The translations under genes were made by a program, and so were the position numbers. DNA of 64,000 bases from Candidatus Sericytochromatia bacterium (lineage in GTDB: Bacteria; Cyanobacteriota; Sericytochromatia; S15B-MN24; UBA4093): assembly GCA_036676985.1 (NCBI GenBank), contig JAKFBU010000041.1:64001-128000 (forward strand), in the 5' to 3' direction. The notes below the pieces were generated by a model. The model was given only the letters and a program-made list of their open reading frames with translations, was not told the DNA's origin and ran no database searches. Positions 1-64,000 of this stretch are shown piece by piece (position 1 is the stretch's first letter; every line of letters starts with the position of its first letter).

Positions 1-1
1 C

Positions 2-2047
2 GCCGAGTTCGCCCGTCACCTGGACGACATCGAGCAGGACCCGGCCGTCGTGGCCTGCGTGCTCGCGAGCGGCAAGAAGGACTTCATCGCGGGCGCCGAC
101 TTGCAGGAGTTCGCGGGCATCACCGACCCGCAGGCCGCCTCCGAGATCTCGCGGGTCGGCCACCAGCTACTCGATCGCATCGAGGGCAGCCGCAAGCCCT
201 TCGTGGCGGCCATCCACGGCGCGGCCCTGGGCGGCGGCCTCGAGGTCGCGCTCGCCTGCCACTACCGGCTCGCGAGCGACGCGCCCAAGACCGTGCTCGC
301 CCTGCCCGAGGTCATGCTCGGCCTCTTGCCCGCCGGCGGCGGCACCCAGCGCCTGCCACGGCTCATCGGCCTGGAGCGGGCCCTGCCCATGCTCCTCACC
401 GGCCAGCGCCTCCGGGCCAAGAAGGCCTACCGCTACGGCCTGGTCGACGCCCTGACCTCGCCCTTCGGGCTCGTCGAGACGGCCGCCAAGGCCGCCCTCA
501 TGCTCGCGAGCGGCAAGCTCAAGCCCAACCGCGACAAGAAGCCCCCCTCCGAGCGGCTGCTCGGCTTCGGCCCCGCGCGCACCCTCGCTATCGGCAAGGC
601 CCGCGAGGAGGTCATGCGCAAGACCGGCGGCCGGTACCCGGCGCCGCTCGCCATCCTGGAGTGCGTGACGGCGGGCCTGGACCACGGCTTCAAGACGGGG
701 GCGGCCAAGGAGACGGAGCTCTTCGGGCGGCTCGTGACGAGCCCCGAGTCCAAGCAGCTCATCTGGATCTTCACGGCCACCAACGAGCTCAAGAAGCTCC
801 CCGCCGAGCCCGCGCCCCGTCCGGTCCACAAGCTCGCGGTGCTCGGAGCGGGCCTCATGGGCGAGGGCATCGCCAGCGTCTCCATGGGCCTCAACCCGGT
901 GGTCCTCAAGGACGTCTCCAACGACACCCTGGCCCGAGCCGCCAAGAACATCCACAAGAGCCTCGACAAGCGGGTGCGCGCGGGATCGCTGACGGACGTG
1001 GAGCGATCGCGCCAGTGGTACCACCTGCAGTTCACCACCGAGCCGCAGGCGATCGCGGGCGCGGACATGGTCATCGAGGCGGTCTTCGAGCAGTTGGAGC
1101 TCAAGCGCCGGGTGCTCGCCGAGACCGAGGCCGTCCTCGCGCCCGACGCGGTCTTCGCCTCCAACACCTCGGCCCTGCCCATCGGGGCGATCGCCGCCGA
1201 GGCCCGGCACCCCGAGCGGGTGCTCGGCATGCACTACTTCTCTCCGGTGCCCAAGATGCCCTTGCTGGAGCTCGTCGTCACGCCCCGGACGGCTCCGTGG
1301 GCGATCGCCACCGCCCAGGCCTACGGCATCGCCCAGGGCAAGACGGTCATCGTGGTCCAGGACGGCCCGGGCTTCTACACCACGCGCATCCTGGCGCCCT
1401 ACCTCAACGAGGCCATGCGCCTCATCGAGGAGGGAGCGGAGATCAAGGCCCTGGACCGGGCGCTCAAGGACTTCGGCTTTCCGGTGGGGCCGGTGGCGCT
1501 GGTGGACGAGGTCGGCATCGACGTGGGCGCGCACGTGGCCCGGGACCTGGGCAAGGCCTTCGAGAGCCGCGGGCTCGGCGCCTCCGAGACCTACGTCAAG
1601 GTGTACGAGGCGGGGTACCTGGGCCGAAAGAACGGCAAGGGCTTCTACCGCTACGAGGGGACGAGCGGAAAGGGCGGCAAGGAGGTCAACACCGACATCT
1701 ACGCCTTCTTCGGCGGCCCCGAGCGCAAGACCCTGCATGCCCAGGACATGGTGGACCGCCTGGTCCTCCTGATGGTGAACGAGGCGGCCTACTGCCTGCA
1801 GGAGGGCATCGTCTCTTCGGCCCGGGACGCCGACATCGGGGCCATCATGGGGCTAGGCTTCCCGCCCTTTTTGGGCGGCCCGCTGCACTACGTGGATACG
1901 CGCGGCATCCAGAAGGTCGTCGAGCGCCTGGACGACCTGGCGAAGCTGCACGGCCCGCGCTTCAACCCGGCGCCCTTGCTGGTGCAGATGGCCAAGGAGG
2001 GCAAGCGGTTCTACGAGGCCACAGCACGGGTGGCCGAGCCGGTCTGA
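2..2047 (+). CDS. fadJ: Multifunctional fatty acid oxidation alpha subunit (enoyl-CoA hydratase/3-hydroxyacyl-CoA dehydrogenase), 5' end outside window
   Basis: Crotonase motifs FIAGAD, GGGLEVALAC, LPEVMLGLLPAGGGTQRLPR; Rossmann GAGLMG; ASNTSALPI, GMHYFSP; frame open from position 2. Confidence 0.9.
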   Translation, partial: AEFARHLDDIEQDPAVVACVLASGKKDFIAGADLQEFAGITDPQAASEISRVGHQLLDRIEGSRKPFVAAIHGAALGGGLEVALACHYRLASDAPKTVLALPEVMLGLLPAGGGTQRLPRLIGLERALPMLLTGQRLRAKKAYRYGLVDALTSPFGLVETAAKAALMLASGKLKPNRDKKPPSERLLGFGPARTLAIGKAREEVMRKTGGRYPAPLAILECVTAGLDHGFKTGAAKETELFGRLVTSPESKQLIWIFTATNELKKLPAEPAPRPVHKLAVLGAGLMGEGIASVSMGLNPVVLKDVSNDTLARAAKNIHKSLDKRVRAGSLTDVERSRQWYHLQFTTEPQAIAGADMVIEAVFEQLELKRRVLAETEAVLAPDAVFASNTSALPIGAIAAEARHPERVLGMHYFSPVPKMPLLELVVTPRTAPWAIATAQAYGIAQGKTVIVVQDGPGFYTTRILAPYLNEAMRLIEEGAEIKALDRALKDFGFPVGPVALVDEVGIDVGAHVARDLGKAFESRGLGASETYVKVYEAGYLGRKNGKGFYRYEGTSGKGGKEVNTDIYAFFGGPERKTLHAQDMVDRLVLLMVNEAAYCLQEGIVSSARDADIGAIMGLGFPPFLGGPLHYVDTRGIQKVVERLDDLAKLHGPRFNPAPLLVQMAKEGKRFYEATARVAEPV

Positions 2048-2071
2048 GGGGCCGCTGCCTGACGTCGCTCG

Positions 2072-2542
2072 TCAGGGCAGCTCTCCGCCCGACGGATCGC
2101 TTCCGGTGTCGCCGGGCGTGCCCGGTTCGCCGGGCTCGGTGCCGGTCCCCGGCTCGTTATCGCCCCCTCCGGGATCGGCGGGGTCCACCGAGCCGCCGCC
2201 CGGATCGTCGCCCTCCGTCTCATCGAGGAACCCGTCTCCGCCGGACCCCGACCCTCCGGAGCCCGTGGACCCGCCGGCAGGGGTCCGCTGGGGGGTGGGC
2301 GTGAACGTCAGCTCGGGCGGCGGTGGAGTGCTGCCGCCGCCGGACCAATCGTCGTTCGAGCCGGTCCCGTCGCCCGGATCGAGGGAACCCGCGGGATCCC
2401 CACCGTCCGGCGTCGCCTTGGCAGCGGGGGCGGACTTGACGGTCCGGGCCGTCACGAGCCCCTCCGGATCGTCACATCCCATGAGGCCCAGGGTGATGAG
2501 GCACAAGAGCACGCCGAGTATCAGCCGTCGCATGGGGGGCAT
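2072..2542 (-). CDS. Low-complexity Gly/Asp/Pro-rich lipoprotein
   Basis: Lipobox LMGC after a hydrophobic stretch; last gene of a tightly packed lipoprotein operon. Confidence 0.65.
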   Translation of the reverse strand: MPPMRRLILGVLLCLITLGLMGCDDPEGLVTARTVKSAPAAKATPDGGDPAGSLDPGDGTGSNDDWSGGGSTPPPPELTFTPTPQRTPAGGSTGSGGSGSGGDGFLDETEGDDPGGGSVDPADPGGGDNEPGTGTEPGEPGTPGDTGSDPSGGELP

Positions 2543-2549
2543 CCTCCGG

Positions 2550-5500
2550 CTAATTCGCCGTGTAACTGGTGCCGTTGTTGAGCGTGAAGCTCGGCACGTC
2601 GGGCACTCCGTCGCTGGGTTTGGTTCCGAACTTGCGCCAGTGGTCGGTGTCGGCGCTGTAGTACAGCAGCCAGTACTGCTGGCCGTAGACGAGGCTCACG
2701 GTGGCGGCCCCCGTCGTCGTGCTGGTGACGCCGCTGAGGTACCAGCCGCTGCTCGGATTGGGCGTGATCGTCGCCGTGCGGGTCCGCAGCGTCAGGGCCG
2801 AGGTGCCCGCGTCGTAGGTCGCGAAGTTGGTCTCGGGATCGATCGTGACGCTTCCGTTGGTCTCGATCCAGAACCGGTTGGTGCCCCCGTAGGTGTAGAA
2901 ATAGCCCTGCACCCGCCGTGACGCGCTCGTGACCAGCTCGAACGCGTTCTCGTTCTTGACCCAGGGCGTGTAGTTCTCGACCTCCGGGTCGTCCGAGGTG
3001 TGCCGACCGGCGTAGGTGATCCGGTAGTTCCCGATGTAGCCATTGGGCTTGATGGTTACGGTCTTGGTGCTCCAGACGAGCGCCCCGCCCGAGACCGAGA
3101 CGTACTTGGCCCCCGGATAGACCACGATCCCCGTGTCCTTGAGCTCCACCCAGTCGTTCCAGCTCTCGTTGTCGTAGAGGCGGATGGCCCAGCGCTGGTT
3201 CTTGATGACCTTCACCGAGGCCGTCCCGACCCGCCACTCGGACTCGATATCCATGTAGAGGGCGTACCAGATGCCGGCCTTGTTGCCGGGGTTCACGCTG
3301 ACGTCACCCGTGATGTAGGTGAGCGTCGGGGTGGCCGTGCCTCCCGAGGCGGTGACCATGCCCGTGCTGTTCGACTGCACCGCCACGCTGCCGTCGGCCT
3401 TGACGTCGAACCACATGTAGTCGTAGTTGGCGTAAGTGTAGACGTAATAGCTCGTCCCCTTGAGGGCGAACACGTCGATCTGGTCCCGCTGGCCGTTCCA
3501 GGTCTCGGTCCATCCGGCGACCGTCAGGTACGGACTGTAAAGGTAGGTCTTGACCCCGTTCGGCTTGATGGCGACCTTCGCGACGCTGAAGTTGAGGGCG
3601 TCCGTGGCGCCGGTCGCGGCGCTGAACGTGCCGTTCAGCCCCTGGCCATAGGTGTTCTTGATGGTCACGGTCCCGGTGGACCCGAAGTTGATGAGCACCC
3701 AGCCCACGGGCCAGAGATAGACGCGGTAGTCGTTGTTGGTGGCCAGCACGAAGCTCTGGTCTCCGCTGCCGCTGAAGAAGCCGCTCAGCTGCCAGTTGCC
3801 GTAGTAGCCGTTGGTCCTGACGTTCAGGCGACGCGTGGCGACCGTGATCGTGGGGGTGGCGGTCCCTCCGGAAGCCGTGGCCCGCGCGACGCCCTCGGCC
3901 GGAACGATCGTGACGGCCCCGTCGGTGCCCACGTCGAACAGGATGGCGTAGCTCGCTCCGTAGAGGTTGAGGCGATAACGGCCCCCCTTCACCAGCGGCA
4001 GCGTCTCGTCGACCTTTCGCCAGCCCGTGAAGCCCGAGATCACCCACTGGTTCTCGTAGGCCCCCAGGACGAACTTCACGTTGGCGACGTTGAGCCCGAG
4101 GCTCGCAGCGCCGCCCGTTGCCCGGCCGTCCAGTGAGGCCACGTTACCGGCGGCGTCGATGGAGAAGCGGACGGGGAGCCCCCAGAGCCCGTTGGTGCCG
4201 TAGAGGCCGTTGACGGTGAGCCCCCCGCGGTTGTTCTTGAGCAGGGTGACCGTCTGGCTGCCGTAAATCCAGTTGGTCACGCCCGAGATGCTCCAGGCCT
4301 GCTGCGCCTGGTTGGGGTTGACGGCGACGTCCACCGTGTTGAAGGTAAGGGTGTTGGTGCCGCCGGTCGCCGAGCCGTCGCACGTGACCTTGCCATCCGA
4401 GCCGACCGTGAACATGAAGGAGTCGAAGTAGCCGTTGATCACCATCTGGTAGGTGCGGCCTCGGTTGAGTGCCAGGGTCTCGGGGCCGTTGGCCCATGTG
4501 TTCACGCCGGGGATGTACCAGCTGCCCCGGAAGGTGCCGGAGTTGATGGTCACGTTGGTGGTCGGGACCGTGAAGCCGAGCTCGCCCGTGGTCCGCAGGA
4601 CCCCGTCCCCCAGGTCGGTGGTGACCCAGACCTTGCCGGTGGCGGCGCCCGCGGGCACGCCCACCACCAGGCGGGTGGCCGTGGCATGGTAGACGCTCGC
4701 CCGCGCCCCCTGGAAGTAGACGTAGTTGCGGCTGGGGATCGCCACGAAGCCGCGGCCGGCGAGCGTGATCATGGTGCCGACCGCCGCGTTGCTGCTGCTC
4801 AGCGACGTGAGGGTGGGCGTGAGCTGGTCGACGCTCTCGACCGGATCCAGGTCGTCATCGAGGACGGCGAGGAGGTTGCTCGCCATGGCCCGGATCTCGT
4901 CGTCCTTGTGGTTGGTGAAGGTGACGGCCTCGTTGAGATAGGCCGGATCGCTGGTCGCGACGACCTTCCCGATGGTGGCCGAAGGCGGGACGTTGACCGG
5001 ATCGAGGGCCGACAACAGCGCCACGGCCGTCGTCAGGGAGTTGAGGACCACCGAGCCGGAGGTCGTGGAGTTGGTGATGCTGAGCCAGCCGCTGCCGCTC
5101 CAGCGGAGGATGGTCCTGAGGCGCACGACGGCATTGCCCTGAACCTCTCCGGTCTTGCCGTGGGCGGACTCGAGGACGTAGTGGCCGTTGAGGGCGGGTG
5201 CGAAGGGCACGGTGAGCGAAAAGGCCCCGCGCGCGTCGGTCACGCCGGACGCCAGGACGCTGCCGCCCGCATCGAGCAGCGTGACGGTCGCCGAGTCCAG
5301 GACCGTCCCCACGGTGGCCTGGATCCGGTATCCCTGGCCCGCCGTCGCCGGGCCCAGGTGCGTGCGGCCCGCGAGCGTCACGGAGTGGACCGGCACGGGA
5401 GGCGGCTCGGACGTGTCCGCCAGGAGGGAGCGGGACAGGGTGGCCTGGTCCGGCAGGCCGAGCTTGCGTGCGGCATCGGCTGCAGCCTGCTCGGCCAGCT

Positions 5501-5798
5501 TGCGCCGGGAGGCCTCGGAGACCGACGGATCGTTTCGGACGGCCGCGGCAAGGCTCGAGGGGTCCCCGACCGTCGCTGCGCGCGCGGCGTCGGCGACCGC
5601 TTCCGGGTCCCCGCTCCGCGGGGTGAGAGCCGCCGGGTCCTTGAGGGCGGTCGCATCGGACGCCGGAGTCTCGGCCCCTTGCCGGGTCGGCGAGACGAGC
5701 GGCGTGGGCCGGAGCCATTGGCAACCCGTGAGCGCCAGCAACAGACAGAGGAAGGCTGCCACGAGGGGCCTGGCGATGCGGATCGAAGGGTGTCGCAT
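2550..5798 (-). CDS. Large surface lipoprotein, IPT/TIG domain plus about 8 aromatic beta-rich repeats
   Basis: Lipobox LTGC; IPT-like PTLTSLSSS..GTMITLAGRGF..VYFQG..LVVGVPAGA; roughly 80-aa repeats in the C-terminal 670 aa. Confidence 0.8.
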   Translation of the reverse strand: MRHPSIRIARPLVAAFLCLLLALTGCQWLRPTPLVSPTRQGAETPASDATALKDPAALTPRSGDPEAVADAARAATVGDPSSLAAAVRNDPSVSEASRRKLAEQAAADAARKLGLPDQATLSRSLLADTSEPPPVPVHSVTLAGRTHLGPATAGQGYRIQATVGTVLDSATVTLLDAGGSVLASGVTDARGAFSLTVPFAPALNGHYVLESAHGKTGEVQGNAVVRLRTILRWSGSGWLSITNSTTSGSVVLNSLTTAVALLSALDPVNVPPSATIGKVVATSDPAYLNEAVTFTNHKDDEIRAMASNLLAVLDDDLDPVESVDQLTPTLTSLSSSNAAVGTMITLAGRGFVAIPSRNYVYFQGARASVYHATATRLVVGVPAGAATGKVWVTTDLGDGVLRTTGELGFTVPTTNVTINSGTFRGSWYIPGVNTWANGPETLALNRGRTYQMVINGYFDSFMFTVGSDGKVTCDGSATGGTNTLTFNTVDVAVNPNQAQQAWSISGVTNWIYGSQTVTLLKNNRGGLTVNGLYGTNGLWGLPVRFSIDAAGNVASLDGRATGGAASLGLNVANVKFVLGAYENQWVISGFTGWRKVDETLPLVKGGRYRLNLYGASYAILFDVGTDGAVTIVPAEGVARATASGGTATPTITVATRRLNVRTNGYYGNWQLSGFFSGSGDQSFVLATNNDYRVYLWPVGWVLINFGSTGTVTIKNTYGQGLNGTFSAATGATDALNFSVAKVAIKPNGVKTYLYSPYLTVAGWTETWNGQRDQIDVFALKGTSYYVYTYANYDYMWFDVKADGSVAVQSNSTGMVTASGGTATPTLTYITGDVSVNPGNKAGIWYALYMDIESEWRVGTASVKVIKNQRWAIRLYDNESWNDWVELKDTGIVVYPGAKYVSVSGGALVWSTKTVTIKPNGYIGNYRITYAGRHTSDDPEVENYTPWVKNENAFELVTSASRRVQGYFYTYGGTNRFWIETNGSVTIDPETNFATYDAGTSALTLRTRTATITPNPSSGWYLSGVTSTTTGAATVSLVYGQQYWLLYYSADTDHWRKFGTKPSDGVPDVPSFTLNNGTSYTAN

Positions 5799-5816
5799 GA
5801 TCGGTACCTGCCGTCG

Positions 5817-8453
5817 CTAGGGGCTCAGCGTGAAGCTTGCCGTGCCGTCGATGGTGAAGACGTTGGGGGCGGCGGCCCCGGTCGTCGGGTCGAGCCTGAA
5901 GAGAACCGGCTGGTCGTAATCGCTCTGGTAGAAGCGGTACTGGAGACCGGGGATGAGGGACAGCGTGGCGATCGAGCCGTAGGCCCAGTCGCAGGCACCC
6001 CAGATGTACCAGGCCCGTTGGCCCGTGAAGGATGGCGTGGTGGAGTTGTTGCTCACCGTGACGGTCGTGGTGACGGTCTTGAGCGTCAGGGTCCCGCCGG
6101 AGGCGGTATGCAACTCGCCGGCCGCCGGCGAGACGGTCCCCGCCGAGTCCACCTTGAAGTCGCTCTTCCAGCCCGAGTAGCCTGAATGGGGCCAGAAGTG
6201 ATAGGTTCGGTTGGCGATGAGGGGCAGGGTCTTCTTGCCTATCTCGGGCAGCAGGCCATAGATCTTCCAGGGATTGCTCCAGGCCTTGGGGTCGATCGTG
6301 ACGTTCTTGACGATGTACGTCAGCGTCCCCGCGCCGCCCGTGAAGGAGTCCGTCTTGCTGACCGTCACGGTGCCCGTCGATCCGATGGTGACGAGGGTGT
6401 GGAAGGTCCAGTCGCCCTCCGGCAGGAAGTAGTAGGACAGGCCCTTGACCAGGGGCACCACGGGGTCGGCCGTCTCCTGGATGGCTCGTCCGCCGATGCT
6501 GCTGATGACCCAGTCACCGGGATAGGCGTTGCGATTGACCGTCAGGTTGGCGACGTTGAACGTGAGCGTCCCCGCGCCGCCGGTGAGGGAGACCGGGTAG
6601 TTGCTCGTGACGTTGCCGCTGCCGTCGAGCGTGAAAGAGACCCAGCTCGTGGTGCCCTCGACGAAGAGCCAGTACGTGAGGCCCCGGACCAGGTTGATGG
6701 TCTGGTTGCCCTCGTACCACTTGCCCAGGATCTGGTATCGGCCGCGGAAGCGCTGGATGCCGATCCCGCCGCCGTAGCCGTTGGTGTTGACCGCGACGTT
6801 GGTGGTGGCGTAGCTGATGGTGTTGCCGGTCACGCTCAGCGAGGCATCCGAGAGCTCCACGGCCCCCGCGGCATTGATCTTGAAGTTGCGCCAGCCGAGG
6901 CCCGACAGGCCGAGCTGGTAGCTCATGTCGCGCGGCAGGTTGAGGGTCGCCTGGCCATAGAACCACTCGCGGGCGCCGTTGATGATCCAGGCGCGATCGC
7001 TGGTGCCGGCGTTCACCGTCACCGCCACGTTGTTGAGCGTCACCTTGCCCGGGGTGCCCGTCGCCGCGGTGCTGCCGAGGGCGATGGTGACGCCGTTGGC
7101 GGTGTCCAGATCGAAGGGGATGTAGCCGCTGCCGTAGATGTAGAGGCGATTGGAGTTGTTGGGGATGAGCTTGACGGTGCGCGTGCCCTCCTGCCAGTCC
7201 GTGGCGCCCCAGACATACCAGGGCCGGTAGGTCATGGTCCCCACGTCGACCGTCACGTCCACCGTCTTGAAGGTCAGGAGCTGGTTGCCGCCGGTGGCGA
7301 AGGTGTCGCCCTCGGTCTCGGGATCCGGCGTGATGACGCCCGCCGCGTCGACCGTGAACTGAAAGCGCTCGCGGGTGTTGATCTGCATCCAGTACGTGCG
7401 GTTGAGGGCCAGCGAGACCTGGCGCTTGTAGTACTGCCATGTGACCGTGCCGCCCGGGATGTGCCAGGCGCCCAGGTAGCCGTTGGGGTCGACGGTGACC
7501 ACGACCTTGCCGACGGTGAAGGGCATGCCGGCGCTCACGGCGAACTGGGTCCGCACCGTGACGTTGCCCGTGGCGGCCCCCTCCGGGATGCCGACGATGA
7601 GCCGCTGGGGGGTGGCCACGTAGACCGACGCCGTGGCGGTGTTGACGAGGACCGTGTTGCCGGCGAGGACCGGCGAGAAGCCCGTGCCGTAGATCGTGAG
7701 GAGCTCGCCGGGGTTGCCCCCGTCCATGCTCAGCGAGGTGATGGCGGGGGTGATCCCGCTGACCTGGGCCGTGGGATCCAGATCGCTCGTCAGGTAGGTG
7801 ACGAGGTTGGCGGCCAAGGCCGCGATCTCGGAGTTGGCGTGGTTGGTGAAGGCGGGATTGGCGTTGAGGACGGCCGGGGTGACGCCGGCGTTGACCTTGC
7901 CGGCCGTGTTCTCGGGCGCCACGTTGGCGGGATCGAGGGCCGACTCGAGGGCCACGGCGGTCGTGAGGGGGTTGATGACGATGGGGCCGCTCACGCTGGT
8001 GCTCGTGATGCTGTGCCAGCCGTTTCCGACCCACTTGAGGATGGTCCGAAAGCGGGCCATGGCCGTGCCCGGGGCTGCCGAGTTCAGGCTCTTGGCGACC
8101 TCCAGGACATACGTGCTGCCCGACGCCGGGATGAAGCCGTTGGGGGCCAGGTCGAAGGCCCCGGTGCCGTCGGTGACGCCGCTGGTGATGGCGTACCCGC
8201 TGTGCTCCATGAGCGTGACGGAGGACGAGGCGAGCAGGTCGCCGGTCGTGGCCGAAACCCGCATGCCGAGCGGATACTCGACGCGTCCGCGAATGGGCGA
8301 GGCGACCGCGCCCGGAGCGTCGTTGCTCGGCGCCGCGACGTGGGGCATGGCCGGCTGCGGGGCGGTCGTCGTGGGCGGGACGAAGGGCGGCCTGGGGCAT
8401 CCGACCAGCAGGAGGACCAGACAGAGCAGGGAGATGAACGGCAGGCGTCGCAT
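5817..8453 (-). CDS. Large surface lipoprotein paralogue, IPT/TIG domain plus about 7 beta repeats
   Basis: Lipobox LVGC; N-domain clearly homologous to neighbours (RTILKW..GW.SIT, TTAVAL.SALDP.NV); IPT domain. Confidence 0.8.
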   Translation of the reverse strand: MRRLPFISLLCLVLLLVGCPRPPFVPPTTTAPQPAMPHVAAPSNDAPGAVASPIRGRVEYPLGMRVSATTGDLLASSSVTLMEHSGYAITSGVTDGTGAFDLAPNGFIPASGSTYVLEVAKSLNSAAPGTAMARFRTILKWVGNGWHSITSTSVSGPIVINPLTTAVALESALDPANVAPENTAGKVNAGVTPAVLNANPAFTNHANSEIAALAANLVTYLTSDLDPTAQVSGITPAITSLSMDGGNPGELLTIYGTGFSPVLAGNTVLVNTATASVYVATPQRLIVGIPEGAATGNVTVRTQFAVSAGMPFTVGKVVVTVDPNGYLGAWHIPGGTVTWQYYKRQVSLALNRTYWMQINTRERFQFTVDAAGVITPDPETEGDTFATGGNQLLTFKTVDVTVDVGTMTYRPWYVWGATDWQEGTRTVKLIPNNSNRLYIYGSGYIPFDLDTANGVTIALGSTAATGTPGKVTLNNVAVTVNAGTSDRAWIINGAREWFYGQATLNLPRDMSYQLGLSGLGWRNFKINAAGAVELSDASLSVTGNTISYATTNVAVNTNGYGGGIGIQRFRGRYQILGKWYEGNQTINLVRGLTYWLFVEGTTSWVSFTLDGSGNVTSNYPVSLTGGAGTLTFNVANLTVNRNAYPGDWVISSIGGRAIQETADPVVPLVKGLSYYFLPEGDWTFHTLVTIGSTGTVTVSKTDSFTGGAGTLTYIVKNVTIDPKAWSNPWKIYGLLPEIGKKTLPLIANRTYHFWPHSGYSGWKSDFKVDSAGTVSPAAGELHTASGGTLTLKTVTTTVTVSNNSTTPSFTGQRAWYIWGACDWAYGSIATLSLIPGLQYRFYQSDYDQPVLFRLDPTTGAAAPNVFTIDGTASFTLSP

Positions 8454-8456
8454 CGG

Positions 8457-9443
8457 CTATTGCCCCCGGTAGGTGCCGCCGATGCGGGCGAGGGCCATGA
8501 AGGCGGCAAGGTTGCTCGACCCGATCGAGTTGGTCACGTGGACGTAGCCGGTACTCGCACTGGCCGGGATCTGGACCCGCAAGGCCGTCTCGCTGGCAGT
8601 CAGGACGGTGGCGGGCAGCCCGTTGAAGTAGACGGAGTTGCTCGCCACCTCCGGCGCGAAGCGCAGGCCGTCGATGACGATCTCGGTCCCCGGCGCGCCC
8701 GAGTTGGGCGTGAGGCCTCGGATATAGGGACCGAAGGGCGTGCTGAGGGTGAAGGTGTTGGAGCCGGAGGTCCAGGAGACGCTTGCCAACGGATCGACCC
8801 CCTGCTCGACGGCGGAGTCGACGAACCTCCAGACCGCGGCGAACTCCGCCGGAGAGAGGTTTGGCACCCCGCCGAAGGTGTCGGGGGGGATCGCGGTGGT
8901 GCCGCTGGCCCCGACCGTCAGGCTCCCGAGCAGCTGGTCGGGATTGACCCGGGAGGTGCCCTTGAGGCTCGCCACGGTGCATAGGGCCGTGGTGGACTTG
9001 GAGATGACCGTGCCCCCGAGGCCCGTGATGCTCATCCAGCCGGTATCGGAGCGGTACCGGACCAGGGTACGGAGGCGGGCGGCACTCCGCCCGGCGACGT
9101 TGTTGCCGAGCCCCTTGATGGCCTCCAGGTAATACGACTGCCCCTCGATGGGTCGCCACCTGGCCAACGAGAGTGAGAAGGCGCCCTTGGCGTCCGTGAG
9201 GGTGGCGGCCACCGAGACGTTCCGGCTGGCATCGATCAGGGAGACGGTGGCCGAGCTGGCGATCTCCGAGAGGGTGGCCTGCGTCTCGTAGCCCCCCTCC
9301 TGGAAGCGTACGACCCCGTAGAGGTCCGGGACGGAATCCGCCGCCGGGCTGGCGCAACCGGCGACGATCGCAGCCGCCAGGATGCTTGCCACCCGGCTCA
9401 AGGCCGTCCTTCTGGCGATCGATCCGCCTGACGCTATGCTCAT
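8457..9443 (-). CDS. Lipoprotein paralogue with the same N-domain and an IPT/TIG domain, no repeats
   Basis: RBS GGGGAGAG before ATG 9443; lipobox VAGC; RLRTLVRY..GWMSIT; PNSGAPGTEIVIDG. Confidence 0.75.
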   Translation of the reverse strand: MSIASGGSIARRTALSRVASILAAAIVAGCASPAADSVPDLYGVVRFQEGGYETQATLSEIASSATVSLIDASRNVSVAATLTDAKGAFSLSLARWRPIEGQSYYLEAIKGLGNNVAGRSAARLRTLVRYRSDTGWMSITGLGGTVISKSTTALCTVASLKGTSRVNPDQLLGSLTVGASGTTAIPPDTFGGVPNLSPAEFAAVWRFVDSAVEQGVDPLASVSWTSGSNTFTLSTPFGPYIRGLTPNSGAPGTEIVIDGLRFAPEVASNSVYFNGLPATVLTASETALRVQIPASASTGYVHVTNSIGSSNLAAFMALARIGGTYRGQ

Positions 9444-9702
9444 GGCTCTCCCCCCAAATCGGGCTTCCACCCTTCGAATAGCCACGGGCACAAATAACCA
9501 AGCAAACGAAAGGCCGTTAGGCACCATATACCCCGTAGGGGCAGAACGTTATACCTGATTACTGTTGGAAGAATCTCATCCTCGTCGCTCTACCATTCGT
9601 TCCGTTCAGGACGACGAACGATGATCGAGGGCGGGCCGCGAAGCGGCGCACGTCGTCAAGCAGGAGCCACGGTGCGGGGTGGCCGAGCCCCTTTAAACGC
9701 CG

Positions 9703-9737
9703 GGAGGCCCGGGACTTGCGTCCCGGGCCTCCGTTTT
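9703..9737. terminator. 13-bp perfect stem-loop, probable terminator
   Basis: GGAGGCCCGGGAC-TTGC-GTCCCGGGCCTCC followed by GTTTT. Confidence 0.55.
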
Positions 9738-9844
9738 ACGCCCCTATGACTTCCATTCTAGCGTGGGAAATGCCGTCACGCCGGAATCCAGGGTCGCTGC
9801 TCGTGGCCTTGTCCCTAAGCTAGCCACCCCCTTCACGCTCGGCT

Positions 9845-10429
9845 CTAGAGCAGATACCCCCGCTTCAGGAGCATCTGCGCCCCCTTGGCGTAGCCCTCGG
9901 GGGTCTGCAGGTCGAAGCCCAGCGAATCCGCCAGGCGGTTGATGAGGTTGAAGGCCGCCATCAACTGGATGGCGTCCTCGATGGCCTCCTCACTGACCCC
10001 GGCCGCCCGGACCCGCTGGATGTCGGCGGGGCCCACCGCCTCGGGTTCGAGCGTGAGCTTCTTCACCAGCGTGAGGGTCTCCCGCAGGCCCTCGGAGATG
10101 GGAGCGTTGGTGTGGTCCGCCTGAACGGCGTCCAGGAGCGACTGACCGAGTTCGTGCGACGCGACCGCGCCGTGCGAGTCCACTCAGAAGGGGCACTGGT
10201 TCTGGCGCGACACGAAGGCCGCCATGAGTTCGCGCTCGCCGACGCTCCAGGCCGACGGACCCCGCAGGGCCCGCTGGACCCAGGCCGAGAACGGGCGCCC
10301 GAAGAACTCGGGGCGGTAGTGCAGCGTCTTGATGACGTCCGGCGCCGGCATCCCGCTGACCACCCGGATCATCGTGAAAAAGAGCTTCTTGGAGAGACCC
10401 TTGCCCTTGCGAACGGCCGTCAGCCTCAT
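9845..10429 (-). CDS. AhpD/carboxymuconolactone decarboxylase-like peroxidase, probable selenoprotein (UGA at 10184-10186 read as Sec)
   Basis: Two abutting same-frame ORFs join as ERELMAAFVSRQNQCPF-UGA-VDSHG (CxxC position); SECIS-like hairpin downstream. Confidence 0.85.
10157..10172 (-). promoter_or_regulatory. Putative bacterial SECIS upper stem-loop
   Basis: CGGCGC-GGUC-GCGUCG starting 11 nt after the UGA, G-rich apical loop. Confidence 0.7.
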
Positions 10430-10740
10430 CGGGCCACCTCCTGGCGGCTCGCCTCCAGGGCCTTCAGGCCCGCTTCGAGGCGCCGCATGCTGGCCCCGAG
10501 CGCGGTGCTGACCGCCAACTCGAAGATCTGGTCGTCGGACAAGCGCTTGCCGAGGGCCTGCACGTCCTCGTCCGTGACCTTGTAGGCATGCTGGTCGACG
10601 GTATGGACGAAGGCGGCCACGGCCGGATCGTCAGCCTGACGCTCGTAGGCCGCACGCCGTACCTCCAAGGACAGCGCCCCCTCGGAGGCGAGCACCGCCT
10701 CCTTCAGCTGCGCCACCAGCGGCGCATAGTTCGAAGCCAT
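10426..10740 (-). CDS. Small helical CMD/AhpD-like partner protein
   Basis: HAYKVTDEDVQAL..LSDDQIFELAV resembles the C-terminal half of the AhpD-like gene; ATGA overlap with it. Confidence 0.7.
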   Translation of the reverse strand: MASNYAPLVAQLKEAVLASEGALSLEVRRAAYERQADDPAVAAFVHTVDQHAYKVTDEDVQALGKRLSDDQIFELAVSTALGASMRRLEAGLKALEASRQEVAR

Positions 10741-10776
10741 TCGACACTCCCTTCTGTGTGGATGGGCTCTGCTGCG

Positions 10777-11475
10777 TTACAGATTCGAGGGCTCGACGAC
10801 GCGCACGTCATCGAGCAGGAGGCCGAGGCCCGCCTGGGTGGCGTCCGTGAGCGTCGCCTTGAAGCGCAGCTCCACGTCGCCGCCCGTGAACTCGGTGAGA
10901 TCCGCATAGCGGTGCGCTACCGAGCGCGGGTACTCGGCGTAGGTGAGCACCCCGATGGCCTTCCAGTCGCCGCCCGGGCGCCGGGCCTCGGGCTGCAGGA
11001 GCAGGGAGTCGACGGGGTTCGCCGCGCCGAGCACATCATAGGTCAGGTGAGGGCGGCTCTTGCCCACCAGGCTGATGGGGTCGTTGAGCGTCAGGTAGCG
11101 ATCGCCCTCCGCAGCCGAGAACGCCGCGCGCCCCTCCTTGCCGACCAGCATCGCAAACGCCCCGCCGCAGAAGTTGCCCTCCAGGCGCCGCCACGTGACG
11201 GCCTCAGTCGTGGGCGAGACGCTCCAGCTCGCCACCCCCGTCTCGAAGCCCTCGTGGAAGAAGGCCACGCCGAGGAGGATCTTGTCCTGCTCGACGCCCC
11301 GTGGGGTGGGCGAGGGCGTGGGCACCGAGTCGATGAGGGACGGCACGCTCTGAGACGCCGTCGGGGTGCCTCCCTGCGAAGGAAGACACCCGGCGAGCGC
11401 GATAAAGCCCAGGAGCGCGACGAGGCTAGAGGACGCCGCCGTCCTTGAGCTTCTGAATAGCGTAATCTGCGACAT
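10777..11475 (-). CDS. Lipoprotein with a jelly-roll/MAM-like beta domain; start uncertain
   Basis: Lipobox LAGC; FFHEGFETG..W and C-terminal VELRF..GLLLDDVRV. Confidence 0.6.
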   Translation of the reverse strand: MSQITLFRSSRTAASSSLVALLGFIALAGCLPSQGGTPTASQSVPSLIDSVPTPSPTPRGVEQDKILLGVAFFHEGFETGVASWSVSPTTEAVTWRRLEGNFCGGAFAMLVGKEGRAAFSAAEGDRYLTLNDPISLVGKSRPHLTYDVLGAANPVDSLLLQPEARRPGGDWKAIGVLTYAEYPRSVAHRYADLTEFTGGDVELRFKATLTDATQAGLGLLLDDVRVVEPSNL

Positions 11476-12850
11476 TCTTCCCCAGGGTCTGGCCATCGGC
11501 GTTGTCACTACGGTAATGAATACCCGCGTAGAGGCGGGACATCGCGGCCTGGTTGGCGTCGTCCATCAAGGTGCGCTTGTAGTCGTCCTTGGTGAAGACG
11601 GTCGTGAGGTAGGTCGCCGCCGCCATGGAGGCCGCCGAGTGGCCGGAGGGATACGAGGGGTGGGGCGGCGTCTGGAACGGCATCTTAGCCTGGAGGTTGC
11701 CGTCCACGTCGGCCGGACGGGGGCGCAGGACCGCGTACTTGGTGTCCCAGCACGCGATGAAGACGTCCGCCTCGATGGCCGCGAGCACGCCGAGCACCCG
11801 TGCGGCCTGGGGCGTGTTGTAATCCAGATCCATCAGGAAGCGCTTGGCCGTCTTGTTCCAGATGATGGCGGGCACGTCGAAGTTCCAGAACCGCGCCTGA
11901 TCCAGCTTCCATGCGAAGTTGGGCAGGCTGTCGACCTCGCGGTTCACCTCGGCGAGCTCGTCCTGGTATGCCGTGGACAGGGCCGACTTGACGAGCACCG
12001 AGGGCGTGGCCAGACGGAACTGGTCGCCCTTGGTCATGAGCCAGGGCTTCCAGGTGCCGGCCTTGGGCGTCATGGCGTTCGCGTGGCCCCAGCTGGTGTC
12101 CATCGCCGTGATGAGTTCGGGCGCCATGGCGTTGGCGGCCCCGTCGGCATTGGCGCGCTCGACGATCTTGGCGGCGACCGCCTCGCCGATGGCCTTGCCC
12201 GCGTCGATGTCGCTGCGGACGTTCACGCCGGCGGCCAGGCGGGTCTCGTTGGCCTTGGCGGCCTTTTCCGCGAGCTCGGCGGCCTTCTCGGGGAAGAGGT
12301 GGCTAAGGGCCGCGACGGCCGCGGCGGAGACCGCCGCGTGCTCGGACGGGTAGCTCGGGATGCCGTCATCCGCGAGCAGGGGCGAAAGAGAGCCTTCACG
12401 GGCCTTGGGCGCCGAGCGCTTGTACTCGGCCTTGGCCTTCCAGGCGGCAACCACCGCGTCGTACATGGCCACGTGCACCATGGCCTGCGCCCGAGCCGCC
12501 CGGGGCGGCACGTAGCCCGCGTCGATGAGCATCTGGTCCGCGATCTCGCTCCAGCGGATGGGGGCCGCGTAATCGTTCCAGTACTTGATGGCCTCCTTGT
12601 CGGCGTCCGTGCGCTTGGCCTGCCAGGTCTTGAGCTCCTCGAGCTCCTTCTTGGCCGCCTCGGAATCGTCCTTGGGAGGTGCCGCGGGCTTGAACGCGTC
12701 GGCATCCCCCGCCACCATCGTCTTCCAGGTCGCCGCGGACGGCTCCACCTTCAGATCGGCGCTCACGGTCGAGCTGGGACCGGGGAAACAACCCGCGCCG
12801 AGCGTGGCCGCGAGCCCGATGACCACGAAGAGACGATGTTGGCGGAGCAT
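11426..12850 (-). CDS. Vanadium-dependent haloperoxidase/PAP2 superfamily lipoprotein with duplicated domain
   Basis: Lipobox GAGC; KYAVLRPRP, PSYPSGH, SRLYAGIHYRSD plus a degenerate N-terminal copy. Confidence 0.8.
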   Translation of the reverse strand: MLRQHRLFVVIGLAATLGAGCFPGPSSTVSADLKVEPSAATWKTMVAGDADAFKPAAPPKDDSEAAKKELEELKTWQAKRTDADKEAIKYWNDYAAPIRWSEIADQMLIDAGYVPPRAARAQAMVHVAMYDAVVAAWKAKAEYKRSAPKAREGSLSPLLADDGIPSYPSEHAAVSAAAVAALSHLFPEKAAELAEKAAKANETRLAAGVNVRSDIDAGKAIGEAVAAKIVERANADGAANAMAPELITAMDTSWGHANAMTPKAGTWKPWLMTKGDQFRLATPSVLVKSALSTAYQDELAEVNREVDSLPNFAWKLDQARFWNFDVPAIIWNKTAKRFLMDLDYNTPQAARVLGVLAAIEADVFIACWDTKYAVLRPRPADVDGNLQAKMPFQTPPHPSYPSGHSAASMAAATYLTTVFTKDDYKRTLMDDANQAAMSRLYAGIHYRSDNADGQTLGKNVADYAIQKLKDGGVL

Positions 12851-13089
12851 TACAATTCCTCATTAAATGATGCGTGACCTAGAAGCTCTATACCCCTCGC
12901 AGGTACCAAACGTCACCACGGCGGATTGCAACTGGGTTAGCAGATTACAACGGGCGGATGTTCTTATCCCGGCGGCGGGGTGACAGCGGCACCCGAGCGT
13001 CCGATATCCGCGCGATCGCAGCGCAACGCCTCCCCCGTTCGACTTGGCGCCGGGAGAGGCGGGGATCGGATCGGCTATCGTGAGGGTCG

Positions 13090-13224
13090 CTAGGCTCGGA
13101 GGTCTTCACCGTCCGTCGGATCCAGCGAGGCCTGCTCGGCTTCGTTCGACTGATGCTCGAACAGTCGCTGGCGCGGATCGAGGCTCGAGATCCAGTGCCG
13201 GAGTTCATCGAGTTGCTTGGTCAT
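13090..13224 (-). CDS. Small 44-aa hypothetical protein (MTKQLDELRHWISSLDPRQ...)
   Basis: Hand translation; AAGGA/GGGAG just upstream of ATG; below the ORF-track cutoff. Confidence 0.4.
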   Translation of the reverse strand: MTKQLDELRHWISSLDPRQRLFEHQSNEAEQASLDPTDGEDLRA

Positions 13225-13311
13225 CTCCCATTCCTTTGATCGATGGCCCGTTTACCTGATGATCATGTCGGCACCCGCAGCCGAAACTTTATCGAGCGGA
13301 CGATCGATCGC

Positions 13312-13348
13312 AAGAAAAAGCACCCGGTCCCCTCGTGGGACCGGGTGC
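13312..13348 (-). terminator. Rho-independent terminator
   Basis: GCACCCGGTCCC-ACGAG-GGGACCGGGTGC-TTTTTCTT on the minus strand. Confidence 0.75.
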
Positions 13349-13362
13349 CGGTTGCTCAAAAA

Positions 13363-13494
13363 TTAGCCGACCAGTTGATCGTCGTCAGCGCCCTTCATCC
13401 GTGCCACGTACGCCAGGTACGCGTGGGCGATCGCGATCAGGTCTTCCCCGGATTCTGCGGGGGGTTGGCTCTTGGCTTCGAGTTCGATTGCCAT
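13363..13494 (-). CDS. Small 43-aa protein (MAIELEAKSQPPAESGEDLIAIAHAYLAYVARMKGADDDQLVG)
   Basis: AGGAG upstream, terminator immediately downstream, AT-richer upstream region. Confidence 0.55.
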   Translation of the reverse strand: MAIELEAKSQPPAESGEDLIAIAHAYLAYVARMKGADDDQLVG

Positions 13495-13699
13495 CAACTC
13501 CTACACTCCAGCAGCACAGTGCGCTTGCCATCCGAATATTACTACGCCATTGCGCGCCCATGGTGAACGCAAAGAACGTTATGTTCTGTGAGCAAGCGCA
13601 CCTTATCAGGCCTAGAGCCTGATACTGCAAGGGTTTTCAGGATATGGTCAAATTATGTGAAGCAGGGCCTCGGCAGGCAAAGTCCCTGCCCGGAGGGCG

Positions 13700-14020
13700 T
13701 CAGGACGGGAACAGGCTGAGCTGATGCAGCCCGCTGGGCAGCGGCATTTCGAAACCGCCCGGAATCTCGGTCATCCGGCGGGCCACCTCGAGGCAGGTGT
13801 AGCACGTGGGGTCCTGGGTGGAGCGGCGGAGGCCCGTACGGCGTACGGTCGGGCTGCTGCACAGCGGCTCGCCGGCAAAGCGCTTGTAGCGGCGGTAATG
13901 CAGGTTCGTCGAGCACACGATGTGGCGCGCTGCGCGCCCCGCCCCGCGGGGCTGGGCCGTTTCGGCCACGTAGAAGTCACTCAGGCAGTTGAGGACGAGC
14001 CAAAGTTCCTCGTCGATCAC
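13700..14020 (-). CDS. 106-aa hypothetical Cys/His-containing protein, possibly zinc-binding
   Basis: Strong RBS GGAGGAGG before GTG; RHIVC..PLC..PTCYTC. Confidence 0.55.
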   Translation of the reverse strand: MIDEELWLVLNCLSDFYVAETAQPRGAGRAARHIVCSTNLHYRRYKRFAGEPLCSSPTVRRTGLRRSTQDPTCYTCLEVARRMTEIPGGFEMPLPSGLHQLSLFPS

Positions 14021-14185
14021 GGGTCCTCCTCCGGCAGGGGCAGGGCATGGCGCCTGGATGCCGGGCGCTCCGTCTAGTCTCCTCCGGGCGGCTCCGGGCG
14101 TCTGTGACGAACCTAACGAGGGACGGGTTAGCCACGCTTGCCTCGGGGCATGATGGGGGTCGCAGTCGCCGTTTGCCCGAGGAGG

Positions 14186-15058
14186 ATGCCCGTGGACGCT
14201 CCCACCGAACTGCTGGCCGCGAGCAGCATCACCAGCCGCATGATCACCCGGGTCCAGGGGGCCAAGGCCTCGTGCCTCGTCGACATGATCTCGGTCGAGG
14301 AGCCGCTCGAGATCCGGGTGGTCGGGACGCACGAGGGACAGCCCTTCGCCAAGAGCCTTTCCATCACCATGCGCACGCCCGGGCATGACGTGGAGCTTGC
14401 GGCCGGGTTCCTGTTCGGCGAGGGCCTCCTCACGGATCGCTCTCAGATCCAGCGGATTGCAAGCTGCGGGACGGTTGCCGGCGAGCCGGAGCTGCAAAAC
14501 GTCGTCAAGGTCGAGCTGCACCCAGGCGTCGAGCTCGACCACAAGCGCCTGGACCGCCATTTCTACACCACCTCGAGCTGTGGGGTCTGCGGCAAGTCCT
14601 CGCTCGAGGCGCTGTCGGTCGCCAAGTGTGCCCTGCTTCCGGACACACCGCCCATCGAGGTGACGCTCATCCACAAGCTGCCGGCGATCGCGCGCTCCGC
14701 CCAGGCGGTCTTCGAGCAGACGGGCGGCCTGCACGCGTCGGCGCTCATCGACCACGCGGGGACGCTGATCGACCTCAAGGAGGACGTGGGGCGTCACAAC
14801 GCCCTGGACAAGCTCATCGGCACCCGCTTCCTGAAGGGCGAGGTGCCGCTCACCGACAACCTCCTGTTCCTGAGCGGCCGCATCAGCTTCGAGCTGGTGC
14901 AGAAGGCGCTCATGGCGGGAATTCCCATCGTGGCGGCCGTCGGCGCCCCGTCGAGCCTCGCCATCGAGCTCGCCGAGCAGTTCAACATGACGCTCATCGG
15001 CTTCGTGCGGGGCGGCCGCTGCAACGTCTATTCGGGGACGGAGCGCCTTCGGCTCTAG
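14186..15058 (+). CDS. fdhD: Formate dehydrogenase accessory sulfurtransferase
   Basis: EEPLEI, MRTPGHD, SSCGVCGK, TGGLHA, EDVGRHNALDKLIG, SGRISFE. Confidence 0.95.
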   Translation: MPVDAPTELLAASSITSRMITRVQGAKASCLVDMISVEEPLEIRVVGTHEGQPFAKSLSITMRTPGHDVELAAGFLFGEGLLTDRSQIQRIASCGTVAGEPELQNVVKVELHPGVELDHKRLDRHFYTTSSCGVCGKSSLEALSVAKCALLPDTPPIEVTLIHKLPAIARSAQAVFEQTGGLHASALIDHAGTLIDLKEDVGRHNALDKLIGTRFLKGEVPLTDNLLFLSGRISFELVQKALMAGIPIVAAVGAPSSLAIELAEQFNMTLIGFVRGGRCNVYSGTERLRL

Positions 15059-15143
15059 ACCCCGAACCGGCCCTGCATCCCCGCTCCGCCCGCGGCCAGG
15101 CCCATGCTAAGCTAGGCGATCCTTAGCTGCTGGAGGGCGATCC

Positions 15144-17453
15144 ATGAACGATGCATCGGGCCCCGAGGACGAGGTCCAGGTCCATTACCCCGACAACCTG
15201 TCGAACCTGCACCGCTCGGAGCCCAAGACGGTGGCGGGCGGAGTGCCGGCCGTCGTCTCTACCCTGCGACACGCGCTCGACGAGATGGGGCCCGTCCGGG
15301 GCGCCAAGGCGCTCACGAGCCTCAACCAGAAGGGCGGCATCGACTGCTCGAGCTGCGCCTGGCCGGACCCCGACCACGAGCGCTCCATGGCCGAGTTCTG
15401 CGAGAACGGGGCCAAGGCGATCGCCGCCGAGGGCACCACGCGCCGGGTGGATGCCGCCTTCTTCCGCGAGTGGAGCCTGAGCAAACTCTCCAAGCTCGAC
15501 GAGTACTGGCTCGGCAAGCAGGGCCGGATCACAGAACCCGTCATCAAGCGCCGGGGCAGCGACCACTACGAGCCCATCGGCTGGGACGAGGCCTTCGCGC
15601 TCATCGCGGCCGAGCTGCGCGCCCTGTCGTCCCCCGACGAGGCGCTCTTCTACACCTCGGGCCGAGCGAGCAACGAGGCGGCCTTCCTCTACCAGCTCGT
15701 CGTCCGGCTCTTCGGGACCAACAACCTGCCCGACTGCGCGGATCTCTGCCACGAGTCGAGCGGAGTGGCCCTCAAGGAGACGCTCGGCATCGGCAAGGGC
15801 ACCGTGACGCTCGAGGACTTCGCGCATGCGGACGCCATCCTCCTCCTGGGTCAGAACCCGGGCACCAACCATCCGCGCATGCTCACCACCCTGCAGGCGG
15901 CCGCGCGGCGCGGGTGCCGCATCGTCTCGATCAATCCCCTGCCCGAGGCGGGCCTCATGGCCTTCAAGCACCCGCAGGAGGTCCAGGGCATCCTCGGCAA
16001 GGGCACGCCGCTCGCCACCCTGCACCTGCCCGTGCGCATCAACGGGGACCTCGCCTTCCTCAAGGGCCTCATGAAAGAGCTGCTGGAGGCCGAGGCATCC
16101 ACCCCCGGCTCGGTCCTGGACCGGGACTTCATCGCCGCGCACACGACGGGCTACGAGGCCTTTGCCGCGGAGCTTGCGACCGTGTCCTGGGACGACGTCC
16201 TCGCAGGCTCGGGCCTGGATCGGGACCAGATCCGCCAGGCGGCCCGCATCGTCCGCGAGTCCCGGAACGTCATCTGCTGCTGGGCCATGGGCCTCACGCA
16301 GCACAAGAACGCGGTCATGACCATCCGGGAGGTCGTCAACCTCCTCCTTCTGGGCGGCAACGTCGGCCGCCGGGGCGCCGGAGTCTGCCCCGTGCGCGGG
16401 CATTCGAACGTGCAGGGCGATCGTACCATGGGCATCACCGAGCGTCCGGAGGCCGACTTCCTGGAGCGGCTGGGCCGGGAGTTCGGCTTCACGCCACCCA
16501 CCGAGCCGGGGCTCGATACGGTCCATGCGATCCGGGCCATGGCCGAGGGCCAGGCCAAGGTCCTCGTGGCGCTGGGAGGCAACTTCCTGTCGGCCACGCC
16601 GGACACGGAGTTCACGGCCCGGGCCTTGCAGAAGTGCCGGCTCACGGTCCAGATCTCCACCAAGCTGAACCGCTCGCACGTGATCACGGGCGAGCAGGCC
16701 CTCATCCTGCCGTGCCTCGGCCGCACGGACCGGGACGTGCAGGCCTCGGGCCCTCAGTTCGTGACCACCGAGAACTCCATGGGCGTGGTCTCGGCCTCCC
16801 ACGGCAAGCTGCGGCCCCTCTCCGAGGCCATGCTGAGCGAGCCCGCCATCGTAGCGCGGCTGGGCAAGGCGCTCGTGGGCTCGCGTCAGGGCCTCGACTG
16901 GGACGCCCTGGCGGCGGACTACGACCGCATCCGGGACCACATCGAGCGGGTGGTGAAGGGCTTTGCGGACTACAACGCGCGGGTGCGCCAGGACGAGCCC
17001 TTTTACCTGCCCAACGGTCCCCGGGACTCCCGGACGTTCGCCACGGCGACGGGCAAGGCGCAGTTCACGGTCAATCGGCTCTCCCCGCTGGAGGTGGGTC
17101 CGGACGAGTTCGTGATGATGACCATTCGGTCGCATGATCAGTTCAACACGACCATCTACGGCAAGGACGACCGGTACCGGGGCATCCATGACGAGCGGCG
17201 GGTGGTGTTCATGAACCCGGAGGACCTGTCTGAGTTCGGTCTCAGGGACGGCCAGGTCGTGGACCTCAAGAGCCATTACGACGGCGTCGAGCGGATGGCG
17301 CCCCGGTTCGTGGTGGTGGCCTACTCGATTCCGCGGCGGTGCGTGGCGACGTACTTCCCGGAGACCAACGCCCTGATCCCGGTCACGGAATACGCGGACC
17401 GGAGCCACACGCCGATCTCCAAGTCGGTGATCGTGACGGTGCATCCGGCTTAG
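15144..17453 (+). CDS. ydeP: FdhF/YdeP family molybdopterin oxidoreductase
   Basis: DCSSCAWPD, EFCENGAKA, YTSGRASNEAAF, NNLPDCADLCHE, RGHSNVQG, RSHDQFNTTIYG. Confidence 0.9.
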   Translation: MNDASGPEDEVQVHYPDNLSNLHRSEPKTVAGGVPAVVSTLRHALDEMGPVRGAKALTSLNQKGGIDCSSCAWPDPDHERSMAEFCENGAKAIAAEGTTRRVDAAFFREWSLSKLSKLDEYWLGKQGRITEPVIKRRGSDHYEPIGWDEAFALIAAELRALSSPDEALFYTSGRASNEAAFLYQLVVRLFGTNNLPDCADLCHESSGVALKETLGIGKGTVTLEDFAHADAILLLGQNPGTNHPRMLTTLQAAARRGCRIVSINPLPEAGLMAFKHPQEVQGILGKGTPLATLHLPVRINGDLAFLKGLMKELLEAEASTPGSVLDRDFIAAHTTGYEAFAAELATVSWDDVLAGSGLDRDQIRQAARIVRESRNVICCWAMGLTQHKNAVMTIREVVNLLLLGGNVGRRGAGVCPVRGHSNVQGDRTMGITERPEADFLERLGREFGFTPPTEPGLDTVHAIRAMAEGQAKVLVALGGNFLSATPDTEFTARALQKCRLTVQISTKLNRSHVITGEQALILPCLGRTDRDVQASGPQFVTTENSMGVVSASHGKLRPLSEAMLSEPAIVARLGKALVGSRQGLDWDALAADYDRIRDHIERVVKGFADYNARVRQDEPFYLPNGPRDSRTFATATGKAQFTVNRLSPLEVGPDEFVMMTIRSHDQFNTTIYGKDDRYRGIHDERRVVFMNPEDLSEFGLRDGQVVDLKSHYDGVERMAPRFVVVAYSIPRRCVATYFPETNALIPVTEYADRSHTPISKSVIVTVHPA

Positions 17454-17493
17454 CGTGCCTAACTTCAAGCCCTAGGATTCGTCATGCACTGGT

Positions 17494-17637
17494 GGAACCG
17501 TTCGTTCCTTCGAGCGCCTCAGGACGAACGGTTTTATTGCTGGCGGCTTGAGTGGACTTCTCATGTGCTCAAAAGCCATCCCTTGAGACCCACAACCATC
17601 CCGTTCACCCTGAGGCGCTCGAAGGGCGAACGGTTCC
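17494..17637. repeat. REP-like inverted pair (family 2) between convergent genes
   Basis: GGAACCGTTCGTTCCTTCGAGCGCCTCAGGACGAACGG (17494-17531) and its near reverse complement (17601-17637); each arm is itself palindromic. Confidence 0.8.
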
Positions 17638-17638
17638 T

Positions 17639-18262
17639 CTACGAGCCGGCAGGCTCGACGACCTTCTGGATGATCTTGAGCTGCAGGTCCGCGAAGGCCT
17701 CCAGCTCCTCCTCGGGCAGCGCCCCCTTGCCGATCAGGAGCGACTTGGTCAGAACGTCGCTGATGGTGAAGAGCAGATCCGCCAGGAGCGGCAGGGACAT
17801 GTCGGAGCGCATGATGCCGCTCTCCTGGCCCAGCCGGATGACCTCCATCGCGATCTCGTTCTCCTTGTCCAGGTACTCCCGGAAGGGATTGTGCTCGCCG
17901 GGCTTCTGGGCCTGCAGGTAGAGATCCTGGAAGAGGCGGGAGGTCACGGGATCCGTGCTGATCATGACGGCCCGCTGGTACATGGCCATGCGCATGTCCT
18001 GCCAGTAGTCGCCTGTCAGCTCCGGGGCCTTCTGGCTCATGACCAGGGCCTGGGCCGCGGTGATCTCCTGCAGGATGGCGAGGTAGAGGTCCGTCTTGTC
18101 CTCGAAGTAGTAGTAGAGCACGCCCTTGCTGATGCCGGCCTGCTCGATGATGGCGTTGAGCGAGGCCTGCTCGTAGCCGTGCTCGGCGAACACGGCGCGG
18201 GCCGCCTCCACTATGCGGGCGCGGACGGCCGGGTCTAGCTTCGATAGTCGCTGGCGAGGCAT
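17639..18262 (-). CDS. TetR/AcrR family regulator
   Basis: HTH: FAEHGYEQASLNAIIEQAGISKGVLYYYFEDK. Confidence 0.92.
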   Translation of the reverse strand: MPRQRLSKLDPAVRARIVEAARAVFAEHGYEQASLNAIIEQAGISKGVLYYYFEDKTDLYLAILQEITAAQALVMSQKAPELTGDYWQDMRMAMYQRAVMISTDPVTSRLFQDLYLQAQKPGEHNPFREYLDKENEIAMEVIRLGQESGIMRSDMSLPLLADLLFTISDVLTKSLLIGKGALPEEELEAFADLQLKIIQKVVEPAGS

Positions 18263-18289
18263 AAAGGTCCTTCCTTCGAGTTGCTGCGG

Positions 18290-18907
18290 CTAGACGGCCG
18301 AGTCGATTCGCCGGAGGACGTCGACGCACAGGTCGGCGAACCGGTCGATATCCGCGTCCGTGACCTCGGGCAGGTCCCAGAGCAGGTGCTGGCGGAGCAC
18401 GTCGGTGACGGGGAAGGTCACGTCCAGCAGAAAGTCGGGCGGCAGCTGGTTGTGGACCTTGCCGGAGGCGACTCCCGCCTCGATGACCTTCTTGCCGAGC
18501 TCCCGCTCCTGCTCGTACACCGTTCGGAAGGGGTTGGGCCCCGGCTTCTGCGCCTGGCGGTAGAAGTCCTGCAGCAGGCGCAGGCGCTCGCGATCTTCCA
18601 GCTGCTGCTTGACCCTTTCCTTCGCCACGAAGCGGATGTCCTCCCAGACGTCCCCCGACGGGCCGCGCTCCAGGAGCAACTGGTAGACCTTGGGCATCTT
18701 CTGCCGGACCTCTTGGACGGCCGCGAGGTAGAGGTCCGTCTTGTCGTTGAAGTAGTAGTAGAGGACGCCCTTGCTGATGCCGGCCTGCTCGATGATGGCG
18801 TTGAGCGAGGCCTCGTCGTACCCGCGCGCGCTGAACTCCTGGCACGCAGCGCTCAAGATGCGATCGCGCACCGCGGGGTCCAACTTGGCTAGTCGCTGAC
18901 GTGGCAT
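18290..18907 (-). CDS. TetR/AcrR family regulator (tandem paralogue)
   Basis: HTH nearly identical to the neighbour. Confidence 0.92.
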   Translation of the reverse strand: MPRQRLAKLDPAVRDRILSAACQEFSARGYDEASLNAIIEQAGISKGVLYYYFNDKTDLYLAAVQEVRQKMPKVYQLLLERGPSGDVWEDIRFVAKERVKQQLEDRERLRLLQDFYRQAQKPGPNPFRTVYEQERELGKKVIEAGVASGKVHNQLPPDFLLDVTFPVTDVLRQHLLWDLPEVTDADIDRFADLCVDVLRRIDSAV

Positions 18908-19123
18908 GGGCTCCTCCAGACGTTATCGTACACTGCGCGCCCTACAAGCGCTAAGAATCGAGGCGAGGCCGGACGAGGACCGGCTCGAAAAGCCCGTAGG
19001 GCGGACGCCCGGTGGGCGTCCGCCTGATGGTCGATGCGGAGCGATGGGCGATCGCTCGTTGTCCCGGTCCTCACCCCATGGGGGCACTCCTCACGACCGT
19101 CCCGGCACCGGCCGGGCGGCCCG

Positions 19124-20512
19124 CTACTGGATCTTGCGGATCACGTTGTTGTAGATGTCGGCCACGTAGATCACGCCGTTGGGGTCGACGGCCACGGCCC
19201 CCGGGCTGCCGAAGCGGGCCGCCCCGCCCGTCGCATTGACCAGGCCGCTGCTGGAGCTGCCGGCGATCGTGATCACCTCGCCCGAGCGTGAGATCTTGCG
19301 GACCCGCGTGTTGCTGAAGTCCGCCACGTACACGCTGCCGGCGCTGTCGACCGCGAGGCCCTTGGGGTAGCTGAACTTGGCCGCGGCTCCGATGCCGTCG
19401 GCGAAGCCCTGCGTGCCGCCCGCCAGGGTCGAGACGACGCCCGTCTTGGAGACCTTCACGATGCGGTGATTGTTGGTGTCCGAGATGAAGACGTTACCGG
19501 CCGAATCGACCGCGACGCCTTCCGGGTTGCTCAGGCCGGCCGAGGCCGAGCTGCCCGCGAAGGGGAGCTCCTCGCCCGTGGGCGAGACCTTGACCACCCG
19601 GTTGCCCGTCCCGTGGGCCACGTACACGTTACCCTGGCGGTCGGTCGCCATGGCCCGGGAGCCGCCGACGCTCACCGTGCCGAGGCGCGTCTTGCTGCCA
19701 CCGGACGACATGGTGGTGTAGACGATGCGGCCGTAGGTGAAGTCGACGTAGTAGAGGCGGTTGCGGCTCGGATCGAGCGCGGTGGTCGACAGGTAGATGT
19801 TGCTCGAGTCGACGGAGCCCGAGGCGATGAGGCTGCTCACGCCCCCCGGGGTGATCTTGCGGACGCAGCCGTTGCTAGCATCCGCGACGTAGACGTTTCC
19901 CACCGAATCCAGGGACACGGAGCTCGGGGACTTGAAGAGGGCCGACACCCCCGTCCCCTCCTGGTAACCGCCGGCCATGGCCCCCGCGAAGGTCGAGACC
20001 GCGGCGGTGTTGTTGGAGGTGATGCCGTTGGTGACCGACAAGCTGGTCTGCGACGTGGCAGGCGGCACGGCCGGGTGGTTGAGCTCCGGGTTCAGCTGGA
20101 TGGCGAGGCTCGTGGTCGCCGTCTGGCCGTCCACCAGGGTGACGCCCGTGGACTTCTCACCGAGGATCAAGCCCTCCTCGTCGTAGACGATGCCCTTGAG
20201 GGTGGCGCTGCCCGCCGTGAGGTTGGTGAAGGTGATGCTCGCCGAAGCGTCGATCAGCTGAGCCTTGGTCAGGGACTGGGTCGCCTCGCTCGAGGAGGTG
20301 ACGAGGCTGAGGTCGATGTGGTCGATGTCGTCGACCGTCGCCTGGGTCTGGCGCAGGCTCACGAGATCGCCGCCCAGGAGGACCTTGAGGCTGGCCTTCT
20401 GCGAGACGCCCAGGTGGCCGCCGGCCGTGAGGGGCAGGTTGTCGCAGGCGGTGACCGAGGCGACGCCGCAGCAGAGGGAAAGCGCGAGCAAGCCGGTGGT
20501 GATGTGACGCAT
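19124..20512 (-). CDS. NHL-repeat beta-propeller lipoprotein
   Basis: Repeated P.GVAVDS.GNVYVAD..N..IRKI; lipobox VTAC; RBS AAGGAAGG. Confidence 0.85.
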   Translation of the reverse strand: MRHITTGLLALSLCCGVASVTACDNLPLTAGGHLGVSQKASLKVLLGGDLVSLRQTQATVDDIDHIDLSLVTSSSEATQSLTKAQLIDASASITFTNLTAGSATLKGIVYDEEGLILGEKSTGVTLVDGQTATTSLAIQLNPELNHPAVPPATSQTSLSVTNGITSNNTAAVSTFAGAMAGGYQEGTGVSALFKSPSSVSLDSVGNVYVADASNGCVRKITPGGVSSLIASGSVDSSNIYLSTTALDPSRNRLYYVDFTYGRIVYTTMSSGGSKTRLGTVSVGGSRAMATDRQGNVYVAHGTGNRVVKVSPTGEELPFAGSSASAGLSNPEGVAVDSAGNVFISDTNNHRIVKVSKTGVVSTLAGGTQGFADGIGAAAKFSYPKGLAVDSAGSVYVADFSNTRVRKISRSGEVITIAGSSSSGLVNATGGAARFGSPGAVAVDPNGVIYVADIYNNVIRKIQ

Positions 20513-20719
20513 GGTGCCTTCCTTTCGACATTCAAGAGACAGGTCGGTGTCGACGTCCGGGGCTCTGCTACCTATCGGCCGGATAGGGAGTCTGCCGTTC
20601 AGAGGTTCGACTGAAGATTGGACTGTTGATTGGACCAGGAATCAAACCGTTATTTAGACCACTGGTCTAACTGTGTGTAACATACCCCACGAGCCGTTTG
20701 GCATGCAAGGGGGGGGTCG

Positions 20720-20735
20720 TGTGAGAATCCTCACA
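20720..20735. promoter_or_regulatory. CRP-type operator
   Basis: TGTGA-GAATCC-TCACA, perfect N6 consensus in a divergent intergenic region. Confidence 0.55.
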
Positions 20736-20860
20736 CCGGGGGCGTGCGCCACGCACGATCGGGCGGGCGCCGCTCTCCCTCAGGGGGGCGACATCGGCTC
20801 CTTGTCGGTTGTAGCGGCTTGGATCCGGCGCTAGACTCGCCCGCGGGGACAGGAGGGCGC

Positions 20861-21613
20861 ATGGGCACGGGCGGGTGGTCGGCCTTGAACGCCATGGCAT
20901 GGGGCGGCGTCGCGGGGGTCGCCCTGCTCGTCGGCGGGCTCATGGGCCTGTACGAGCGCTTCTCGAACCGGACGATCTCCTTGATCCTGGCGCTCGGCGG
21001 CGGCATCCTCATCGCCATGGTCGCCCTCGACCTCATGGAGACCTCGTTCGCCCAGGGCGGCTTCTGGGCCTCCGGCCTGGGCGTCCTGGCCGGAGCCTTC
21101 ACCTTCTTCCTGGCGGATTCGGCGCTCGAACGGTACGGGGCCAAGCGACGCAAGCAAGCCGAAGGGCAGCCCTCCTCGGAGGAGTCGGGCTACGCCATCT
21201 TCGTCGGCTCCATGCTCGACAGCATCCCGGAAGCCGTCGCCATCGGCGTCAGCCTGCTCAAGGGCGGCAGCATCGGCTGGGTGCTGGTGGCGGGCGTCTT
21301 CCTGTCCAACATCCCGGAGGGCCTTTCCGCCACCGCGGGCATGGTCAAGGCCGGCCGGTCAAAGCGCTATGTACTCGTCCTATGGGCCGCCGCGGCGCTC
21401 GCGACGGCACTGGCGGCCCTCCTGGGGTACGTGCTGTTCGCCCGTCTGCCGGTCGAGCAGGTAGCCCTGACCCAGTCCTTCGCGGCCGGGGCCATCCTGG
21501 CCATGCTCGCAAGCTCCGTCTTTCCCCAGGCGTTCAAGGAAGGCGGTCCGCTGGTCGGCTTGTTGAACGCCATCGGCTTCCTGCTCGCCTTCTTCCTCAG
21601 CAAGCTGGATTGA
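20861..21613 (+). CDS. ZIP family (ZupT-like) metal transporter
   Basis: LDSIPEAVAIG, VFLSNIPEG, FAAGAILAML; RBS AGGAGG. Confidence 0.88.
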   Translation: MGTGGWSALNAMAWGGVAGVALLVGGLMGLYERFSNRTISLILALGGGILIAMVALDLMETSFAQGGFWASGLGVLAGAFTFFLADSALERYGAKRRKQAEGQPSSEESGYAIFVGSMLDSIPEAVAIGVSLLKGGSIGWVLVAGVFLSNIPEGLSATAGMVKAGRSKRYVLVLWAAAALATALAALLGYVLFARLPVEQVALTQSFAAGAILAMLASSVFPQAFKEGGPLVGLLNAIGFLLAFFLSKLD

Positions 21614-21619
21614 CGGGTG

Positions 21620-22033
21620 CTAAGAGGCGGACGCCGCCCTGCCCCGGCGCTCACCGTACCAGGTCCCGCCGACCACGGCCGCGGCGATGAGACCCGCCAA
21701 GGGAAGCGCCAGCCAGTTCAACGGGCAGCCCGTGTGCAGGCGTGAGACGTTGTAGGCGAGAAAGAGGAGCAAGCAGGCTCCGAAGGGCCACAGGAAGCCC
21801 CTCTGGAACGCGGAAAAGCCCTCGGGACCGAAGGCCGCGACGCCGCGCCGGGCGATCGCGAGCGCGGCCATGAATTGCCCACCGGCCAGGAGCCCGGTGG
21901 CGGCGTACAGCAACGGCTCGCTGCGTACCTCGACGGCGAGCACCAGGATGACGAGGAAGGTCGCGAGCGAGACGGCCGCGAACACCAGAAAGGCCAGGAC
22001 GCCCCGCACCGAGGCGGGCATGGGTCGTGTCAT
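21620..22033 (-). CDS. Hypothetical 4-TM membrane protein
   Basis: Four hydrophobic segments; RBS AAGGAGG. Confidence 0.65.
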   Translation of the reverse strand: MTRPMPASVRGVLAFLVFAAVSLATFLVILVLAVEVRSEPLLYAATGLLAGGQFMAALAIARRGVAAFGPEGFSAFQRGFLWPFGACLLLFLAYNVSRLHTGCPLNWLALPLAGLIAAAVVGGTWYGERRGRAASAS

Positions 22034-22085
22034 GGCTCACCCTCCTTCGACGGCTCCTCCATGTGACATACCCAGGCCGCGAGGA

Positions 22086-22799
22086 TCAGGGCAGCGCCAA
22101 GGTCACCGTCGAGCTCACCGTCGCTCCGGGGGCGATCGCCCCGCTCAGGACCGCCGTCTTGGTCACGACGGTCTTGCCCTTCTTGGCCGTCACCTGCAGG
22201 GAGGTCGTGCTGACGCCCGCCGGAAAGGCCGGCACCTGGCCCCAGGTGAGCTCGGTGGTCGGCAGCGTCGCCGCCTGGGTGCCGCCGCTCGCGGCACTCA
22301 AGGTGAAGCGACACTCCACGAGGCTGAAGCCCGAGGCCAGGCTCACGTTGGCCCGGATGTTCCAGTCCCCCGACGGGGTGGGCGCGAGCACCAAGGGCGG
22401 CAGGGAGACGGCGACCTCCGCCCCGGGGGTGACGGAGAAGGGGGCGGAGCGCGAGAGGCCGGCCGGCATGAGCGCCGCCGCATCCGCAAAGGCCTCGACG
22501 CTCGCCTCGTACTGTCCAACCGGCAGGTTGAGCGCGCCGAACTGGAGCCGGCCGCCGGGCTGGGACGGCAGGACCTGCACGAACGCCGCCGCAGAGGTGA
22601 CGTCGCGCACCGTGACCCGGAAGCATTGCAGGTCGTTGGCGACGTACTGGGCCTGTCGGGCCGGGGCCCGCATGGTCAGGATGACCCGGCCATGCGAGTC
22701 CACGGTCTCCAGGGGCCGGGCACAGCCTCCGAGCGCGACCAGCGCCAGGAGCAACAAGCTGCTCCCGACCCGCCGTGCCTGGCCCCAGAGACCCGTCAT
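22086..22799 (-). CDS. Beta-rich lipoprotein
   Basis: Lipobox LGGC; N-domain similar to upstream gene (QYVA.D....VTVR, Y.ASVEA). Confidence 0.7.
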   Translation of the reverse strand: MTGLWGQARRVGSSLLLLALVALGGCARPLETVDSHGRVILTMRAPARQAQYVANDLQCFRVTVRDVTSAAAFVQVLPSQPGGRLQFGALNLPVGQYEASVEAFADAAALMPAGLSRSAPFSVTPGAEVAVSLPPLVLAPTPSGDWNIRANVSLASGFSLVECRFTLSAASGGTQAATLPTTELTWGQVPAFPAGVSTTSLQVTAKKGKTVVTKTAVLSGAIAPGATVSSTVTLALP

Positions 22800-22803
22800 G
22801 GGG

Positions 22804-23325
22804 CTACCGGATGACGACCGGGGCGGCCGGGGTGTCGATGATGGTGAGCGCGGCACTCGCGCTGCCGACCGGGGTCGCGAGCAGGCGGAGGGTGGGCATG
22901 GACACGTTGGCGGGCGTCAGGGCCGTCGTCACGCCGAAGGCCTCCGACGTGCTCGTGCCCAGCGGGAGCGTGAAGGCGGTGTCCAGGTAAGCCTCCACCG
23001 AGGCCTGATAGGCATAGGTCGACGTGTCGTTGACCCGCAGGTTGTCGACCGTGAAGCTGAACGCGTTGCCCGTCAGGTGGCTGGCCAGGGAGGCGCCCGA
23101 GAAATCGACGGACGAGACAGTCGAATAGCCCCCGCCATTGACCGAGCCCCGGACGGTCACCCGCACGGCCCGGATGTCCCCGGCCACGTACTGGACCCGC
23201 CGCGCCTCCTCGGAGCCCACGGTCAGGCGGGCACTGCCGTACGTGGCTTCCTGGAGCGACGGCTGGGTGGCGCACGCGGTGGTGAGGAGGACGCTGCCGA
23301 CGAGCGCCGGGATCAGTGCTTTCAT
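22804..23325 (-). CDS. Beta-rich lipoprotein
   Basis: Lipobox TTAC; RBS AAGGAGAGG. Confidence 0.75.
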   Translation of the reverse strand: MKALIPALVGSVLLTTACATQPSLQEATYGSARLTVGSEEARRVQYVAGDIRAVRVTVRGSVNGGGYSTVSSVDFSGASLASHLTGNAFSFTVDNLRVNDTSTYAYQASVEAYLDTAFTLPLGTSTSEAFGVTTALTPANVSMPTLRLLATPVGSASAALTIIDTPAAPVVIR

Positions 23326-23564
23326 GGGCCTCTCCTTCTAATTACTCGGGAACGACGAGAGTGGAACCGTTGCCTTTTCTTGGGTCGGCTCCCGGGCCCC
23401 GGAGGTTCAGGAAAGACATCGTGAGCAACGTCAGGGTGCGATGAATTAACCACCCTTACCCATAAATAAGGCCCTCACATGGTCCCTATGACCGATCCTT
23501 CATAACGATCGATCGAAGGCTTAATTTGACTCATGCACGAAGTTAATCCCGGCGGAGGCAGTCG

Positions 23565-23597
23565 AAAAAAGCGACCCCGAGCACGCTCGGGGTCGCT
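23565..23597 (-). terminator. Rho-independent terminator of the efflux operon
   Basis: GCGACCCCGAGC stem followed by T6 on the minus strand. Confidence 0.8.
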
Positions 23598-23616
23598 TGG
23601 TAGGCCTTGAAGCGGC

Positions 23617-23874
23617 TTACTTCTTCTTTTCGAGGAACATGCCGCACTCGGGGCAGCGTGCCTTGGCGTTGGTGGACGTCACGTTCGGGTGCATGGGGCA
23701 CACGTATACGACCTTCTTGGCCGGAGCCTGGGTCTTGAGGACCTTCTTGACGGCCGGCTTGGTCGGCGTCGCGTGGTTGTGGCCGGCATGCGCGTCGACG
23801 GCAAAGGCCGCCGGGGCCGTCATGAGGACGCCCGTGAGGGCCAACAGGGTCGCACGGCGTGCGTTCGAAGTCAT
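23617..23874 (-). CDS. Secreted heavy-metal-binding-domain protein (putative metallochaperone)
   Basis: Signal peptide AFA, HAGHNH, YVCPMHP..CPECGMFL. Confidence 0.8.
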   Translation of the reverse strand: MTSNARRATLLALTGVLMTAPAAFAVDAHAGHNHATPTKPAVKKVLKTQAPAKKVVYVCPMHPNVTSTNAKARCPECGMFLEKKK

Positions 23875-23958
23875 TCCGCATTCCTTTCCAAAGGAGCCAG
23901 CTCCTCGTGTCGAAAAAGCCCATCGGGCGGTTCCAAGACTTGGACGCCGCCCGGACGG

Positions 23959-26900
23959 CTAATGTTCCAGGTTGGCGGCGACCAGGGGCCCCCGCCGTAA
24001 TTGCCAGGTCTTCCACAGGCTGAACAGGACCGGCAGGACGATGAGCACCAGGATCGTGGAGGTGAAGAGCCCCCCGATCATGGGCGCGGCGATGGGCCGC
24101 ATCACGTCGGCGCCAGTCCCCTGGCTCCACATGATAGGCATCAGGCCGATAAAGTCCACCGCAACGGTCATGAGCTTCGGCCGCAGGCGGAAGACCGCCC
24201 CCTCCATGGTCGCGGCCTCGATGTCCGCGGCCGTCACGGGCCCCCTCGCGATGGCCCGATCGAGGGCCTCGTTGAGGTAGACGAGCATGACCACCCCCGT
24301 CTCGACGGCCACGCCCGCCAGCGCGATGTAGCCGACCCAGACGGCGACGCTGAAGTTGTACCCCAGGAGCTTCTGCAGGAGCACGCCGCCCACCAGCGCG
24401 AAGGGAATCGACAGCACGACCATGGCCGACGAGGTGAACGACCGGAACGTCAGGTACAGGAAGAAGACGATGATGGCGAGCACGACGGGCACGAGGACCT
24501 TGAGACGGGCGGCGGCCCGGATCTGGTTCTCGTACTGACCGCTCCAGCCCAGGTAGTAGCCCGAGGGCAGCTTGAGCTGCTGAGAAAGGACCGTCTTGGC
24601 CTCGTCCACGAAGCCGCCCATGTCCCGGCCGCGCACGTTCAGGAAGACGATCGAGCGCAACAGACCGTTCTCGCTGTTGATCATGGGCGCCCCCTGGGTG
24701 ACGCGCACGTCGGCGAGCTGCGACAGGGGGACCTGGACCCCCGAGGGCGTCGGCACCAGGATGCGCTGCAGGCTCTCCGGGTCGCCGCGCAGCTCGCGGG
24801 CGTAGCGGACGCGCACCGGGAAGCGCTCCCGGCCCTCGACGGTGGTCGTGAGGTTCATGCCGCCTACGGCCGTCTCGATGACGTCCTGCACGTCGCCGAT
24901 CTGGAGGCCGTAGCGGGCGATCGCCTCCCGCTTCGGCTGGATGTCGACGAAGCGTCCGCCCACCACGCGCTCGGCGTAGACGTCCGTAGCACCCGGCACC
25001 TTGCGCAGGATGCTCTCGGCCTGGATGGCGAGGCGCTCCAGCTCCTTCAAGTCCGAGCCGTAGATCTTGAGGCCCAGATCCGTCCGCACGCCCGTGGCGA
25101 GCATGTTGATCCGGTTGATGATGGGCATGGTCCAGCCGTTGGCCACGCCCGGGATCCGTAGCTTGGCATCCAGCTCGGAGATGAGCGTCTCGGTGGTCTT
25201 CCGGGGGTCCGGCCACTGATCCCGCGGCTTGAGGTTGATGATCGTCTCGATCATGCTCACGGGCGCGGGGTCCGTGGAGGTCTCGGCGCGTCCCACCTTG
25301 CCGAGGACGGTGTCCACCTCGGGGAAGGTCTTCAGGATCTTGTCCTGGACCTGCATGATGCGCTTGGCCTCGGTGATGTTCACGTCGGGCAGCATGGTCG
25401 GCATGAAGAGCAGGCTGCCCTCGTCGAGGGGCGGCATGAACTCCTTGCCGATGCTCGTCGCCACCGGCACGGTCGCCACCAGGCTGAGGACCACCAGCGC
25501 CAGCGTCGTCTTCTTGAACCGGAGGGCCGTCTCGAGCACCGGCCGGTAAAGCCCGATGAAGAACCGCGAGACCGGGTTCTCCTCCTCCGGGCGGACGCGG
25601 CCGCGCAGCAGGAAGCTCATGAGGACGGGCACCACCGTGATGGCGATGATGGCCGCGCCCGCGATGGCGAGGCTCTTGGTGAAGGCGAGCGGATGGAACA
25701 GCTTGCCTTCCTGGCCCTCGAGCATGAACACGGGCGCGAAGGACAGGAGCACGATGAGCAGCGAGAAGAAGATGGGACGTCCCACCTGCTGGGCCGACTT
25801 GATGACGACCTCGAGGTAGTCCGGCTCCTCTCCGCGCTCCTCGATCTCGGCGAGGTGGCGGTAGGCGTTCTCGACCATGACGATGGCCGCGTCGACGAGC
25901 ACGCCGACGGCGATCGCGATGCCGCCCAGGCTCATGATGTTGCTCGTGACGCCCAGGTACTTCATGAGGATGAAGCTCACGAGCACGGCGATGGGCACCG
26001 ACAGGATGATGATAAGGGCCGAGCGGAAGTGGAAGAGGAAGACCAGCACCACGAGGGCCACCACGATGGCCTCCTCGAGGAGCGCCTCCTTGAGGGTGTC
26101 CACGGAGCGCTCGATGAGGTCCGAGCGGTCGTAGGCCGCGTGGATCGTGACGCCCGCGGGCAGGCCCTTCTCGAGCTCCCCGAGCTTGGTCTTGACCCGG
26201 TCGATGACGGCCTTGGCGTTCTCGCCGTGGCGCATGACGATGATTCCGCCGACGACCTCGCCTTGTCCGTCCTTGTCGAGGACGCCCCGGCGCAGGTCCG
26301 AGCCGAGCTGGACGGTGCCGACGTTCCGGACGTAGACGGGGATGCCGCCCGCGCCCGTCTTGACGACGATGTCCTCCAGGTCGTGCATGCCCCGGATGTA
26401 GCCGCGGCCGCGCACGGAGTACTCGGCGGCGTTCTGCTCGACCAGGCCTCCGCCGACCTCGTTGTTGCTCATGCGGACGGCCTGGGCCACGTCCTTGAGG
26501 CTCACCCCGTAGGTATAGAGCTTGGCCGGATCCAGCTCGATCTGGTACTGCCGCACGAAGCCGCCGATGGAGGCGACCTCGGCCACGCCGGGCACGCTCT
26601 GGAGCTGCAGGCGCAGGTACCAGTCCTGCAAGGCGCGCAGCCGGGCGAGGTCATGGGTCTTGCTCTCGACGGTGTACCAGTAGACGTGGCCCACGCCCGT
26701 GCCGTCGGGACCGAGGGCGGGCGTGACGCCCGCGGGCAGGTTGGCCTGGACTGAGGCGAGGCGCTCGAGGATGCGGGTCCGGGCGAAGTAGAGGTTGGTC
26801 GCATCGTCGAAGATGACGTAAATCATCGAGAAGCCGAAGGCGGAGCTCGCCCGCACGGCCTTGACGCTGGGCAGCCCCTGGAGGCTCGCGGCGAGCGGGT

Positions 26901-27099
26901 ACGTGACCTGGTCCTCGATGACCTGCGGGCTGCGCCCGGGCCACTCGGTGAAGACGATGACCTGGTTCTCCGAGAGGTCCGGGATGGCGTCCAGGGGCGT
27001 CCGGGAGATGGCCCACCCGCCCCAGAGGACGGTAGCGATGAGCGCGATGAGGACGATGAAGCGGTTGCGGACGGACCAGGCAATGATCTTTTCGATCAT
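23959..27099 (-). CDS. cusA: CusA/CzcA heavy-metal RND permease
   Basis: PLDAIPDLSENQVIV, GPDGTGVG, EFMPPLDEG, GRAETSTDPAPVSMIET, RLRPKLMT. Confidence 0.95.
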   Translation of the reverse strand: MIEKIIAWSVRNRFIVLIALIATVLWGGWAISRTPLDAIPDLSENQVIVFTEWPGRSPQVIEDQVTYPLAASLQGLPSVKAVRASSAFGFSMIYVIFDDATNLYFARTRILERLASVQANLPAGVTPALGPDGTGVGHVYWYTVESKTHDLARLRALQDWYLRLQLQSVPGVAEVASIGGFVRQYQIELDPAKLYTYGVSLKDVAQAVRMSNNEVGGGLVEQNAAEYSVRGRGYIRGMHDLEDIVVKTGAGGIPVYVRNVGTVQLGSDLRRGVLDKDGQGEVVGGIIVMRHGENAKAVIDRVKTKLGELEKGLPAGVTIHAAYDRSDLIERSVDTLKEALLEEAIVVALVVLVFLFHFRSALIIILSVPIAVLVSFILMKYLGVTSNIMSLGGIAIAVGVLVDAAIVMVENAYRHLAEIEERGEEPDYLEVVIKSAQQVGRPIFFSLLIVLLSFAPVFMLEGQEGKLFHPLAFTKSLAIAGAAIIAITVVPVLMSFLLRGRVRPEEENPVSRFFIGLYRPVLETALRFKKTTLALVVLSLVATVPVATSIGKEFMPPLDEGSLLFMPTMLPDVNITEAKRIMQVQDKILKTFPEVDTVLGKVGRAETSTDPAPVSMIETIINLKPRDQWPDPRKTTETLISELDAKLRIPGVANGWTMPIINRINMLATGVRTDLGLKIYGSDLKELERLAIQAESILRKVPGATDVYAERVVGGRFVDIQPKREAIARYGLQIGDVQDVIETAVGGMNLTTTVEGRERFPVRVRYARELRGDPESLQRILVPTPSGVQVPLSQLADVRVTQGAPMINSENGLLRSIVFLNVRGRDMGGFVDEAKTVLSQQLKLPSGYYLGWSGQYENQIRAAARLKVLVPVVLAIIVFFLYLTFRSFTSSAMVVLSIPFALVGGVLLQKLLGYNFSVAVWVGYIALAGVAVETGVVMLVYLNEALDRAIARGPVTAADIEAATMEGAVFRLRPKLMTVAVDFIGLMPIMWSQGTGADVMRPIAAPMIGGLFTSTILVLIVLPVLFSLWKTWQLRRGPLVAANLEH

Positions 27100-27102
27100 G
27101 GC

Positions 27103-28458
27103 CTAGTGCCCTTCGTGGCCGGGAGCGTGCGGCGCGGGGGTCGCCTCGCCCGCCGTCGACTGCCCGTAGTCCGTGGACGTCATGCTGCCCGACTGGATCT
27201 GGCTTGCCGCGTCCAGGAGGAAGCCGCCCGACACCGCGACGTTTTCGCCCGCCGCGAGGCCCGAGATGACCGGGTAGTACGCCTCCGCCTTGGCGCCGAG
27301 GGAGACCTCGCGCGGCCGGAACACGCCCGGGGCCGCCTCCACGTAGACGAGCTTGCGCCGGCCCGTGTCGAGCACCGCCGAGGCCGGCACCGCCAGCTGC
27401 TCGGCCCCGTGCGCCGTCACCAGGGACGCCGTCACGAACATGTCCGGCTTGAGGCGCTGGCCCGGGTTGGGGATGGTGGCCCGCACCTTGACCGTCCGAC
27501 TCTCAGCGTTCAAGAAGGGGTAGACGAAGGAGATGCGCCCCCGGAACGTCTTGCCCGGGTACGACGGCGTGGTCACCTCGACGGTCTGGCCCAGGCGCAC
27601 GTCGCGCATGTCGGCCTCAAACACGTCCGCCTCGACCCACACCTGGGAGAGGTCGGCCACGTCGTAGAGGACGTCGCCCTCCTTGACGTACTGGCCCGGC
27701 TGGACCAGCTTCTTGGTGACGACCCCGGACTGCGGCGCCAGGAGCTCCAGCGCGAGGGTCGCCTTGCCGGTCTTTTCCAGGTGGGCGATCTGCGCATCGG
27801 TGATGCCCCAGAGCTTCAGGCGCTGGCGGGTGGCGACGAGCAGCGACTCGGCGCTCTCGACGAGGTCCGGGTACGGGTTGTCCTTGAGATCCTGGTGGGA
27901 CTTGCGGGCCGCCAGGTATTCCTCCATGGTGGCCACCACGTCCGGGCTGTAGATGGTGCCCATGGGACGGCCCTTCACGACGGTCGCCCCCGTCGAGTTG
28001 ACGTACAGGCGCTCGATGCGGCCGTTGACGCGGGCCGTCACCTGGGCGAGCCGGGTCTCGTCGTAGGTGATGCGGCCGGGTGAGGTCAGGCTGCGGTGCA
28101 GGGCGTGGACGGCCACGGCCTCGGTCTTGACGTTCGCCAGCACCTGCTGCTCGGGCGAGAGCGTCACCTCGCTCAGCCCCTCCGGCAGGTTGGCCGCGGC
28201 CGGCGCGGCTCCGGTGTCGGCGGACTTGAGGGTCGAGGCCTTGACGAGGTCCATGCCGCAGATGGGACACGAGCCGGGGCCGTCCTGCTTGATCTGCAGG
28301 TGCATGGGGCAGGTGTAGTGATCCGCGACGACCTGGGTCTCGCCGGCGGGCTGCGACGTGAAGTGCTTCCAGGGCTGGGCCGTCACGCCGTAGATGGCGA
28401 TGAGGGCCACGGCAGCCCCCGCGAGGACTCGGATCGTCGTCTGGTTCTTGGTTCCCAT
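27103..28458 (-). CDS. cusB: CusB-like periplasmic adaptor with N-terminal metal-binding domain
   Basis: YTCPMH..CPICGMDL; membrane fusion protein motifs; His-rich tail. Confidence 0.9.
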   Translation of the reverse strand: MGTKNQTTIRVLAGAAVALIAIYGVTAQPWKHFTSQPAGETQVVADHYTCPMHLQIKQDGPGSCPICGMDLVKASTLKSADTGAAPAAANLPEGLSEVTLSPEQQVLANVKTEAVAVHALHRSLTSPGRITYDETRLAQVTARVNGRIERLYVNSTGATVVKGRPMGTIYSPDVVATMEEYLAARKSHQDLKDNPYPDLVESAESLLVATRQRLKLWGITDAQIAHLEKTGKATLALELLAPQSGVVTKKLVQPGQYVKEGDVLYDVADLSQVWVEADVFEADMRDVRLGQTVEVTTPSYPGKTFRGRISFVYPFLNAESRTVKVRATIPNPGQRLKPDMFVTASLVTAHGAEQLAVPASAVLDTGRRKLVYVEAAPGVFRPREVSLGAKAEAYYPVISGLAAGENVAVSGGFLLDAASQIQSGSMTSTDYGQSTAGEATPAPHAPGHEGH

Positions 28459-29754
28459 TTACTTCTCCCTCGACTTCGACTCGGGATCGGGCAGGTTCAG
28501 TTCCGCCTCGAGCTGGGCCATGAGCCGGAAATAGTCGTACTGGGCCTCGGCGAAGGCGATTTGCGTGTCAAAGACGGCCACCTGGGCGTCGATGACGGTG
28601 CCGAAGTCGGATTTGTTGACCTGATAGGCCACGAGTGCCGCCTTGAGCGACTGGTTCACCTGTGAGAACAGGCCCTTGCGATACAGTTGCAGCCGCTGGT
28701 CAGTGCGTTCGAGTTGGTAGGCCAGGTCGCGCACCCGATGGCGCAGGCTGGTCCGCTGAGCATCGAGGCTCGCGCGGGCGGCGGCGGTCGAGCGGTCGGC
28801 CTCGGCCACGCGCCCCTGGTTGCGGCCGGGCGTGAGCCAGGGCAGGCTGATCTCCACCATGCCGCCGAAATAGTTCATGGCCGGGTTCATGCCATCGGGC
28901 ATGGTTTGGCCGGCCTCCAGGCCGACCTCCAGGTCCGGGATCTGCCGCTCTTCGGCCGCGAGCGTCGAGCGCGCCTCCTGGACCGCCAGACTCGCCTCGG
29001 CGGCCCGGAGCATGGGGCTGTTGGCCTCCGCCTGGGCCTGAGCCTGGGGAGCGGCGGGGCGGGGCGCCTCCTGGGGGAAGTCCCGGGGCAGCTCGACGGG
29101 CGTCTCCGCCGGCCGGTTCAAGAGCGAGTTGAGGCGGCTCTCGGCGCTCTGCATGCGCTGGGCGATGTCGAACTCGCTGTCGTAGAGCTTGGAAAGCTCC
29201 ACCTGGGCCCGTAGCGAATCCTGCTGGGTGGCGCTGCCCACCGCGTAGCGGGCGTTGGCGACCCGCTGGAGGTTCTTGACCTGGTCGCGCGTCGCGTGGT
29301 GGATGGCCATGGCCTTTTCCAGGTAGACGAGCTCGTAATAGGCCTGCTTGACCTCGCTCGCGACGGAGAGCCACTTGGCCTCGTACTCGGCGCGGGCGGC
29401 CTCGGCCTCCCGGCCGGCCATGTCGGCCTCCAGGCGCCGCTTCTGGCCGAGGGGAACCATCTGCGTGATGGCGGCGCTGGGGCCCTGAAGTCCCCAGAAC
29501 TGCATCATGGACAGGTTCAGCCGTGGCGGCTCCAGGGCGCCCGCGTAGCCCGCGCGGCTCTGGGCGGACTCATAGCGGAGTCGCGCGGCCTCGAGGTCGG
29601 GGTTGTGGTGGCGGGCGATCGCGAGCAATGCCGGCAAGCCCTTCGCGGGTGCGGACCAGGCGGGCGCCGCGAGCGCCAGCACCGTGCCTCCGGCGACCGC
29701 AAGCGTGGCGAGTCGGGGCAGGACCTGATGGAGAAAGCGCGGAAGGATCGACAT
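28459..29754 (-). CDS. TolC family outer-membrane efflux protein
   Basis: NPDLEAAR, VKQAYYEL, ARYAVG..QQD.LRAQ; first gene of the RND operon. Confidence 0.88.
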   Translation of the reverse strand: MSILPRFLHQVLPRLATLAVAGGTVLALAAPAWSAPAKGLPALLAIARHHNPDLEAARLRYESAQSRAGYAGALEPPRLNLSMMQFWGLQGPSAAITQMVPLGQKRRLEADMAGREAEAARAEYEAKWLSVASEVKQAYYELVYLEKAMAIHHATRDQVKNLQRVANARYAVGSATQQDSLRAQVELSKLYDSEFDIAQRMQSAESRLNSLLNRPAETPVELPRDFPQEAPRPAAPQAQAQAEANSPMLRAAEASLAVQEARSTLAAEERQIPDLEVGLEAGQTMPDGMNPAMNYFGGMVEISLPWLTPGRNQGRVAEADRSTAAARASLDAQRTSLRHRVRDLAYQLERTDQRLQLYRKGLFSQVNQSLKAALVAYQVNKSDFGTVIDAQVAVFDTQIAFAEAQYDYFRLMAQLEAELNLPDPESKSREK

Positions 29755-29862
29755 GGCGCGGGTCACTTCTTGACGAACGGGCGGCGAAGAGTAGGCTAGC
29801 ACAGCCTCAGACGGCTGTAAAAAGTAGGTTCCCCGGACCTTCTCCGCCCCTGGGGCACCGTC

Positions 29863-29894
29863 ATCTTAAACCTTCCCCCGAGCAGGAAGGTCAA
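29863..29894 (-). promoter_or_regulatory. MerR/CueR-type promoter-operator
   Basis: TTGACC-20 nt-TAAGAT with dyad ACCTTCC-N8-GGAAGGT. Confidence 0.8.
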
Positions 29895-30013
29895 CCCGGA
29901 CGCGCCGATTAGCGCCAAATGGAGCCGGGAGGCGGCGCCGAAACCCGGACCGGAAGGCCGGACCGGAGATTCCCCCGATGCGAGAAGGGCGAGGCATGTG
30001 AGAAAATGGGAGC

Positions 30014-30781
30014 ATGAGACGGCACCTTCGTTACAACGCCCAGATCGGGCGGCATAAGCCGGAGAACATCATCAACCGGGAAGCGGCGTGTCCCTTTTGC
30101 GACCGTGACCAGCTGGTCGACATCCTCGCCGAAGAGACGCCCCTCATCCTGCTCAGGAACAAGTATCCGGTCCTCGAGGACGCGTACCAGACGGTCATCA
30201 TCGAGACGGAAGAATGCGAGACCGAGCTCTCGCTCTATTCCCGCGAGCATTTACGGCAAGTGATCCGGTTCGGTACCGAGCACTGGCAACGCCTCAGCCA
30301 GTCGGGCGAGTTCGAGTCGGTGGTCTACTTCAAGAACCACGGCCCGCATTCGGGCGGCACCATCCGGCATCCGCACAGCCAGATCGTCGGGCTGCACCAC
30401 CTGGACTACCGGGCGGCGGTCGAAGCGCACCACTTCGAAGGCATCGTCATCGATCGGCAGGAGGGCATCGAGTTCAACGTCTCGACCCTGCCGCGCATGG
30501 GCTTTTCCGAGTTCAACGTGGTGCTGGAGGACTGGAGCCGGCTCGACCAGCTCGCGGACTACGTGCAGATGGCGGCGCACTACGCGTTGCACCACTTCCA
30601 TTCCCGCTGCACGAGCTACAACCTGTTCTTCTACGAGCACGGGGCGGGCATGGCGGCGAAGCTGATCCCCCGGTTCGTGGTGTCGCCCTTGTTCGTCGGC
30701 TTCTCGATCCCCCAGGTCACCGACCGGATCGAGGAGATCGCGGGGGCGGTGCGCGATCGCTACATCGAAACCGCCGGTTGA
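30014..30781 (+). CDS. DUF4931-like GalT/HIT superfamily protein
   Basis: CPFC, NKYP, FKNHGPHSGGTIRHPHSQIVG. Confidence 0.8.
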   Translation: MRRHLRYNAQIGRHKPENIINREAACPFCDRDQLVDILAEETPLILLRNKYPVLEDAYQTVIIETEECETELSLYSREHLRQVIRFGTEHWQRLSQSGEFESVVYFKNHGPHSGGTIRHPHSQIVGLHHLDYRAAVEAHHFEGIVIDRQEGIEFNVSTLPRMGFSEFNVVLEDWSRLDQLADYVQMAAHYALHHFHSRCTSYNLFFYEHGAGMAAKLIPRFVVSPLFVGFSIPQVTDRIEEIAGAVRDRYIETAG

Positions 30782-30856
30782 CGCTCAGCGTTCTCGACGC
30801 TTCCGCTTAAGATGGGGCGGAAAGACTCTTCTGGGAGAGACCAAGGAGGTGTCGGG

Positions 30857-31414
30857 ATGATGGTAGCGGAAGTCTCAGTGCGCGACCTCATGGACAAGAT
30901 GAATCAGGGGCATGCCCTCTTGATTCTCGACGTCCGGGACGGCTTCTGCGAAAGCGACCAGATGATACCGGGGGCGATCCACGTGGACGCCAAGCACCTG
31001 ACGCCGGATCTCTTCAAGCTCCCCAAGGAAGCCGAGATCGTGGTGTACGACAACGAGTCGCAGAACGAGACGGCCATCTTGGTAGCCGAGGCCCTCGTGA
31101 ACGCCGGCTTCAAGGCTAACGCGCTGGTGGGCGGCTGGGCCCAGTGGAAGAAGGCGGGGTATCCGCGGGCGCCGCGCGAGGAGGTCCTGCTGCGCCACAG
31201 CAAGAAGGCCGTGCAGGAGTTGACGGAGGCTCCGGCCGAGGCCGTGAAGCAGCCGACGCGTATCGAGCGTGGCAAGGACGTCCTCAAGGAGACGAAGCAG
31301 GAGCTGGGCAAGATGGCCGGCGAGTACGCGGAGTCGGCGCACGAGGCCCGCACGGGCGTGATGGACCTGGCGCAGAAGGCGGTGAAGCTGGTGGTGAGCT
31401 TGCTACGGAAGTAG
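30857..31414 (+). CDS. Rhodanese-like domain protein with a helical C-terminal tail
   Basis: ILDVR, IPGAIH, IVVYD, LVGGWAQW..AGYP; RBS AAGGAGGT. Confidence 0.8.
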   Translation: MMVAEVSVRDLMDKMNQGHALLILDVRDGFCESDQMIPGAIHVDAKHLTPDLFKLPKEAEIVVYDNESQNETAILVAEALVNAGFKANALVGGWAQWKKAGYPRAPREEVLLRHSKKAVQELTEAPAEAVKQPTRIERGKDVLKETKQELGKMAGEYAESAHEARTGVMDLAQKAVKLVVSLLRK

Positions 31415-31426
31415 CGGGTTGCCTTT

Positions 31427-31579
31427 ACCCCCCCTTCCCCCCCTGCCTTCGGCAAGGGGGGCTTTTTTCTAGGGACGGCCCCCTGCGGGGGCAGATTCCT
31501 TGTGAATAACTCACGTCTAAAAACCTGCGCAGCAGGACTCCCCATGCCCCCCTTGCGAAGCAGGGGGGGAAGGGGGGGT
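31427..31579. repeat. REP-doublet/MITE-like element family 1, copy A
   Basis: About 35-bp inverted arms ACCCCCCCTTCCCCCCCTGC(C)TTCG(G)CAAGGGGGGC; between convergent genes. Confidence 0.9.
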
Positions 31580-31590
31580 CAAAACGTCGG

Positions 31591-31959
31591 CTATCGCGCC
31601 GCTTCGATGGCCTCCAGCTGCTTCAACATCGTCTTGTTCGCCGCCAGCCGGTAGCTGATCATGATCAGCCGCTCGAGCTCCTCCCACGAAAAGGGCTGCT
31701 TCAGGTCCAGCGAGATCCAGCCGTGCTGCCCGATGTAGTGCGTCCGGCTGATCCGCGGATCCTCCAGGTAGTCCGGCTGCACGAACACCGGCACCTTCAC
31801 CGAGAACCCCGGATCCTCCGGGTCGTCATCCGCCCCGATGAGAAAGCACTTCTTCCCTGCCCGGTACGACGGGTGATCGTGCATCAGGTAGGCCTCCGCC
31901 CCCGGCAACGACTCGCACAGCGCCCGCACGCGGGCCATGATCTCGCTGGTCTGGCTCAT
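31591..31959 (-). CDS. MmcQ/YjbR family DNA-binding protein
   Basis: LCESLPGA..HPSYRAGKK.F, YIGQHGWISL, EELERLIMISYRL. Confidence 0.8.
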   Translation of the reverse strand: MSQTSEIMARVRALCESLPGAEAYLMHDHPSYRAGKKCFLIGADDDPEDPGFSVKVPVFVQPDYLEDPRISRTHYIGQHGWISLDLKQPFSWEELERLIMISYRLAANKTMLKQLEAIEAAR

Positions 31960-31969
31960 GTGAAACCCC

Positions 31970-32893
31970 TTACTGGCCCAGGAACAAACTCAACAGCAGC
32001 GGGCCGAAGATGATGACGAAGATGGTCGGGAAGATCAGGAACACCACCGGGAACGTGAGCTTCAAGGCGGCCTTGGCCGCCATCTCCTGGGCCCGCTGCC
32101 AGCGCGCCTCGCGCAGCATCTCGCTCTGCGTGCGCAGCGTCTTGGCGATCGACGTGCCCATCGCCTCCGCCTGCACCATGGACACGGCCACCGAGTTCAG
32201 CTCCTTGAGACCCGCGCGCTTGCCGAGCTCCCGCAAGGCCTCGGAGCGCGGACGACCGAGCTGGACCTCCTTGAGCGTCCGCTCCAGCTCGTCCCGCAAG
32301 GGATGCGGCTTGCCGAGCTCCACGACCTTGGCCATGGAGGCCTGCAACGACAGGCCCGCCTCGACGCAGGTCGTGAGCAGGTCGAGCGTCGTGGGCAGGG
32401 CCTTGATGATCTGGTTCTGACGCCGCTCGGTCTGGCTCTTGAGCTGCTGCGGCGGCAGGATGTAGCCGACGAAGACGCAGCCGATGACGCCCGCGATCAC
32501 CACCACCACATCCAGCTCCAGGATGAGCCAGTTGGCGAACACGAAGAACACCGGCAGGATGATCGCCCACATGAGCTGCCGTGCCAGGAACTGCGCGGCC
32601 GTCGTGCGGTAGTCCCCCGCGGCGTGCAGGTCGCGCAGGATGGAGACCTCCTGCTCGGGCCCCAGGCGCCGCTCGGCCATCGGCTTGAGGTAAGCCTCGA
32701 TGACCGTCAGGTACTTGCTCTTGCCCTTGGTGTCCTTCTCTTCGACCTGCTGCTCGAACTGCACGCGGCTCGCGGCCGAGCGGCCCTTCTTGAGGCGCTT
32801 CTCGACCTTGGTCTTGCCCTTGGGCTTCGCGAAGGAGAGGACGGCGATGGCGATCGCCGCGACCACGAGCAGGAAGATGAGGAACAACGTCAT
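31970..32893 (-). CDS. tadC: Tad pilus platform protein TadC
   Basis: LPTTLDLLTTCVEAGLS, G.PRSEAL, AAKAALKLTFP. Confidence 0.9.
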   Translation of the reverse strand: MTLFLIFLLVVAAIAIAVLSFAKPKGKTKVEKRLKKGRSAASRVQFEQQVEEKDTKGKSKYLTVIEAYLKPMAERRLGPEQEVSILRDLHAAGDYRTTAAQFLARQLMWAIILPVFFVFANWLILELDVVVVIAGVIGCVFVGYILPPQQLKSQTERRQNQIIKALPTTLDLLTTCVEAGLSLQASMAKVVELGKPHPLRDELERTLKEVQLGRPRSEALRELGKRAGLKELNSVAVSMVQAEAMGTSIAKTLRTQSEMLREARWQRAQEMAAKAALKLTFPVVFLIFPTIFVIIFGPLLLSLFLGQ

Positions 32894-32905
32894 GATCCCG
32901 CCCCC

Positions 32906-33772
32906 CTACACGTCGATGGCCACGATCTTGGAGACCGCGAAGCTGCCGAGGCCGATCATGACGGCACAGAAGCCGACCATGGCCCAGCCCAGGGGGTGCG
33001 TGAACAGGACGCCCATGCGCTCCGGCATGATGACGTAGAGGAGCACGTAGAGGCCCACCGGGAGCAAGGAGAGCACCGTGCCGGACATGCGCCCCTGGGT
33101 GGTCAGCGTCCGGATCTGGCCCTGCATCTTCTTGCGCTGGCGCATGGTTTCCGCGAGGTTGTCCAGGATCTCGGCCAGGTTGCCGCCCGATTGGCGCTGG
33201 ATGATGACGGCGATGCCGAAGATCTCGAGGTCGTCGTTCGGCATGCGCTCGACCCAGTTGCGGATGGCCGCGTCGAGGGCCGTGCCGACCCGCAGCTCGT
33301 GCAGGACCTCTGCCACCTCGCTCGACATGGGGTCGGAGAATTCCTCGACGACGAGCTCCAGGGCCTGCTGAACGCTGTTGCCCGCCTTCACGGCATTGGC
33401 GATCACGCCCACCATGTCGGCGAGCTGCTCCTCGAAGTCCTTGCAGTAGCGGCGCCACAGGACGTTGAGGTACTGGTCCGCGCCGAACCAGCACACCGCG
33501 GCGAACACCGCCGCGATGAAGATCCGGCCGAAGATGCCCTCGCCGAGGATGAGGCCGAAGAGCGCCGCCGACCCCGTGAGGATCTGCTGGAATCGCCCGA
33601 AGCGCTCGGTCGAGAAGGGGTTGCGCGTCTTGCGAAGCCTGTCGCCCACGTCCACCCGGTAGAGCGCCAGGCGATCGGCGATCGAGCCGCCGTACTTCTG
33701 GAACGCCAGGTACGCCATGATGGCCGCCGAGGCGGCAATCAGGAAGACGATGATGAGCAGGCGAACGTCCAT
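32906..33772 (-). CDS. tadB: Tad pilus platform protein TadB
   Basis: FEEQLAD, AVKAGNS, IQRQSGGNLAEILDNLAETMRQR. Confidence 0.9.
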   Translation of the reverse strand: MDVRLLIIVFLIAASAAIMAYLAFQKYGGSIADRLALYRVDVGDRLRKTRNPFSTERFGRFQQILTGSAALFGLILGEGIFGRIFIAAVFAAVCWFGADQYLNVLWRRYCKDFEEQLADMVGVIANAVKAGNSVQQALELVVEEFSDPMSSEVAEVLHELRVGTALDAAIRNWVERMPNDDLEIFGIAVIIQRQSGGNLAEILDNLAETMRQRKKMQGQIRTLTTQGRMSGTVLSLLPVGLYVLLYVIMPERMGVLFTHPLGWAMVGFCAVMIGLGSFAVSKIVAIDV

Positions 33773-33777
33773 CGGGC

Positions 33778-34365
33778 CTAGGGCTTCTTGGCGGCGGTCT
33801 CGAGGTAGCCCATCACGCTGGAGCGCAGGGACTCGAACTGACGGCGGGTCAGGTTCTCGTCGGCCTGGAAGGTCCTGTCGGGGAAGCCGTAGAAGATGCG
33901 CCGGGTGGTCAGAAGGTCGATGGCGGCCGCCGTCTCCTGGTCGGAGCTGCGATCGCGGAACTCGCGCGGCACCGTGAGCTTCACGCCGTCGCGGGCGTCC
34001 GACTCGACGAGAGTCACGACGTTGCGTAGGATCTGGGCCGCCTGCAGGCGGGTCACGGGTTTGCTGGGCTCGAAGACGCCGTAGCTGAAGCCGCTCACGC
34101 CCTCGAAGAGGCGATACTTGCTCTCCATCTCGTGAACCGTCTCCTTGAGCGAGCCGCCCAGGTCCATGTACAGGAGGATGCTCTCCTTGGGGCTCTTGAG
34201 GTCACGCTTGAACGTGTCCTCGTAGTGATAGATCCAGCGCGCGACGCTCTGGACGAACTCCCCGCGCGTCACCGGCGCGCTCACGGCGTACTCGGCCGCA
34301 GGAGCCGCCACCGCAGCGGGGGCGACCATCCCGAAACCCAACAGCGCCAAGGCCAACCAACGCAT
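33778..34365 (-). CDS. Secreted S-layer homology (SLH) domain protein within the Tad operon
   Basis: Signal peptide; VTRGEF, PVTRLQAA, GFPDRTFQADENLTR. Confidence 0.8.
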   Translation of the reverse strand: MRWLALALLGFGMVAPAAVAAPAAEYAVSAPVTRGEFVQSVARWIYHYEDTFKRDLKSPKESILLYMDLGGSLKETVHEMESKYRLFEGVSGFSYGVFEPSKPVTRLQAAQILRNVVTLVESDARDGVKLTVPREFRDRSSDQETAAAIDLLTTRRIFYGFPDRTFQADENLTRRQFESLRSSVMGYLETAAKKP

Positions 34366-34377
34366 CCAAGTCCTCCT

Positions 34378-36549
34378 CTAGGCGAAGCGCATGCCGCCAG
34401 GCCCGAACTGCAAGCCCACCCGGGCGAACTGGTCCGCGGCATGGGGCACCAAGCCCGTATAACGGAAACTACCGACCACCCGACCCCGGTCGTCGAGGCC
34501 CTCCTGGTCGTAGGCGAACAGGTCCTGCATCACGATGACGTCCCCCTCCATGCCGGAGACCTCGGAGATGCGGACGATCTTTCGCGAACCGTCCTTGAGG
34601 CGGCTGATCTGGACGATCACCTGGATCGCCGAGGCGATCTGCTCACGGATGGCACGGCTCGGCAGCTCGACGCCGCTCATGAGGACCATGGTCTCCAGGC
34701 GGGACAGGGCGTCGCGCGGCGTGTTGGCGTGGCCGGTGGCCAGGCTGCCGTCGTGGCCCGTGTTCATGGCCTGCAGCATGTCGAGGGCCTCGCCCCCGCG
34801 CACCTCACCCACGATGATCCGGTCGGGACGCATACGCAGGCTGTTGCGCACCAGGTCGCGGATGGTGATGGCGCCCGAGCCCTCCAGGTTGGGGGGCCGA
34901 CTCTCCAGCGAGATGACGTGCTCCTGGTGGAGCTTCAGCTCGGCGGCGTCCTCGATGGTCACGATGCGCTCGTCCGCGGGGATGAAGCCCGACAGCACGT
35001 TCAAGAGCGTGGTCTTACCGGACCCGGTGCCGCCCGAGATGAAGACGTTCAGCTTCGCGAGGATCGAGCAGCGCAGGAAGTGCGCCATGTCCTGGTTCAG
35101 GCTCCCGTACTTCACCAGGTCGTCGATGCCGAGCCGGTAGTTGGGGAACTTTCGGATGGTCACCGTCGAGCCCGTGAGCGCCAAGGGCGGCACGATGACG
35201 TTGACGCGGCTGCCGTCCGGCAATCGGGCGTCGCACATGGGCGAGCTCTCGTCCACGCGGCGGCCGATGGGCGCCACGATGCGGTCGATGATGACGCGGA
35301 GCTGCTTCTCGTCGGTGAAGCCGTCCGGCACCCGCGTCAGCTTGCCGCTGCGCTCCACGTAGATCGTCTTGGGACCGTTGACCATGACCTCGGTGACGGC
35401 CGGATCGCCCAGGTACCGCTCCAGGGGGCCGAAGCCCACGGCCTCGTCGGCAATCGCGTTGATGAAGGCGACCCGCTCCTGGCGGCCCTTGAGGGGGACC
35501 TCCTCCATCTGCTCGAGGATCTCGGCGATGACCTCCAGCACCTTGGAACGGATCTCGCCCTTGCGCGCGGGGTCGGCCAGGTACTCCAGGGACAGGTTGA
35601 AGCGCTTGAGGGCCTCCACCAGCTCCTTGTGGACCTCGCGCTTGAAGTCGTCCAACTCGGCGTCCTCGGGCACGCCCTGGTGCGGGACGACGGCCGTGAC
35701 CTCGGTCTCGGTCGCCGCCGGAACCGGAGCGGCGGGAGTCGAGGCGCCCTGTAGGGGAGCCTGCGGGGTCGCGGGGGCGGTCGCCCTTGCGAGCACGCCC
35801 TGGGCGGCGGTGAGCAGGTTGCCCGCGGGCAGGGCCAGGGCCTTGGCGCCCAGTTGCAAGATGCCCGCCGAGACTGGGTGGTTGGGCTGCTTGAGGACGA
35901 TGGGCTCGCCGCGGTTGAGCGAGCTCACGACCGCGCCGCTCGAGGGGATCTGCCCGATGATGGGGCGCTCCAGGTGCTCCTCCAGGTCGTCGGCCGTGAT
36001 CTCGCCGACCGAGCCTGCGCGGTTCATGACCACCTGGATCTTCTCCAGGGGGAAGCGCAGGGCGCGGGCCTGCTCGATGGCGGCCTTGGAGGCGTTGAGG
36101 GTCGTGATGTCGGGCGGCACCACCATGAGCACCACCGAGGCCATGTCGAAGAGCGCCACCATGGCCTCGTGGCCGAGGCTCGGGAAGGTCGTGTCGACGA
36201 TGAGGAGCTCGAACTGCTTGGCCAGATCCCGGGCCATGGCGGCCACGTGGTGGGCCCGCGGGTCCAGGAGGTCCGTGAGCGGCGGGGCGGGCAAGAGCGA
36301 GACGCCCGAGGGATGCGGGGTGAGCACGTCGTCCAGGGACTTGGAGCCCCGGATCACGTCCGCCCAAGAGCCCGGCGCGGGCTCGAGGTCCAGGTACGAG
36401 GCCTGGGATCCGCCGCCCATCCAGTCCAGGTCCCACAAGAGGGTGGGGCGCTTGGTGCGCTTGGCGATCGCCACGGCCAGGTTGCCGGCCGTCACCGACC
36501 GTCCCAGGCCTCCCTTGGCGCCAAAGACCAGAATCAGGCGGCTAGGCAT
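34378..36549 (-). CDS. cpaF: Fused CpaE/TadZ (MinD-like) and CpaF/TadA pilus ATPase
   Basis: N-terminal GAKGGLGRS and LIVDT; C-terminal [32 protein letters not shown]. Confidence 0.9.
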
Positions 36550-36550
36550 C

Positions 36551-37573
36551 TCACCGCTTCCCGTAGTCGTTTTCGGGCATGGCGTTGGGGTTGGTCACGA
36601 TGGTGGGCGTCAGGAGGAAGACGAGCTCCGTGTGGCTGCCGCGATCGTCATGCGTCTTGAAGAGCTCGCCCAGGAAGGGGATGCTCGACAGCAAGGGGAT
36701 GCCCGAGGTCGTCTCCTCGGTGGTGTCGGAGAGGAGGCCCGCCATGGCGATGGTCTCACCCGAGCGCAGCTGCATGTAGGACTCCGTCCAGCGGGTCGAG
36801 ATAGCGGGCACCGAGATGCCGGAGAGGGTGATGCCGTTCTGGCGGTCGATGCGCGAGACCTCGGGGCGGACGCCGAGCACGATGGTGTCGGCGCCCTCGA
36901 CCCGCGGCGTGACGGCGAGGCGGACGCCGAAGGGCTTCCACTCGATGGTGACGCTCTGGGGCAGGATGATGGGGATGGGGATCTCGCCGCCCGCCAGGAA
37001 GCTCGCGCTCGCGCCGTTGACGGCCAAGAGGGTCGGCTGCGCCAGGATCTTGGCCTTGCGCTGCTGGACCAGCATGTCGAGCTTGGCCTCGATGAGGGTC
37101 TGGCGGGTGGGCAGGCCGATCCGGAAGGGGGCGTTGGGCGGAGCCTCGATCCAGCTGACGGAGTCGCTCCAGTCCACGCCGGCCTTGGCGTCGTCGGCGC
37201 GCACGATCTCCAGCACCTTGACCCGCACGGCCACGGTCTCGGGACGGCGGTTGCTCAAGACCTCGATGTTGTAGTTGCGGACCGGTCCCTGAATGGTGCG
37301 CCCGTCCGGCCCTTTGGTGGGCGAGGGCCACACGAGAAAGTTGGTGAAGCCCGGCTTCTTGGCGCTGATCAGGAGGTCCCGGTTCTGGCCCGAGAGCGGC
37401 TTGGCGTCGATGACCTCGCCGTCGCCCACCGCCACCCGTTCGACCCCTTCGGGAACGGTGTAGACGATGGTCTGGCCCATCCGGATGACGATGTCCGGCG
37501 CTGCTGCCTGGGCGGGCAGGGCCGGAAGCATCAGGAGGAGGGTCAGGATGACGGCGAACCAGGGACGCTGCAC
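36551..37573 (-). CDS. cpaC: Tad secretin CpaC/RcpA
   Basis: VAVGDGEVID N-domain; ASFLAGGEIP, WKPFGVRL, IPLLSSIPFLGELF, TELVFLLTP. Confidence 0.88.
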   Translation of the reverse strand: MQRPWFAVILTLLLMLPALPAQAAAPDIVIRMGQTIVYTVPEGVERVAVGDGEVIDAKPLSGQNRDLLISAKKPGFTNFLVWPSPTKGPDGRTIQGPVRNYNIEVLSNRRPETVAVRVKVLEIVRADDAKAGVDWSDSVSWIEAPPNAPFRIGLPTRQTLIEAKLDMLVQQRKAKILAQPTLLAVNGASASFLAGGEIPIPIILPQSVTIEWKPFGVRLAVTPRVEGADTIVLGVRPEVSRIDRQNGITLSGISVPAISTRWTESYMQLRSGETIAMAGLLSDTTEETTSGIPLLSSIPFLGELFKTHDDRGSHTELVFLLTPTIVTNPNAMPENDYGKR

Positions 37574-37588
37574 GGTGGTACTCCTAGG

Positions 37589-38608
37589 CTACTTCTTGTG
37601 AATGAGCGTCGTGCCGCTGTAGACCTCGATGCCGGGCTTGGGCTCGACAGGCTTCGGCCTGGGCGGCTGGGGCTTGGGGCGCGCCTGGACGACCACGGGG
37701 CGCTCCTTGACGATGACCTTGGTCTGGACGGGTCGCGGCTGCGGGGCCACGGGCCGGGGGATCTTGCCCATCACGTAGCGCACGAGCTCCGCCTCGGGGA
37801 TCTCGGGGGGCGTGACGGTGGTGTCGCCCTGCTCGCGCAACGAGAGGCTCAGGTTGCCCTGCTCCTTGAGGGCGGCGAGCAGCGCCACCTTGTTGGAAGG
37901 CACGGCGAGCGTCAGCAGATCGCCGTAGGCCCCGGCCTCACCCTCGGCCTGGGGCGTCTCGTTGCTGAAGCGGTTGCCGACCGACAGCACGCGCACCCGC
38001 TGGGCGACCTTGGTCGAGAGGAAGCCGGTGTCGGTCTGGATGGTGGCCGTGAGGTCCACGTAGTCGTCCGGCTTGACCAGCGCGATGTCCTGGGCGCCCT
38101 CGGGCACGTACAGGAAGCCGCGTTCGTTGGCCTCCAGCTTGGGGGCCACGCCGGTGGCAGCAGACGCCGGGCCCACGCGCTTCTTGTGCAGGACCTCGCC
38201 CTTGACCACAGGGGCGAGGGTGATCTGGCCGAGCAGCTCCTTGGTGTCGGTGATAGCGCCGTCCGGCAGCAGGCCCTTGGGGAACTTGCGGGCCTCGATC
38301 ATGGACTCGTCGATCTGCTTGCGGGCGGGCAGGTCCTCGAGCGGCACGTAGACCTCGACCTTCTCGCCCTTGCCGGCGATGCCGTCCTCGAGGTCCGAGA
38401 GGTACGTGATGGCGAGCAGTCCCGCCACCAGGGCGATGCCCACCGAGGCGAGCAGCAGCTTTCGGTTGACGTCCATGCCCGCCAGGAGGGACTTGGACTC
38501 CTTCTTCTTGGCGGCCGGGCGCTTCTTGGTCTTGACCGTGCCCTTGACGCCCGAGCGCGCGGGCTTCTCGGGAGGCTGCTCGCGAAGCTTATCGCGTAGA
38601 TTTGCCAT
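37589..38608 (-). CDS. cpaB: Flp pilus assembly protein CpaB/RcpC
   Basis: TM, SAF-like domain, VKPDDYVDL, VRVLSVG, LSLSLR. Confidence 0.85.
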   Translation of the reverse strand: MANLRDKLREQPPEKPARSGVKGTVKTKKRPAAKKKESKSLLAGMDVNRKLLLASVGIALVAGLLAITYLSDLEDGIAGKGEKVEVYVPLEDLPARKQIDESMIEARKFPKGLLPDGAITDTKELLGQITLAPVVKGEVLHKKRVGPASAATGVAPKLEANERGFLYVPEGAQDIALVKPDDYVDLTATIQTDTGFLSTKVAQRVRVLSVGNRFSNETPQAEGEAGAYGDLLTLAVPSNKVALLAALKEQGNLSLSLREQGDTTVTPPEIPEAELVRYVMGKIPRPVAPQPRPVQTKVIVKERPVVVQARPKPQPPRPKPVEPKPGIEVYSGTTLIHKK

Positions 38609-38993
38609 GGCTCGCCTCCTCCCTCGATATCCAGACCGTCGTCTTGCGTTCTTTTCCGGCCACCACGACCCTGAGTTGCGCGTCGCCCTGCTCGTAGAGC
38701 AGAAGGGCCAAGGGGACCTTTTCGAGATCCTGGTTGAGGACGTCGTCCGCGACGGCCTCCTGCCACCCGCGCTTCGGCAGCTCGCGGCGGTAGAAGGCCA
38801 CGACCTCCTTCAAGCTCGCTTGCTGGGTCGCGATCGCCTCGGTCCCATTGCCGCGATTAGTGGCGGGACGCGGCTTGGCGCCAGGATACAGCGGTATCTT
38901 ACCCGCCGCAAGGTCTGCCGTCACACCGGCGAGCGACTTGCCGGGCGCCAGAACGAGCACCAGCGCGAGCCCCAGTCCCAACCACCGGTTCAT
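38589..38993 (-). CDS. Secreted hypothetical protein in the Tad operon
   Basis: Signal peptide; IPLYPGA, VVAFYRRELPKRGW; overlaps both neighbours. Confidence 0.7.
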   Translation of the reverse strand: MNRWLGLGLALVLVLAPGKSLAGVTADLAAGKIPLYPGAKPRPATNRGNGTEAIATQQASLKEVVAFYRRELPKRGWQEAVADDVLNQDLEKVPLALLLYEQGDAQLRVVVAGKERKTTVWISREEASHGKSTR

Positions 38994-39778
38994 GGCGTCT
39001 TTCCCGACAGCGTGTTGCGGATCCAGGGGTTGAGCTCCGAGAGTCCGAACCCTGCTCCGTGCACGGGCAGCTCGCTCGGCATGTAGCCCTCGGCACGCAC
39101 GCCCACCTTGTCCCAGAGCTTGGTGGACTTGCCCGTCACGAGCTTGGAGCCCTCCTCGGCGCCCTTGCCCAGGCCGTCCATCCAGGGACCGCGAGACGTG
39201 ACACGCTGGCCGTGCATGACAAAGCCGATGCCGAACTTGCCCGTGGGGTCCTTGGCCACGTAGGCGCGGCCCATGACGCCGACCGGAATGACCTTGGTCA
39301 GCTGCTGGCGGGGCACGGCCGGCTCGTACCGCCAGGACGGACCCGAAACGTCCACCTTGCGCGACTTGCCCAGGACCTTGCGGGCATATTCGACGCGGGT
39401 GGCGGTGTTGCCCGCCTCGCGGATGATGCCGAGGCCCATGACCTTCTCGTCGGCGGCACCGTCCATGGCGGCGATGGCCGCCTCGCGCGCGGCGAAGCGC
39501 GCCGCGACGACGGCATTCTGGCTCTCGTAGATGGCAAAGCCGATGAACGCCAGGGCGAGCAGGAGGAAGACGAGCAGGGGAATGAGCAGCCCCGCCTCGA
39601 CCATGGCCTGGCCGCGCTGTCTCTTGGCATTTCCCCCCACACGAAAAGCACGCGTCAGCAGGGCGTTTCCGTCACCCCGGCGAAGGCCGGGGGCCAGGGC
39701 ATGCGCCCCGAGTGCCAACCCTGGATCCCGGCTGTCGACGGGATGACGGGCGACGCACGCAACAACGGCACGCCACAC
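38990..39778 (-). CDS. tadE: TadE-like minor pilin with a repeat-extended leader; start uncertain
   Basis: RG|QAMVE class III signal, AARFAAR; GTG 39778 follows the tadG stop with GGAG upstream. Confidence 0.8.
   Translation of the reverse strand: MWRAVVACVARHPVDSRDPGLALGAHALAPGLRRGDGNALLTRAFRVGGNAKRQRGQAMVEAGLLIPLLVFLLLALAFIGFAIYESQNAVVAARFAAREAAIAAMDGAADEKVMGLGIIREAGNTATRVEYARKVLGKSRKVDVSGPSWRYEPAVPRQQLTKVIPVGVMGRAYVAKDPTGKFGIGFVMHGQRVTSRGPWMDGLGKGAEEGSKLVTGKSTKLWDKVGVRAEGYMPSELPVHGAGFGLSELNPWIRNTLSGKTP
39669..39749. repeat. REP-like inverted pair (family 3) in frame within the tadE leader
   Basis: CCGTCACCCCGGCGAAGGCCGGGGGCCAGGG ... CCCTGGATCCCGGCTGTCGACGGGATGACGG; 81 bp. Confidence 0.85.
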
Positions 39779-39782
39779 GGCG

Positions 39783-40667
39783 CTAATGCTCCGAGACAAT
39801 GTTGCCTCCCGCCGCCGGACTGCCGAAGCTACCCTCGTGCTTCTGCCCCGTACGGATGAGCCTGGGGGAGTACCAGCGCAAGCTGCCGGGCCCCAGCTGC
39901 AGCTTCTTGCCCTTGGCCGCGGGGTCCTTCTCGATCTCGTGGCTCGCGGCGTAGCCCGCCGATGCCCACGCCGGCACGTCCACCGGCCCGCCGATGCCGC
40001 CGAAGCCGAAGAACGACCAGTTGAGGCCCTGGTACCGGGGCACGACCTCGATGAAGCTCTTGCCCGCGCCCTTCTTGGGACCGAGCCCCTGGTTGACGTA
40101 GTTCACGTCCGCCACGAAGGAGGACTTGTCGCTGTTCTCGCGGATGGCCCCCGGCGCCTTGATGGCGTTGAAGTTCGCCATCTCGAGGGCCTGCCCCCCG
40201 GCTGCGTGGTCGTTCATCCCCTGGATGTTGGCCACGTAGGCGAGGCGGGCGGCCTCCTCGACGATCTGGGGACCGGCCTGATCGACCCAGGCGTTGTAGG
40301 CCAGCAGGTCCTTGCGCAGGCTCTGGACCCGGCCGATGTACTGCTCCGCCCGGGCGAGGCGCCGGTTGAACTCCGCGTCGTTGTCGAGGTTGCCCATGGC
40401 ATGCATGAGCTCGATGCGGGCCCGCAGGGCCTGCCCGGTCATGGCCACGTAGGCCATCTCGCGCGTGTGGTGCACGCTCACCTTGACCGAGACGGCGGCC
40501 AGGGCCGCGGCATCCGCCGCGTTCTGGGCCCGGATCTTGGCCGTGACCAGCCGCCCCAGGTCGAATAGGGCCAAGAGCACGGTGACGAGCACCGCCATCA
40601 CGAGCGCCACGTAGATGAGCGCTTGACCGGACTCGTCTCTCAGCAGATCGGGACGGCGGGACCTCAT
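39783..40667 (-). CDS. tadG: TadG-like minor pilin
   Basis: DESG|QAL, LFDLGR, AQNAADAAALAA. Confidence 0.85.
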   Translation of the reverse strand: MRSRRPDLLRDESGQALIYVALVMAVLVTVLLALFDLGRLVTAKIRAQNAADAAALAAVSVKVSVHHTREMAYVAMTGQALRARIELMHAMGNLDNDAEFNRRLARAEQYIGRVQSLRKDLLAYNAWVDQAGPQIVEEAARLAYVANIQGMNDHAAGGQALEMANFNAIKAPGAIRENSDKSSFVADVNYVNQGLGPKKGAGKSFIEVVPRYQGLNWSFFGFGGIGGPVDVPAWASAGYAASHEIEKDPAAKGKKLQLGPGSLRWYSPRLIRTGQKHEGSFGSPAAGGNIVSEH

Positions 40668-41623
40668 TTCAGATCCCCCGTGGTGGTGAAGAGCGACATC
40701 TCCATGGCCCGGATGGGCGTCAGGATGACTCCCTCGGCGGTGGTCGCCGCCGTGCGGGCCACGCCCTGCAAGACGGAGATGGCGATCTTGACGGTCGGAT
40801 CCGAGGGCGTCTTCGAGAGGCCCTGCAGGGTGCGCATGGCGCCGGGCGCGAGCTTCATGCTGTTGTAGAGGCGCTCGGAAGGACGCAGGTAGGCCGCCTC
40901 GCCCGGGGCGGTCTCGAGGTCCGACGAGGCGTAGACGGCAGCCTCCGTGCGGCCCACCCGGTAGCGCTCGTCGCGGCCGGGGTTGTCCTGCACGGCCTGG
41001 AGGGGCGAGAAGGTGAACAGGGTGGCCAGACCCTTGACGCTGTCGGGCAGGGGCAGGGACTGAACCTGACTTGCGGCCCGCTGGAGGCCCCCCAGGTAGA
41101 CGTTGAGGCCCGGGATGTCGATGGGGTAGTTGACGATGCCGTTGGCCGGGTACTGCGCGGCCGACTTGGCGCCCCGACCCTGCACGTATTCGCGGTTGAC
41201 GACGATGGAGGCGCCGATCTGTCCCTTGCCCTGGCTGCCGCCGCCCCCGAAGGCCGCGAGCATGTCGCCGAGGGAGGTCTCCTTCTTGGTGACCTGGACC
41301 CGGATGGCACGGTCGGCGGCCTCGGTCTTGACGTCCAGCTTGCCCTCGGAGCCCGAGACCACCTTGCCGATCCAGGGCTGCTTGGAGTCCTCGGAGTAGG
41401 CGCGCATGACCTCCTGGGCCGCGAGACTCGGGTTGTTGCCCTCCTTGCCGCCCACGGTCGCGGCGCGCGCCGCGAGGAAACCCGCCCCGGAGAGGATGAT
41501 CTGGCGCTGCAGGAAGACGCCGAGCTCGATGGTCCCGATGGTCAACAGCAGGAGCATGGGCAGGATGATGGCGAACTCCGCCATGGTCTGGCCCTCTTCG
41601 CGCCGCCGTAACTGCCGGAGCAT
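40664..41623 (-). CDS. tadE: TadE-like minor pilin
   Basis: REEG|QTMAEFAIILP, LAARAA. Confidence 0.85.
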   Translation of the reverse strand: MLRQLRRREEGQTMAEFAIILPMLLLLTIGTIELGVFLQRQIILSGAGFLAARAATVGGKEGNNPSLAAQEVMRAYSEDSKQPWIGKVVSGSEGKLDVKTEAADRAIRVQVTKKETSLGDMLAAFGGGGSQGKGQIGASIVVNREYVQGRGAKSAAQYPANGIVNYPIDIPGLNVYLGGLQRAASQVQSLPLPDSVKGLATLFTFSPLQAVQDNPGRDERYRVGRTEAAVYASSDLETAPGEAAYLRPSERLYNSMKLAPGAMRTLQGLSKTPSDPTVKIAISVLQGVARTAATTAEGVILTPIRAMEMSLFTTTGDLK

Positions 41624-41625
41624 CG

Positions 41626-42165
41626 CTAACCTCCTGAGAAGCTCAAGAGGTGCGGGTAGAGCATCGCGCAGAGGGTGCCGGCGGCGATCGCCACGCCATA
41701 CGGAAAAGGCGGCAGCGCGCTCTTGGAGAGCATCGCCTCGGGCTTGGCCCCGGGGGTGAACATGGCCAGGAGGAAGTAGTAGAGGTTGCGCAGCACGGAC
41801 CACAGGGCGCCGTAGCGCAGGGCGAACAGGAGCGCGATGATGCCGCCGGCGAGGGCCACGTCGATCATGGCCACGATGATGAGTGGATAGCCGAGCCAGG
41901 TGCCGATGGCCACCATGAGCTTGAGGTCGCCCGCCCCCATTTTGGCGAAGAGGTACAGGAGCAGGAAGACGACCGCCGCGAGGCCGCCGCCCGCGAGGCT
42001 GCTCAGCAGGCCCGGCACGCCGCCGAAGACGACGCTGAGCAGCAGGCCCAGCCCCATCGCGGGGAAGGTGAGCCAGTTATAGATCCGGTGCCACCGCATG
42101 TCGGTATAGACGGCGATCATGAGCACCGGAAGCAGGGCCCATTGCCAGACGGGGATCGAACTCAT
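41626..42165 (-). CDS. cpaA: Prepilin peptidase CpaA/TadV (A24)
   Basis: AVYTDMRWHRIYNWL, MGAGDLKL, FPYGVAIAAG. Confidence 0.92.
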   Translation of the reverse strand: MSSIPVWQWALLPVLMIAVYTDMRWHRIYNWLTFPAMGLGLLLSVVFGGVPGLLSSLAGGGLAAVVFLLLYLFAKMGAGDLKLMVAIGTWLGYPLIIVAMIDVALAGGIIALLFALRYGALWSVLRNLYYFLLAMFTPGAKPEAMLSKSALPPFPYGVAIAAGTLCAMLYPHLLSFSGG

Positions 42166-42185
42166 GTGCAGGTACCAACCCTAGA

Positions 42186-42259
42186 AATGAAGACAAGAAG
42201 GCCCTCGCCTGCGATACCATACCCCGCTGGGGAGGCGGTATCACGCTAGGCGAGGGCCT
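42186..42259 (-). terminator. Long stem-loop/attenuator after the major pilin gene
   Basis: AGGCCCTCGCCT...AGGCGAGGGCCT with inner pairing, then a U-rich run on the minus strand. Confidence 0.65.
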
Positions 42260-42272
42260 GAGAGCGTTGTGG

Positions 42273-42452
42273 TTAGATGCCCTTGCTCAGCGCATCGACC
42301 TTGTCGGCGAGCTTCTTGACCATGCCGTTGACCTTCTCACCGAGGATCTTGTAGGTACCGGCGCAAACGAGAGCCACGACGGCGATGATCAGGCCGTACT
42401 CGACCATCGACTGACCTTCCTCTTCGCGGACAATCTTCTTCAAAAGTTCCAT
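42273..42452 (-). CDS. flp: Flp family major pilin
   Basis: MELLKKIVREEEG|QSMVEYGLII; RBS GGAGG. Confidence 0.93.
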   Translation of the reverse strand: MELLKKIVREEEGQSMVEYGLIIAVVALVCAGTYKILGEKVNGMVKKLADKVDALSKGI

Positions 42453-42494
42453 CGTGGTAATCCTCCATCTGAACCGTTTGGGAAACTCCTCACA

Positions 42495-42559
42495 CAAGGG
42501 TTATAGGGAGGTCCCCAGCGGATCCGGTAAGATTTACTTGAAGCTTACTTTAAAACGGG
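42495..42559 (-). promoter_or_regulatory. Putative flp promoter with direct repeats
   Basis: AAGTAA-gcttc-AAGTAA (11-bp period) upstream of TATAAC. Confidence 0.4.
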
Positions 42560-42579
42560 GCTAAATCGATCGCGAAGGC

Positions 42580-42942
42580 TCAGCGGGCGCGCATGAGGGC
42601 CTTGGAGTGGTGGCCGAAGGACAGGCCGAAGGCGCCGCCCAGCAGCTTGATGGACACAATCAGGCCCAGGGCGAGGGATCCGGCGATGAGGGCGTACTCG
42701 AGGGTGCTCTGGCCATCCTCGTTCACCAAGATCTCGCGCAGGAGGGCCGACGTTTCACCCCCCCTCCCCCCCCTGCTTCGCAAGGGGGGCACAGGGCGCC
42801 CTGCTTCGCAGGGATTGAAAGCGGGATCAGCAACGCTCGTGTCGCCCACAATAAACAACCCCCTGCGAAGCAGGGGGAAGTCCTCGTGCCCCCCTTGCGA
42901 AGCAGGGGGGGAAGGGGGGGTAGAACGAGTCACCACCCCCAT
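42580..42942 (-). CDS. flp: Second Flp family pilin with a repeat-extended leader
   Basis: NEDG|QSTLEYALI; ATG 2 nt after the upstream stop. Confidence 0.75.
   Translation of the reverse strand: MGVVTRSTPPSPPASQGGHEDFPLLRRGLFIVGDTSVADPAFNPCEAGRPVPPLRSRGGRGGETSALLREILVNEDGQSTLEYALIAGSLALGLIVSIKLLGGAFGLSFGHHSKALMRAR
42757..42921. repeat. Element family 1, copy B, in frame inside the flp leader
   Basis: Same arms as copies A, C, D; 165 bp on codon boundaries. Confidence 0.9.
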
Positions 42943-42944
42943 GG

Positions 42945-43442
42945 TTATTGCCCCGTCGACACGATCGGCACGTACAGCGTCAGGCTCGTGGGATAGTTGG
43001 CGTCGTCCAGGCCCATGAGCGTCACGGTCGCCGTGACGCTCCGCTTGGCCTTCAGGGCGTCCACCACCGACTGATCGACGATGGGCAGCACCGCCTTGCC
43101 CGTGCCCGCCACGAACTCCAGATCCTGGGTATTCGTCAATGACTCGCGCGGGTACTTCTTGAGGTACGTGGGCTCGACCCGCAGGCTCATGGCCATGCTC
43201 TTGTTGCCGATCCCCGAGTCCCCGTCGTACTTGATGTCCGCGCGGCCAAAGGTCGCGCCGAGCGACCCGTTCTGGCCCTGCACCGTCACCGTGGGATTTG
43301 TAAACGTTGCCTTGGAGCCCTCGATGGTCACCTGCACCGTCGCCGGCTCGATGTTCGTCACGCTGAGCTGCGCCGGCACGTTGGTGTACCAGCCGCAGCC
43401 ACTGAGGGCCGCCAACACCGCCAGGATCCCGATCCGTTTCAC
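42945..43442 (-). CDS. Beta-rich lipoprotein linked to pilus genes
   Basis: Lipobox LSGC; RBS AGGAGG. Confidence 0.75.
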   Translation of the reverse strand: MKRIGILAVLAALSGCGWYTNVPAQLSVTNIEPATVQVTIEGSKATFTNPTVTVQGQNGSLGATFGRADIKYDGDSGIGNKSMAMSLRVEPTYLKKYPRESLTNTQDLEFVAGTGKAVLPIVDQSVVDALKAKRSVTATVTLMGLDDANYPTSLTLYVPIVSTGQ

Positions 43443-43472
43443 GATCCGCCTCCTAGGTTAGGTCGCCGAATG

Positions 43473-44558
43473 CTAGCTCGAGTACGAGCCGCTGCCGTGG
43501 AAGGCTCCGCGCATCATCCGCTGGAGCTCGTTGGGGTTCTCCGAGTACGACAACGCGTCGTCCAGGGAGATCTGGTCCTCCTGGTACAGGTTGAAGAGCG
43601 CCATGTTCATGCTCTGCATGCCGTCCATCTGGCCCTGCTCGATGACGTGCCGCAGGCCGTCCAGGTCGTTCTTGAAGACCAGGTCCTGCACCGTCGGAGT
43701 CGAGACCAGCACCTCGACCGCCGCGCGGCGGCCCCGGCCGTCGCCCTTGGGGATCAAGCGCTGCGAGATGGCCCCACGCAGGATGGCGCCCAGCTGGTGC
43801 CGGATGTTGTCCTGCTCGTGCGGCGGGAAGGTCGAGATGACGCGCGAGACCGTGCCCACGCTGTCCGTGGTGTGCATGGTGCTCATGACCAAGTGGCCCG
43901 TCTCCGCCGCCTTGACCGCCGCGAGGATGGTCTCCTGGTCACGCATCTCACCCACCAGGATGACGTCCGGATCCTGACGCAGCGCGTACTTGATGGCGTT
44001 GGGGTAGGTCAGGGTGTCCGCGCCCAGCTCGCGCTGGGTGATGACCGACTTCTTGCTGGTGTAGACGAACTCGATGGGGTCCTCGATGGTGAGGATATGG
44101 ACGTCCTTGGTCGTGTTGATGAACTCGACCATGGCCGCGAGCGTCGTCGACTTGCCCGAGCCCGTGGGGCCCGTGACGAGCACGAGGCCCTGGCGCTCGA
44201 GGGCGAGCTTCTTGATGACCGGCGGCAGGTCCATCTGGTCCACCGCGGGCGGCTTGAGGGGGATGACGCGGAAGGCCGCGCCGATGTTGCCCTGCTCGAA
44301 GTAGACGTTCACGCGGAAGCGCGCGAGCCCGTCGATGGTCAAGCTGATGTCGATCTCGCGGTTCTGCTCGAACAGCTGGCGCTGCTCGGTGTTCATCAAG
44401 CTGTAGAGCGCCTGGCGCGTGTCGGCGGGGGTCAGCGTCTTGTACTCGGTCGGGACGATGCGACCGTCGATGCGCAGCACCGGCGAGGTGCCCACCTTGA
44501 CGTGGATGTCCGACGCGCGCTTCTGAACCGCGGTGCGAAGAAAGTCGATGATATTCAT
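43473..44558 (-). CDS. pilT: PilT/PilU family type IV pilus retraction ATPase
   Basis: ASDIH, RFRVN, GPTGSGKSTT, EDPIE, LRQDPDVILVGEMRD, ETGHLVMSTMHT. Confidence 0.92.
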   Translation of the reverse strand: MNIIDFLRTAVQKRASDIHVKVGTSPVLRIDGRIVPTEYKTLTPADTRQALYSLMNTEQRQLFEQNREIDISLTIDGLARFRVNVYFEQGNIGAAFRVIPLKPPAVDQMDLPPVIKKLALERQGLVLVTGPTGSGKSTTLAAMVEFINTTKDVHILTIEDPIEFVYTSKKSVITQRELGADTLTYPNAIKYALRQDPDVILVGEMRDQETILAAVKAAETGHLVMSTMHTTDSVGTVSRVISTFPPHEQDNIRHQLGAILRGAISQRLIPKGDGRGRRAAVEVLVSTPTVQDLVFKNDLDGLRHVIEQGQMDGMQSMNMALFNLYQEDQISLDDALSYSENPNELQRMMRGAFHGSGSYSS

Positions 44559-44578
44559 GCGCGGATGATCGTCCTGTC

Positions 44579-45163
44579 TTAAGCGTTGGTCGCGGGGGCG
44601 GCCTGCGCCAGCTGCGCGAGCGGGAAGCCGACAGCGCGGTTGAGGATGCGCTGGATGTCGAACAGGTTGCGGATCGCGTCGGGGGCGGTGGTCTCCGAGA
44701 GCCACGTCTCGACGATCTGGCCCTTGTCGTCCAGGAAGGTAACGGTCATCGCGAGGTTGCTCGGCAGGAACTTGCCGGGCTGCACATTCTTGATCTCGTC
44801 CATGGCGGGCGGATCGTACTTGAGGTTGACCTCGCCGACCGTGTGGATCTTCTTCTTGCGGAAGGTGTGCGACTTGGGGAACAGGTTGATGAAGATGAAG
44901 TACGCCGAGGTCACGAGGATGACCTCGCAGGCGTAGAAGCTGCCGCCCTGCTCGCCGGGCTTGGAGGTCGTCGCCTCGAACTGGTAGTAGCAGCCCAGCA
45001 CGCGATCGGCCGGGTGGATCGTGTCGTACAGGATCTGGAGCAGGATCTGGCCCACGCCGGGGACTCCGCTCGCCTTCTTCATCAACTCCTGCATGCGCGG
45101 GTGATTGAAGGCATTGGCCTGGGGAGGCTGCTGGGGCTGCGACGACACGGTTTCTGCGCTCAC
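44579..45163 (-). CDS. Hypothetical cytoplasmic protein upstream of pilT
   Basis: RBS GGAGGG before GTG; typical codon bias; 20-bp gap to pilT. Confidence 0.7.
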   Translation of the reverse strand: MSAETVSSQPQQPPQANAFNHPRMQELMKKASGVPGVGQILLQILYDTIHPADRVLGCYYQFEATTSKPGEQGGSFYACEVILVTSAYFIFINLFPKSHTFRKKKIHTVGEVNLKYDPPAMDEIKNVQPGKFLPSNLAMTVTFLDDKGQIVETWLSETTAPDAIRNLFDIQRILNRAVGFPLAQLAQAAPATNA

Positions 45164-45305
45164 GTTACCCTCCGCGCGGCAGGATGCGGCTCCCGCCTCA
45201 ACTCGAGTTTGCTTGGACGGTGCTATTGTACCCCGGCGCTTGAGCCCCTAACGATCGTCAGGTGCTGGCGCGGCGGGGGGCTCTGGCGCATGGTCCGACG
45301 GCTCT

Positions 45306-45454
45306 ACCCCCCCATCCCCCCCTGCTTCGCAAGGGGGGCATAGCGAGTCCTGCTGCGCAGGATTGAAAGGCAAGAGCGCGCTATCAATCCGGCCCGGCTC
45401 TGCCGGGTCCAGTCCCTAAGCCCCCCTTGCGAAGCAGGGGGGGAAGGGGGGGGT
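45306..45454. repeat. Element family 1, copy C (inverse orientation to D)
   Basis: Same arms; internal GAGTCCTGCTGCGCAGG and CCCGGCTCTGCCGGGTCCAGTCCCT shared with D. Confidence 0.9.
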
Positions 45455-45467
45455 CGAAAAGCAGCAA

Positions 45468-46565
45468 CTACTTCGTGAGCACGACCTCGTCGAACATCTT
45501 GCCCTCCTTGTCGATGGCCTTGAGCGTCAGGCGGTTGCCGTCCATCTCGGCGGCCATGAAGTGGTAGGCGTCCTTGTAGATCGAGGGCTTGTTCTTGTCC
45601 TGGAACTTCTGACGGCCCGGGCGCAGCCAGGCTCCGCCGCCGCCCGTGATGAGGTAGCGCGTGCCCGCGATGGGGTTCAAGAAGCGCTCGTAGTTGTGCT
45701 CGTGCCCGTTGACGTAGAGATCCACCCCGTACTTCTGGAACAGGGGCTGTACCCGGCTGCGCAGGAAGGCCTTGCCCCCGTCCGCGCCGTTGGAGTAGAA
45801 GGGATGGTGGCCGTAGACGACCTTCCAGGTGGCATTCGAGGAGGCGAGGGCCCGCTCGAGCCAGGCGACCTGGGGGGTGCCGGCCTTCATGAAGTCCCGG
45901 TCGGTGGTGTCGATGGCGAAGAACTCGGCCTGACCCCAGCGGAAGGAATAGTAGCGCTCGGTGCCGCTGGCCTTGGCGGGCAGGTCGAAGGCCCGCAGGT
46001 ACGCGGCCCCCTTCTCGGCCTTCACGTCATGGTTGCCGAAGACCGGGTAGACGGGCGCGTTGGCGCTGATGGGCGCGAACGGCTTGAAGAACCGCCCCGG
46101 ATAGAGCCGCTCCTCGCCGTCGTCGTAGACCACGTCCCCCGTGTGCAGGACGAACTCGGGCTGGTAGGCCGCGAGCCGCTCGGCAATCGCCTTCTGATTG
46201 GCGTTGCCGCTGCCGGTGTCCCCGACGATGGCGAAGCGCGCCTTGCCGGAGCCCGCGGGCGGCGTGCGGAACGTGCCCTCGGCCACGACGCGATCGCCCG
46301 ACAGCAGCTGGTAGGGAACGGCCGTCCCGGCCGGCAGGCCCGTGAGCTGGACGTTGTGGTGCGTCGTCGCCGCGAGCTCCTTGACCGTCCGGCTGTTGGC
46401 GTAGCGCACCTGGCCGATGCCGGCCTCGTCCGTGCGCCACATGAGGATCGCCGACGAGGTCGTCACGTTCTGGACGTACGGCTTCACGGTCAGCGTCTCG
46501 GCCAGGGCGGGAGACGCAAGGGCGATCGCGAGCACGGCCGCGACGGAGTACGAAAGACGGGTCAT
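45468..46565 (-). CDS. Secreted purple acid phosphatase-like metallophosphoesterase
   Basis: GDTG, GDVVY, GNHD, HHPFY, GHEHNYER; FN3-like N-domain. Confidence 0.9.
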   Translation of the reverse strand: MTRLSYSVAAVLAIALASPALAETLTVKPYVQNVTTSSAILMWRTDEAGIGQVRYANSRTVKELAATTHHNVQLTGLPAGTAVPYQLLSGDRVVAEGTFRTPPAGSGKARFAIVGDTGSGNANQKAIAERLAAYQPEFVLHTGDVVYDDGEERLYPGRFFKPFAPISANAPVYPVFGNHDVKAEKGAAYLRAFDLPAKASGTERYYSFRWGQAEFFAIDTTDRDFMKAGTPQVAWLERALASSNATWKVVYGHHPFYSNGADGGKAFLRSRVQPLFQKYGVDLYVNGHEHNYERFLNPIAGTRYLITGGGGAWLRPGRQKFQDKNKPSIYKDAYHFMAAEMDGNRLTLKAIDKEGKMFDEVVLTK

Positions 46566-46672
46566 CACTACCTCCTGGGGACGGGACCTACCAACCCGCA
46601 CAGCTTACCGCCAACCTCGGCGCCTGTCACCCCTCATGACGAAGGCCCCGCCTCAAAGAGACGGGGCCCCCA

Positions 46673-46730
46673 GGGAGCGCCGGCGTCCTCGCCGGCATGG
46701 GCTCATGCCGGCGAGGACGCCGGCGCTCCC
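46673..46730. repeat. REP-like perfect hairpin (family 4) downstream of serS
   Basis: GGGAGCGCCGGCGTCCTCGCCGGCATG and exact complement; a second terminator-like hairpin at 46643-46668. Confidence 0.75.
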
Positions 46731-46740
46731 AGATAGTCCG

Positions 46741-48039
46741 CTAAGACCGGAGCGCGCCCTCGCGCTGCGGCTCGGCCTTGAGGACCGCGACACCGCGCAT
46801 GTAGGGCCGCAGGGCCTCGGGCACCACCACCGAGCCGTCGGCCTGCTGGTAGTTCTCGAGGATGGCCGCCACCGTCCGGCCCACGGCCACGCCCGAACCG
46901 TTGAGCGTGTGCGGGTTCATGAGCTGCTTGTCCCGGCGGAAGCGGAGGCCGCCGCGCCGCGCCTGGAAGTCGGTGCAGTTCGAGCAGCTCGAGATCTCGC
47001 GGTACTTGCCCTGGGCGGGCATCCAGACCTCGAGGTCGTAGGTCTTGGCCGAGTTGAAGCCGACGTCCGCCGAGCAGAGCAGGATCTTGCGGTAGGGCAG
47101 GCCCAGGCGCTGCAGCACGGCCTCGGCGTTGGCCGTCATCTTCTCCAGCTCGTCGAAGGAGGTCTCGGGCGACACCACCTTCACCAGCTCGACCTTGTCG
47201 AACTGGTGGACGCGGATCAGGCCCTTGGTGTCGCGGCCGGCGGCCCCCGCCTCCGAGCGGAAGCAAGGCGTGCCCGCCGTGAGGTGCATGGGCAGCATGT
47301 CCTCGTCGATGATCTCGTCCCGGTACAGGTTGGTGAGGGGGACTTCCGCCGTCGGGATCAGGTAGTACTTGGTGCCCTCGAGCTTGAAGAGCTGATCCGC
47401 GAACTTGGGCAGGTTGCCGTTGGCGAGCAGCGTCTCCTCGTTGGCGACGTAGGGGGGCTGCACCTCGGTGTAGCCGTGCTCGCCCGTGTGCAGGTCCAGC
47501 ATGAAGTTGATGAGCGCCCGCTCGAGCTGGGCGCCAGGGCCGCGCATGAGCGTGAAGCGGGTGCCCGCGAGCTTGACCGCGCGCTCGAAGTCGATGATGC
47601 CGAGGGCCTCGCCCAGCTCCCAGTGAGCCTTGGGCTCGAAGCCGAACGCGGGCACGTCGCCCCAGCGCACGACCTCGACGTTGTCGTCCTCGCTCTCGCC
47701 GTCCGGCACCGACTCGTCCAGCAGGTTGGGAATCTGGTACATGAGCTCGGTGCGCCGGGCCTCGATGTCAGACATCTGGGCCTCGAGGGCCTTGATCCGC
47801 TCGCCGTTGGCCTTGACCGACGCGATGACCTCGGAGGCGTCCTGGCCCGACTTCTTGAGGGCGGCCACCTGCTCGCTCGCCTGGTTGCGCTTGGCGCGCA
47901 GGTCGTCGAGCTCGGTCTGGGTCTCGCGGAACTGCTGGTCGAGCTGCTGCAACGCGCTCAGGTCGAAGGCCATGCGCCGCCGCTGGAGGCTCTTCTCGAC
48001 GCGCTCGGGCTCTTGCCGGATCAGCTTGATGTCTAACAC
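46741..48039 (-). CDS. serS: Serine-tRNA ligase
   Basis: [44 protein letters not shown]. Confidence 0.97.
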
Positions 48040-48146
48040 GGGATCGCTCCTTGTCAATTGGCGTGAATGTCCTAGTATATCGTGGCGAGGGAAGGCACGC
48101 CAACTTGCTTCACACCACCCCCCTGCATGCATCCCGGGAGGCTTCG

Positions 48147-48581
48147 ATGCGCAACTTTCGACCCTGGACCCAGGCCTGGAGCCAAGAGCTCGGCTGGCTC
48201 ATCGTCCGTGTGACCTTCGGACTGGCACTCGCCACCCATGGCTGGGCCAAGCTCTTCGGAGAGCACGGAGTCTCGGCTTTCGCCGAGCGGGCCGTGGCGC
48301 CCATGGGCTTCCCCGCGCCCCTGCTGTTCGCCTACCTCGCGGCCCTCTCCGAGCTGGTCGGTGGCCTCATGGTCGCCATCGGCCTCTGCACGCCGCTGGC
48401 CGCGCTGACGACCGCCTTCACCATGGCCGTCGCCGTCTTCCGGCACATGAGCGCGGGCGATCCCTTCCAGCGCTACGAGCTGGCCGTCATCTACCTGGCT
48501 ATCTCCGTGGCGGCCATCCTCAAGGGCGGCGGGCGCTTCTCGATCGACGCGAAGCTGCCCTTCTTCCGGACCGATCGCTAA
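48147..48581 (+). CDS. DoxX family membrane protein
   Basis: [25 protein letters not shown]. Confidence 0.88.
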
Positions 48582-48610
48582 AAGAGGCGCGTCCGCCCGG
48601 ACGCGCCTCT
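48580..48610. terminator. Hairpin between convergent doxX and sodC
   Basis: AGAGGCGCGTCCG-CC-CGGACGCGCCTCT with A-run on the left. Confidence 0.65.
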
Positions 48611-48620
48611 CGACGACCCA

Positions 48621-49238
48621 CTAGTGGTTGTGATGGCCGCGGTGATCGTGCGGGGCCCCCTGGGTCCCCATGGCGACCACCGGGCCGCAGGCGATGCGCG
48701 CCCCGGCGTTGCCCGCCGGATCCGTGAGGTAGTCGTCCGGGTTGGCGTGGATCATCAGGGACGAGCCGTCCGCATCCAGCAGGGAGTACTTGCCCGGTTT
48801 CAGGGTCAGCAACGGGGCGACGAAGTCCAGCTTGAGCCGGCCCTGCTCGTCTACCACCACGTTGGGCAGGTCGCCCGCATGCGGGCCCTTGGGGTTCTGC
48901 AGGCCGTGCTGCTTGCCGTCCGGGTTGAAGTGGCTCCCGGCGGACGTGAAGGTGGGTCCCTCGCACTGGTTGGTGGCGTGGACGTGGAAGCCGTGCACGC
49001 CCGGCGGCAGGTTGGCGGCGTCGACCTCGATCCGCAGGCCGTCCGCGACCTCGGTGAGGCGCGCCGTTCCGACCTTGGCGCCCTTGCCGTCGATGAGCTC
49101 CGCGGTGGCGGTCATGCCCTTGGCCTGAGCAGGCGCGGCCTTGGCGGGAGCCTGAGGCGTCTGGTGGGCCAGGGCGGCACCCGCTCCGCCGATGGAAGCG
49201 GCCACGAGCCCGGCCACGATGATTCCCTTGCTGATCAT
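48621..49238 (-). CDS. sodC: Periplasmic Cu/Zn superoxide dismutase
   Basis: [34 protein letters not shown]; signal peptide. Confidence 0.93.
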
Positions 49239-49489
49239 GGAGGTTCTCCTTCTAAGCGTGACGCGGCGCGGGGGCGACTCACGGCAGGCTGAGCAGCCGA
49301 CCCGTTCCGCCTCCATTTGACCCCGCGTCCGAGCAGAACGCAATCGACCCTTCTCCGCCGGCGCCGCCCCGAGGTCAAGTTGGGAGCAGGTGGGGGGTGG
49401 CCTCACGGCGCACGCTCGGCAAGCTCGGTTGTTGGCCTGCCGTGCCGATGGTATAGTCAAGGCCACAGCACAGGAAGGGACACCCGTTC

Positions 49490-49891
49490 ATGCCGCACGT
49501 TTCGCTGTCAACTAGCTTGCTGCGCCGCCCCGGCAACCTGCTGCTGGCCCTCTGCTTGGCGTTTGCGGTCTCGAACCTGTTCTCGGTCCTGCCCTTCGGC
49601 AACGCGACCTCGGGCTACATGCCCCCCGTTCCGGCCCCCGTCGCCCAGGCGGTCGACCCCGCGCACCCCGACCTGACAGCCGATACCCTGAACTGGGAAG
49701 ACACCTGCCAGGTCATCTGGGGCGCCCTCTACGACCGCACGGATCCGAGCCAGGGGTGGGCAGCCGTCGGAGCCACCGCCCTCTGGCTGGCCGCGACCGC
49801 GCAGGATCCCCTCGGCGTTACGAGCCCCCGGATTCCGCCGCGCCCCCCGGCGCTCCGCTACTTCCTTCGAGCTCCACCCCGTCTCGCCTGA
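49490..49891 (+). CDS. Exported leader protein with C-terminal RAPP motif (candidate arrest peptide)
   Basis: Extended -10 TGGTATAGT, RBS AGGAAGG, N-terminal hydrophobic segment, ends LRYFLRAPPRLA. Confidence 0.65.
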   Translation: MPHVSLSTSLLRRPGNLLLALCLAFAVSNLFSVLPFGNATSGYMPPVPAPVAQAVDPAHPDLTADTLNWEDTCQVIWGALYDRTDPSQGWAAVGATALWLAATAQDPLGVTSPRIPPRPPALRYFLRAPPRLA

Positions 49892-50025
49892 TCGCCCGCT
49901 GCGATCGCGCCCGGATGCCGCCGCATCCTCCACCCGGTCCCGACCCGGCACTTCCGCGCGTCCGCGCCGGAATGGCCGCGTCGCCATCCTTCCTTTCCGC
50001 GCGACCTTAGATAGGAGTAGTTGCC

Positions 50026-51249
50026 TTGACGCACGTGAAACTCGCTCTCTCCCTCGGTCTCTGTGCCCTCATGGGCCTGGCCTCGCCGGCCTTCGCGAGC
50101 CTCGCCTCGGACATCTTCAAGGACGTGCCCGACGGCCACTGGGCCGAGCAGGGCGTCGCCGAGGTGGCCATCAAGCGCGACCTCATGAAGGGCTATCCCG
50201 ACGGGACCTTCCGCGGCGACCAGCCCTTCACGCGCCTCCAGTTCGTGAGCAGCATGACGGTCCTGCTCAAGGAGCTCGAGGCGCTCTCGAAGGTCACTTG
50301 GCGCCCCGTCGAGCACCCGACCTACGACTTCAAGGACGTCCCCGCCGACCAGAAGACCGAGACCCAGAACCTCACCAACGACTACGGCCTCTTCGAGGGC
50401 GTGCCCGGCATCACGAAGAGCCGCTTCAACGGCGAGCAGACCGTCACGCGCTACGAGATGGCCAAGATCATCAACAACCTCATGCGGCTCGCCGAGGCCA
50501 AGGACGTGGTCCGGCCCCAGGGCAAGGTGGGCGAAGGCCCGACCTTCTCGGACGTGAACCCGTCCGATTGGGCCTATCAGGACATGCAGGGCGTCTCGCA
50601 GCGCTACAAGGTGATGGTGGGCTTCCCTGACGGGACGTTCCGCGGCAACGAGGAGCTGACCCGCTACCAGTACGCCCAGGCCATCTCCCAGACCGTGCCG
50701 CTGATCCGCGAGCTCATCGCCCAGACCACCGAGGTCAAGCAGGAAGAGAAGCGCCAGGCCACCGGCCCGTGGCGCATCCAGGAGCAGCAGCCCATCCGCA
50801 CCGATCTCGGCATCACGTCGAGCGGCCAGACGTCGCTCCGCGCCCGCCTGGTCGGCTATCCCGGCTGGCTCTTCCTGTTCGCCGAGCCGCGCCTCACGGT
50901 CCTGCCGGCTGTCGGGGCCGACGTGGAGGTCGGGGCCTCGGTCAAGTTCCCGTTCCTCGGCCCCCTCCAGTTCCAGCCCTACGTGAGCGGCCAGTACTTC
51001 GGCGGCTCGGGCGCGACGGACCTCGGCCTCGGGGCGTTCGTCTACTGGCGGCCGACCTACTCGTGGGGTGTCTACGGCAAGGGCGGCTACGGCTTCTTGC
51101 AGGCGGTCAGGAACGGCGAACTCGGGGCCGAGTACCACGTGTCGGATCGCCTGTCGTTCGCGGCCGGGTTCTCCGCCTGGCAGACGCCCGCCGCGGGGAC
51201 ACCGACGACCAACTTGGGCTTTACCTTCGGGCCGCAGTTCCGGTTCTAA
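50026..51249 (+). CDS. SLH-domain outer-membrane beta-barrel protein (OmpM/SomA-like architecture)
   Basis: Signal peptide; three SLH repeats (FKDVPDGHWA, GYPDGTFRG, TRYE); alternating beta strands ending in Phe. Confidence 0.85.
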   Translation: MTHVKLALSLGLCALMGLASPAFASLASDIFKDVPDGHWAEQGVAEVAIKRDLMKGYPDGTFRGDQPFTRLQFVSSMTVLLKELEALSKVTWRPVEHPTYDFKDVPADQKTETQNLTNDYGLFEGVPGITKSRFNGEQTVTRYEMAKIINNLMRLAEAKDVVRPQGKVGEGPTFSDVNPSDWAYQDMQGVSQRYKVMVGFPDGTFRGNEELTRYQYAQAISQTVPLIRELIAQTTEVKQEEKRQATGPWRIQEQQPIRTDLGITSSGQTSLRARLVGYPGWLFLFAEPRLTVLPAVGADVEVGASVKFPFLGPLQFQPYVSGQYFGGSGATDLGLGAFVYWRPTYSWGVYGKGGYGFLQAVRNGELGAEYHVSDRLSFAAGFSAWQTPAAGTPTTNLGFTFGPQFRF

Positions 51250-51386
51250 TGGCCTGTCGCTCGGGTGAGTCCTCGTAGCGCCGCTGGGAAAAGGATGCGT
51301 GCGGAACGGGGCGGCAAAGGCGCCTTTTGGGCCCTTTCTCCAATTTCGTTCCGCAGCCCGAGCCCCTCTTAATCAGGAGTTCAATC

Positions 51387-52823
51387 ATGCCCCTATTCGC
51401 TCTGCTCATCGCCGTCGCGAGCCTCTGGCCGGCCGCGGCCTGGGCGGCGACCGGGATCGAGACCGTCGATCTGACGGGTAGCTGGGTCGGAATTTCGGCC
51501 CTGCTCCTCTTCGCCTTCGCCTACGTCCTGGTGATGGCCGAGGAGGTCCTGCACCTCAAGAAGTCCAAACCGGTCATGGTCGCGGCCGGCGTCATCTGGA
51601 TCCTGATCGGCCTTGCCTACGCCGGCATGGGCGACACGCACACGGCCGAGACGGCCATCCGGGCCAACCTACTGGAGTTCGGCGAGCTCTTCCTCTTCCT
51701 GCTCGCGGCCATGACCTTCATCAACACCATGGACGACCGGGGCGTCTTCGACGCCCTGCGCGGCTGGCTGGTGGGACGCGGCCTCTCCCTACGCGCCCTG
51801 TTCTGGGTGACGGGGGGGCTCGCCTTCGTCATCTCGCCGGTGGCCGACAACCTCACGACGGCCCTGTTGATGGGAGCGGTGGTCATGGCCCTCGGCGCGG
51901 GCAAGCCGCAGTTCGTCGCCCTCTCTTGCATCAACATCGTGGTCGCGGCGAACGCCGGCGGGGCCTTCAGCCCCTTCGGGGACATCACCACCCTCATGGT
52001 CTGGCAGGCAGGCCGGGTCACGTTCGCCGAATTCTTCGCCCTGTTCGTCCCGTCGCTCGTCAACTGGCTGGTGCCCGCCGCCCTCATGTCCTTCGCCATC
52101 GAGGCGGGCAAGCCAAACCCCATCCACGCAAAGGCCGTCCTGCACGACGGGGCCTGGACGGTGGTGGGGCTCTTCATAGGGACCATCGCCCTGGCGGTCT
52201 CGTTCCACAACTTCCTGCACATGCCGCCGGTCATCGGCATGATGACGGGGCTCGGCGTCCTCAAGCTCTACGGCTACTTCATGAAGCGCACGGCCCCCAA
52301 GAACCGGCAGGTGACCATCAACGAGCCGGACGACGTGTTCGCCGAGCCACTGGCCATCCCCCATGCCCACGTACACAAGGATCCCTTCGACGTGTTCAAG
52401 CAGCTCGAGCGTACGGAGTGGGACACGCTCATGTTCTTCTACGGCGTGATCCTGTGCGTGGGAGGCCTCGGCACCATCGGATACCTGGCCTTGGCCTCCC
52501 AGTTCATGTATGGGGACCTGGGCGCGACCACAGCCAACGTGCTGGTGGGCGTGCTCTCGGCCGTTGTCGACAACATCCCGGTCATGTTCGCCGTCCTGTC
52601 CATGAACCCGGACATGTCACACGGCCAGTGGCTCCTGGTCACGCTGACCGCGGGGGTGGGCGGCTCCATGCTGAGCATCGGCAGTGCCGCAGGCGTCGCC
52701 CTCATGGGCCAGGCGCGCGGCGTCTATACCTTCATGTCACACCTCAAGTGGACCTGGGCGATCGCCCTCGGCTACGCCGCGAGCATCGGCGTCCACTTGC
52801 TGGTGAACCGCCACCTGTTCTGA
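51387..52823 (+). CDS. nhaD: Na+/H+ antiporter NhaD
   Basis: KKSKP, ISPVADNLTTAL, ANAGGAFSPFGDITTLMVW, VDNIP, GSAAGVALMG. Confidence 0.92.
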   Translation: MPLFALLIAVASLWPAAAWAATGIETVDLTGSWVGISALLLFAFAYVLVMAEEVLHLKKSKPVMVAAGVIWILIGLAYAGMGDTHTAETAIRANLLEFGELFLFLLAAMTFINTMDDRGVFDALRGWLVGRGLSLRALFWVTGGLAFVISPVADNLTTALLMGAVVMALGAGKPQFVALSCINIVVAANAGGAFSPFGDITTLMVWQAGRVTFAEFFALFVPSLVNWLVPAALMSFAIEAGKPNPIHAKAVLHDGAWTVVGLFIGTIALAVSFHNFLHMPPVIGMMTGLGVLKLYGYFMKRTAPKNRQVTINEPDDVFAEPLAIPHAHVHKDPFDVFKQLERTEWDTLMFFYGVILCVGGLGTIGYLALASQFMYGDLGATTANVLVGVLSAVVDNIPVMFAVLSMNPDMSHGQWLLVTLTAGVGGSMLSIGSAAGVALMGQARGVYTFMSHLKWTWAIALGYAASIGVHLLVNRHLF

Positions 52824-52855
52824 GCCTTCCGAGCCCGGCCCTCAATCCGCAGTCG

Positions 52856-52884
52856 GAGGACCCGCCCCTACCGGGCGGGTCCTC
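52856..52884. terminator. Hairpin after nhaD
   Basis: GAGGACCCGCCC-CTACC-GGGCGGGTCCTC. Confidence 0.55.
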
Positions 52885-52955
52885 ACTCCACGGTTGATGC
52901 CTGTCCGGGCGAATCCGAGGTTTATGGCCAGGCCCCCGGGTTCGCGCGGCCCGCG

Positions 52956-53420
52956 CTAACCACCCGCCGCTGCTCCCTGATGAATGTGCTGTTGAGGGGT
53001 CGACCATTCAGGCGAATCATAACTTGGCCCGGGAGAGAACGTATCGAAATCGTCCCGCAAGCCGCGGCCGTAATCGGGCGCAACCCAGGTTCGCACCAAC
53101 GGGCGCCACGGCGCTCGTACGGGTACGAAGCGGGGCCAGGATCCGCGGCGACGGAAGCCTCCATAGCCGCTATAGATCACGCTGCCACGGGCAGGCATGC
53201 CTCCGTAACGATAGCGGTAGCGATAGTACTGCTGGGTACTGTAGCCCGGCTGGTCACTCACCTGCTGGATCCCGTAGCCTTGCTGGGCCTCCATCGGCTG
53301 TGAGGGAGGCTGAAGACCAGGCGGCGGGACCTGTGTCAATGGTGCCGGCGCGCCACAGCCTACCACCCCGAAGGTCAAGCAAAGCCCGAGCATCCCCTGG
53401 GTCACGTGACGTCGGTTCAT
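52956..53420 (-). CDS. Low-complexity Gln/Tyr/Arg/Gly-rich lipoprotein
   Basis: RBS GGAGG; lipobox VVGC; GYGIQQ and GYSTQQ repeats. Confidence 0.6.
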   Translation of the reverse strand: MNRRHVTQGMLGLCLTFGVVGCGAPAPLTQVPPPGLQPPSQPMEAQQGYGIQQVSDQPGYSTQQYYRYRYRYGGMPARGSVIYSGYGGFRRRGSWPRFVPVRAPWRPLVRTWVAPDYGRGLRDDFDTFSPGPSYDSPEWSTPQQHIHQGAAAGG

Positions 53421-53659
53421 ACGCTTTCCTCCATGTTGGACGCCGAGGAAACGACCGTCAGCATCCGGCGACCCATGATGTATAGACGTCGCCATACAAC
53501 TGAGGCAATAGCCTGACGATTGATGGAGGGTCGGAATAGCGGTTAGAGGCCAGACATGGCGGAAAGAAGTCGCCGTTGCCCCTCATGAGAATGCCCGTGG
53601 CAACGGCGTCCCCTGGAGGGAGCCTCCACCAGATCGGGCCCCTGACGGCTTTTACTGAC

Positions 53660-54763
53660 CTAGGGGCGATACGAGATCCGGTAGATCCGCCCGCCCGCGT
53701 CATCCGTGAGGAAGAGCGCCCCGTCCGGCGCCGTCAGGACGTCCACCGGCCGCCCCCAGTCCTGGGTGCCCCGCAGCCAGCCCGTGGCGAAGTCCTCCGT
53801 GCCCGCGGGCTTGCCGTCCTTGAACTTGACCCGGACCACCTTGTAGCCCGCCGGCGGAAAGCGGTTCCACGAGCCGTGCATGGCGACGAAGGCGTTGTGG
53901 CGGTACTCGGCCGGAAACTGCGCGCCCGTGTAGAACGTGAGGCCAAGCGGGGCCATGTGGGCCGGGAACTCGACCGCCGGCGGGATGGTCTTGGCGCAGA
54001 AGGCCGCATCCCCCTGATCCGGCTTGCGATCGCCGTAGCACTGGGGCCAGCCGTAATGCCCCCCGAACTGGACGCGGTTCAGCTCCTCGGGGGGCAGGTT
54101 GTTGCCGAGCCAGTCGCGGCCGTTGTCCGTGGCCCACAGGTCCCGCGTGGTCGGGTGCCACGAGAAGCCCACGGCGTTCCGCAGGCCGCGCGCGTAGATC
54201 TCTCGCCCGCTGCCGTCCGGCTTGAAGCGCATGATCGTCGCCCGGGCGGGGTCCTCCTCGACGCAGGCGTTGCAGCTCGACCCGGCCGAGACGTACATCA
54301 TCCCGTCCGGTCCGAAGCCGATCGTGCGGGTCCAGTGCATGCCGCCGTCGGGCAGGCCGCGGGTCACGAGCTGCTTGTCTTCGGCGACGAGATCCCCGTC
54401 CGCATCCGTCAGGCGCTGCACCGCTCCGGTCTCGGCCACGTAGAGGGCGCCATCCCGCCAGGCGACGCCGTGCGGGCGGTTGAGGCCCGTCGCAAAGACG
54501 CTCACGCGGTCGGGCTTGCCGTCCCGGTTGCGGTCGGGCAGCACCAGGATCTCCCCGCTGCGCGGGCGGCTGACCGTGAGATCCCCCTTCGGCGAGAGGG
54601 CCATGAAGCGCACGCCGGAAAGGTCGTCCGCATAGACCTCGATCCGGAAGCCCGGTGGCAGCTTGATCGGATGCGGCAGCGCCTGCGGTGCCGCCTGAGA
54701 GGCGGTCGATAGGGCGCCCAGGATGAACAGCCCAACGAGGGTACGGCCCGGCGCGTGTCCCAT
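53660..54763 (-). CDS. PQQ-dependent glucose/sorbosone dehydrogenase family protein
   Basis: HWTRTI.FGPDG, GSSCNAC, GLRNAVG, DNGRD, HYGWP, HGSWNR. Confidence 0.88.
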   Translation of the reverse strand: MGHAPGRTLVGLFILGALSTASQAAPQALPHPIKLPPGFRIEVYADDLSGVRFMALSPKGDLTVSRPRSGEILVLPDRNRDGKPDRVSVFATGLNRPHGVAWRDGALYVAETGAVQRLTDADGDLVAEDKQLVTRGLPDGGMHWTRTIGFGPDGMMYVSAGSSCNACVEEDPARATIMRFKPDGSGREIYARGLRNAVGFSWHPTTRDLWATDNGRDWLGNNLPPEELNRVQFGGHYGWPQCYGDRKPDQGDAAFCAKTIPPAVEFPAHMAPLGLTFYTGAQFPAEYRHNAFVAMHGSWNRFPPAGYKVVRVKFKDGKPAGTEDFATGWLRGTQDWGRPVDVLTAPDGALFLTDDAGGRIYRISYRP

Positions 54764-54820
54764 GACTCCTCCTCTCCTGGCGGTCAGCCGGGTCATGGTA
54801 CGCCCTCGGAGGCGCGAACG

Positions 54821-56524
54821 CTAGGGCTGGAGGATGGGCTCCGCCGATGGTTCCTCGACGAGCGGCAACGTGACGATGAAGGTGCTGCCCTCGCTCAAGG
54901 CGCTCTCGACCCGGATGCTTCCGCCATGGCCCTCTTCGACGATGGCCTTGCAGATGGCGAGCCCGAGGCCCGTCCCGCCCACCGAGCGGGTGGAGCTGCT
55001 GTCCACCTGGAAGAACTTCTGGAAGATGCGCTCGCGGTGCTCTTGCGCGATGCCAATCCCGGTGTCCTCCACCTCGATCCGCGCCGTGCCGTCCGTCTCG
55101 GTGAGGCGAAGGGTCACCTTGCCCCCGGGAGACGTGAACTTGGCGGCATTGGAGAGTAGGTTGAGCAGGACCTGCCGGATCCGGTCGTGGTCGACGCAGG
55201 CCGACACCGTCTCGGCATGCAGTTCGAGGGCGAGCTCGAGGCGCTTCTCGCCGAAGAGCTGGGACAGGCTGACGGTCACCTCGCGAACCAGACGCGCCAG
55301 GTCGTCTTGCACGTACTTGTAGCGCATCTCCCCGGACTCCAACTTCGAGAGATCCAGCAGGTCGTCGATCATGCGGTGCAGGTGCTCGGCATGCGTGATG
55401 ACGATGGAGACGATGGCCTCCTGCTTGTCGTTCAGCTCGCCTTCCAGGCGCTGCTCGAGTATCCAGGCCGCCGCCTTGATGGCCGTCAGCGGCGTCCTGA
55501 ACTCGTGGCTGATGGTCGAGAGGAACTCGTCCTTGAGGCGGCTGAGCTCCTGGAGCTGCTGATACGCCGTCTCCAGCTCCATGCGCGCGTCATGGCGCTC
55601 CAGCGTCGAGCCCACCCAGCGGGCCATGAGGCGCACGAGATCCACATCCGTCGCGGAAAAGGGGGCGTGCGGCACGTCGCTGGTGAAGTTGAGCAGGCCG
55701 ACCGGCATGCCGTCGATGACGATCAGGTCCCCCAGGCAGGCGCGCATGGCATGGTGGCGAACGATAGGAAGCTCGCTCAAGGGGCTCGCCGTCAGGTCGT
55801 GGACGGCCAGGGGCTCCTCCTGCTCGAGCAGCATGGCGGCGAAGGTCTCCTCGAACGGATAGGACTGACCCGCCGTCAGGCGCTCACCCACCGCACTCGC
55901 CACGTGCGTGACGACCGTTCGCCCTTGCTGCTGGTCGAAGCGGGAGATCACCCCATAGCCCAGTCCGAACATGCGGCAGCCGCGTTGCAGCAGCTCGTGG
56001 ATCTGATCGTCCTGCGAAATGCCCGCCAGGGCCGAGACCTCGTAGAGGGCCCGGATCCGCTCGGCTTGCTTGGCCTGCGCCTCCTGGGCCGTCACCAGCG
56101 CATGGGTCCGCTCGGAAACCAATGCCTCGAGCTCGATGGCCTGGGTCCGGGCGGCATCCCGCTCCGCCTCGAGACGCGACAACTGAACGAGGCGGGTCCG
56201 CAGGAGGGAGATGAGGTAGACGACCAGGGGATAGGACAGTCCCGTGACGACGAGAAAGGCCCCCCGTCCCGCCTCAGGGGAGAGGCGGAGGAAGAGGTAG
56301 AGCCAGGCGAGGGCTGCGCTGGCGAGGCCCGGACGGAGGCCCCCCAGGAGGGCGGCGATGATGGCGGAGAAGCCGAGGTACCCCGGCAGGGGACGCGGCG
56401 CGGGCCCCGTGATCAGGTCCCGGGCGAACCCCTCCATCACCAGGATCATGATCAGCGTCAGCAGAGGACCGCCTACCTGATGCCATGCGATGTTCGGGTT
56501 GTTTAAGGGCGTTCGCCAGTTCAT
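54821..56524 (-). CDS. Membrane sensor histidine kinase (TM, GAF, HisKA, HATPase)
   Basis: SHEFRTPLT, NLLSNAAKF, DTGIGI, GTGLGL. Confidence 0.92.
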   Translation of the reverse strand: MNWRTPLNNPNIAWHQVGGPLLTLIMILVMEGFARDLITGPAPRPLPGYLGFSAIIAALLGGLRPGLASAALAWLYLFLRLSPEAGRGAFLVVTGLSYPLVVYLISLLRTRLVQLSRLEAERDAARTQAIELEALVSERTHALVTAQEAQAKQAERIRALYEVSALAGISQDDQIHELLQRGCRMFGLGYGVISRFDQQQGRTVVTHVASAVGERLTAGQSYPFEETFAAMLLEQEEPLAVHDLTASPLSELPIVRHHAMRACLGDLIVIDGMPVGLLNFTSDVPHAPFSATDVDLVRLMARWVGSTLERHDARMELETAYQQLQELSRLKDEFLSTISHEFRTPLTAIKAAAWILEQRLEGELNDKQEAIVSIVITHAEHLHRMIDDLLDLSKLESGEMRYKYVQDDLARLVREVTVSLSQLFGEKRLELALELHAETVSACVDHDRIRQVLLNLLSNAAKFTSPGGKVTLRLTETDGTARIEVEDTGIGIAQEHRERIFQKFFQVDSSSTRSVGGTGLGLAICKAIVEEGHGGSIRVESALSEGSTFIVTLPLVEEPSAEPILQP

Positions 56525-56565
56525 CCGTTGCTCCTCGGGCGCTAGTCCATCTTACCCTCAAACGA

Positions 56566-56595
56566 GACCGGCCTCCCCAGATGGGGAGGCCGGTC
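56566..56595 (-). terminator. Hairpin after the Crp/Fnr gene
   Basis: GACCGGCCTCCCC-AGAT-GGGGAGGCCGGTC. Confidence 0.65.
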
Positions 56596-56609
56596 CGATC
56601 GATTGGGGC

Positions 56610-57323
56610 TTAGCGCCAGCGCATCAGGGCGTTGGGCTGGTTGATGGTGATCTGCTGGTGGGCGATCGAGATGACGCCCTCGTCTTGCAGGCGGTTGAGC
56701 GCCCGGGTGACGGTCTCGCGGCTGGAGCCGACCATGTTGGCCAGATCCTGGTGGGTCATCTTGAGGTTGATGAGCACCTTGCTGCCGATCTGGCGCCCCT
56801 CGCTCTTGGAGAGGTGGTTGAGGGTGCTCGCCACGCGCTCGTGGACGTCCTTGAAGGCCAGGTCCTCGACCTGCTGGTTCACCTGACGGATGCGGCGGGT
56901 GAGGTCGCGCATGATCTGCAGGGCGATGCTCGGGTGATCCATGAGCGTGCGCTCGAAGTCACGCTTGGCGACGGTGTAGACGCTCGCGGCGTCGTCGATG
57001 ACCTCGGCGGTCGCCGAGCGGGGCAGGTTGTCGAAGATGGCCATCTCGCCGAAGAAGTCGCCGGGCTGCATGATGCAGAGGGTCTTCTCGCGGCCGTCCT
57101 CGGTGATCTTGGCGATCTTGACCCGGCCGGACTTGAGGATGTAGAGGGTGTCGCCCACGTCGCCCTCGTGGAAGATGATGCTCTTCTTGGGGAAGGTCTT
57201 CTCGCCGGTGATCGTGGCGATGCGGGCCAGGCCATCGCTGCCCACGCCCTGGAAGATGGATACCCGCTGGAGGAAGCTAACGGCGTTCATGGCCGCCGGC
57301 ACGGGGATTTCCTTGAGCGCCAA
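56610..57323 (-). CDS. Crp/Fnr family transcriptional regulator (cNMP-binding)
   Basis: FFGEMA..PRSAT cNMP motif; HTH THQDLANMVGSSRETVTR. Confidence 0.93.
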   Translation of the reverse strand: MALKEIPVPAAMNAVSFLQRVSIFQGVGSDGLARIATITGEKTFPKKSIIFHEGDVGDTLYILKSGRVKIAKITEDGREKTLCIMQPGDFFGEMAIFDNLPRSATAEVIDDAASVYTVAKRDFERTLMDHPSIALQIMRDLTRRIRQVNQQVEDLAFKDVHERVASTLNHLSKSEGRQIGSKVLINLKMTHQDLANMVGSSRETVTRALNRLQDEGVISIAHQQITINQPNALMRWR

Positions 57324-57576
57324 TGGGACCTCCTTCTCCGTTCAGGACTTGAGCACGATGTCAACATGTCTAAGGCGTTGATTGTGTGGGTCGCAATTAT
57401 AACAACGCGCGATCACCCAACACAAGAATGAAAGCCCGCTCGCTGACACCTTTTACGAAACGTAACAACGCTCGTAACGTTACATAATCTGCGGTACGTT
57501 TTAACATAACAAGCGAAAACGAGATCACTCGGTGCTCCGCGTCACATGGATCGAAATTACGTTATGTTCGGCAATT

Positions 57577-57590
57577 CGAACGAGCGTTCG
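57577..57590. promoter_or_regulatory. Gram-positive-type LexA (Cheo) box candidate
   Basis: CGAAC-GAGC-GTTCG matches CGAACRNRYGTTCG. Confidence 0.45.
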
Positions 57591-57678
57591 ATCGGCTTAG
57601 CACTTATTCGGCTGGAAAATGGGCGGATTTAAGGGGTTGTGAAGCTACGGGGCGGTGCTGCAGGAGGCGTGACTTCTT

Positions 57679-57828
57679 ACCCCCCCTTCCCCCCCTGCCT
57701 TCGGCAAGGGGGGCACAGGGACTGGACCCGGCGGAGCCGGGCCTGATTGGTTGTGGCTCACTCACGTTCAAACCTGCGCAGCAGGACTCCCTATGCCCCC
57801 CTTGCGAAGCAGGGGGGGAAGGGGGGGT
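57679..57828. repeat. Element family 1, copy D
   Basis: Same inverted arms; internal AAACCTGCGCAGCAGGACTCCC shared with A. Confidence 0.9.
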
Positions 57829-57850
57829 CATATGGCTATGAATACGAGAG

Positions 57851-58999
57851 CTAGGACTTGACCGCCTGCTTACCCGGCGAGAACTCGTCCGTGGGCCGAT
57901 CGCCCCGGATCCCGAAGAAGTACCGGATCGCCTCCACGGTCCGCCGCGCGGCATGGCCGTCCCCGTAGGGGTTCACGGCGTTCGCCATCCGCTCGTAGGC
58001 CGCCTGGTCGTCCAGCAGCTCCTGCGCGTTGCGGAAGATGTCCTCCCGCTTAACGCCCACCAGGCGCACCGTGCCTGCGTCGACCGCCTCCGGGCGCTCG
58101 GTGGTCGTGCGCATGACGAGCACCGGCTTGCCGAGGCTCGGTCCCTCTTCCTGCACGCCGCCCGAATCCGTCAGGATGAGCGTCGCCTCCTTCATCGCCT
58201 TGACGAAGGGTGCGTAGTCGAGCGGATCGATGATCCGCACCCGGTCCAGCCCGCCCAGGATCTCGCGGGCCGTGTTCTGCACGATCGGGTTGAGGTGCGC
58301 CGGGAAGACCACCCGCACGTCCGGGTTCTTCTCGACCAGGTCCCGCACCGCCCAGCAGATGTCTCGCAGCGGCTCACCCCAGTTCTCCCGGCGATGGGCC
58401 GTCACGAGGATCGTCCGACCAGGGGCGGGCTCGGCCTCGATCTTGCCGGCCGTCTCGAGCAGGGCGTCGATGACGGTGTTGCCCGTCAGGAAGATGCCCG
58501 CAGGGTCGATGCCGTCCTTCCGAAGATTATTCACGGCCGTCTCGGTGGGCGCGAAGTGCAGCCGCGTGAGTTGGCTCGTCAGGCGGCGGTTCATCTCCTC
58601 GGGGAAGGGATTGTAGAGGTCATCCGTGCGCAGGCCCGCCTCCACGTGACCGACCGGGATCTGCTCGTAGAAGGAGGCCAGGCTCGCGGCCATGGTCGTG
58701 GACGTGTCCCCGTGCACCAGGACCAGCTGCGGCTTGCGCGCCTTGAGGACCGGCGTGAGCTGGGTCAGCACGCGCGACGTCAAATCCGGCAGCGTCTGGC
58801 CGGGCTGCATCAGGTCCAGGTCGTCGTCCGGCACGATGCCGAAGAGCTCCAGGACCTGGTCCAGCATCTGGCGGTGCTGGGCCGTCACGCAGACCTTGAG
58901 ATCGAGATCCGGGCACGTGGCGATCGCGAGCACGACCGGAGCCATCTTGATGGCCTCCGGACGGGTGCCGAACACGCACATCACGGTGGGCTTGGACAC
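57851..58999 (-). CDS. wecB: UDP-N-acetylglucosamine 2-epimerase
   Basis: FGTRPEAIKMAP, HVEAGLR, PFPEEMNR, TDSGGVQEE. Confidence 0.96.
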   Translation of the reverse strand: MSKPTVMCVFGTRPEAIKMAPVVLAIATCPDLDLKVCVTAQHRQMLDQVLELFGIVPDDDLDLMQPGQTLPDLTSRVLTQLTPVLKARKPQLVLVHGDTSTTMAASLASFYEQIPVGHVEAGLRTDDLYNPFPEEMNRRLTSQLTRLHFAPTETAVNNLRKDGIDPAGIFLTGNTVIDALLETAGKIEAEPAPGRTILVTAHRRENWGEPLRDICWAVRDLVEKNPDVRVVFPAHLNPIVQNTAREILGGLDRVRIIDPLDYAPFVKAMKEATLILTDSGGVQEEGPSLGKPVLVMRTTTERPEAVDAGTVRLVGVKREDIFRNAQELLDDQAAYERMANAVNPYGDGHAARRTVEAIRYFFGIRGDRPTDEFSPGKQAVKS

Positions 59000-59003
59000 G
59001 GAG

Positions 59004-60080
59004 TTAGTCCCCTTTCGGAGGTTGCTTCGGAGCGAGCCTGGAGGCCTGCACCAGGCGGATGACGCCGTAAACGAGGAAGGCCACGCCGCCCAGGAGGACC
59101 GTGTAGCCGCCCTCGATCTTGGCTAGCGCCAGGCTCGTACCGCCGAGCACCAGGCAGATGCCGTAGATGACGAGCACCGCGCGGCGCTGAGTCAGGCCCG
59201 CGTCCAAGAGGCGGTGGTGCAGGTGGCCGCGATCCGGGCTGAAGATGGGCTTGCGGTTCCACGCCCGGCGCAGGATGGCAAAGGAGGTGTCCAGGATGGG
59301 CACCCCCAGGATTAGGAGCGGCAGCACGAAGGCCACCGCCGCGATGAGCTTGAGGACGCCCATGATGGCGATCGCCGCCAACGTGAAGCCCAGGAACAGC
59401 GCCCCGCCGTCGCCCATGAAGATCTTGGCCGGGTTGAAGTTGTAGCGCAAGAAGCCGATGGTGCTGCCTGCGAGCGCCAGCGCCAACAGGCCCACGATGG
59501 GCTGGTTGGTCTGCAACGCGATGACGCCGATGGTGCCCGCGGCGATGAGGCTCACGCCGCCCGCGAGTCCGTCCAGGCCGTCGATCAGGTTGATGGTGTT
59601 GGTGATGCCCACCAGCCAGAAGACCGTGATGGCCATGGGCACGATGCCCGGCAAGAAGGTGAGCCCGCCCGTCCAGGGGTTGGACACGAAGTCGATGCGC
59701 ACCCCGTAGTAGTAGGCGGCGAGCGCGGCGAGGATCTGCAGGCCGAACTTGAGCTTGGCGGGCAGGGGCTTGAGGTCGTCGACGATGCCCACGAGGAACA
59801 TCAGAGCGCCGCCGATGAGCACGCCCTTGAGCGGTCCCTCGAGGGCGAAGAGCTCGCCCGGCACCAGGAGCTCCAGCACCGTGAGCCCCACCAGGAAGCC
59901 CAGGAAGATGGCCACGCCGCCCAGACGCGGGATGGGGACGGTGTGGACCTTGCGCGCGTCCGGGGTGTCCACCTTGCCGATCTTGTAGGCCAGGCGCACG
60001 ACCCACGGGATGAGGATGTCCGTGGCGAGCCACGACCCCATCAGGGAGACGGCGACGATGAGGAACCAGTAGTCCGTCAC
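59004..60080 (-). CDS. wecA: Undecaprenyl-phosphate GlcNAc-1-P transferase (WecA/TagO)
   Basis: PRLGG, NLIDGLDGLA, FMGDGG, PDRGHLHH. Confidence 0.92.
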   Translation of the reverse strand: MTDYWFLIVAVSLMGSWLATDILIPWVVRLAYKIGKVDTPDARKVHTVPIPRLGGVAIFLGFLVGLTVLELLVPGELFALEGPLKGVLIGGALMFLVGIVDDLKPLPAKLKFGLQILAALAAYYYGVRIDFVSNPWTGGLTFLPGIVPMAITVFWLVGITNTINLIDGLDGLAGGVSLIAAGTIGVIALQTNQPIVGLLALALAGSTIGFLRYNFNPAKIFMGDGGALFLGFTLAAIAIMGVLKLIAAVAFVLPLLILGVPILDTSFAILRRAWNRKPIFSPDRGHLHHRLLDAGLTQRRAVLVIYGICLVLGGTSLALAKIEGGYTVLLGGVAFLVYGVIRLVQASRLAPKQPPKGD

Positions 60081-60083
60081 GGC

Positions 60084-61352
60084 TTAGTGCGCGCTACCGA
60101 CGGGCGCTTCGGCGTAGAGCGGGAACTCGCGGCACAGGGTGGCCACCGTCCGCTCGACCTGGGTGCGCACCACCGGCGACTCGGGGGCCCGGAGGATGCT
60201 CGCGATCGCCTCGGCGATCTGGTCCATCTGGGCCTCCTGCATGCCGCGCGTGGTGACCGCCGGCGTGCCGATCCGAACGCCCGAGGTGACAAAGGGGCTC
60301 TCGGGGTCGAAGGGGATGGTGTTCTTGTTGACGGTGATGCCCACCTCGTCCAGGGTAGCGCTCGCCACCTTGCCCGTGAGGCCGACGCTGCGGACGTCGA
60401 GGCTGAAGAGGTGGTTGTCCGTGCCGCCCGAGACGATCCGCAGGCCTTCCTTGGCGAGCTGCGAGCTCAGGCGCTTGGCATTGGCCACCACCTGCGTCTG
60501 GTAGGTCGTGAAGCTCGGGTCCAGGGCCTCCTTGAAGGAGACGGCCTTGGCCGCGATGACGTGCATGAGGGGGCCGCCCTGGATGCCGGGGAACACGGCC
60601 TTGTCCACCTGCTTGGCCCACTCCTCGGTCGTGAGGATCATGCCGCCGCGCGGGCCGCGCAGGGTCTTGTGGGTGGTGGTGGTGACGAAGTGCGCGTGCG
60701 GCACCGGGTTGGGGTGCAGGCCGGCGGCGACCAGGCCCGCGATGTGGGCCATGTCGACCATCAGGAGGGCGCCGACGGAGTCGGCGATCGCCCGGAAGCG
60801 CTCGAAGTCGAGGATCCGCGAGTAGGCGGACGCCCCGGCGATGATCAGCTTGGGCTTGTGCTCCTTGGCGAGGCGCTCGACCTCGTCGTAGTCGAGACGC
60901 TCGGTCTCCTTGTCCACGCCGTAGGGCACGATGTTGTAGTAGAGGCCCGAGAAGTTGACGGGGCTGCCGTGCGTGAGGTGGCCGCCGTGCGAGAGGTTCA
61001 TGCCGAGCACGGTGTCGCCGGGCTTGAGGGCGGCGACGAAGACGGCCATGTTGGCGTTGGCGCCCGAGTGCGGCTGCACGTTGGCGTGCTGGGCCCCGAA
61101 GAGCCGCTTGGCGCGCTCGATGGCGAGGTTCTCCATGCCGTCGACGTACTCGCAGCCACCGTAATAGCGCTTGCCGGGATAGCCCTCGGCGTACTTGTTG
61201 GTGGGCACCGAGCCCATGGCCTCCATCACGGCCTCGGACGTGAAGTTCTCGGAGGCGATGAGCTCCAGGTGGTCGCGCTCGCGGCCGAGCTCCTGATCCA
61301 GGAGACCGGCGATCTCGGGGTCGATGCGGCGCAGGTGCGGGAACTCGTTCAA
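60084..61352 (-). CDS. glyA: Serine hydroxymethyltransferase
   Basis: [30 protein letters not shown]. Confidence 0.97.
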
Positions 61353-61367
61353 GGCTCTCTCCTCAGG

Positions 61368-61808
61368 CTAGCGGGTAGGGACGGACTCGATCTGCTCGAC
61401 GCGGGCCTGGTGGCGACCGCCGGCGAACGGGGTGTCGAGGAAGACGTTCAGGATCTCGCGGGCCATGTCCGGCCCGACCAGGCGGGCGCCCATGCACAGC
61501 ACGTTGGCGTCGTTGTGCTCGCGCGAGAGGCGCGCCGAGACGGGCTCGTTGACGAGTGCTGCGCGCGCTCCGGGGACGCGGTTGGCGGCGATGGAGACGC
61601 CGATGCCGGAGCCGCACACCAGCACGCCGCGCTCGGCCTGGCCGCCCGCGACGGCCTGGGCCACCTGGTGGGCGTAGGTCGGGTAGTCGACCCGCTCGGG
61701 CGAGTGACAGCCCAGGTCCTCGACCTGGTGGCCCGCTTCCTGGAGCCATGTCTTCACGGCTTCCTTGAGGTCGTATCCGGCGTGATCGCTACCGATGGCG
61801 AGGCGCAT
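61368..61808 (-). CDS. rpiB: Ribose 5-phosphate isomerase B
   Basis: GSDHAG, VDYP, CGSGIG, HNDANVL, GGRH. Confidence 0.96.
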   Translation of the reverse strand: MRLAIGSDHAGYDLKEAVKTWLQEAGHQVEDLGCHSPERVDYPTYAHQVAQAVAGGQAERGVLVCGSGIGVSIAANRVPGARAALVNEPVSARLSREHNDANVLCMGARLVGPDMAREILNVFLDTPFAGGRHQARVEQIESVPTR

Positions 61809-62003
61809 GGCTCCCCCTGTGGACGTTCGTTTGCTGAACCACGCCAGTATAACGCGTTTCCCCTCTGGCCGGAAGCCTCGGGACGGCGCGCTCCGGCGCG
61901 CATGGGGACATCGCCCGGCTGCCGAACATTAGAGTCGGCTAGGAATCAGCATACCGGAACCCACCCGGGTATAAGGGACGCACGCCACCTACCAGGAGAC
62001 CCC

Positions 62004-62591
62004 ATGCGACGGCTCGTCCCCGCGACCCTGCTTACGCTTTCGCTGAGCGTACCGGCCTTCGCCGGTCCGGAGCGGACCTACGAGCTGCCCACCGGAACCA
62101 CCCTCGATCGGATTCAGTCGCCCCAGACCCCGCCGCAGGCTCCCGCGAAGGCCCCGGAGCTCCGGAATCCATGGCTGGCCGCGGGCCTGACGCTGGGTGC
62201 TCCGCTGTTGGTCTCCGGGCTGTCGTACTACGGGTCCGCAGCCTCCGGCCAGGGCGACCTCTACTCGGTGACACCCGCCATCGCGGTCGCGGGCCCCCTC
62301 TCGCTCATGGCGGGGCACCTCTACACCGGTGCGCTCGCGCGCGGCGGCGCGGTGATGCTCGGAGGCTACGTGGCCGAGGCCCTCGGGGCCGTGATCGCGG
62401 CCCCCGCCATCGCCCTCGCGTCCGGAAAGGAGGGCGAAGGAGCGGGCTTCGCCTTCCTGAGCGGACTCTTCATCGGCCCCTTGATTGCCCTCGGGGTCTA
62501 CGGCGCCGGAGCCGCTCTGGACGCCTACATGACGACCCTAGGACACAACGAGCGCGCGCTGAAGGAAGCCGAGCCGGCGGCTACTCCGTAG
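62004..62591 (+). CDS. Exported/membrane hypothetical protein
   Basis: RBS AGGAG; signal peptide AFA; Gly/Ala-rich hydrophobic helices. Confidence 0.65.
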   Translation: MRRLVPATLLTLSLSVPAFAGPERTYELPTGTTLDRIQSPQTPPQAPAKAPELRNPWLAAGLTLGAPLLVSGLSYYGSAASGQGDLYSVTPAIAVAGPLSLMAGHLYTGALARGGAVMLGGYVAEALGAVIAAPAIALASGKEGEGAGFAFLSGLFIGPLIALGVYGAGAALDAYMTTLGHNERALKEAEPAATP

Positions 62592-63456
62592 CCGGAGGGG
62601 CGTCCAGGGTCATGGGGCCGAGCGCCCCGGTGCGCAGGTCCGCCAGGAAGTTGCGGGCGACCCGCTCCGGGTCGATCACGCCGCCCGGCTTGAGGATGCC
62701 GCGCTTCTTGCCGATGACCTCCAGGTCGACCTCGGGGCCGAAGCCCGCAAGCGTCCCCGGTGCTTCCTGCTGGAGCATGCCGAGGGCGAAGCGCGCCACT
62801 TCGGCCGGGTCGTAGGCCTCGGTGCTCACGGCCCCGGTCATGGCGAGCTTGATGGCCACGATGGGGTCCTCGAGCTTGGGCGGGATGATGCCCGGGGTGT
62901 CCATCAACTCCAGGTCCTTGCCGATGCGGATCCAGGACGGAGCCCGGGTCACGCCGGGCTTGTCGCCGGTCTTGGCCTTGCCCGAGCGGGTCAGGCGGTT
63001 GATGAGGGAGCTCTTGCCGACGTTGGGCAGGCCCACGACCATGACGCGCGCCGGGCGGGGCAGGCGGCCACGGGCCTTCATCTTGGCCTGCACGTCCGCG
63101 TTGAGGCGCGCGATCTCCTGCTTGAGGCCCGAGATGCCCTCGCCCGAGTGGGCGTTGAGGGAGACGACGCGCAGGCCCTGGGAGCGCCAGCGCTGGACCC
63201 AGTAACGGGTACGCTCCGGGTCCGCGAGGTCCGACTTGGTCAGGACGACGATGACGGGCTTGTGCTGGAAGAGCTCCGAGGTCTGGCCGAAGCGGCTGCT
63301 CTCGGGGATGCGCGCATCCACGAGCTCGAGCACGAAGTCGATGATCTTCAGGCGCTCCTTGAGCTCGCGCAGGGCCTTGCCGATGTGCCCGGGGAACCAC
63401 TGGATGACGGGATAGGGGGATGAGGGCTTCTCTTCGGCCTCGTCGTGCTGGGACAT
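62581..63456 (-). CDS. rbgA: Ribosome biogenesis GTPase RbgA/YlqF
   Basis: IQWFPGH, DARIP, GLPNVGKSSLIN, DTPGI. Confidence 0.95.
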   Translation of the reverse strand: MSQHDEAEEKPSSPYPVIQWFPGHIGKALRELKERLKIIDFVLELVDARIPESSRFGQTSELFQHKPVIVVLTKSDLADPERTRYWVQRWRSQGLRVVSLNAHSGEGISGLKQEIARLNADVQAKMKARGRLPRPARVMVVGLPNVGKSSLINRLTRSGKAKTGDKPGVTRAPSWIRIGKDLELMDTPGIIPPKLEDPIVAIKLAMTGAVSTEAYDPAEVARFALGMLQQEAPGTLAGFGPEVDLEVIGKKRGILKPGGVIDPERVARNFLADLRTGALGPMTLDAPPATE

Positions 63457-63527
63457 GGGGGTCCTTCTTGGCGGTTTATAAGCTTGCGATTGTGGGCTTG
63501 GCGTGTTCGAAGACAGTCTAAAGCAAA

Positions 63528-63553
63528 CGAGCCCCGGATAGCTCCGGGGCTCG
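63528..63553 (-). terminator. Terminator after rplS
   Basis: CGAGCCCCGGA stem followed by TTTGCTTT on the minus strand. Confidence 0.7.
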
Positions 63554-63567
63554 AAAGCAGTAGCAGC

Positions 63568-63942
63568 CTACTTGGCGTTGCGGGCCTTCTCCTTGATGCG
63601 AGCCGCCTTGCCCTGCAGACCACGGAGGTAGTACAGCTTGGCGCGACGGACGTCACCGCGGCGCAGGACCTCGAAGCGGTCCACGCGGGGCGAGTGGAGG
63701 AGGAAGGTGCGCTCGACGCCGACGCCCTGGAAGATACGGCGGACCGAGATGGTCTCGTTGATGCCGGACCCACGGCGCTTGATCACGACGCCTTCGTAGG
63801 CCTGGATGCGCTCTTTGCCGCCCTCAACGATCTTGGCATAAACCTTGACGGTGTCGCCAGGGTTGATAGGCGGCAACGACTCCTTGAGCTGGGCTTTCTC
63901 GATCTGGTTGATGACGTCGCGCGCAATCAGGCGGGTGCTCAT
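63568..63942 (-). CDS. rplS: 50S ribosomal protein L19
   Basis: [35 protein letters not shown]. Confidence 0.98.
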
Positions 63943-64000
63943 TGAAAACTCCTATTAGACGGCTTCCGTTTGTATGGAAAGCGAAGCCGGCTCACAGCCA

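Follow-up and report, generated by a model that had tools for sequence, protein, structure and literature searches.

A palindromic repeat inserted in frame into the leader region of an Flp-type prepilin gene of a Sericytochromatia bacterium, and its likely removal with the leader

Analysis of a 64,000-nucleotide window of a Candidatus Sericytochromatia genome (GCA_036676985.1, JAKFBU010000041.1:64001-128000) revealed a small Flp-type prepilin gene that carries a palindromic repeat, open and in frame, between its start codon and its cleavage site. Comparison with orthologues identifies the repeat as an insertion, and the same repeat family recurs in frame in the export signals of other genes. 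The reading that we favor, with a probability of roughly 0.6, is that ribosomes start at the ancestral ATG and translate the repeat, which is then removed with the leader. Positions below are those of the window and are collected in Table 1; the genome itself is referred to as G000, and the sole other species of its genus as G001.

The repeat-bearing ORF is an Flp-type prepilin within a complete Tad locus. A class III signal is present, G77|QSTLEYALIAGSLALGLIV, which places Gly at -1, Glu at +5 and Tyr at +6 ahead of a hydrophobic helix, and the G, E and Y of the G|xxxxEY site are invariant in 9/9 aligned sequences (alignment A1). The match of the 120-aa ORF to the Flp_Fap profile PF04964 is weak (18.8 bits, E 0.0014, below the cut-off of 32.2); among the proteins found by homology, P0002, P0003, P0006 and P0008-P0010 have a precomputed PF04964 match, and P0010 is 'Flp family type IVb pilin' in NCBI naming. 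Profile matches across the Tad locus comprise Peptidase_A24, TadE (three genes), Tad, RcpC, secretin and T2SSE with a ParA-like domain. An intact second flp gene starts 127 nt downstream of the repeat-bearing one. The ORF upstream has relatives in 39 of the 41 genomes searched, and a small Flp gene lies downstream of such relatives in many of the 20 loci fetched.

Table 1. Features of the repeat-bearing pilin gene and its surroundings, in window coordinates (tract lengths refer to the coding strand)
Feature	Position	Strand	Remarks
Flp-type prepilin ORF	42580-42942	minus	120 aa; stop codon 42580-42582
Prepilin start ATG (ancestral)	42940-42942	minus	same position in G001 and in the relatives G004 and G007, right after the upstream stop
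Upstream ORF	42945-43442	minus	165 aa, lipoprotein-like N-terminus; TAA at 42945-42947
Gly77, predicted prepilin peptidase -1 residue	42712-42714	minus	G|QSTLEY; invariant in alignment A1
Mature pilin (residues 78-120)	42583-42711	minus	43 aa, begins QSTLEYALIAG
Inserted palindromic element with conserved termini	42745-42933	minus	189 bp, codons 4-66
Palindromic core TPPSPPA...RSRGGRGG	42757-42921	minus	165 bp, 55 codons (8-62), codon-aligned, no stop
Inverted-repeat arm, left in coding direction	42886-42927		C7 42914-42920, C7 42905-42911, G6 42889-42894
Inverted-repeat arm, right in coding direction	42751-42792		C6 42784-42789, G8 42766-42773, G7 42758-42764
Inner hairpin CCCCCTGC-TTC-GCAGGGGG, then TTGTTTATTG	42859-42877	minus	terminator-like in sense direction
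In-frame GTG in element, before right arm	42790-42792	minus	alternative start, 27-aa leader
In-frame TTG	42781-42783	minus	alternative start, 24-aa leader
In-frame TTG and GTG, 4-5 codons before cleavage Gly	42727-42729, 42724-42726	minus	6- and 5-aa leader; neither in G001
Second Flp pilin gene	42273-42452	minus	59 aa from ATG, uninterrupted, own GGAGG upstream; Flp_Fap E 5.8e-6
Prepilin peptidase, Peptidase_A24	41626-42165	minus	179 aa; E 4.2e-16, 59.7 bits, cut-off 26.5
Rest of Tad locus	34378-41803	minus	three TadE/TadG-like pseudopilins, RcpC/CpaB, secretin, ParA-like/T2SSE fusion ATPase
ParA-like/T2SSE fusion ATPase	34378-36549	minus	Tad locus
PilT-like ATPase	43473-44705	minus	same-strand Tad context

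A sequence-only reading of the window had placed at this site a mobile palindromic element of 165 bp (55 codons) that starts and ends on codon boundaries and contains no stop, with the ATG two nucleotides after the upstream stop, and had taken excision of those 165 bp to leave an ordinary prepilin. The sequence observations all hold on the minus strand, and two bases (CC) indeed separate the upstream TAA from the pilin ATG. A mobile palindrome is borne out by arms of 42 nt each that are 93% complementary and by 106 BLAST matches of the element in its own genome. Insertion into the leader also stands, but the extent was drawn too short. When the borders are drawn from the outgroup orthologues and from the conserved termini of the family (cGACTCGTTCTA-type), codons 1-3 and 67-77 join on removal of 189 bp into a leader of 14 aa, as in the outgroups; the 165 bp are thus the core of a longer insert of about 189 bp.

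Folding of the repeat RNA predicts one long hairpin, the base of which lies immediately 3' of the AUG, at -177 kcal/mol compared with -128 +/- 5.6 kcal/mol for 200 shuffles (z = -8.7); 0/200 shuffles fold as stably. The inner hairpin, a homologue of which is present in G001, accounts for the one terminator-like site found in the region, where shuffles lead to an expectation of 0.9. An Rfam scan of 42500-43100 gave nothing above gathering score, and its four weak matches, to models of miRNAs and of Burkholderia sRNAs, fell far short of the respective thresholds and were taken as chance.

The repeat in the pilin gene is an insertion and not an ancestral feature. The sequence-only reading had proposed a comparison of orthologues for the empty site, and insert-free orthologues are found in two sister genera. 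Those of genus g4 (L033 and L034) are 57 aa long with a 14-aa leader (MRGLVGRLLRDERG and MRGIAARLLRDEHG, respectively), and their ATG directly abuts the upstream stop; those of genus g2 are short and likewise lack the insert. No clear target-site duplication is seen at the flp junctions, but this compares filled with empty sites across genera, which are too diverged for such a duplication to be recognized.

G001 (locus L032) carries the repeat at the same junction, with type-B loops, a core that is 39 bp shorter and a rearranged structure, and its pilin ORF is open through the repeat from the same ATG. The 14 codons from the repeat to G|Q contain no ATG, GTG or TTG in this species, so that no leader could be made without translation of the right arm at least. 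Alignment of G000 with G001 across the repeat shows indels of 3, 1, 1, 41 and 3 nt; since some of these are not multiples of three, the frame differs within the repeat and is restored at its exit. The mature pilins of the two species differ at 14 of 129 nt; among the 43 codons, 6 changes are synonymous and 4 non-synonymous, and neither a frameshift nor a stop is present. This pattern indicates that the mature pilin is under purifying selection and that the gene is functional.

Two protein searches returned 12 proteins, among which P0002-P0007 belong to the clade of the query (P0001), as does P0011, an abbreviated gene call for G001. Of the eight clade genes, G000 and G001 included, seven have an ORF that runs from an ancestral-like N-terminus through differing forms of the insert, although P0002-P0007 are gene calls from Logan assemblies, seen at the protein level, and gene callers favor long ORFs. 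The insert spans 55 codons in G000 and about 42 in G001, whereas in P0003 it is represented by a single in-frame arm (MKAVRS-TPPYPPALQGGQ-...), in P0004 and P0006 by what remains of the inner hairpin (SPCLAGG), in P0005 by a remnant of the right arm and in P0007 by the element termini alone. P0002 is called from within the right arm, at the place equivalent to GTG 42790-42792. The mature pilin is conserved in all six of these further relatives. P0007 was considered as a true empty site and rejected: with its 8 additional residues, VTRERRSA, it matches both conserved element termini, which suggests an internal deletion remnant. Conceptual translation of the shared inner hairpin gives FPLLRRG in G000, CPPAKQG in G001 and SPCLAGG in P0004 and P0006 (the last from protein sequence), and one hairpin in three frames is the pattern expected if read-through alone is selected. 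P0011, the call of the NCBI pipeline for the G001 gene, is a 41-aa hypothetical protein with its ATG at residue 3 of the mature pilin; among the shorter proteins searched, it is the only short call with a truncated leader. In JGI metagenomes, alignment A1 detected 9 loci, of which the best is only 65% identical and none belongs to the clade, and a scan of GTDB contigs also gave 9 loci, in which the clade is represented by that of G001 alone. An exhaustive HMMER search gave 17 matches with no new clade members, the long matches being of low complexity.

The family to which the insert belongs is a genus-specific, non-autonomous palindromic repeat. In G000 (4.68 Mb, 79 contigs, 67.3% GC), blastn matches merge into 39 loci, and a search with the arm pattern C7-NN-C7-loop-G6/7 as a regular expression detects 152 units at 95 loci, a handful of which are false positives (leaving about 90), in three subfamilies. 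Type A units (loop TGCTTCGCAA) are for the most part paired in inverted orientation at a distance of about 115 nt, those of type B (loop TGCTA) are mostly single and have a conserved cGACTCGTTCTA terminus, and those of type C (loop CTCTAGAG) have a AAGGAGGA flank. Among 21 genomes searched, the family is present in two, G000 and G001 (35 matches in the latter), and absent from the 19 other relatives. Many intergenic copies carry a T-run after the outer arms and are hence terminator-like; in-gene copies have no sense-strand T-run at that place. In the consensus, the right arm is immediately preceded by an ATG or GTG whose reading frame is that of PPLRSRGGRGG. Frame-keeping lengths are found in 13 of 25 two-armed type-A copies, and the frame used in flp is open in 33/50 orientations, 20/50 being both open and of frame-keeping length; over all six frames of 25 type-A copies, 81/150 are open. 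An open, in-frame state is therefore common in the family, and its occurrence in G000 alone proves little. RAYT was rejected as the mobilizer, as a search for Y1_Tnp/RAYT (PF01797) genes gave 0 matches in G000, which is rated 100% complete, while the control matched 6/14 known genomes. The family also breaks short-read assemblies at repeat-bearing genes.

The flp gene is one of at least five or six in-frame cases. Elsewhere in G000, the signal peptides of three lipoproteins contain in-frame copies, as do two or three signal peptides of the Sec type, and a further copy lies in the body of one DUF58 protein (C11). The three lipoproteins have the element between the ancestral ATG and the hydrophobic core. 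In a cytochrome c lipoprotein (C38), it gives MGLTRA-[element]-GIWVTLALTVLLMGC, and the G002 orthologue has the same ATG GGA CTG start without the element. An S8 subtilase lipoprotein (C40) shares its ancestral ATG and the preceding bases with insert-free G004, and empty sites are also seen in G007 and G002. The third, a CarboxypepD_reg lipoprotein (C61), has empty sites in G004 and G007 and no canonical start within the element. A secreted AMIN-domain protein (C7) has a single type-B unit before its signal peptide, and its next canonical start lies 110 codons downstream; the G001 orthologue is also in frame, with a spacer of 27 compared with 17 codons. Two type-C copies likewise precede signal peptides. 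Given the lack of a canonical start in the C61 copy and for 110 codons in C7, full read-through would be needed at least in these two genes. In the DUF58 protein, the C-terminal ~55 residues past the insert are conserved in the 366-aa orthologues that G004 and G007 have without it, and the insert is also present in G001 with its left arm in another frame. Conservation beyond the insert indicates that ribosomes read through this copy of the element. An enrichment in signal peptides beyond mere tolerance was considered and set aside: the rough estimate is about two-fold over intergenic DNA, and targeting is not claimed.

A genus-specific repeat of ~189 bp has inserted into the leader-coding part of the small prepilin gene, and a mechanism is proposed for its translation and removal. 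Ribosomes ending the upstream gene would restart at the ancestral ATG two bases past the stop, unwind the repeat and read straight through it, giving a leader of 77 residues instead of 14. The adjacent A24 peptidase would then cut after Gly77, and the repeat-encoded peptide would never reach the pilus; selection would thus act solely on the repeat staying open and in frame, and not on the peptide that it encodes. Translation of the repeat, its coupling to the upstream gene and the cleavage are steps that we infer. Translational coupling is likely given the two-base spacing, and the arrangement is also ancestral, as the outgroup ATG abuts the upstream stop. According to PMC4471445, the leader of type IV prepilins is a short hydrophilic peptide of 6-26 aa that is cytoplasmic and cut on the cytoplasmic side, for which reason a longer leader should pose no topological problem.

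Disposal of the insert with the leader had also been suggested in the sequence-only reading. The support is indirect, from the start-free stretch in G001, the frame restored at the exit of the repeat, the in-frame remnants in relatives, the purifying selection on the mature part, the DUF58 protein and other cleavable signals through which the family is read, the missing sense-strand T-run in in-gene copies and the adjacent A24 peptidase gene. The four in-frame alternative starts in G000 speak against it, as do the weak Flp_Fap score and the different NCBI call for the G001 gene. The very stable hairpin right after the AUG could hinder initiation, as judged by the predicted fold. The inner hairpin with its T-rich tail in the sense strand resembles a terminator, although such sites occur at chance frequency. 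Finally, a leader of 77 residues lies outside the 6-26-aa range quoted in PMC4471445 and is three times what the range allows.

A more far-reaching version can be put forward only tentatively, and we think it may well be wrong as a whole. Here, the cleavable export signals of this genus, both the prepilin leader of class III and the hydrophilic N-terminal stretches of signal peptides of the lipoprotein and Sec types, would be safe harbors to which the family is adapted by a frame-keeping length, a preferred frame without stops, an Arg/Gly/Lys exit and an ATG/GTG before its right arm. The Arg/Gly/Lys-rich exit would suit the positive start of a signal peptide. Translation would melt the hairpin and the internal terminator, making output dependent on ribosomes that arrive from upstream, and the G/C tracts would add an on/off switch by slippage.

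Among the alternatives to read-through from the ancestral ATG, a start inside the repeat is unlikely but deserves serious weight. GTG 42790-42792 or TTG 42781-42783 in G000, and TTG TTG in G001, would then begin translation, the right arm alone would supply the Arg/Gly-rich start of a 24-27-aa leader, and the ancestral ATG and left arm would be untranslated or translated to no purpose. The start codon that the family consensus has directly before the right arm fits this proposal, and P0002 is called from exactly that place. In the C40 subtilase, an element-internal ATG followed by ...GGKK would give a textbook lipoprotein signal peptide, and in G001 a GGGGGA stretch lies a few bases before the in-frame TTG TTG. 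A 27-aa leader would also be close to the 26 aa given for Aggregatibacter actinomycetemcomitans Flp1 in PMC4471445. The candidate starts are, however, buried in a long GC-rich helix on which free ribosomes could hardly load. Moreover, a start at this place leaves unexplained why G001 and P0003-P0007 have kept the left arm and core in frame and free of stops, and it is not available in the C61 copy, which has no canonical start, or in C7, which has none for 110 codons.

As the sequence-only reading had suggested, slippage in the G/C tracts could switch the pilin on and off and could be overlaid on any of the readings, although we regard such phase variation as quite improbable. Homopolymer-tract contingency genes encode pilus and surface proteins of Neisseria, Haemophilus and Campylobacter, and like them the present gene has G or C runs inside the ORF of a surface-structure gene. 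Six G or C tracts of 6-8 lie within the reading frame, a length at the low end of that of known contingency loci. Between G000 and G001, the inner right-arm tract differs by one base (G8 and G7, respectively), and genome-wide, over type A and type B arms, 17/86 outer and 14/86 inner C tracts are off the modal length of 7. In contrast to contingency loci, the contigs covering the tracts show no length change, and the short tracts were brought in by the repeat; they belong to every copy of it and not to the pilin gene in particular. The public runs listed number 20, of DNA or unknown type, from 11 studies, and four of them (X1, X2, X3 and X5) were compared as contigs. No indels are seen in the contigs of X1-X3 over 42758-42785 and 42902-42920, with the proviso that contigs hide minority variants, and one of the three has 10 substitutions with no length change over the tracts covered. 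Contig ends fall within the repeat: those of X1 and X2 lie at 42785 and 42902, those of X3 at 42783 and 42902. Among the contig pieces listed for the four runs, none spans the whole repeat and none joins both gene flanks as an empty site. A few joints that skip from 42790 to 42887, 42888 or 42902, with sides of 20-25 letters, fall inside the repeat and probably come from other repeat copies.

It is very doubtful that translation starts just before NEDG, at TTG 42727-42729 or GTG 42724-42726, with a leader of 5-6 residues and the repeat serving as a structured 5' UTR, perhaps as a stabilizer, processing site or attenuator. Both codons are in frame about 20 nt past the end of the hairpin, and a second frame that is open through the whole repeat ends in a TGA overlapping the GTG, where a restart would be possible; 6-aa leaders exist in type IVa pilins, as PMC4471445 states. 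Against this, the codons ATG, GTG and TTG are all missing from that place and its vicinity in G001, no convincing Shine-Dalgarno sequence precedes the TTG/GTG in G000, outgroup leaders are 14 aa long and the keeping of the frame would go unexplained. Least credible is a pilin gene that is dead, or silenced by the hairpin or an internal terminator, with the uninterrupted flp at 42273-42452 doing the work: the terminator-like hairpin in the sense strand, the very stable hairpin after the start codon and the intact second flp with a strong GGAGG would allow it, yet the mature part has stayed free of frameshifts and stops between G000 and G001 despite the nucleotide differences, is conserved in six further relatives, and the pairing of the lipoprotein gene with this second flp is kept across family and order.

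By analogy, we class the repeat with the palindromic elements of Rickettsia, which since Ogata et al. 2000 are reportedly the classic in-frame intragenic repeats. These are described in PMC10969869 as in-frame intragenic repeats kept as ORFs, and like the present family they are palindromic, about 150 bp long, dispersed in many copies, without a transposase of their own, often in frame in coding genes and missing from orthologues. The likeness is one of form, a relationship in sequence is not to be expected, and the present family differs in its G/C homopolymer hairpins and its genome of 67% GC. Most in-gene copies here lie in cleavable N-terminal export signals, from which it follows that the peptide is probably discarded, whereas the Rickettsia peptide is kept on the protein surface; the frame across the present element also differs between species. 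One published report treats single annotation-based cases in which a repeat supplies the hydrophobic part, with no class III leader and no cross-species empty-site analysis. Unlike in that report, the repeat here is located ahead of the hydrophobic core, within the hydrophilic region, and it recurs in at least five genes.

REP doublets or REPINs consist of two inverted short palindromic units that form a long hairpin and are mobilized by RAYT transposases. The present family shares with them the inverted unit pairs, the long hairpin, the additional single units and the mostly intergenic location; it differs in that no Y1_Tnp/RAYT gene was found in G000, and in-frame insertion into coding sequence is not a known trait of REPINs. 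The pilin itself resembles the Flp1/Tad pilins in being short, with a G|xxxxEY site and a hydrophobic helix, and the locus resembles Flp1/Tad loci in its A24 peptidase, TadE/F-like pseudopilins, RcpC, secretin and TadZ/TadA-type ATPase (PMC4471445). It departs from Flp1, whose leader of 26 aa is the longest quoted there, in having a leader of 77 aa if read from the ATG, and in a Pfam score below the family cut-off. In the open-access literature searched, neither a repeat within a prepilin leader nor a repeat family that recurs in cleavable signals is described.

The annotation of these genes calls for caution. The NCBI call for the G001 gene is a hypothetical protein that starts inside the mature pilin, and several exported G000 proteins would lose their signal peptides if gene callers began past the repeat. 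If read-through and removal with the leader are true, the difference between a 77- and a 26-residue leader would be a natural test of the leader length that a prepilin peptidase accepts. Leaders and the starts of signal peptides would then be able to take up 60 foreign codons or more while leaving the finished protein unaffected. Disposable export signals in this bacterium thus seem to tolerate selfish DNA, and such cytoplasmic, cut-off parts of proteins would explain where in-frame repeats survive.

Analysis of the bacterium's own genome (G000) revealed in-frame copies of the repeat family in cleavable export signals, namely three lipoprotein signal peptides and one of the Sec type (loci L060-L063; see table). 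In each, the copy follows the ancestral start and precedes the hydrophobic core. The sister-genus orthologues of these genes lack the repeat. Type-C copies, with loop CTCTAGAG and flank AAGGAGGA, lie in frame directly upstream of signal-peptide-like stretches in two proteins, one of them a CxxCH cytochrome. A further in-frame copy is internal to a DUF58 protein whose C-terminus is conserved beyond the repeat. The orthologue in the only other species of the genus (G001) also contains the repeat, with the left arm in another frame, and those in the sister-genus genomes G004 and G007 are repeat-free. The three further type-A copies of the window, all two-armed, appear to be intergenic.

Repeat copies outside the main case, and Tad-locus ATPases
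Feature	Contig position (G000)	Window position	Strand
Cytochrome c lipoprotein, in-frame repeat in signal peptide	C38:59399-60082		
S8 subtilase lipoprotein, in-frame repeat in signal peptide	C40:10491-12104		
CarboxypepD_reg lipoprotein, in-frame repeat in signal peptide	C61:18197-19675		
AMIN-domain protein, in-frame repeat in Sec-type signal peptide	C7:13220-14638		
Type-C copy before signal-peptide-like stretch	C61:25578-25738		
Type-C copy before signal-peptide-like stretch	C76:106172-106198		
DUF58 protein, internal in-frame repeat (L064)	C11:3477-4688		
Two-armed type-A copy	C41:95424-95586	31424-31586	
Two-armed type-A copy	C41:109303-109452	45303-45452	
Two-armed type-A copy	C41:121672-121828	57672-57828	
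Tad ATPase fused to ParA/CbiA-like (TadZ-type) domain, single 723-aa ORF		34378-36549	-
PilT-like ATPase, head of Tad locus		43473-44705	-

Four G001 contigs (C313, C231, C408 and C67; loci L065, L070, L075 and L095) end within repeat copies, and these breaks coincide with the 5' ends of orthologous genes, thus indicating that the family fragments short-read assemblies exactly there. The pilin gene of this species (L032/L085) is annotated by NCBI as a 41-aa hypothetical protein, P0011, which starts at an ATG within the mature pilin and so omits the leader and the repeat. Its record is labeled Stenomitos sp., a cyanobacterial genus; this label looks doubtful because no Photo_RC match was found in G000.

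In the pilin gene of the window, a second reading frame is open along the full length of the repeat on the minus strand. Its closing TGA overlaps the pilin-frame GTG (42724-42726) as GTGA (42723-42729, minus strand), which could provide a stop and restart point for frameshifted ribosomes. Across the whole G000 genome, many family copies have a T-run after one arm hairpin, resembling an intrinsic terminator, and an ATG or GTG directly upstream of the other arm is part of the family consensus. The element may carry both terminator and start-like modules.

Follow-up and report, generated by a model that had tools for sequence, protein, structure and literature searches.

The window, a stretch of 64,000 nucleotides, is part of contig C41 in a genome of 4.68 Mb with 67% GC (G000), and its host, uncultured as far as the data show, is inferred to belong to a non-photosynthetic sister class of cyanobacteria, probably Sericytochromatia, represented by 47 genomes. 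Rho is present in this genome, and a photosynthetic reaction-centre gene was not found in it. The locus under study is a leader ORF with RAPP near its end, which is predicted to head an operon of an SLH-barrel gene and nhaD. The features are as follows.

48621-49238, minus strand: Cu/Zn superoxide dismutase gene sodC, divergent from the leader
49429-49457, plus strand: putative leader promoter, sigma-70 type, with TTGTTG and, after 17 nt, an extended -10 TGGTATAGT at 49449-49457
49472-49479, plus strand: leader RBS, AGGAAGGG
49490-49891, plus strand: leader ORF, 133 aa, ending in LRYFLRAPPRLA before the stop
49857-49864, plus strand: candidate anti-SD in Arg-Tyr-Phe codons, from MFE folds, predicted partner 50014-50021
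49868-49879, plus strand: RAPP codons, followed by three codons and TGA
49892-50025, plus strand: spacer, 134 nt, C-rich (C/G 1.81), with a hairpin at 49890-49906 and the SD AGGAG at 50013-50017; candidate Rho-loading region
49985-49998, plus strand: pyrimidine tract CATCCTTCCTTTCC in the spacer
50026-51249, plus strand: gene of a 407-aa SLH-barrel protein, TTG start; signal peptide, two SLH domains, long helix and predicted small beta-barrel
51259-51363, plus strand: structured RNA motif, 105 nt, three covarying helices, no Rfam match
51387-52823, plus strand: nhaD, for a sodium:proton antiporter of 478 aa (NCBIfam NF038006 with 581 bits against a cut-off of 80)

The leader and the genes behind it

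The sequence-only reading of this DNA had described a 133-aa ORF with RAPP three codons before the stop, an export-type N-terminus and a promoter and RBS of its own. The ORF and the motif are confirmed at their positions, and the N-terminus is indeed of the export type, with a hydrophobic helix at residues 14-33 (Kyte-Doolittle 2.4) which follows a positively charged start (net charge +2 N-terminal of the helix) and finishes in the P-F motif of the family; both a cleaved signal and a retained anchor are compatible with the sequence. The RBS also stands, its counterpart at the corresponding position of the sister genome (G001) being AGGAGGGG, and the promoter-like site is kept there with an identical -10 TGGTATAGT and with TTGTTG; the consensus scan did not call this promoter. 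The gap between sodC and the leader is 251 nt (49239-49489), with TGGTATAGT as the only plus-strand TAnnnT. In the sister genome a histidine-kinase-like gene sits between the two, and sodC is thus one gene further away.

Behind the helix the leader has a variable linker, with the W-x3-C-x3-W of its subfamily, and a second hydrophobic stretch at residues 91-105. Its single Cys lies in the linker, and the CxxC of CruR, a DUF2946 protein, is absent, as the sequence-only reading had stated. The AlphaFold model consists of helices only (pLDDT 67, pTM 0.29). In its length below 300 aa, its C-terminal RAPP, its targeting segment and the same-strand gene 134 nt on, the leader has the build of RAPP-type uORFs.

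The 407-aa protein carries two SLH stretches (PF00395) after the signal peptide, as OmpM-like tethers do. Its SLH part matches PDB 8BYM/8BYS/7ZGX at E about 1e-8 and the rest is unmatched; with the iron-uptake-porin model, too, only the SLH part matches, below the cut-off. A barrel fold is suggested by a beta-rich C-terminal domain of about 160 aa which ends in Phe, by alternating strands and a terminal Phe in the orthologs, and by ESM Atlas neighbours which include OMP_b-brl at 0.90; the single-sequence AlphaFold run of this domain gave no usable fold (pLDDT 32). The gene is one of two close paralogs in its genome, the second lying at C56, and the leader-bearing barrels are a genus-specific pair (G000 and G001).

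The same-strand continuation into nhaD had been overlooked by the sequence-only reading. The gap between the barrel gene and nhaD is 137 nt, with no TAnnnT and no terminator-like site, and the gene order leader-barrel-nhaD is the same in the sister genome; nhaD is probably the last operon gene. Synteny of leader and barrel, which had been proposed as a check, is thus kept in the sister genome, but the other loci of the family lead elsewhere: the SLH barrel follows a leader at 2 loci only, in one genus, and both run on into nhaD. No leader was found within 700 nt of L003-L030, a further 28 loci with SLH-barrel or other SLH genes in the class, or of the C56 paralog, nor at the syntenic "cinA-locus" barrel paralogs, and a metagenome scan with a three-sequence alignment for more SLH contexts found nothing. 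Likewise, none of 19 other nhaD loci (15 other genomes, several partial) showed a RAPP leader directly upstream, and a leader directly before nhaD was rejected as the ancestral state, since no such arrangement was seen among those 19 loci. The SLH-barrel-nhaD pair as a predicted leader target is new here, from one genus and two genomes.

The leader family and its contexts

A protein search gave one homolog of the leader, another was found upstream of the barrel ortholog in the sister genome, and iterated profiles enlarged the set to 28 sequences. The terminal RAPP, whose conservation had also been proposed as a check, passes it well: R-x-P-P is kept in all 28 homologs (RAPP 24, RSPP 2, RGPP 1, RDPP 1), with exactly three residues after the motif in 24 of them. 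As RDPP and RSPP are reported to be arrest-permissive and RGPP to be the strongest (PMC12992588), every departure from RAPP in the family is a tolerated one. The N-terminal hydrophobic helix is likewise present in 28/28 (KD 2.1-2.9), finishing in P-F/M/L. CxxC is not conserved, and Cys is missing from most KefC-type members; roughly one member in three has a weak second hydrophobic stretch or none, which we count against the explanation favoured below. No Pfam or NCBIfam family fits the leader, and none of 20 aligned members matches DUF2946 (PF11162) at E<=1; the closest ESM Atlas cluster of the leader, at 0.96, carries the name DUF2946 but shares no Pfam with it. Among 251 genomes of the phylum, only 8, all of one order, have strong matches, and there are two weak ones besides (E 0.016 and 0.018). 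The leader family as such is new here.

The leader of the window falls in a clade of 7 (support 95) with the two copies of the sister genome and four Logan proteins, and W-x3-C-x3-W occurs in 5 of these 7, with the Cys shifted in a sixth. Between the two genomes of the genus, the leaders have about 45-50% protein identity, with promoter, RBS, N-helix and RAPP plus three residues all kept, and the four RAPP codons each differ synonymously. Among the differences listed for strain X7, at least 4 are silent in the leader and at least 6 are replacements, all in linker codons 55-88 and none in codons 1-54.

The motif alone proves nothing, because RAPP is frequent near stops in all six frames at 67% GC (8-22 segments per position in a six-frame scan of the host genome). 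In 4103 genes of this genome, called with a purpose-made codon model, RAPP was observed 3 times where 31 would be expected (Poisson p about 2e-10); as the codon model missed a paralogous leader on contig C43, the observed number is slightly too low. All 3 occurrences lie near the C-terminus of two small ORFs, namely the leader and a CruR-like leader on contig C14. The counts of related motifs in the called genes, with those expected in brackets, are RGPP 0, RSPP 3 (14.7), RAGP 8 (47.7), AGPP 10 (39.7) and ARPP 9 (31). The CruR-like leader (122 aa, G000:C14:33497-33865, minus strand, L040) has a CxxC 44 residues ahead of its terminal RAPP, a second RAPP upstream and a weak match to DUF2946 below the cut-off (E 0.011); behind it come a gene for a barrel-like protein and an operon for metal uptake of the ZnuA/ABC kind, and a modelled stall on it opens the next SD by 4.6 kcal/mol.

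The genomic context is known for 13 loci of the family in 8 genomes, a set which excludes the Logan-only subfamily members P0002 and P0016-P0018. The next genes are a KefC/YbaL-like antiporter at 7 loci (at two of them after an intervening small ORF), the SLH barrel followed by NhaD at 2, and at one locus each a CvrA-like K+/H+ antiporter, a small ORF followed by secF and a KefC-like gene, a membrane protein followed by a USP gene, and a two-component system. The leader is 49-193 nt from the next start, and a cation/proton antiporter (KefC-like, CvrA-like or NhaD) lies within the next three genes at 11 of the 13. Counting against the favoured explanation, the 7 KefC loci go back to a single ancestral event; two of the four other contexts hold an antiporter of unrelated type, which on the base of 8 antiporters in 4103 genes has a chance of roughly 1e-4, a post hoc figure. 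A sec/yidC gene is absent from the called downstream genes at 12/13 loci, and secF lies two genes downstream at the remaining one. The other known context of the subfamily is the two-component system, beside a cluster that in G007 contains another SLH barrel. The family has thus moved between KefC-like, CvrA-like, NhaD, SecF and SLH-barrel targets, and its repeated recruitment to unrelated antiporters is new here.

The idea that a leader precedes every KefC-like gene was rejected, with a leader at only 7/30 KefC-like loci and 1/7 CPA genes of the host genome. The paralogous leader on C43 (G000:C43:2207-2614, minus strand, L039) has RAPP plus three residues; a small ORF of 34 codons comes next, then a KefC/YbaL-like antiporter gene, and ahead of the small ORF are an anti-SD GCTTCTCC and an SD GGAGAAGC, common to G001:C417. 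At L089:4350-10353 (G018:C124), two leader copies stand in tandem cassettes near an integrase-like gene, the first with an RSPP leader, a membrane protein and a USP-like gene, and the second with a RAPP leader, an 84-aa ORF, a lone secF, a KefC-like gene and a second CPA2 gene.

Spacer, Rho and the structured RNA

The spacer of 134 nt, its pyrimidine tract, the AGGAG RBS and the TTG start at 50026 are all as the sequence-only reading gave them. The proposed pairing of the tract with the RBS is not supported, for in the folds the RBS does not pair preferentially with the tract, of which only CATCC is left in the sister genome. The candidate anti-SD at 49857-49864 would be mostly covered by a ribosome stalled at RAPP; its effect varies with the fold window and is not seen in the sister genome. 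For SD release, we modelled how much energy it takes to open the downstream RBS, once with a ribosome stalled at the third residue of the motif and once with none. At 5/13 family loci the modelled stall makes the next SD easier to open by 3.4-10.8 kcal/mol, within the top 1-5% of 150 control pairs, and 4 of these 5 loci have spacers below 90 nt. At the locus studied the pre-set fold window gave -1.2 kcal/mol, with 81% of controls as high; a gain of 1.6-6.1 kcal/mol, an uncontrolled value, appears only when the fold ends 6-20 nt behind the start, and it arises where 49857-49864 pairs with the SD at 50014-50021. In the sister genome SD release is between -1.3 and +1.1 in all fold windows. The fold z-scores are unremarkable (-1.0 and -0.3).

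Rho offers another way of coupling. In CruR, the stalled ribosome keeps Rho from a C>G bubble (PMC9426467). By its C-minus-G bubble the leader end ranks among the highest 1.4% of 3558 gene ends, and each of the 13 family loci falls in the top 17%; these ranks are inflated by Pro codons, whose own letters add C and anti-SD character. Taken by itself, the spacer belongs to about the highest 3% of 473, and the spacer of the sister genome is ordinary, not C-rich (1.19). Rho exclusion, given Rho and a C-rich spacer, and the anti-SD in the last leader codons remain candidates; Rho exclusion, possibly plus SD unmasking, is more likely than the pyrimidine-tract hairpin proposed before.

An independent downstream promoter had been named as what would speak against the proposal. 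By TAnnnT none is present in the last 100 nt of the leader, in the spacer or in the barrel-nhaD gap of the host genome, but the spacer of the sister genome holds TGGTACGAT (L041:7957-7965), a possible internal -10 of the barrel gene. TGGTACGAT is identical to an element upstream of the leaders in G004 and G007. The spacer is poorly conserved between the two genomes. Strain contigs span the leader end, the spacer and the barrel start; X7 has at least 3 differences (49896, 49898, 49899) in the loop of the hairpin 49890-49906, and at least 1 strain difference breaks the closing pair of the next hairpin. A weak terminator-like hairpin lies at 49972-49987 (5 pairs; 3 found vs 1.4 expected).

The structured RNA between the barrel gene and nhaD has 4 distinct copies: at 51259-51363 of the window, L041:9312-9416, L091:6639-6739 and L117:1504-1608 (= L121). 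It lies before nhaD in both genomes of the genus and, in the sister genome, also before a GIY-YIG-like gene and an Nramp transporter; the remaining copy is in the late region of a prophage in G002, upstream of terminase genes. The structure, derived from three of the four sequences, has 22 pairs, 98.8% paired and 10 with double changes, which was reached by 0/500 shuffles. Rfam gave no riboswitch match in 51200-51450 at E<=10, Li+/Na+ and c-di-AMP models included, and none for RF00379. No more copies were found in 141 genomes of the phylum or by metagenome and genome patterns; a match in Acidobacteriota was rejected as lying inside a coding region, and among 28 viral pattern matches the prophage copy alone scored. 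Li+ and Na+ riboswitches precede nhaD elsewhere (PMC9646797); the phage copy argues against a simple Na+ switch. A riboswitch, a ribozyme and a mobile RNA are the candidates for this motif, and the motif is new here.

Interpretation and known systems

What is observed directly is the ORF, its motif, the family, its conservation and the gene order. On this ground we lean, with slightly better than even confidence, to the explanation that a ribosome stalled at RAPP keeps the barrel gene and nhaD on, and that the pull of the Sec translocon on the N-terminal membrane anchor releases the stall and turns both down. Stalling near the leader end, with Pro129 in the P site, is very probable, its position being taken by analogy with CruR toeprinting; 7/7 Streptomyces proteins of the build of the leader stalled, and RAPP alone is insufficient for arrest (PMC12992588). 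Control of the barrel gene and nhaD by the leader is likely. The release by export-driven pull has about an even chance, and we infer it because SecM-type monitors are analogous (PMC10987492) and no metal motif is conserved. The stalled ribosome would keep Rho off the C-rich leader end and spacer, as in CruR, and possibly also unmask the barrel SD. The signal is likely to be membrane energisation or ion stress, read as slow export, given that antiporter genes of three unrelated types have come to stand behind members of the family. Export assisted by SecDF is known to require the proton-motive force, and this would explain the recruitment to antiporters. Of the two genes, nhaD is no less likely than the tether to be what the leader serves, though its second place in the order, with a structured RNA of its own in between, counts against the favoured explanation. 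A more far-reaching version, a ribosome-based sensor of membrane energisation, is doubtful; in it the export pull on the leader reports the proton-motive force, one leader family has repeatedly been recruited to unrelated cation/proton antiporters, barrel and NhaD are controlled together and an undescribed riboswitch-like RNA gates nhaD alone. If true, it would amount to a salt/pH switch with two layers, in a sister group of the cyanobacteria that lacks photosynthesis.

The sequence-only reading had put export- or envelope-coupled control of an outer membrane-wall tether in the centre. Spelled out as a rival, the leader would dose the tether by monitoring the export or envelope state, and nhaD would be a bystander under its own RNA control. 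A RAPP leader with a membrane-targeting N-terminus, kept in the sister genome, remains of that proposal; in both genomes of the genus the leader is followed first by the barrel gene, the subfamily is a separate clade (support 95) with its other context near a cluster which has an SLH barrel in G007, and the RNA motif may uncouple nhaD. However, a tether-centred family is not supported: the arrangement is restricted to one genus, the "cinA-locus" paralogs and 28 other SLH loci are without a leader, 11/13 family loci lead to antiporters, and barrel fold and wall binding are only predicted, all of which makes this reading unlikely. If the barrel is nevertheless the target, it would be a translational control of an outer-membrane tether which we did not find in print.

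It is still less probable that the leader senses a ligand like CruR or CutF, its linker binding a metal or sensing redox via Cys/Trp and thereby setting the stall. Such sensing would fit the W-x3-C-x3-W in five of the seven subfamily members with the shifted Cys of the sixth, the Cu/Zn superoxide dismutase gene divergent here and one gene further in the sister genome, and the DUF2946 name of the closest ESM Atlas cluster (0.96, no common Pfam); yet there is no CxxC, DUF2946 matches 0/20 members at E<=1, most KefC-type members have no Cys, and X7 has, among the differences listed, at least 6 replacements in linker codons 55-88 and none in codons 1-54. That the leader stalls but no longer regulates, having been carried along in a rearrangement with the barrel gene driven otherwise, we regard as very improbable. 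The possible internal -10 in the spacer of the sister genome, the poorly conserved spacer and the lack of a conserved coupling structure speak for it, but promoter, RBS, N-helix and RAPP plus three residues are kept at about 45-50% protein identity, the host genome has no internal -10, and a useless stalling ORF would be expected to be lost where RAPP is ten-fold depleted.

Compared with known systems, the favoured explanation shares with SecM, VemP and ApdA/ApdP the targeting signal and the C-terminal arrest motif, and with Sec/YidC monitors the SD unmasking, predicted at 5/13 family loci, and one locus with secF; it differs in that 12/13 family loci are without sec/yidC downstream and that no sequence family is shared (PMC10987492). 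CruR of Bordetella pertussis (Bp2923, DUF2946) has a CxxC 45 residues before its RAPP and is released independently of its signal peptide, whereas the leader of the window has neither a CxxC, nor a DUF2946 match, nor copper-uptake genes (PMC9426467). CutF of Rhodobacter capsulatus is alike as an exported leader whose stalling melts an SD-shielding stem, and differs as a DUF2946 copper sensor with a proline-rich, EF-P-dependent stall and a multicopper oxidase as target (10.1101/2025.02.05.636593). The downstream protein resembles the OmpM and SlpA tethers in its N-terminal SLH part and C-terminal barrel-like domain, but differs by having two SLH domains and by its barrel domain, which at about 160 aa is much shorter; the reports on these tethers, as far as they were available, mention no leader control (PMC10628300, PMC9388160).

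The closest relatives are the small secretory or membrane uORFs with RAPP/RGPP before non-Sec genes of Fujiwara et al. (EMBO J 2025, PMC12992588), which are alike in having 100-200 aa, a targeting signal, a C-terminal RAPP and a same-strand downstream gene. The RAPP table of their Fig. 4B has 30 downstream classes, including cation:proton antiporter (75 RAPP, 81 AAPP), carbohydrate porin and TolC, and the statement of the sequence-only reading that targets are sec/yidC or TonB-dependent transporter genes is thus too narrow. The Fig. 4B source list contains a member of our family (P0004) as a row upstream of a cation:proton antiporter, as well as K+/H+ antiporter and NhaD rows from other phyla, so that a leader-antiporter pairing of this kind is already catalogued computationally (PMC12992588); "antiporter" is absent from the main text of that paper, and none is tested there. 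The first gene behind the leader of the window, an SLH barrel, differs from the classes of the top-30 RAPP table, and "S-layer" or "SLH" was not found in the main text or in the readable parts of ten supplementary files. Such uORFs were called absent from many Cyanobacteriota (PMC12992588), a literature search gave no paper linking Sericytochromatia to arrest peptides, and the present family extends RAPP leaders into a cyanobacterial sister class. The same paper leaves open whether RAPP leaders regulate non-Sec genes and what the source of the releasing force is (PMC12992588); the family, because it has no metal-binding motif, one anchor and shifting targets, makes a compact test set for export pull as an ion or PMF gauge.
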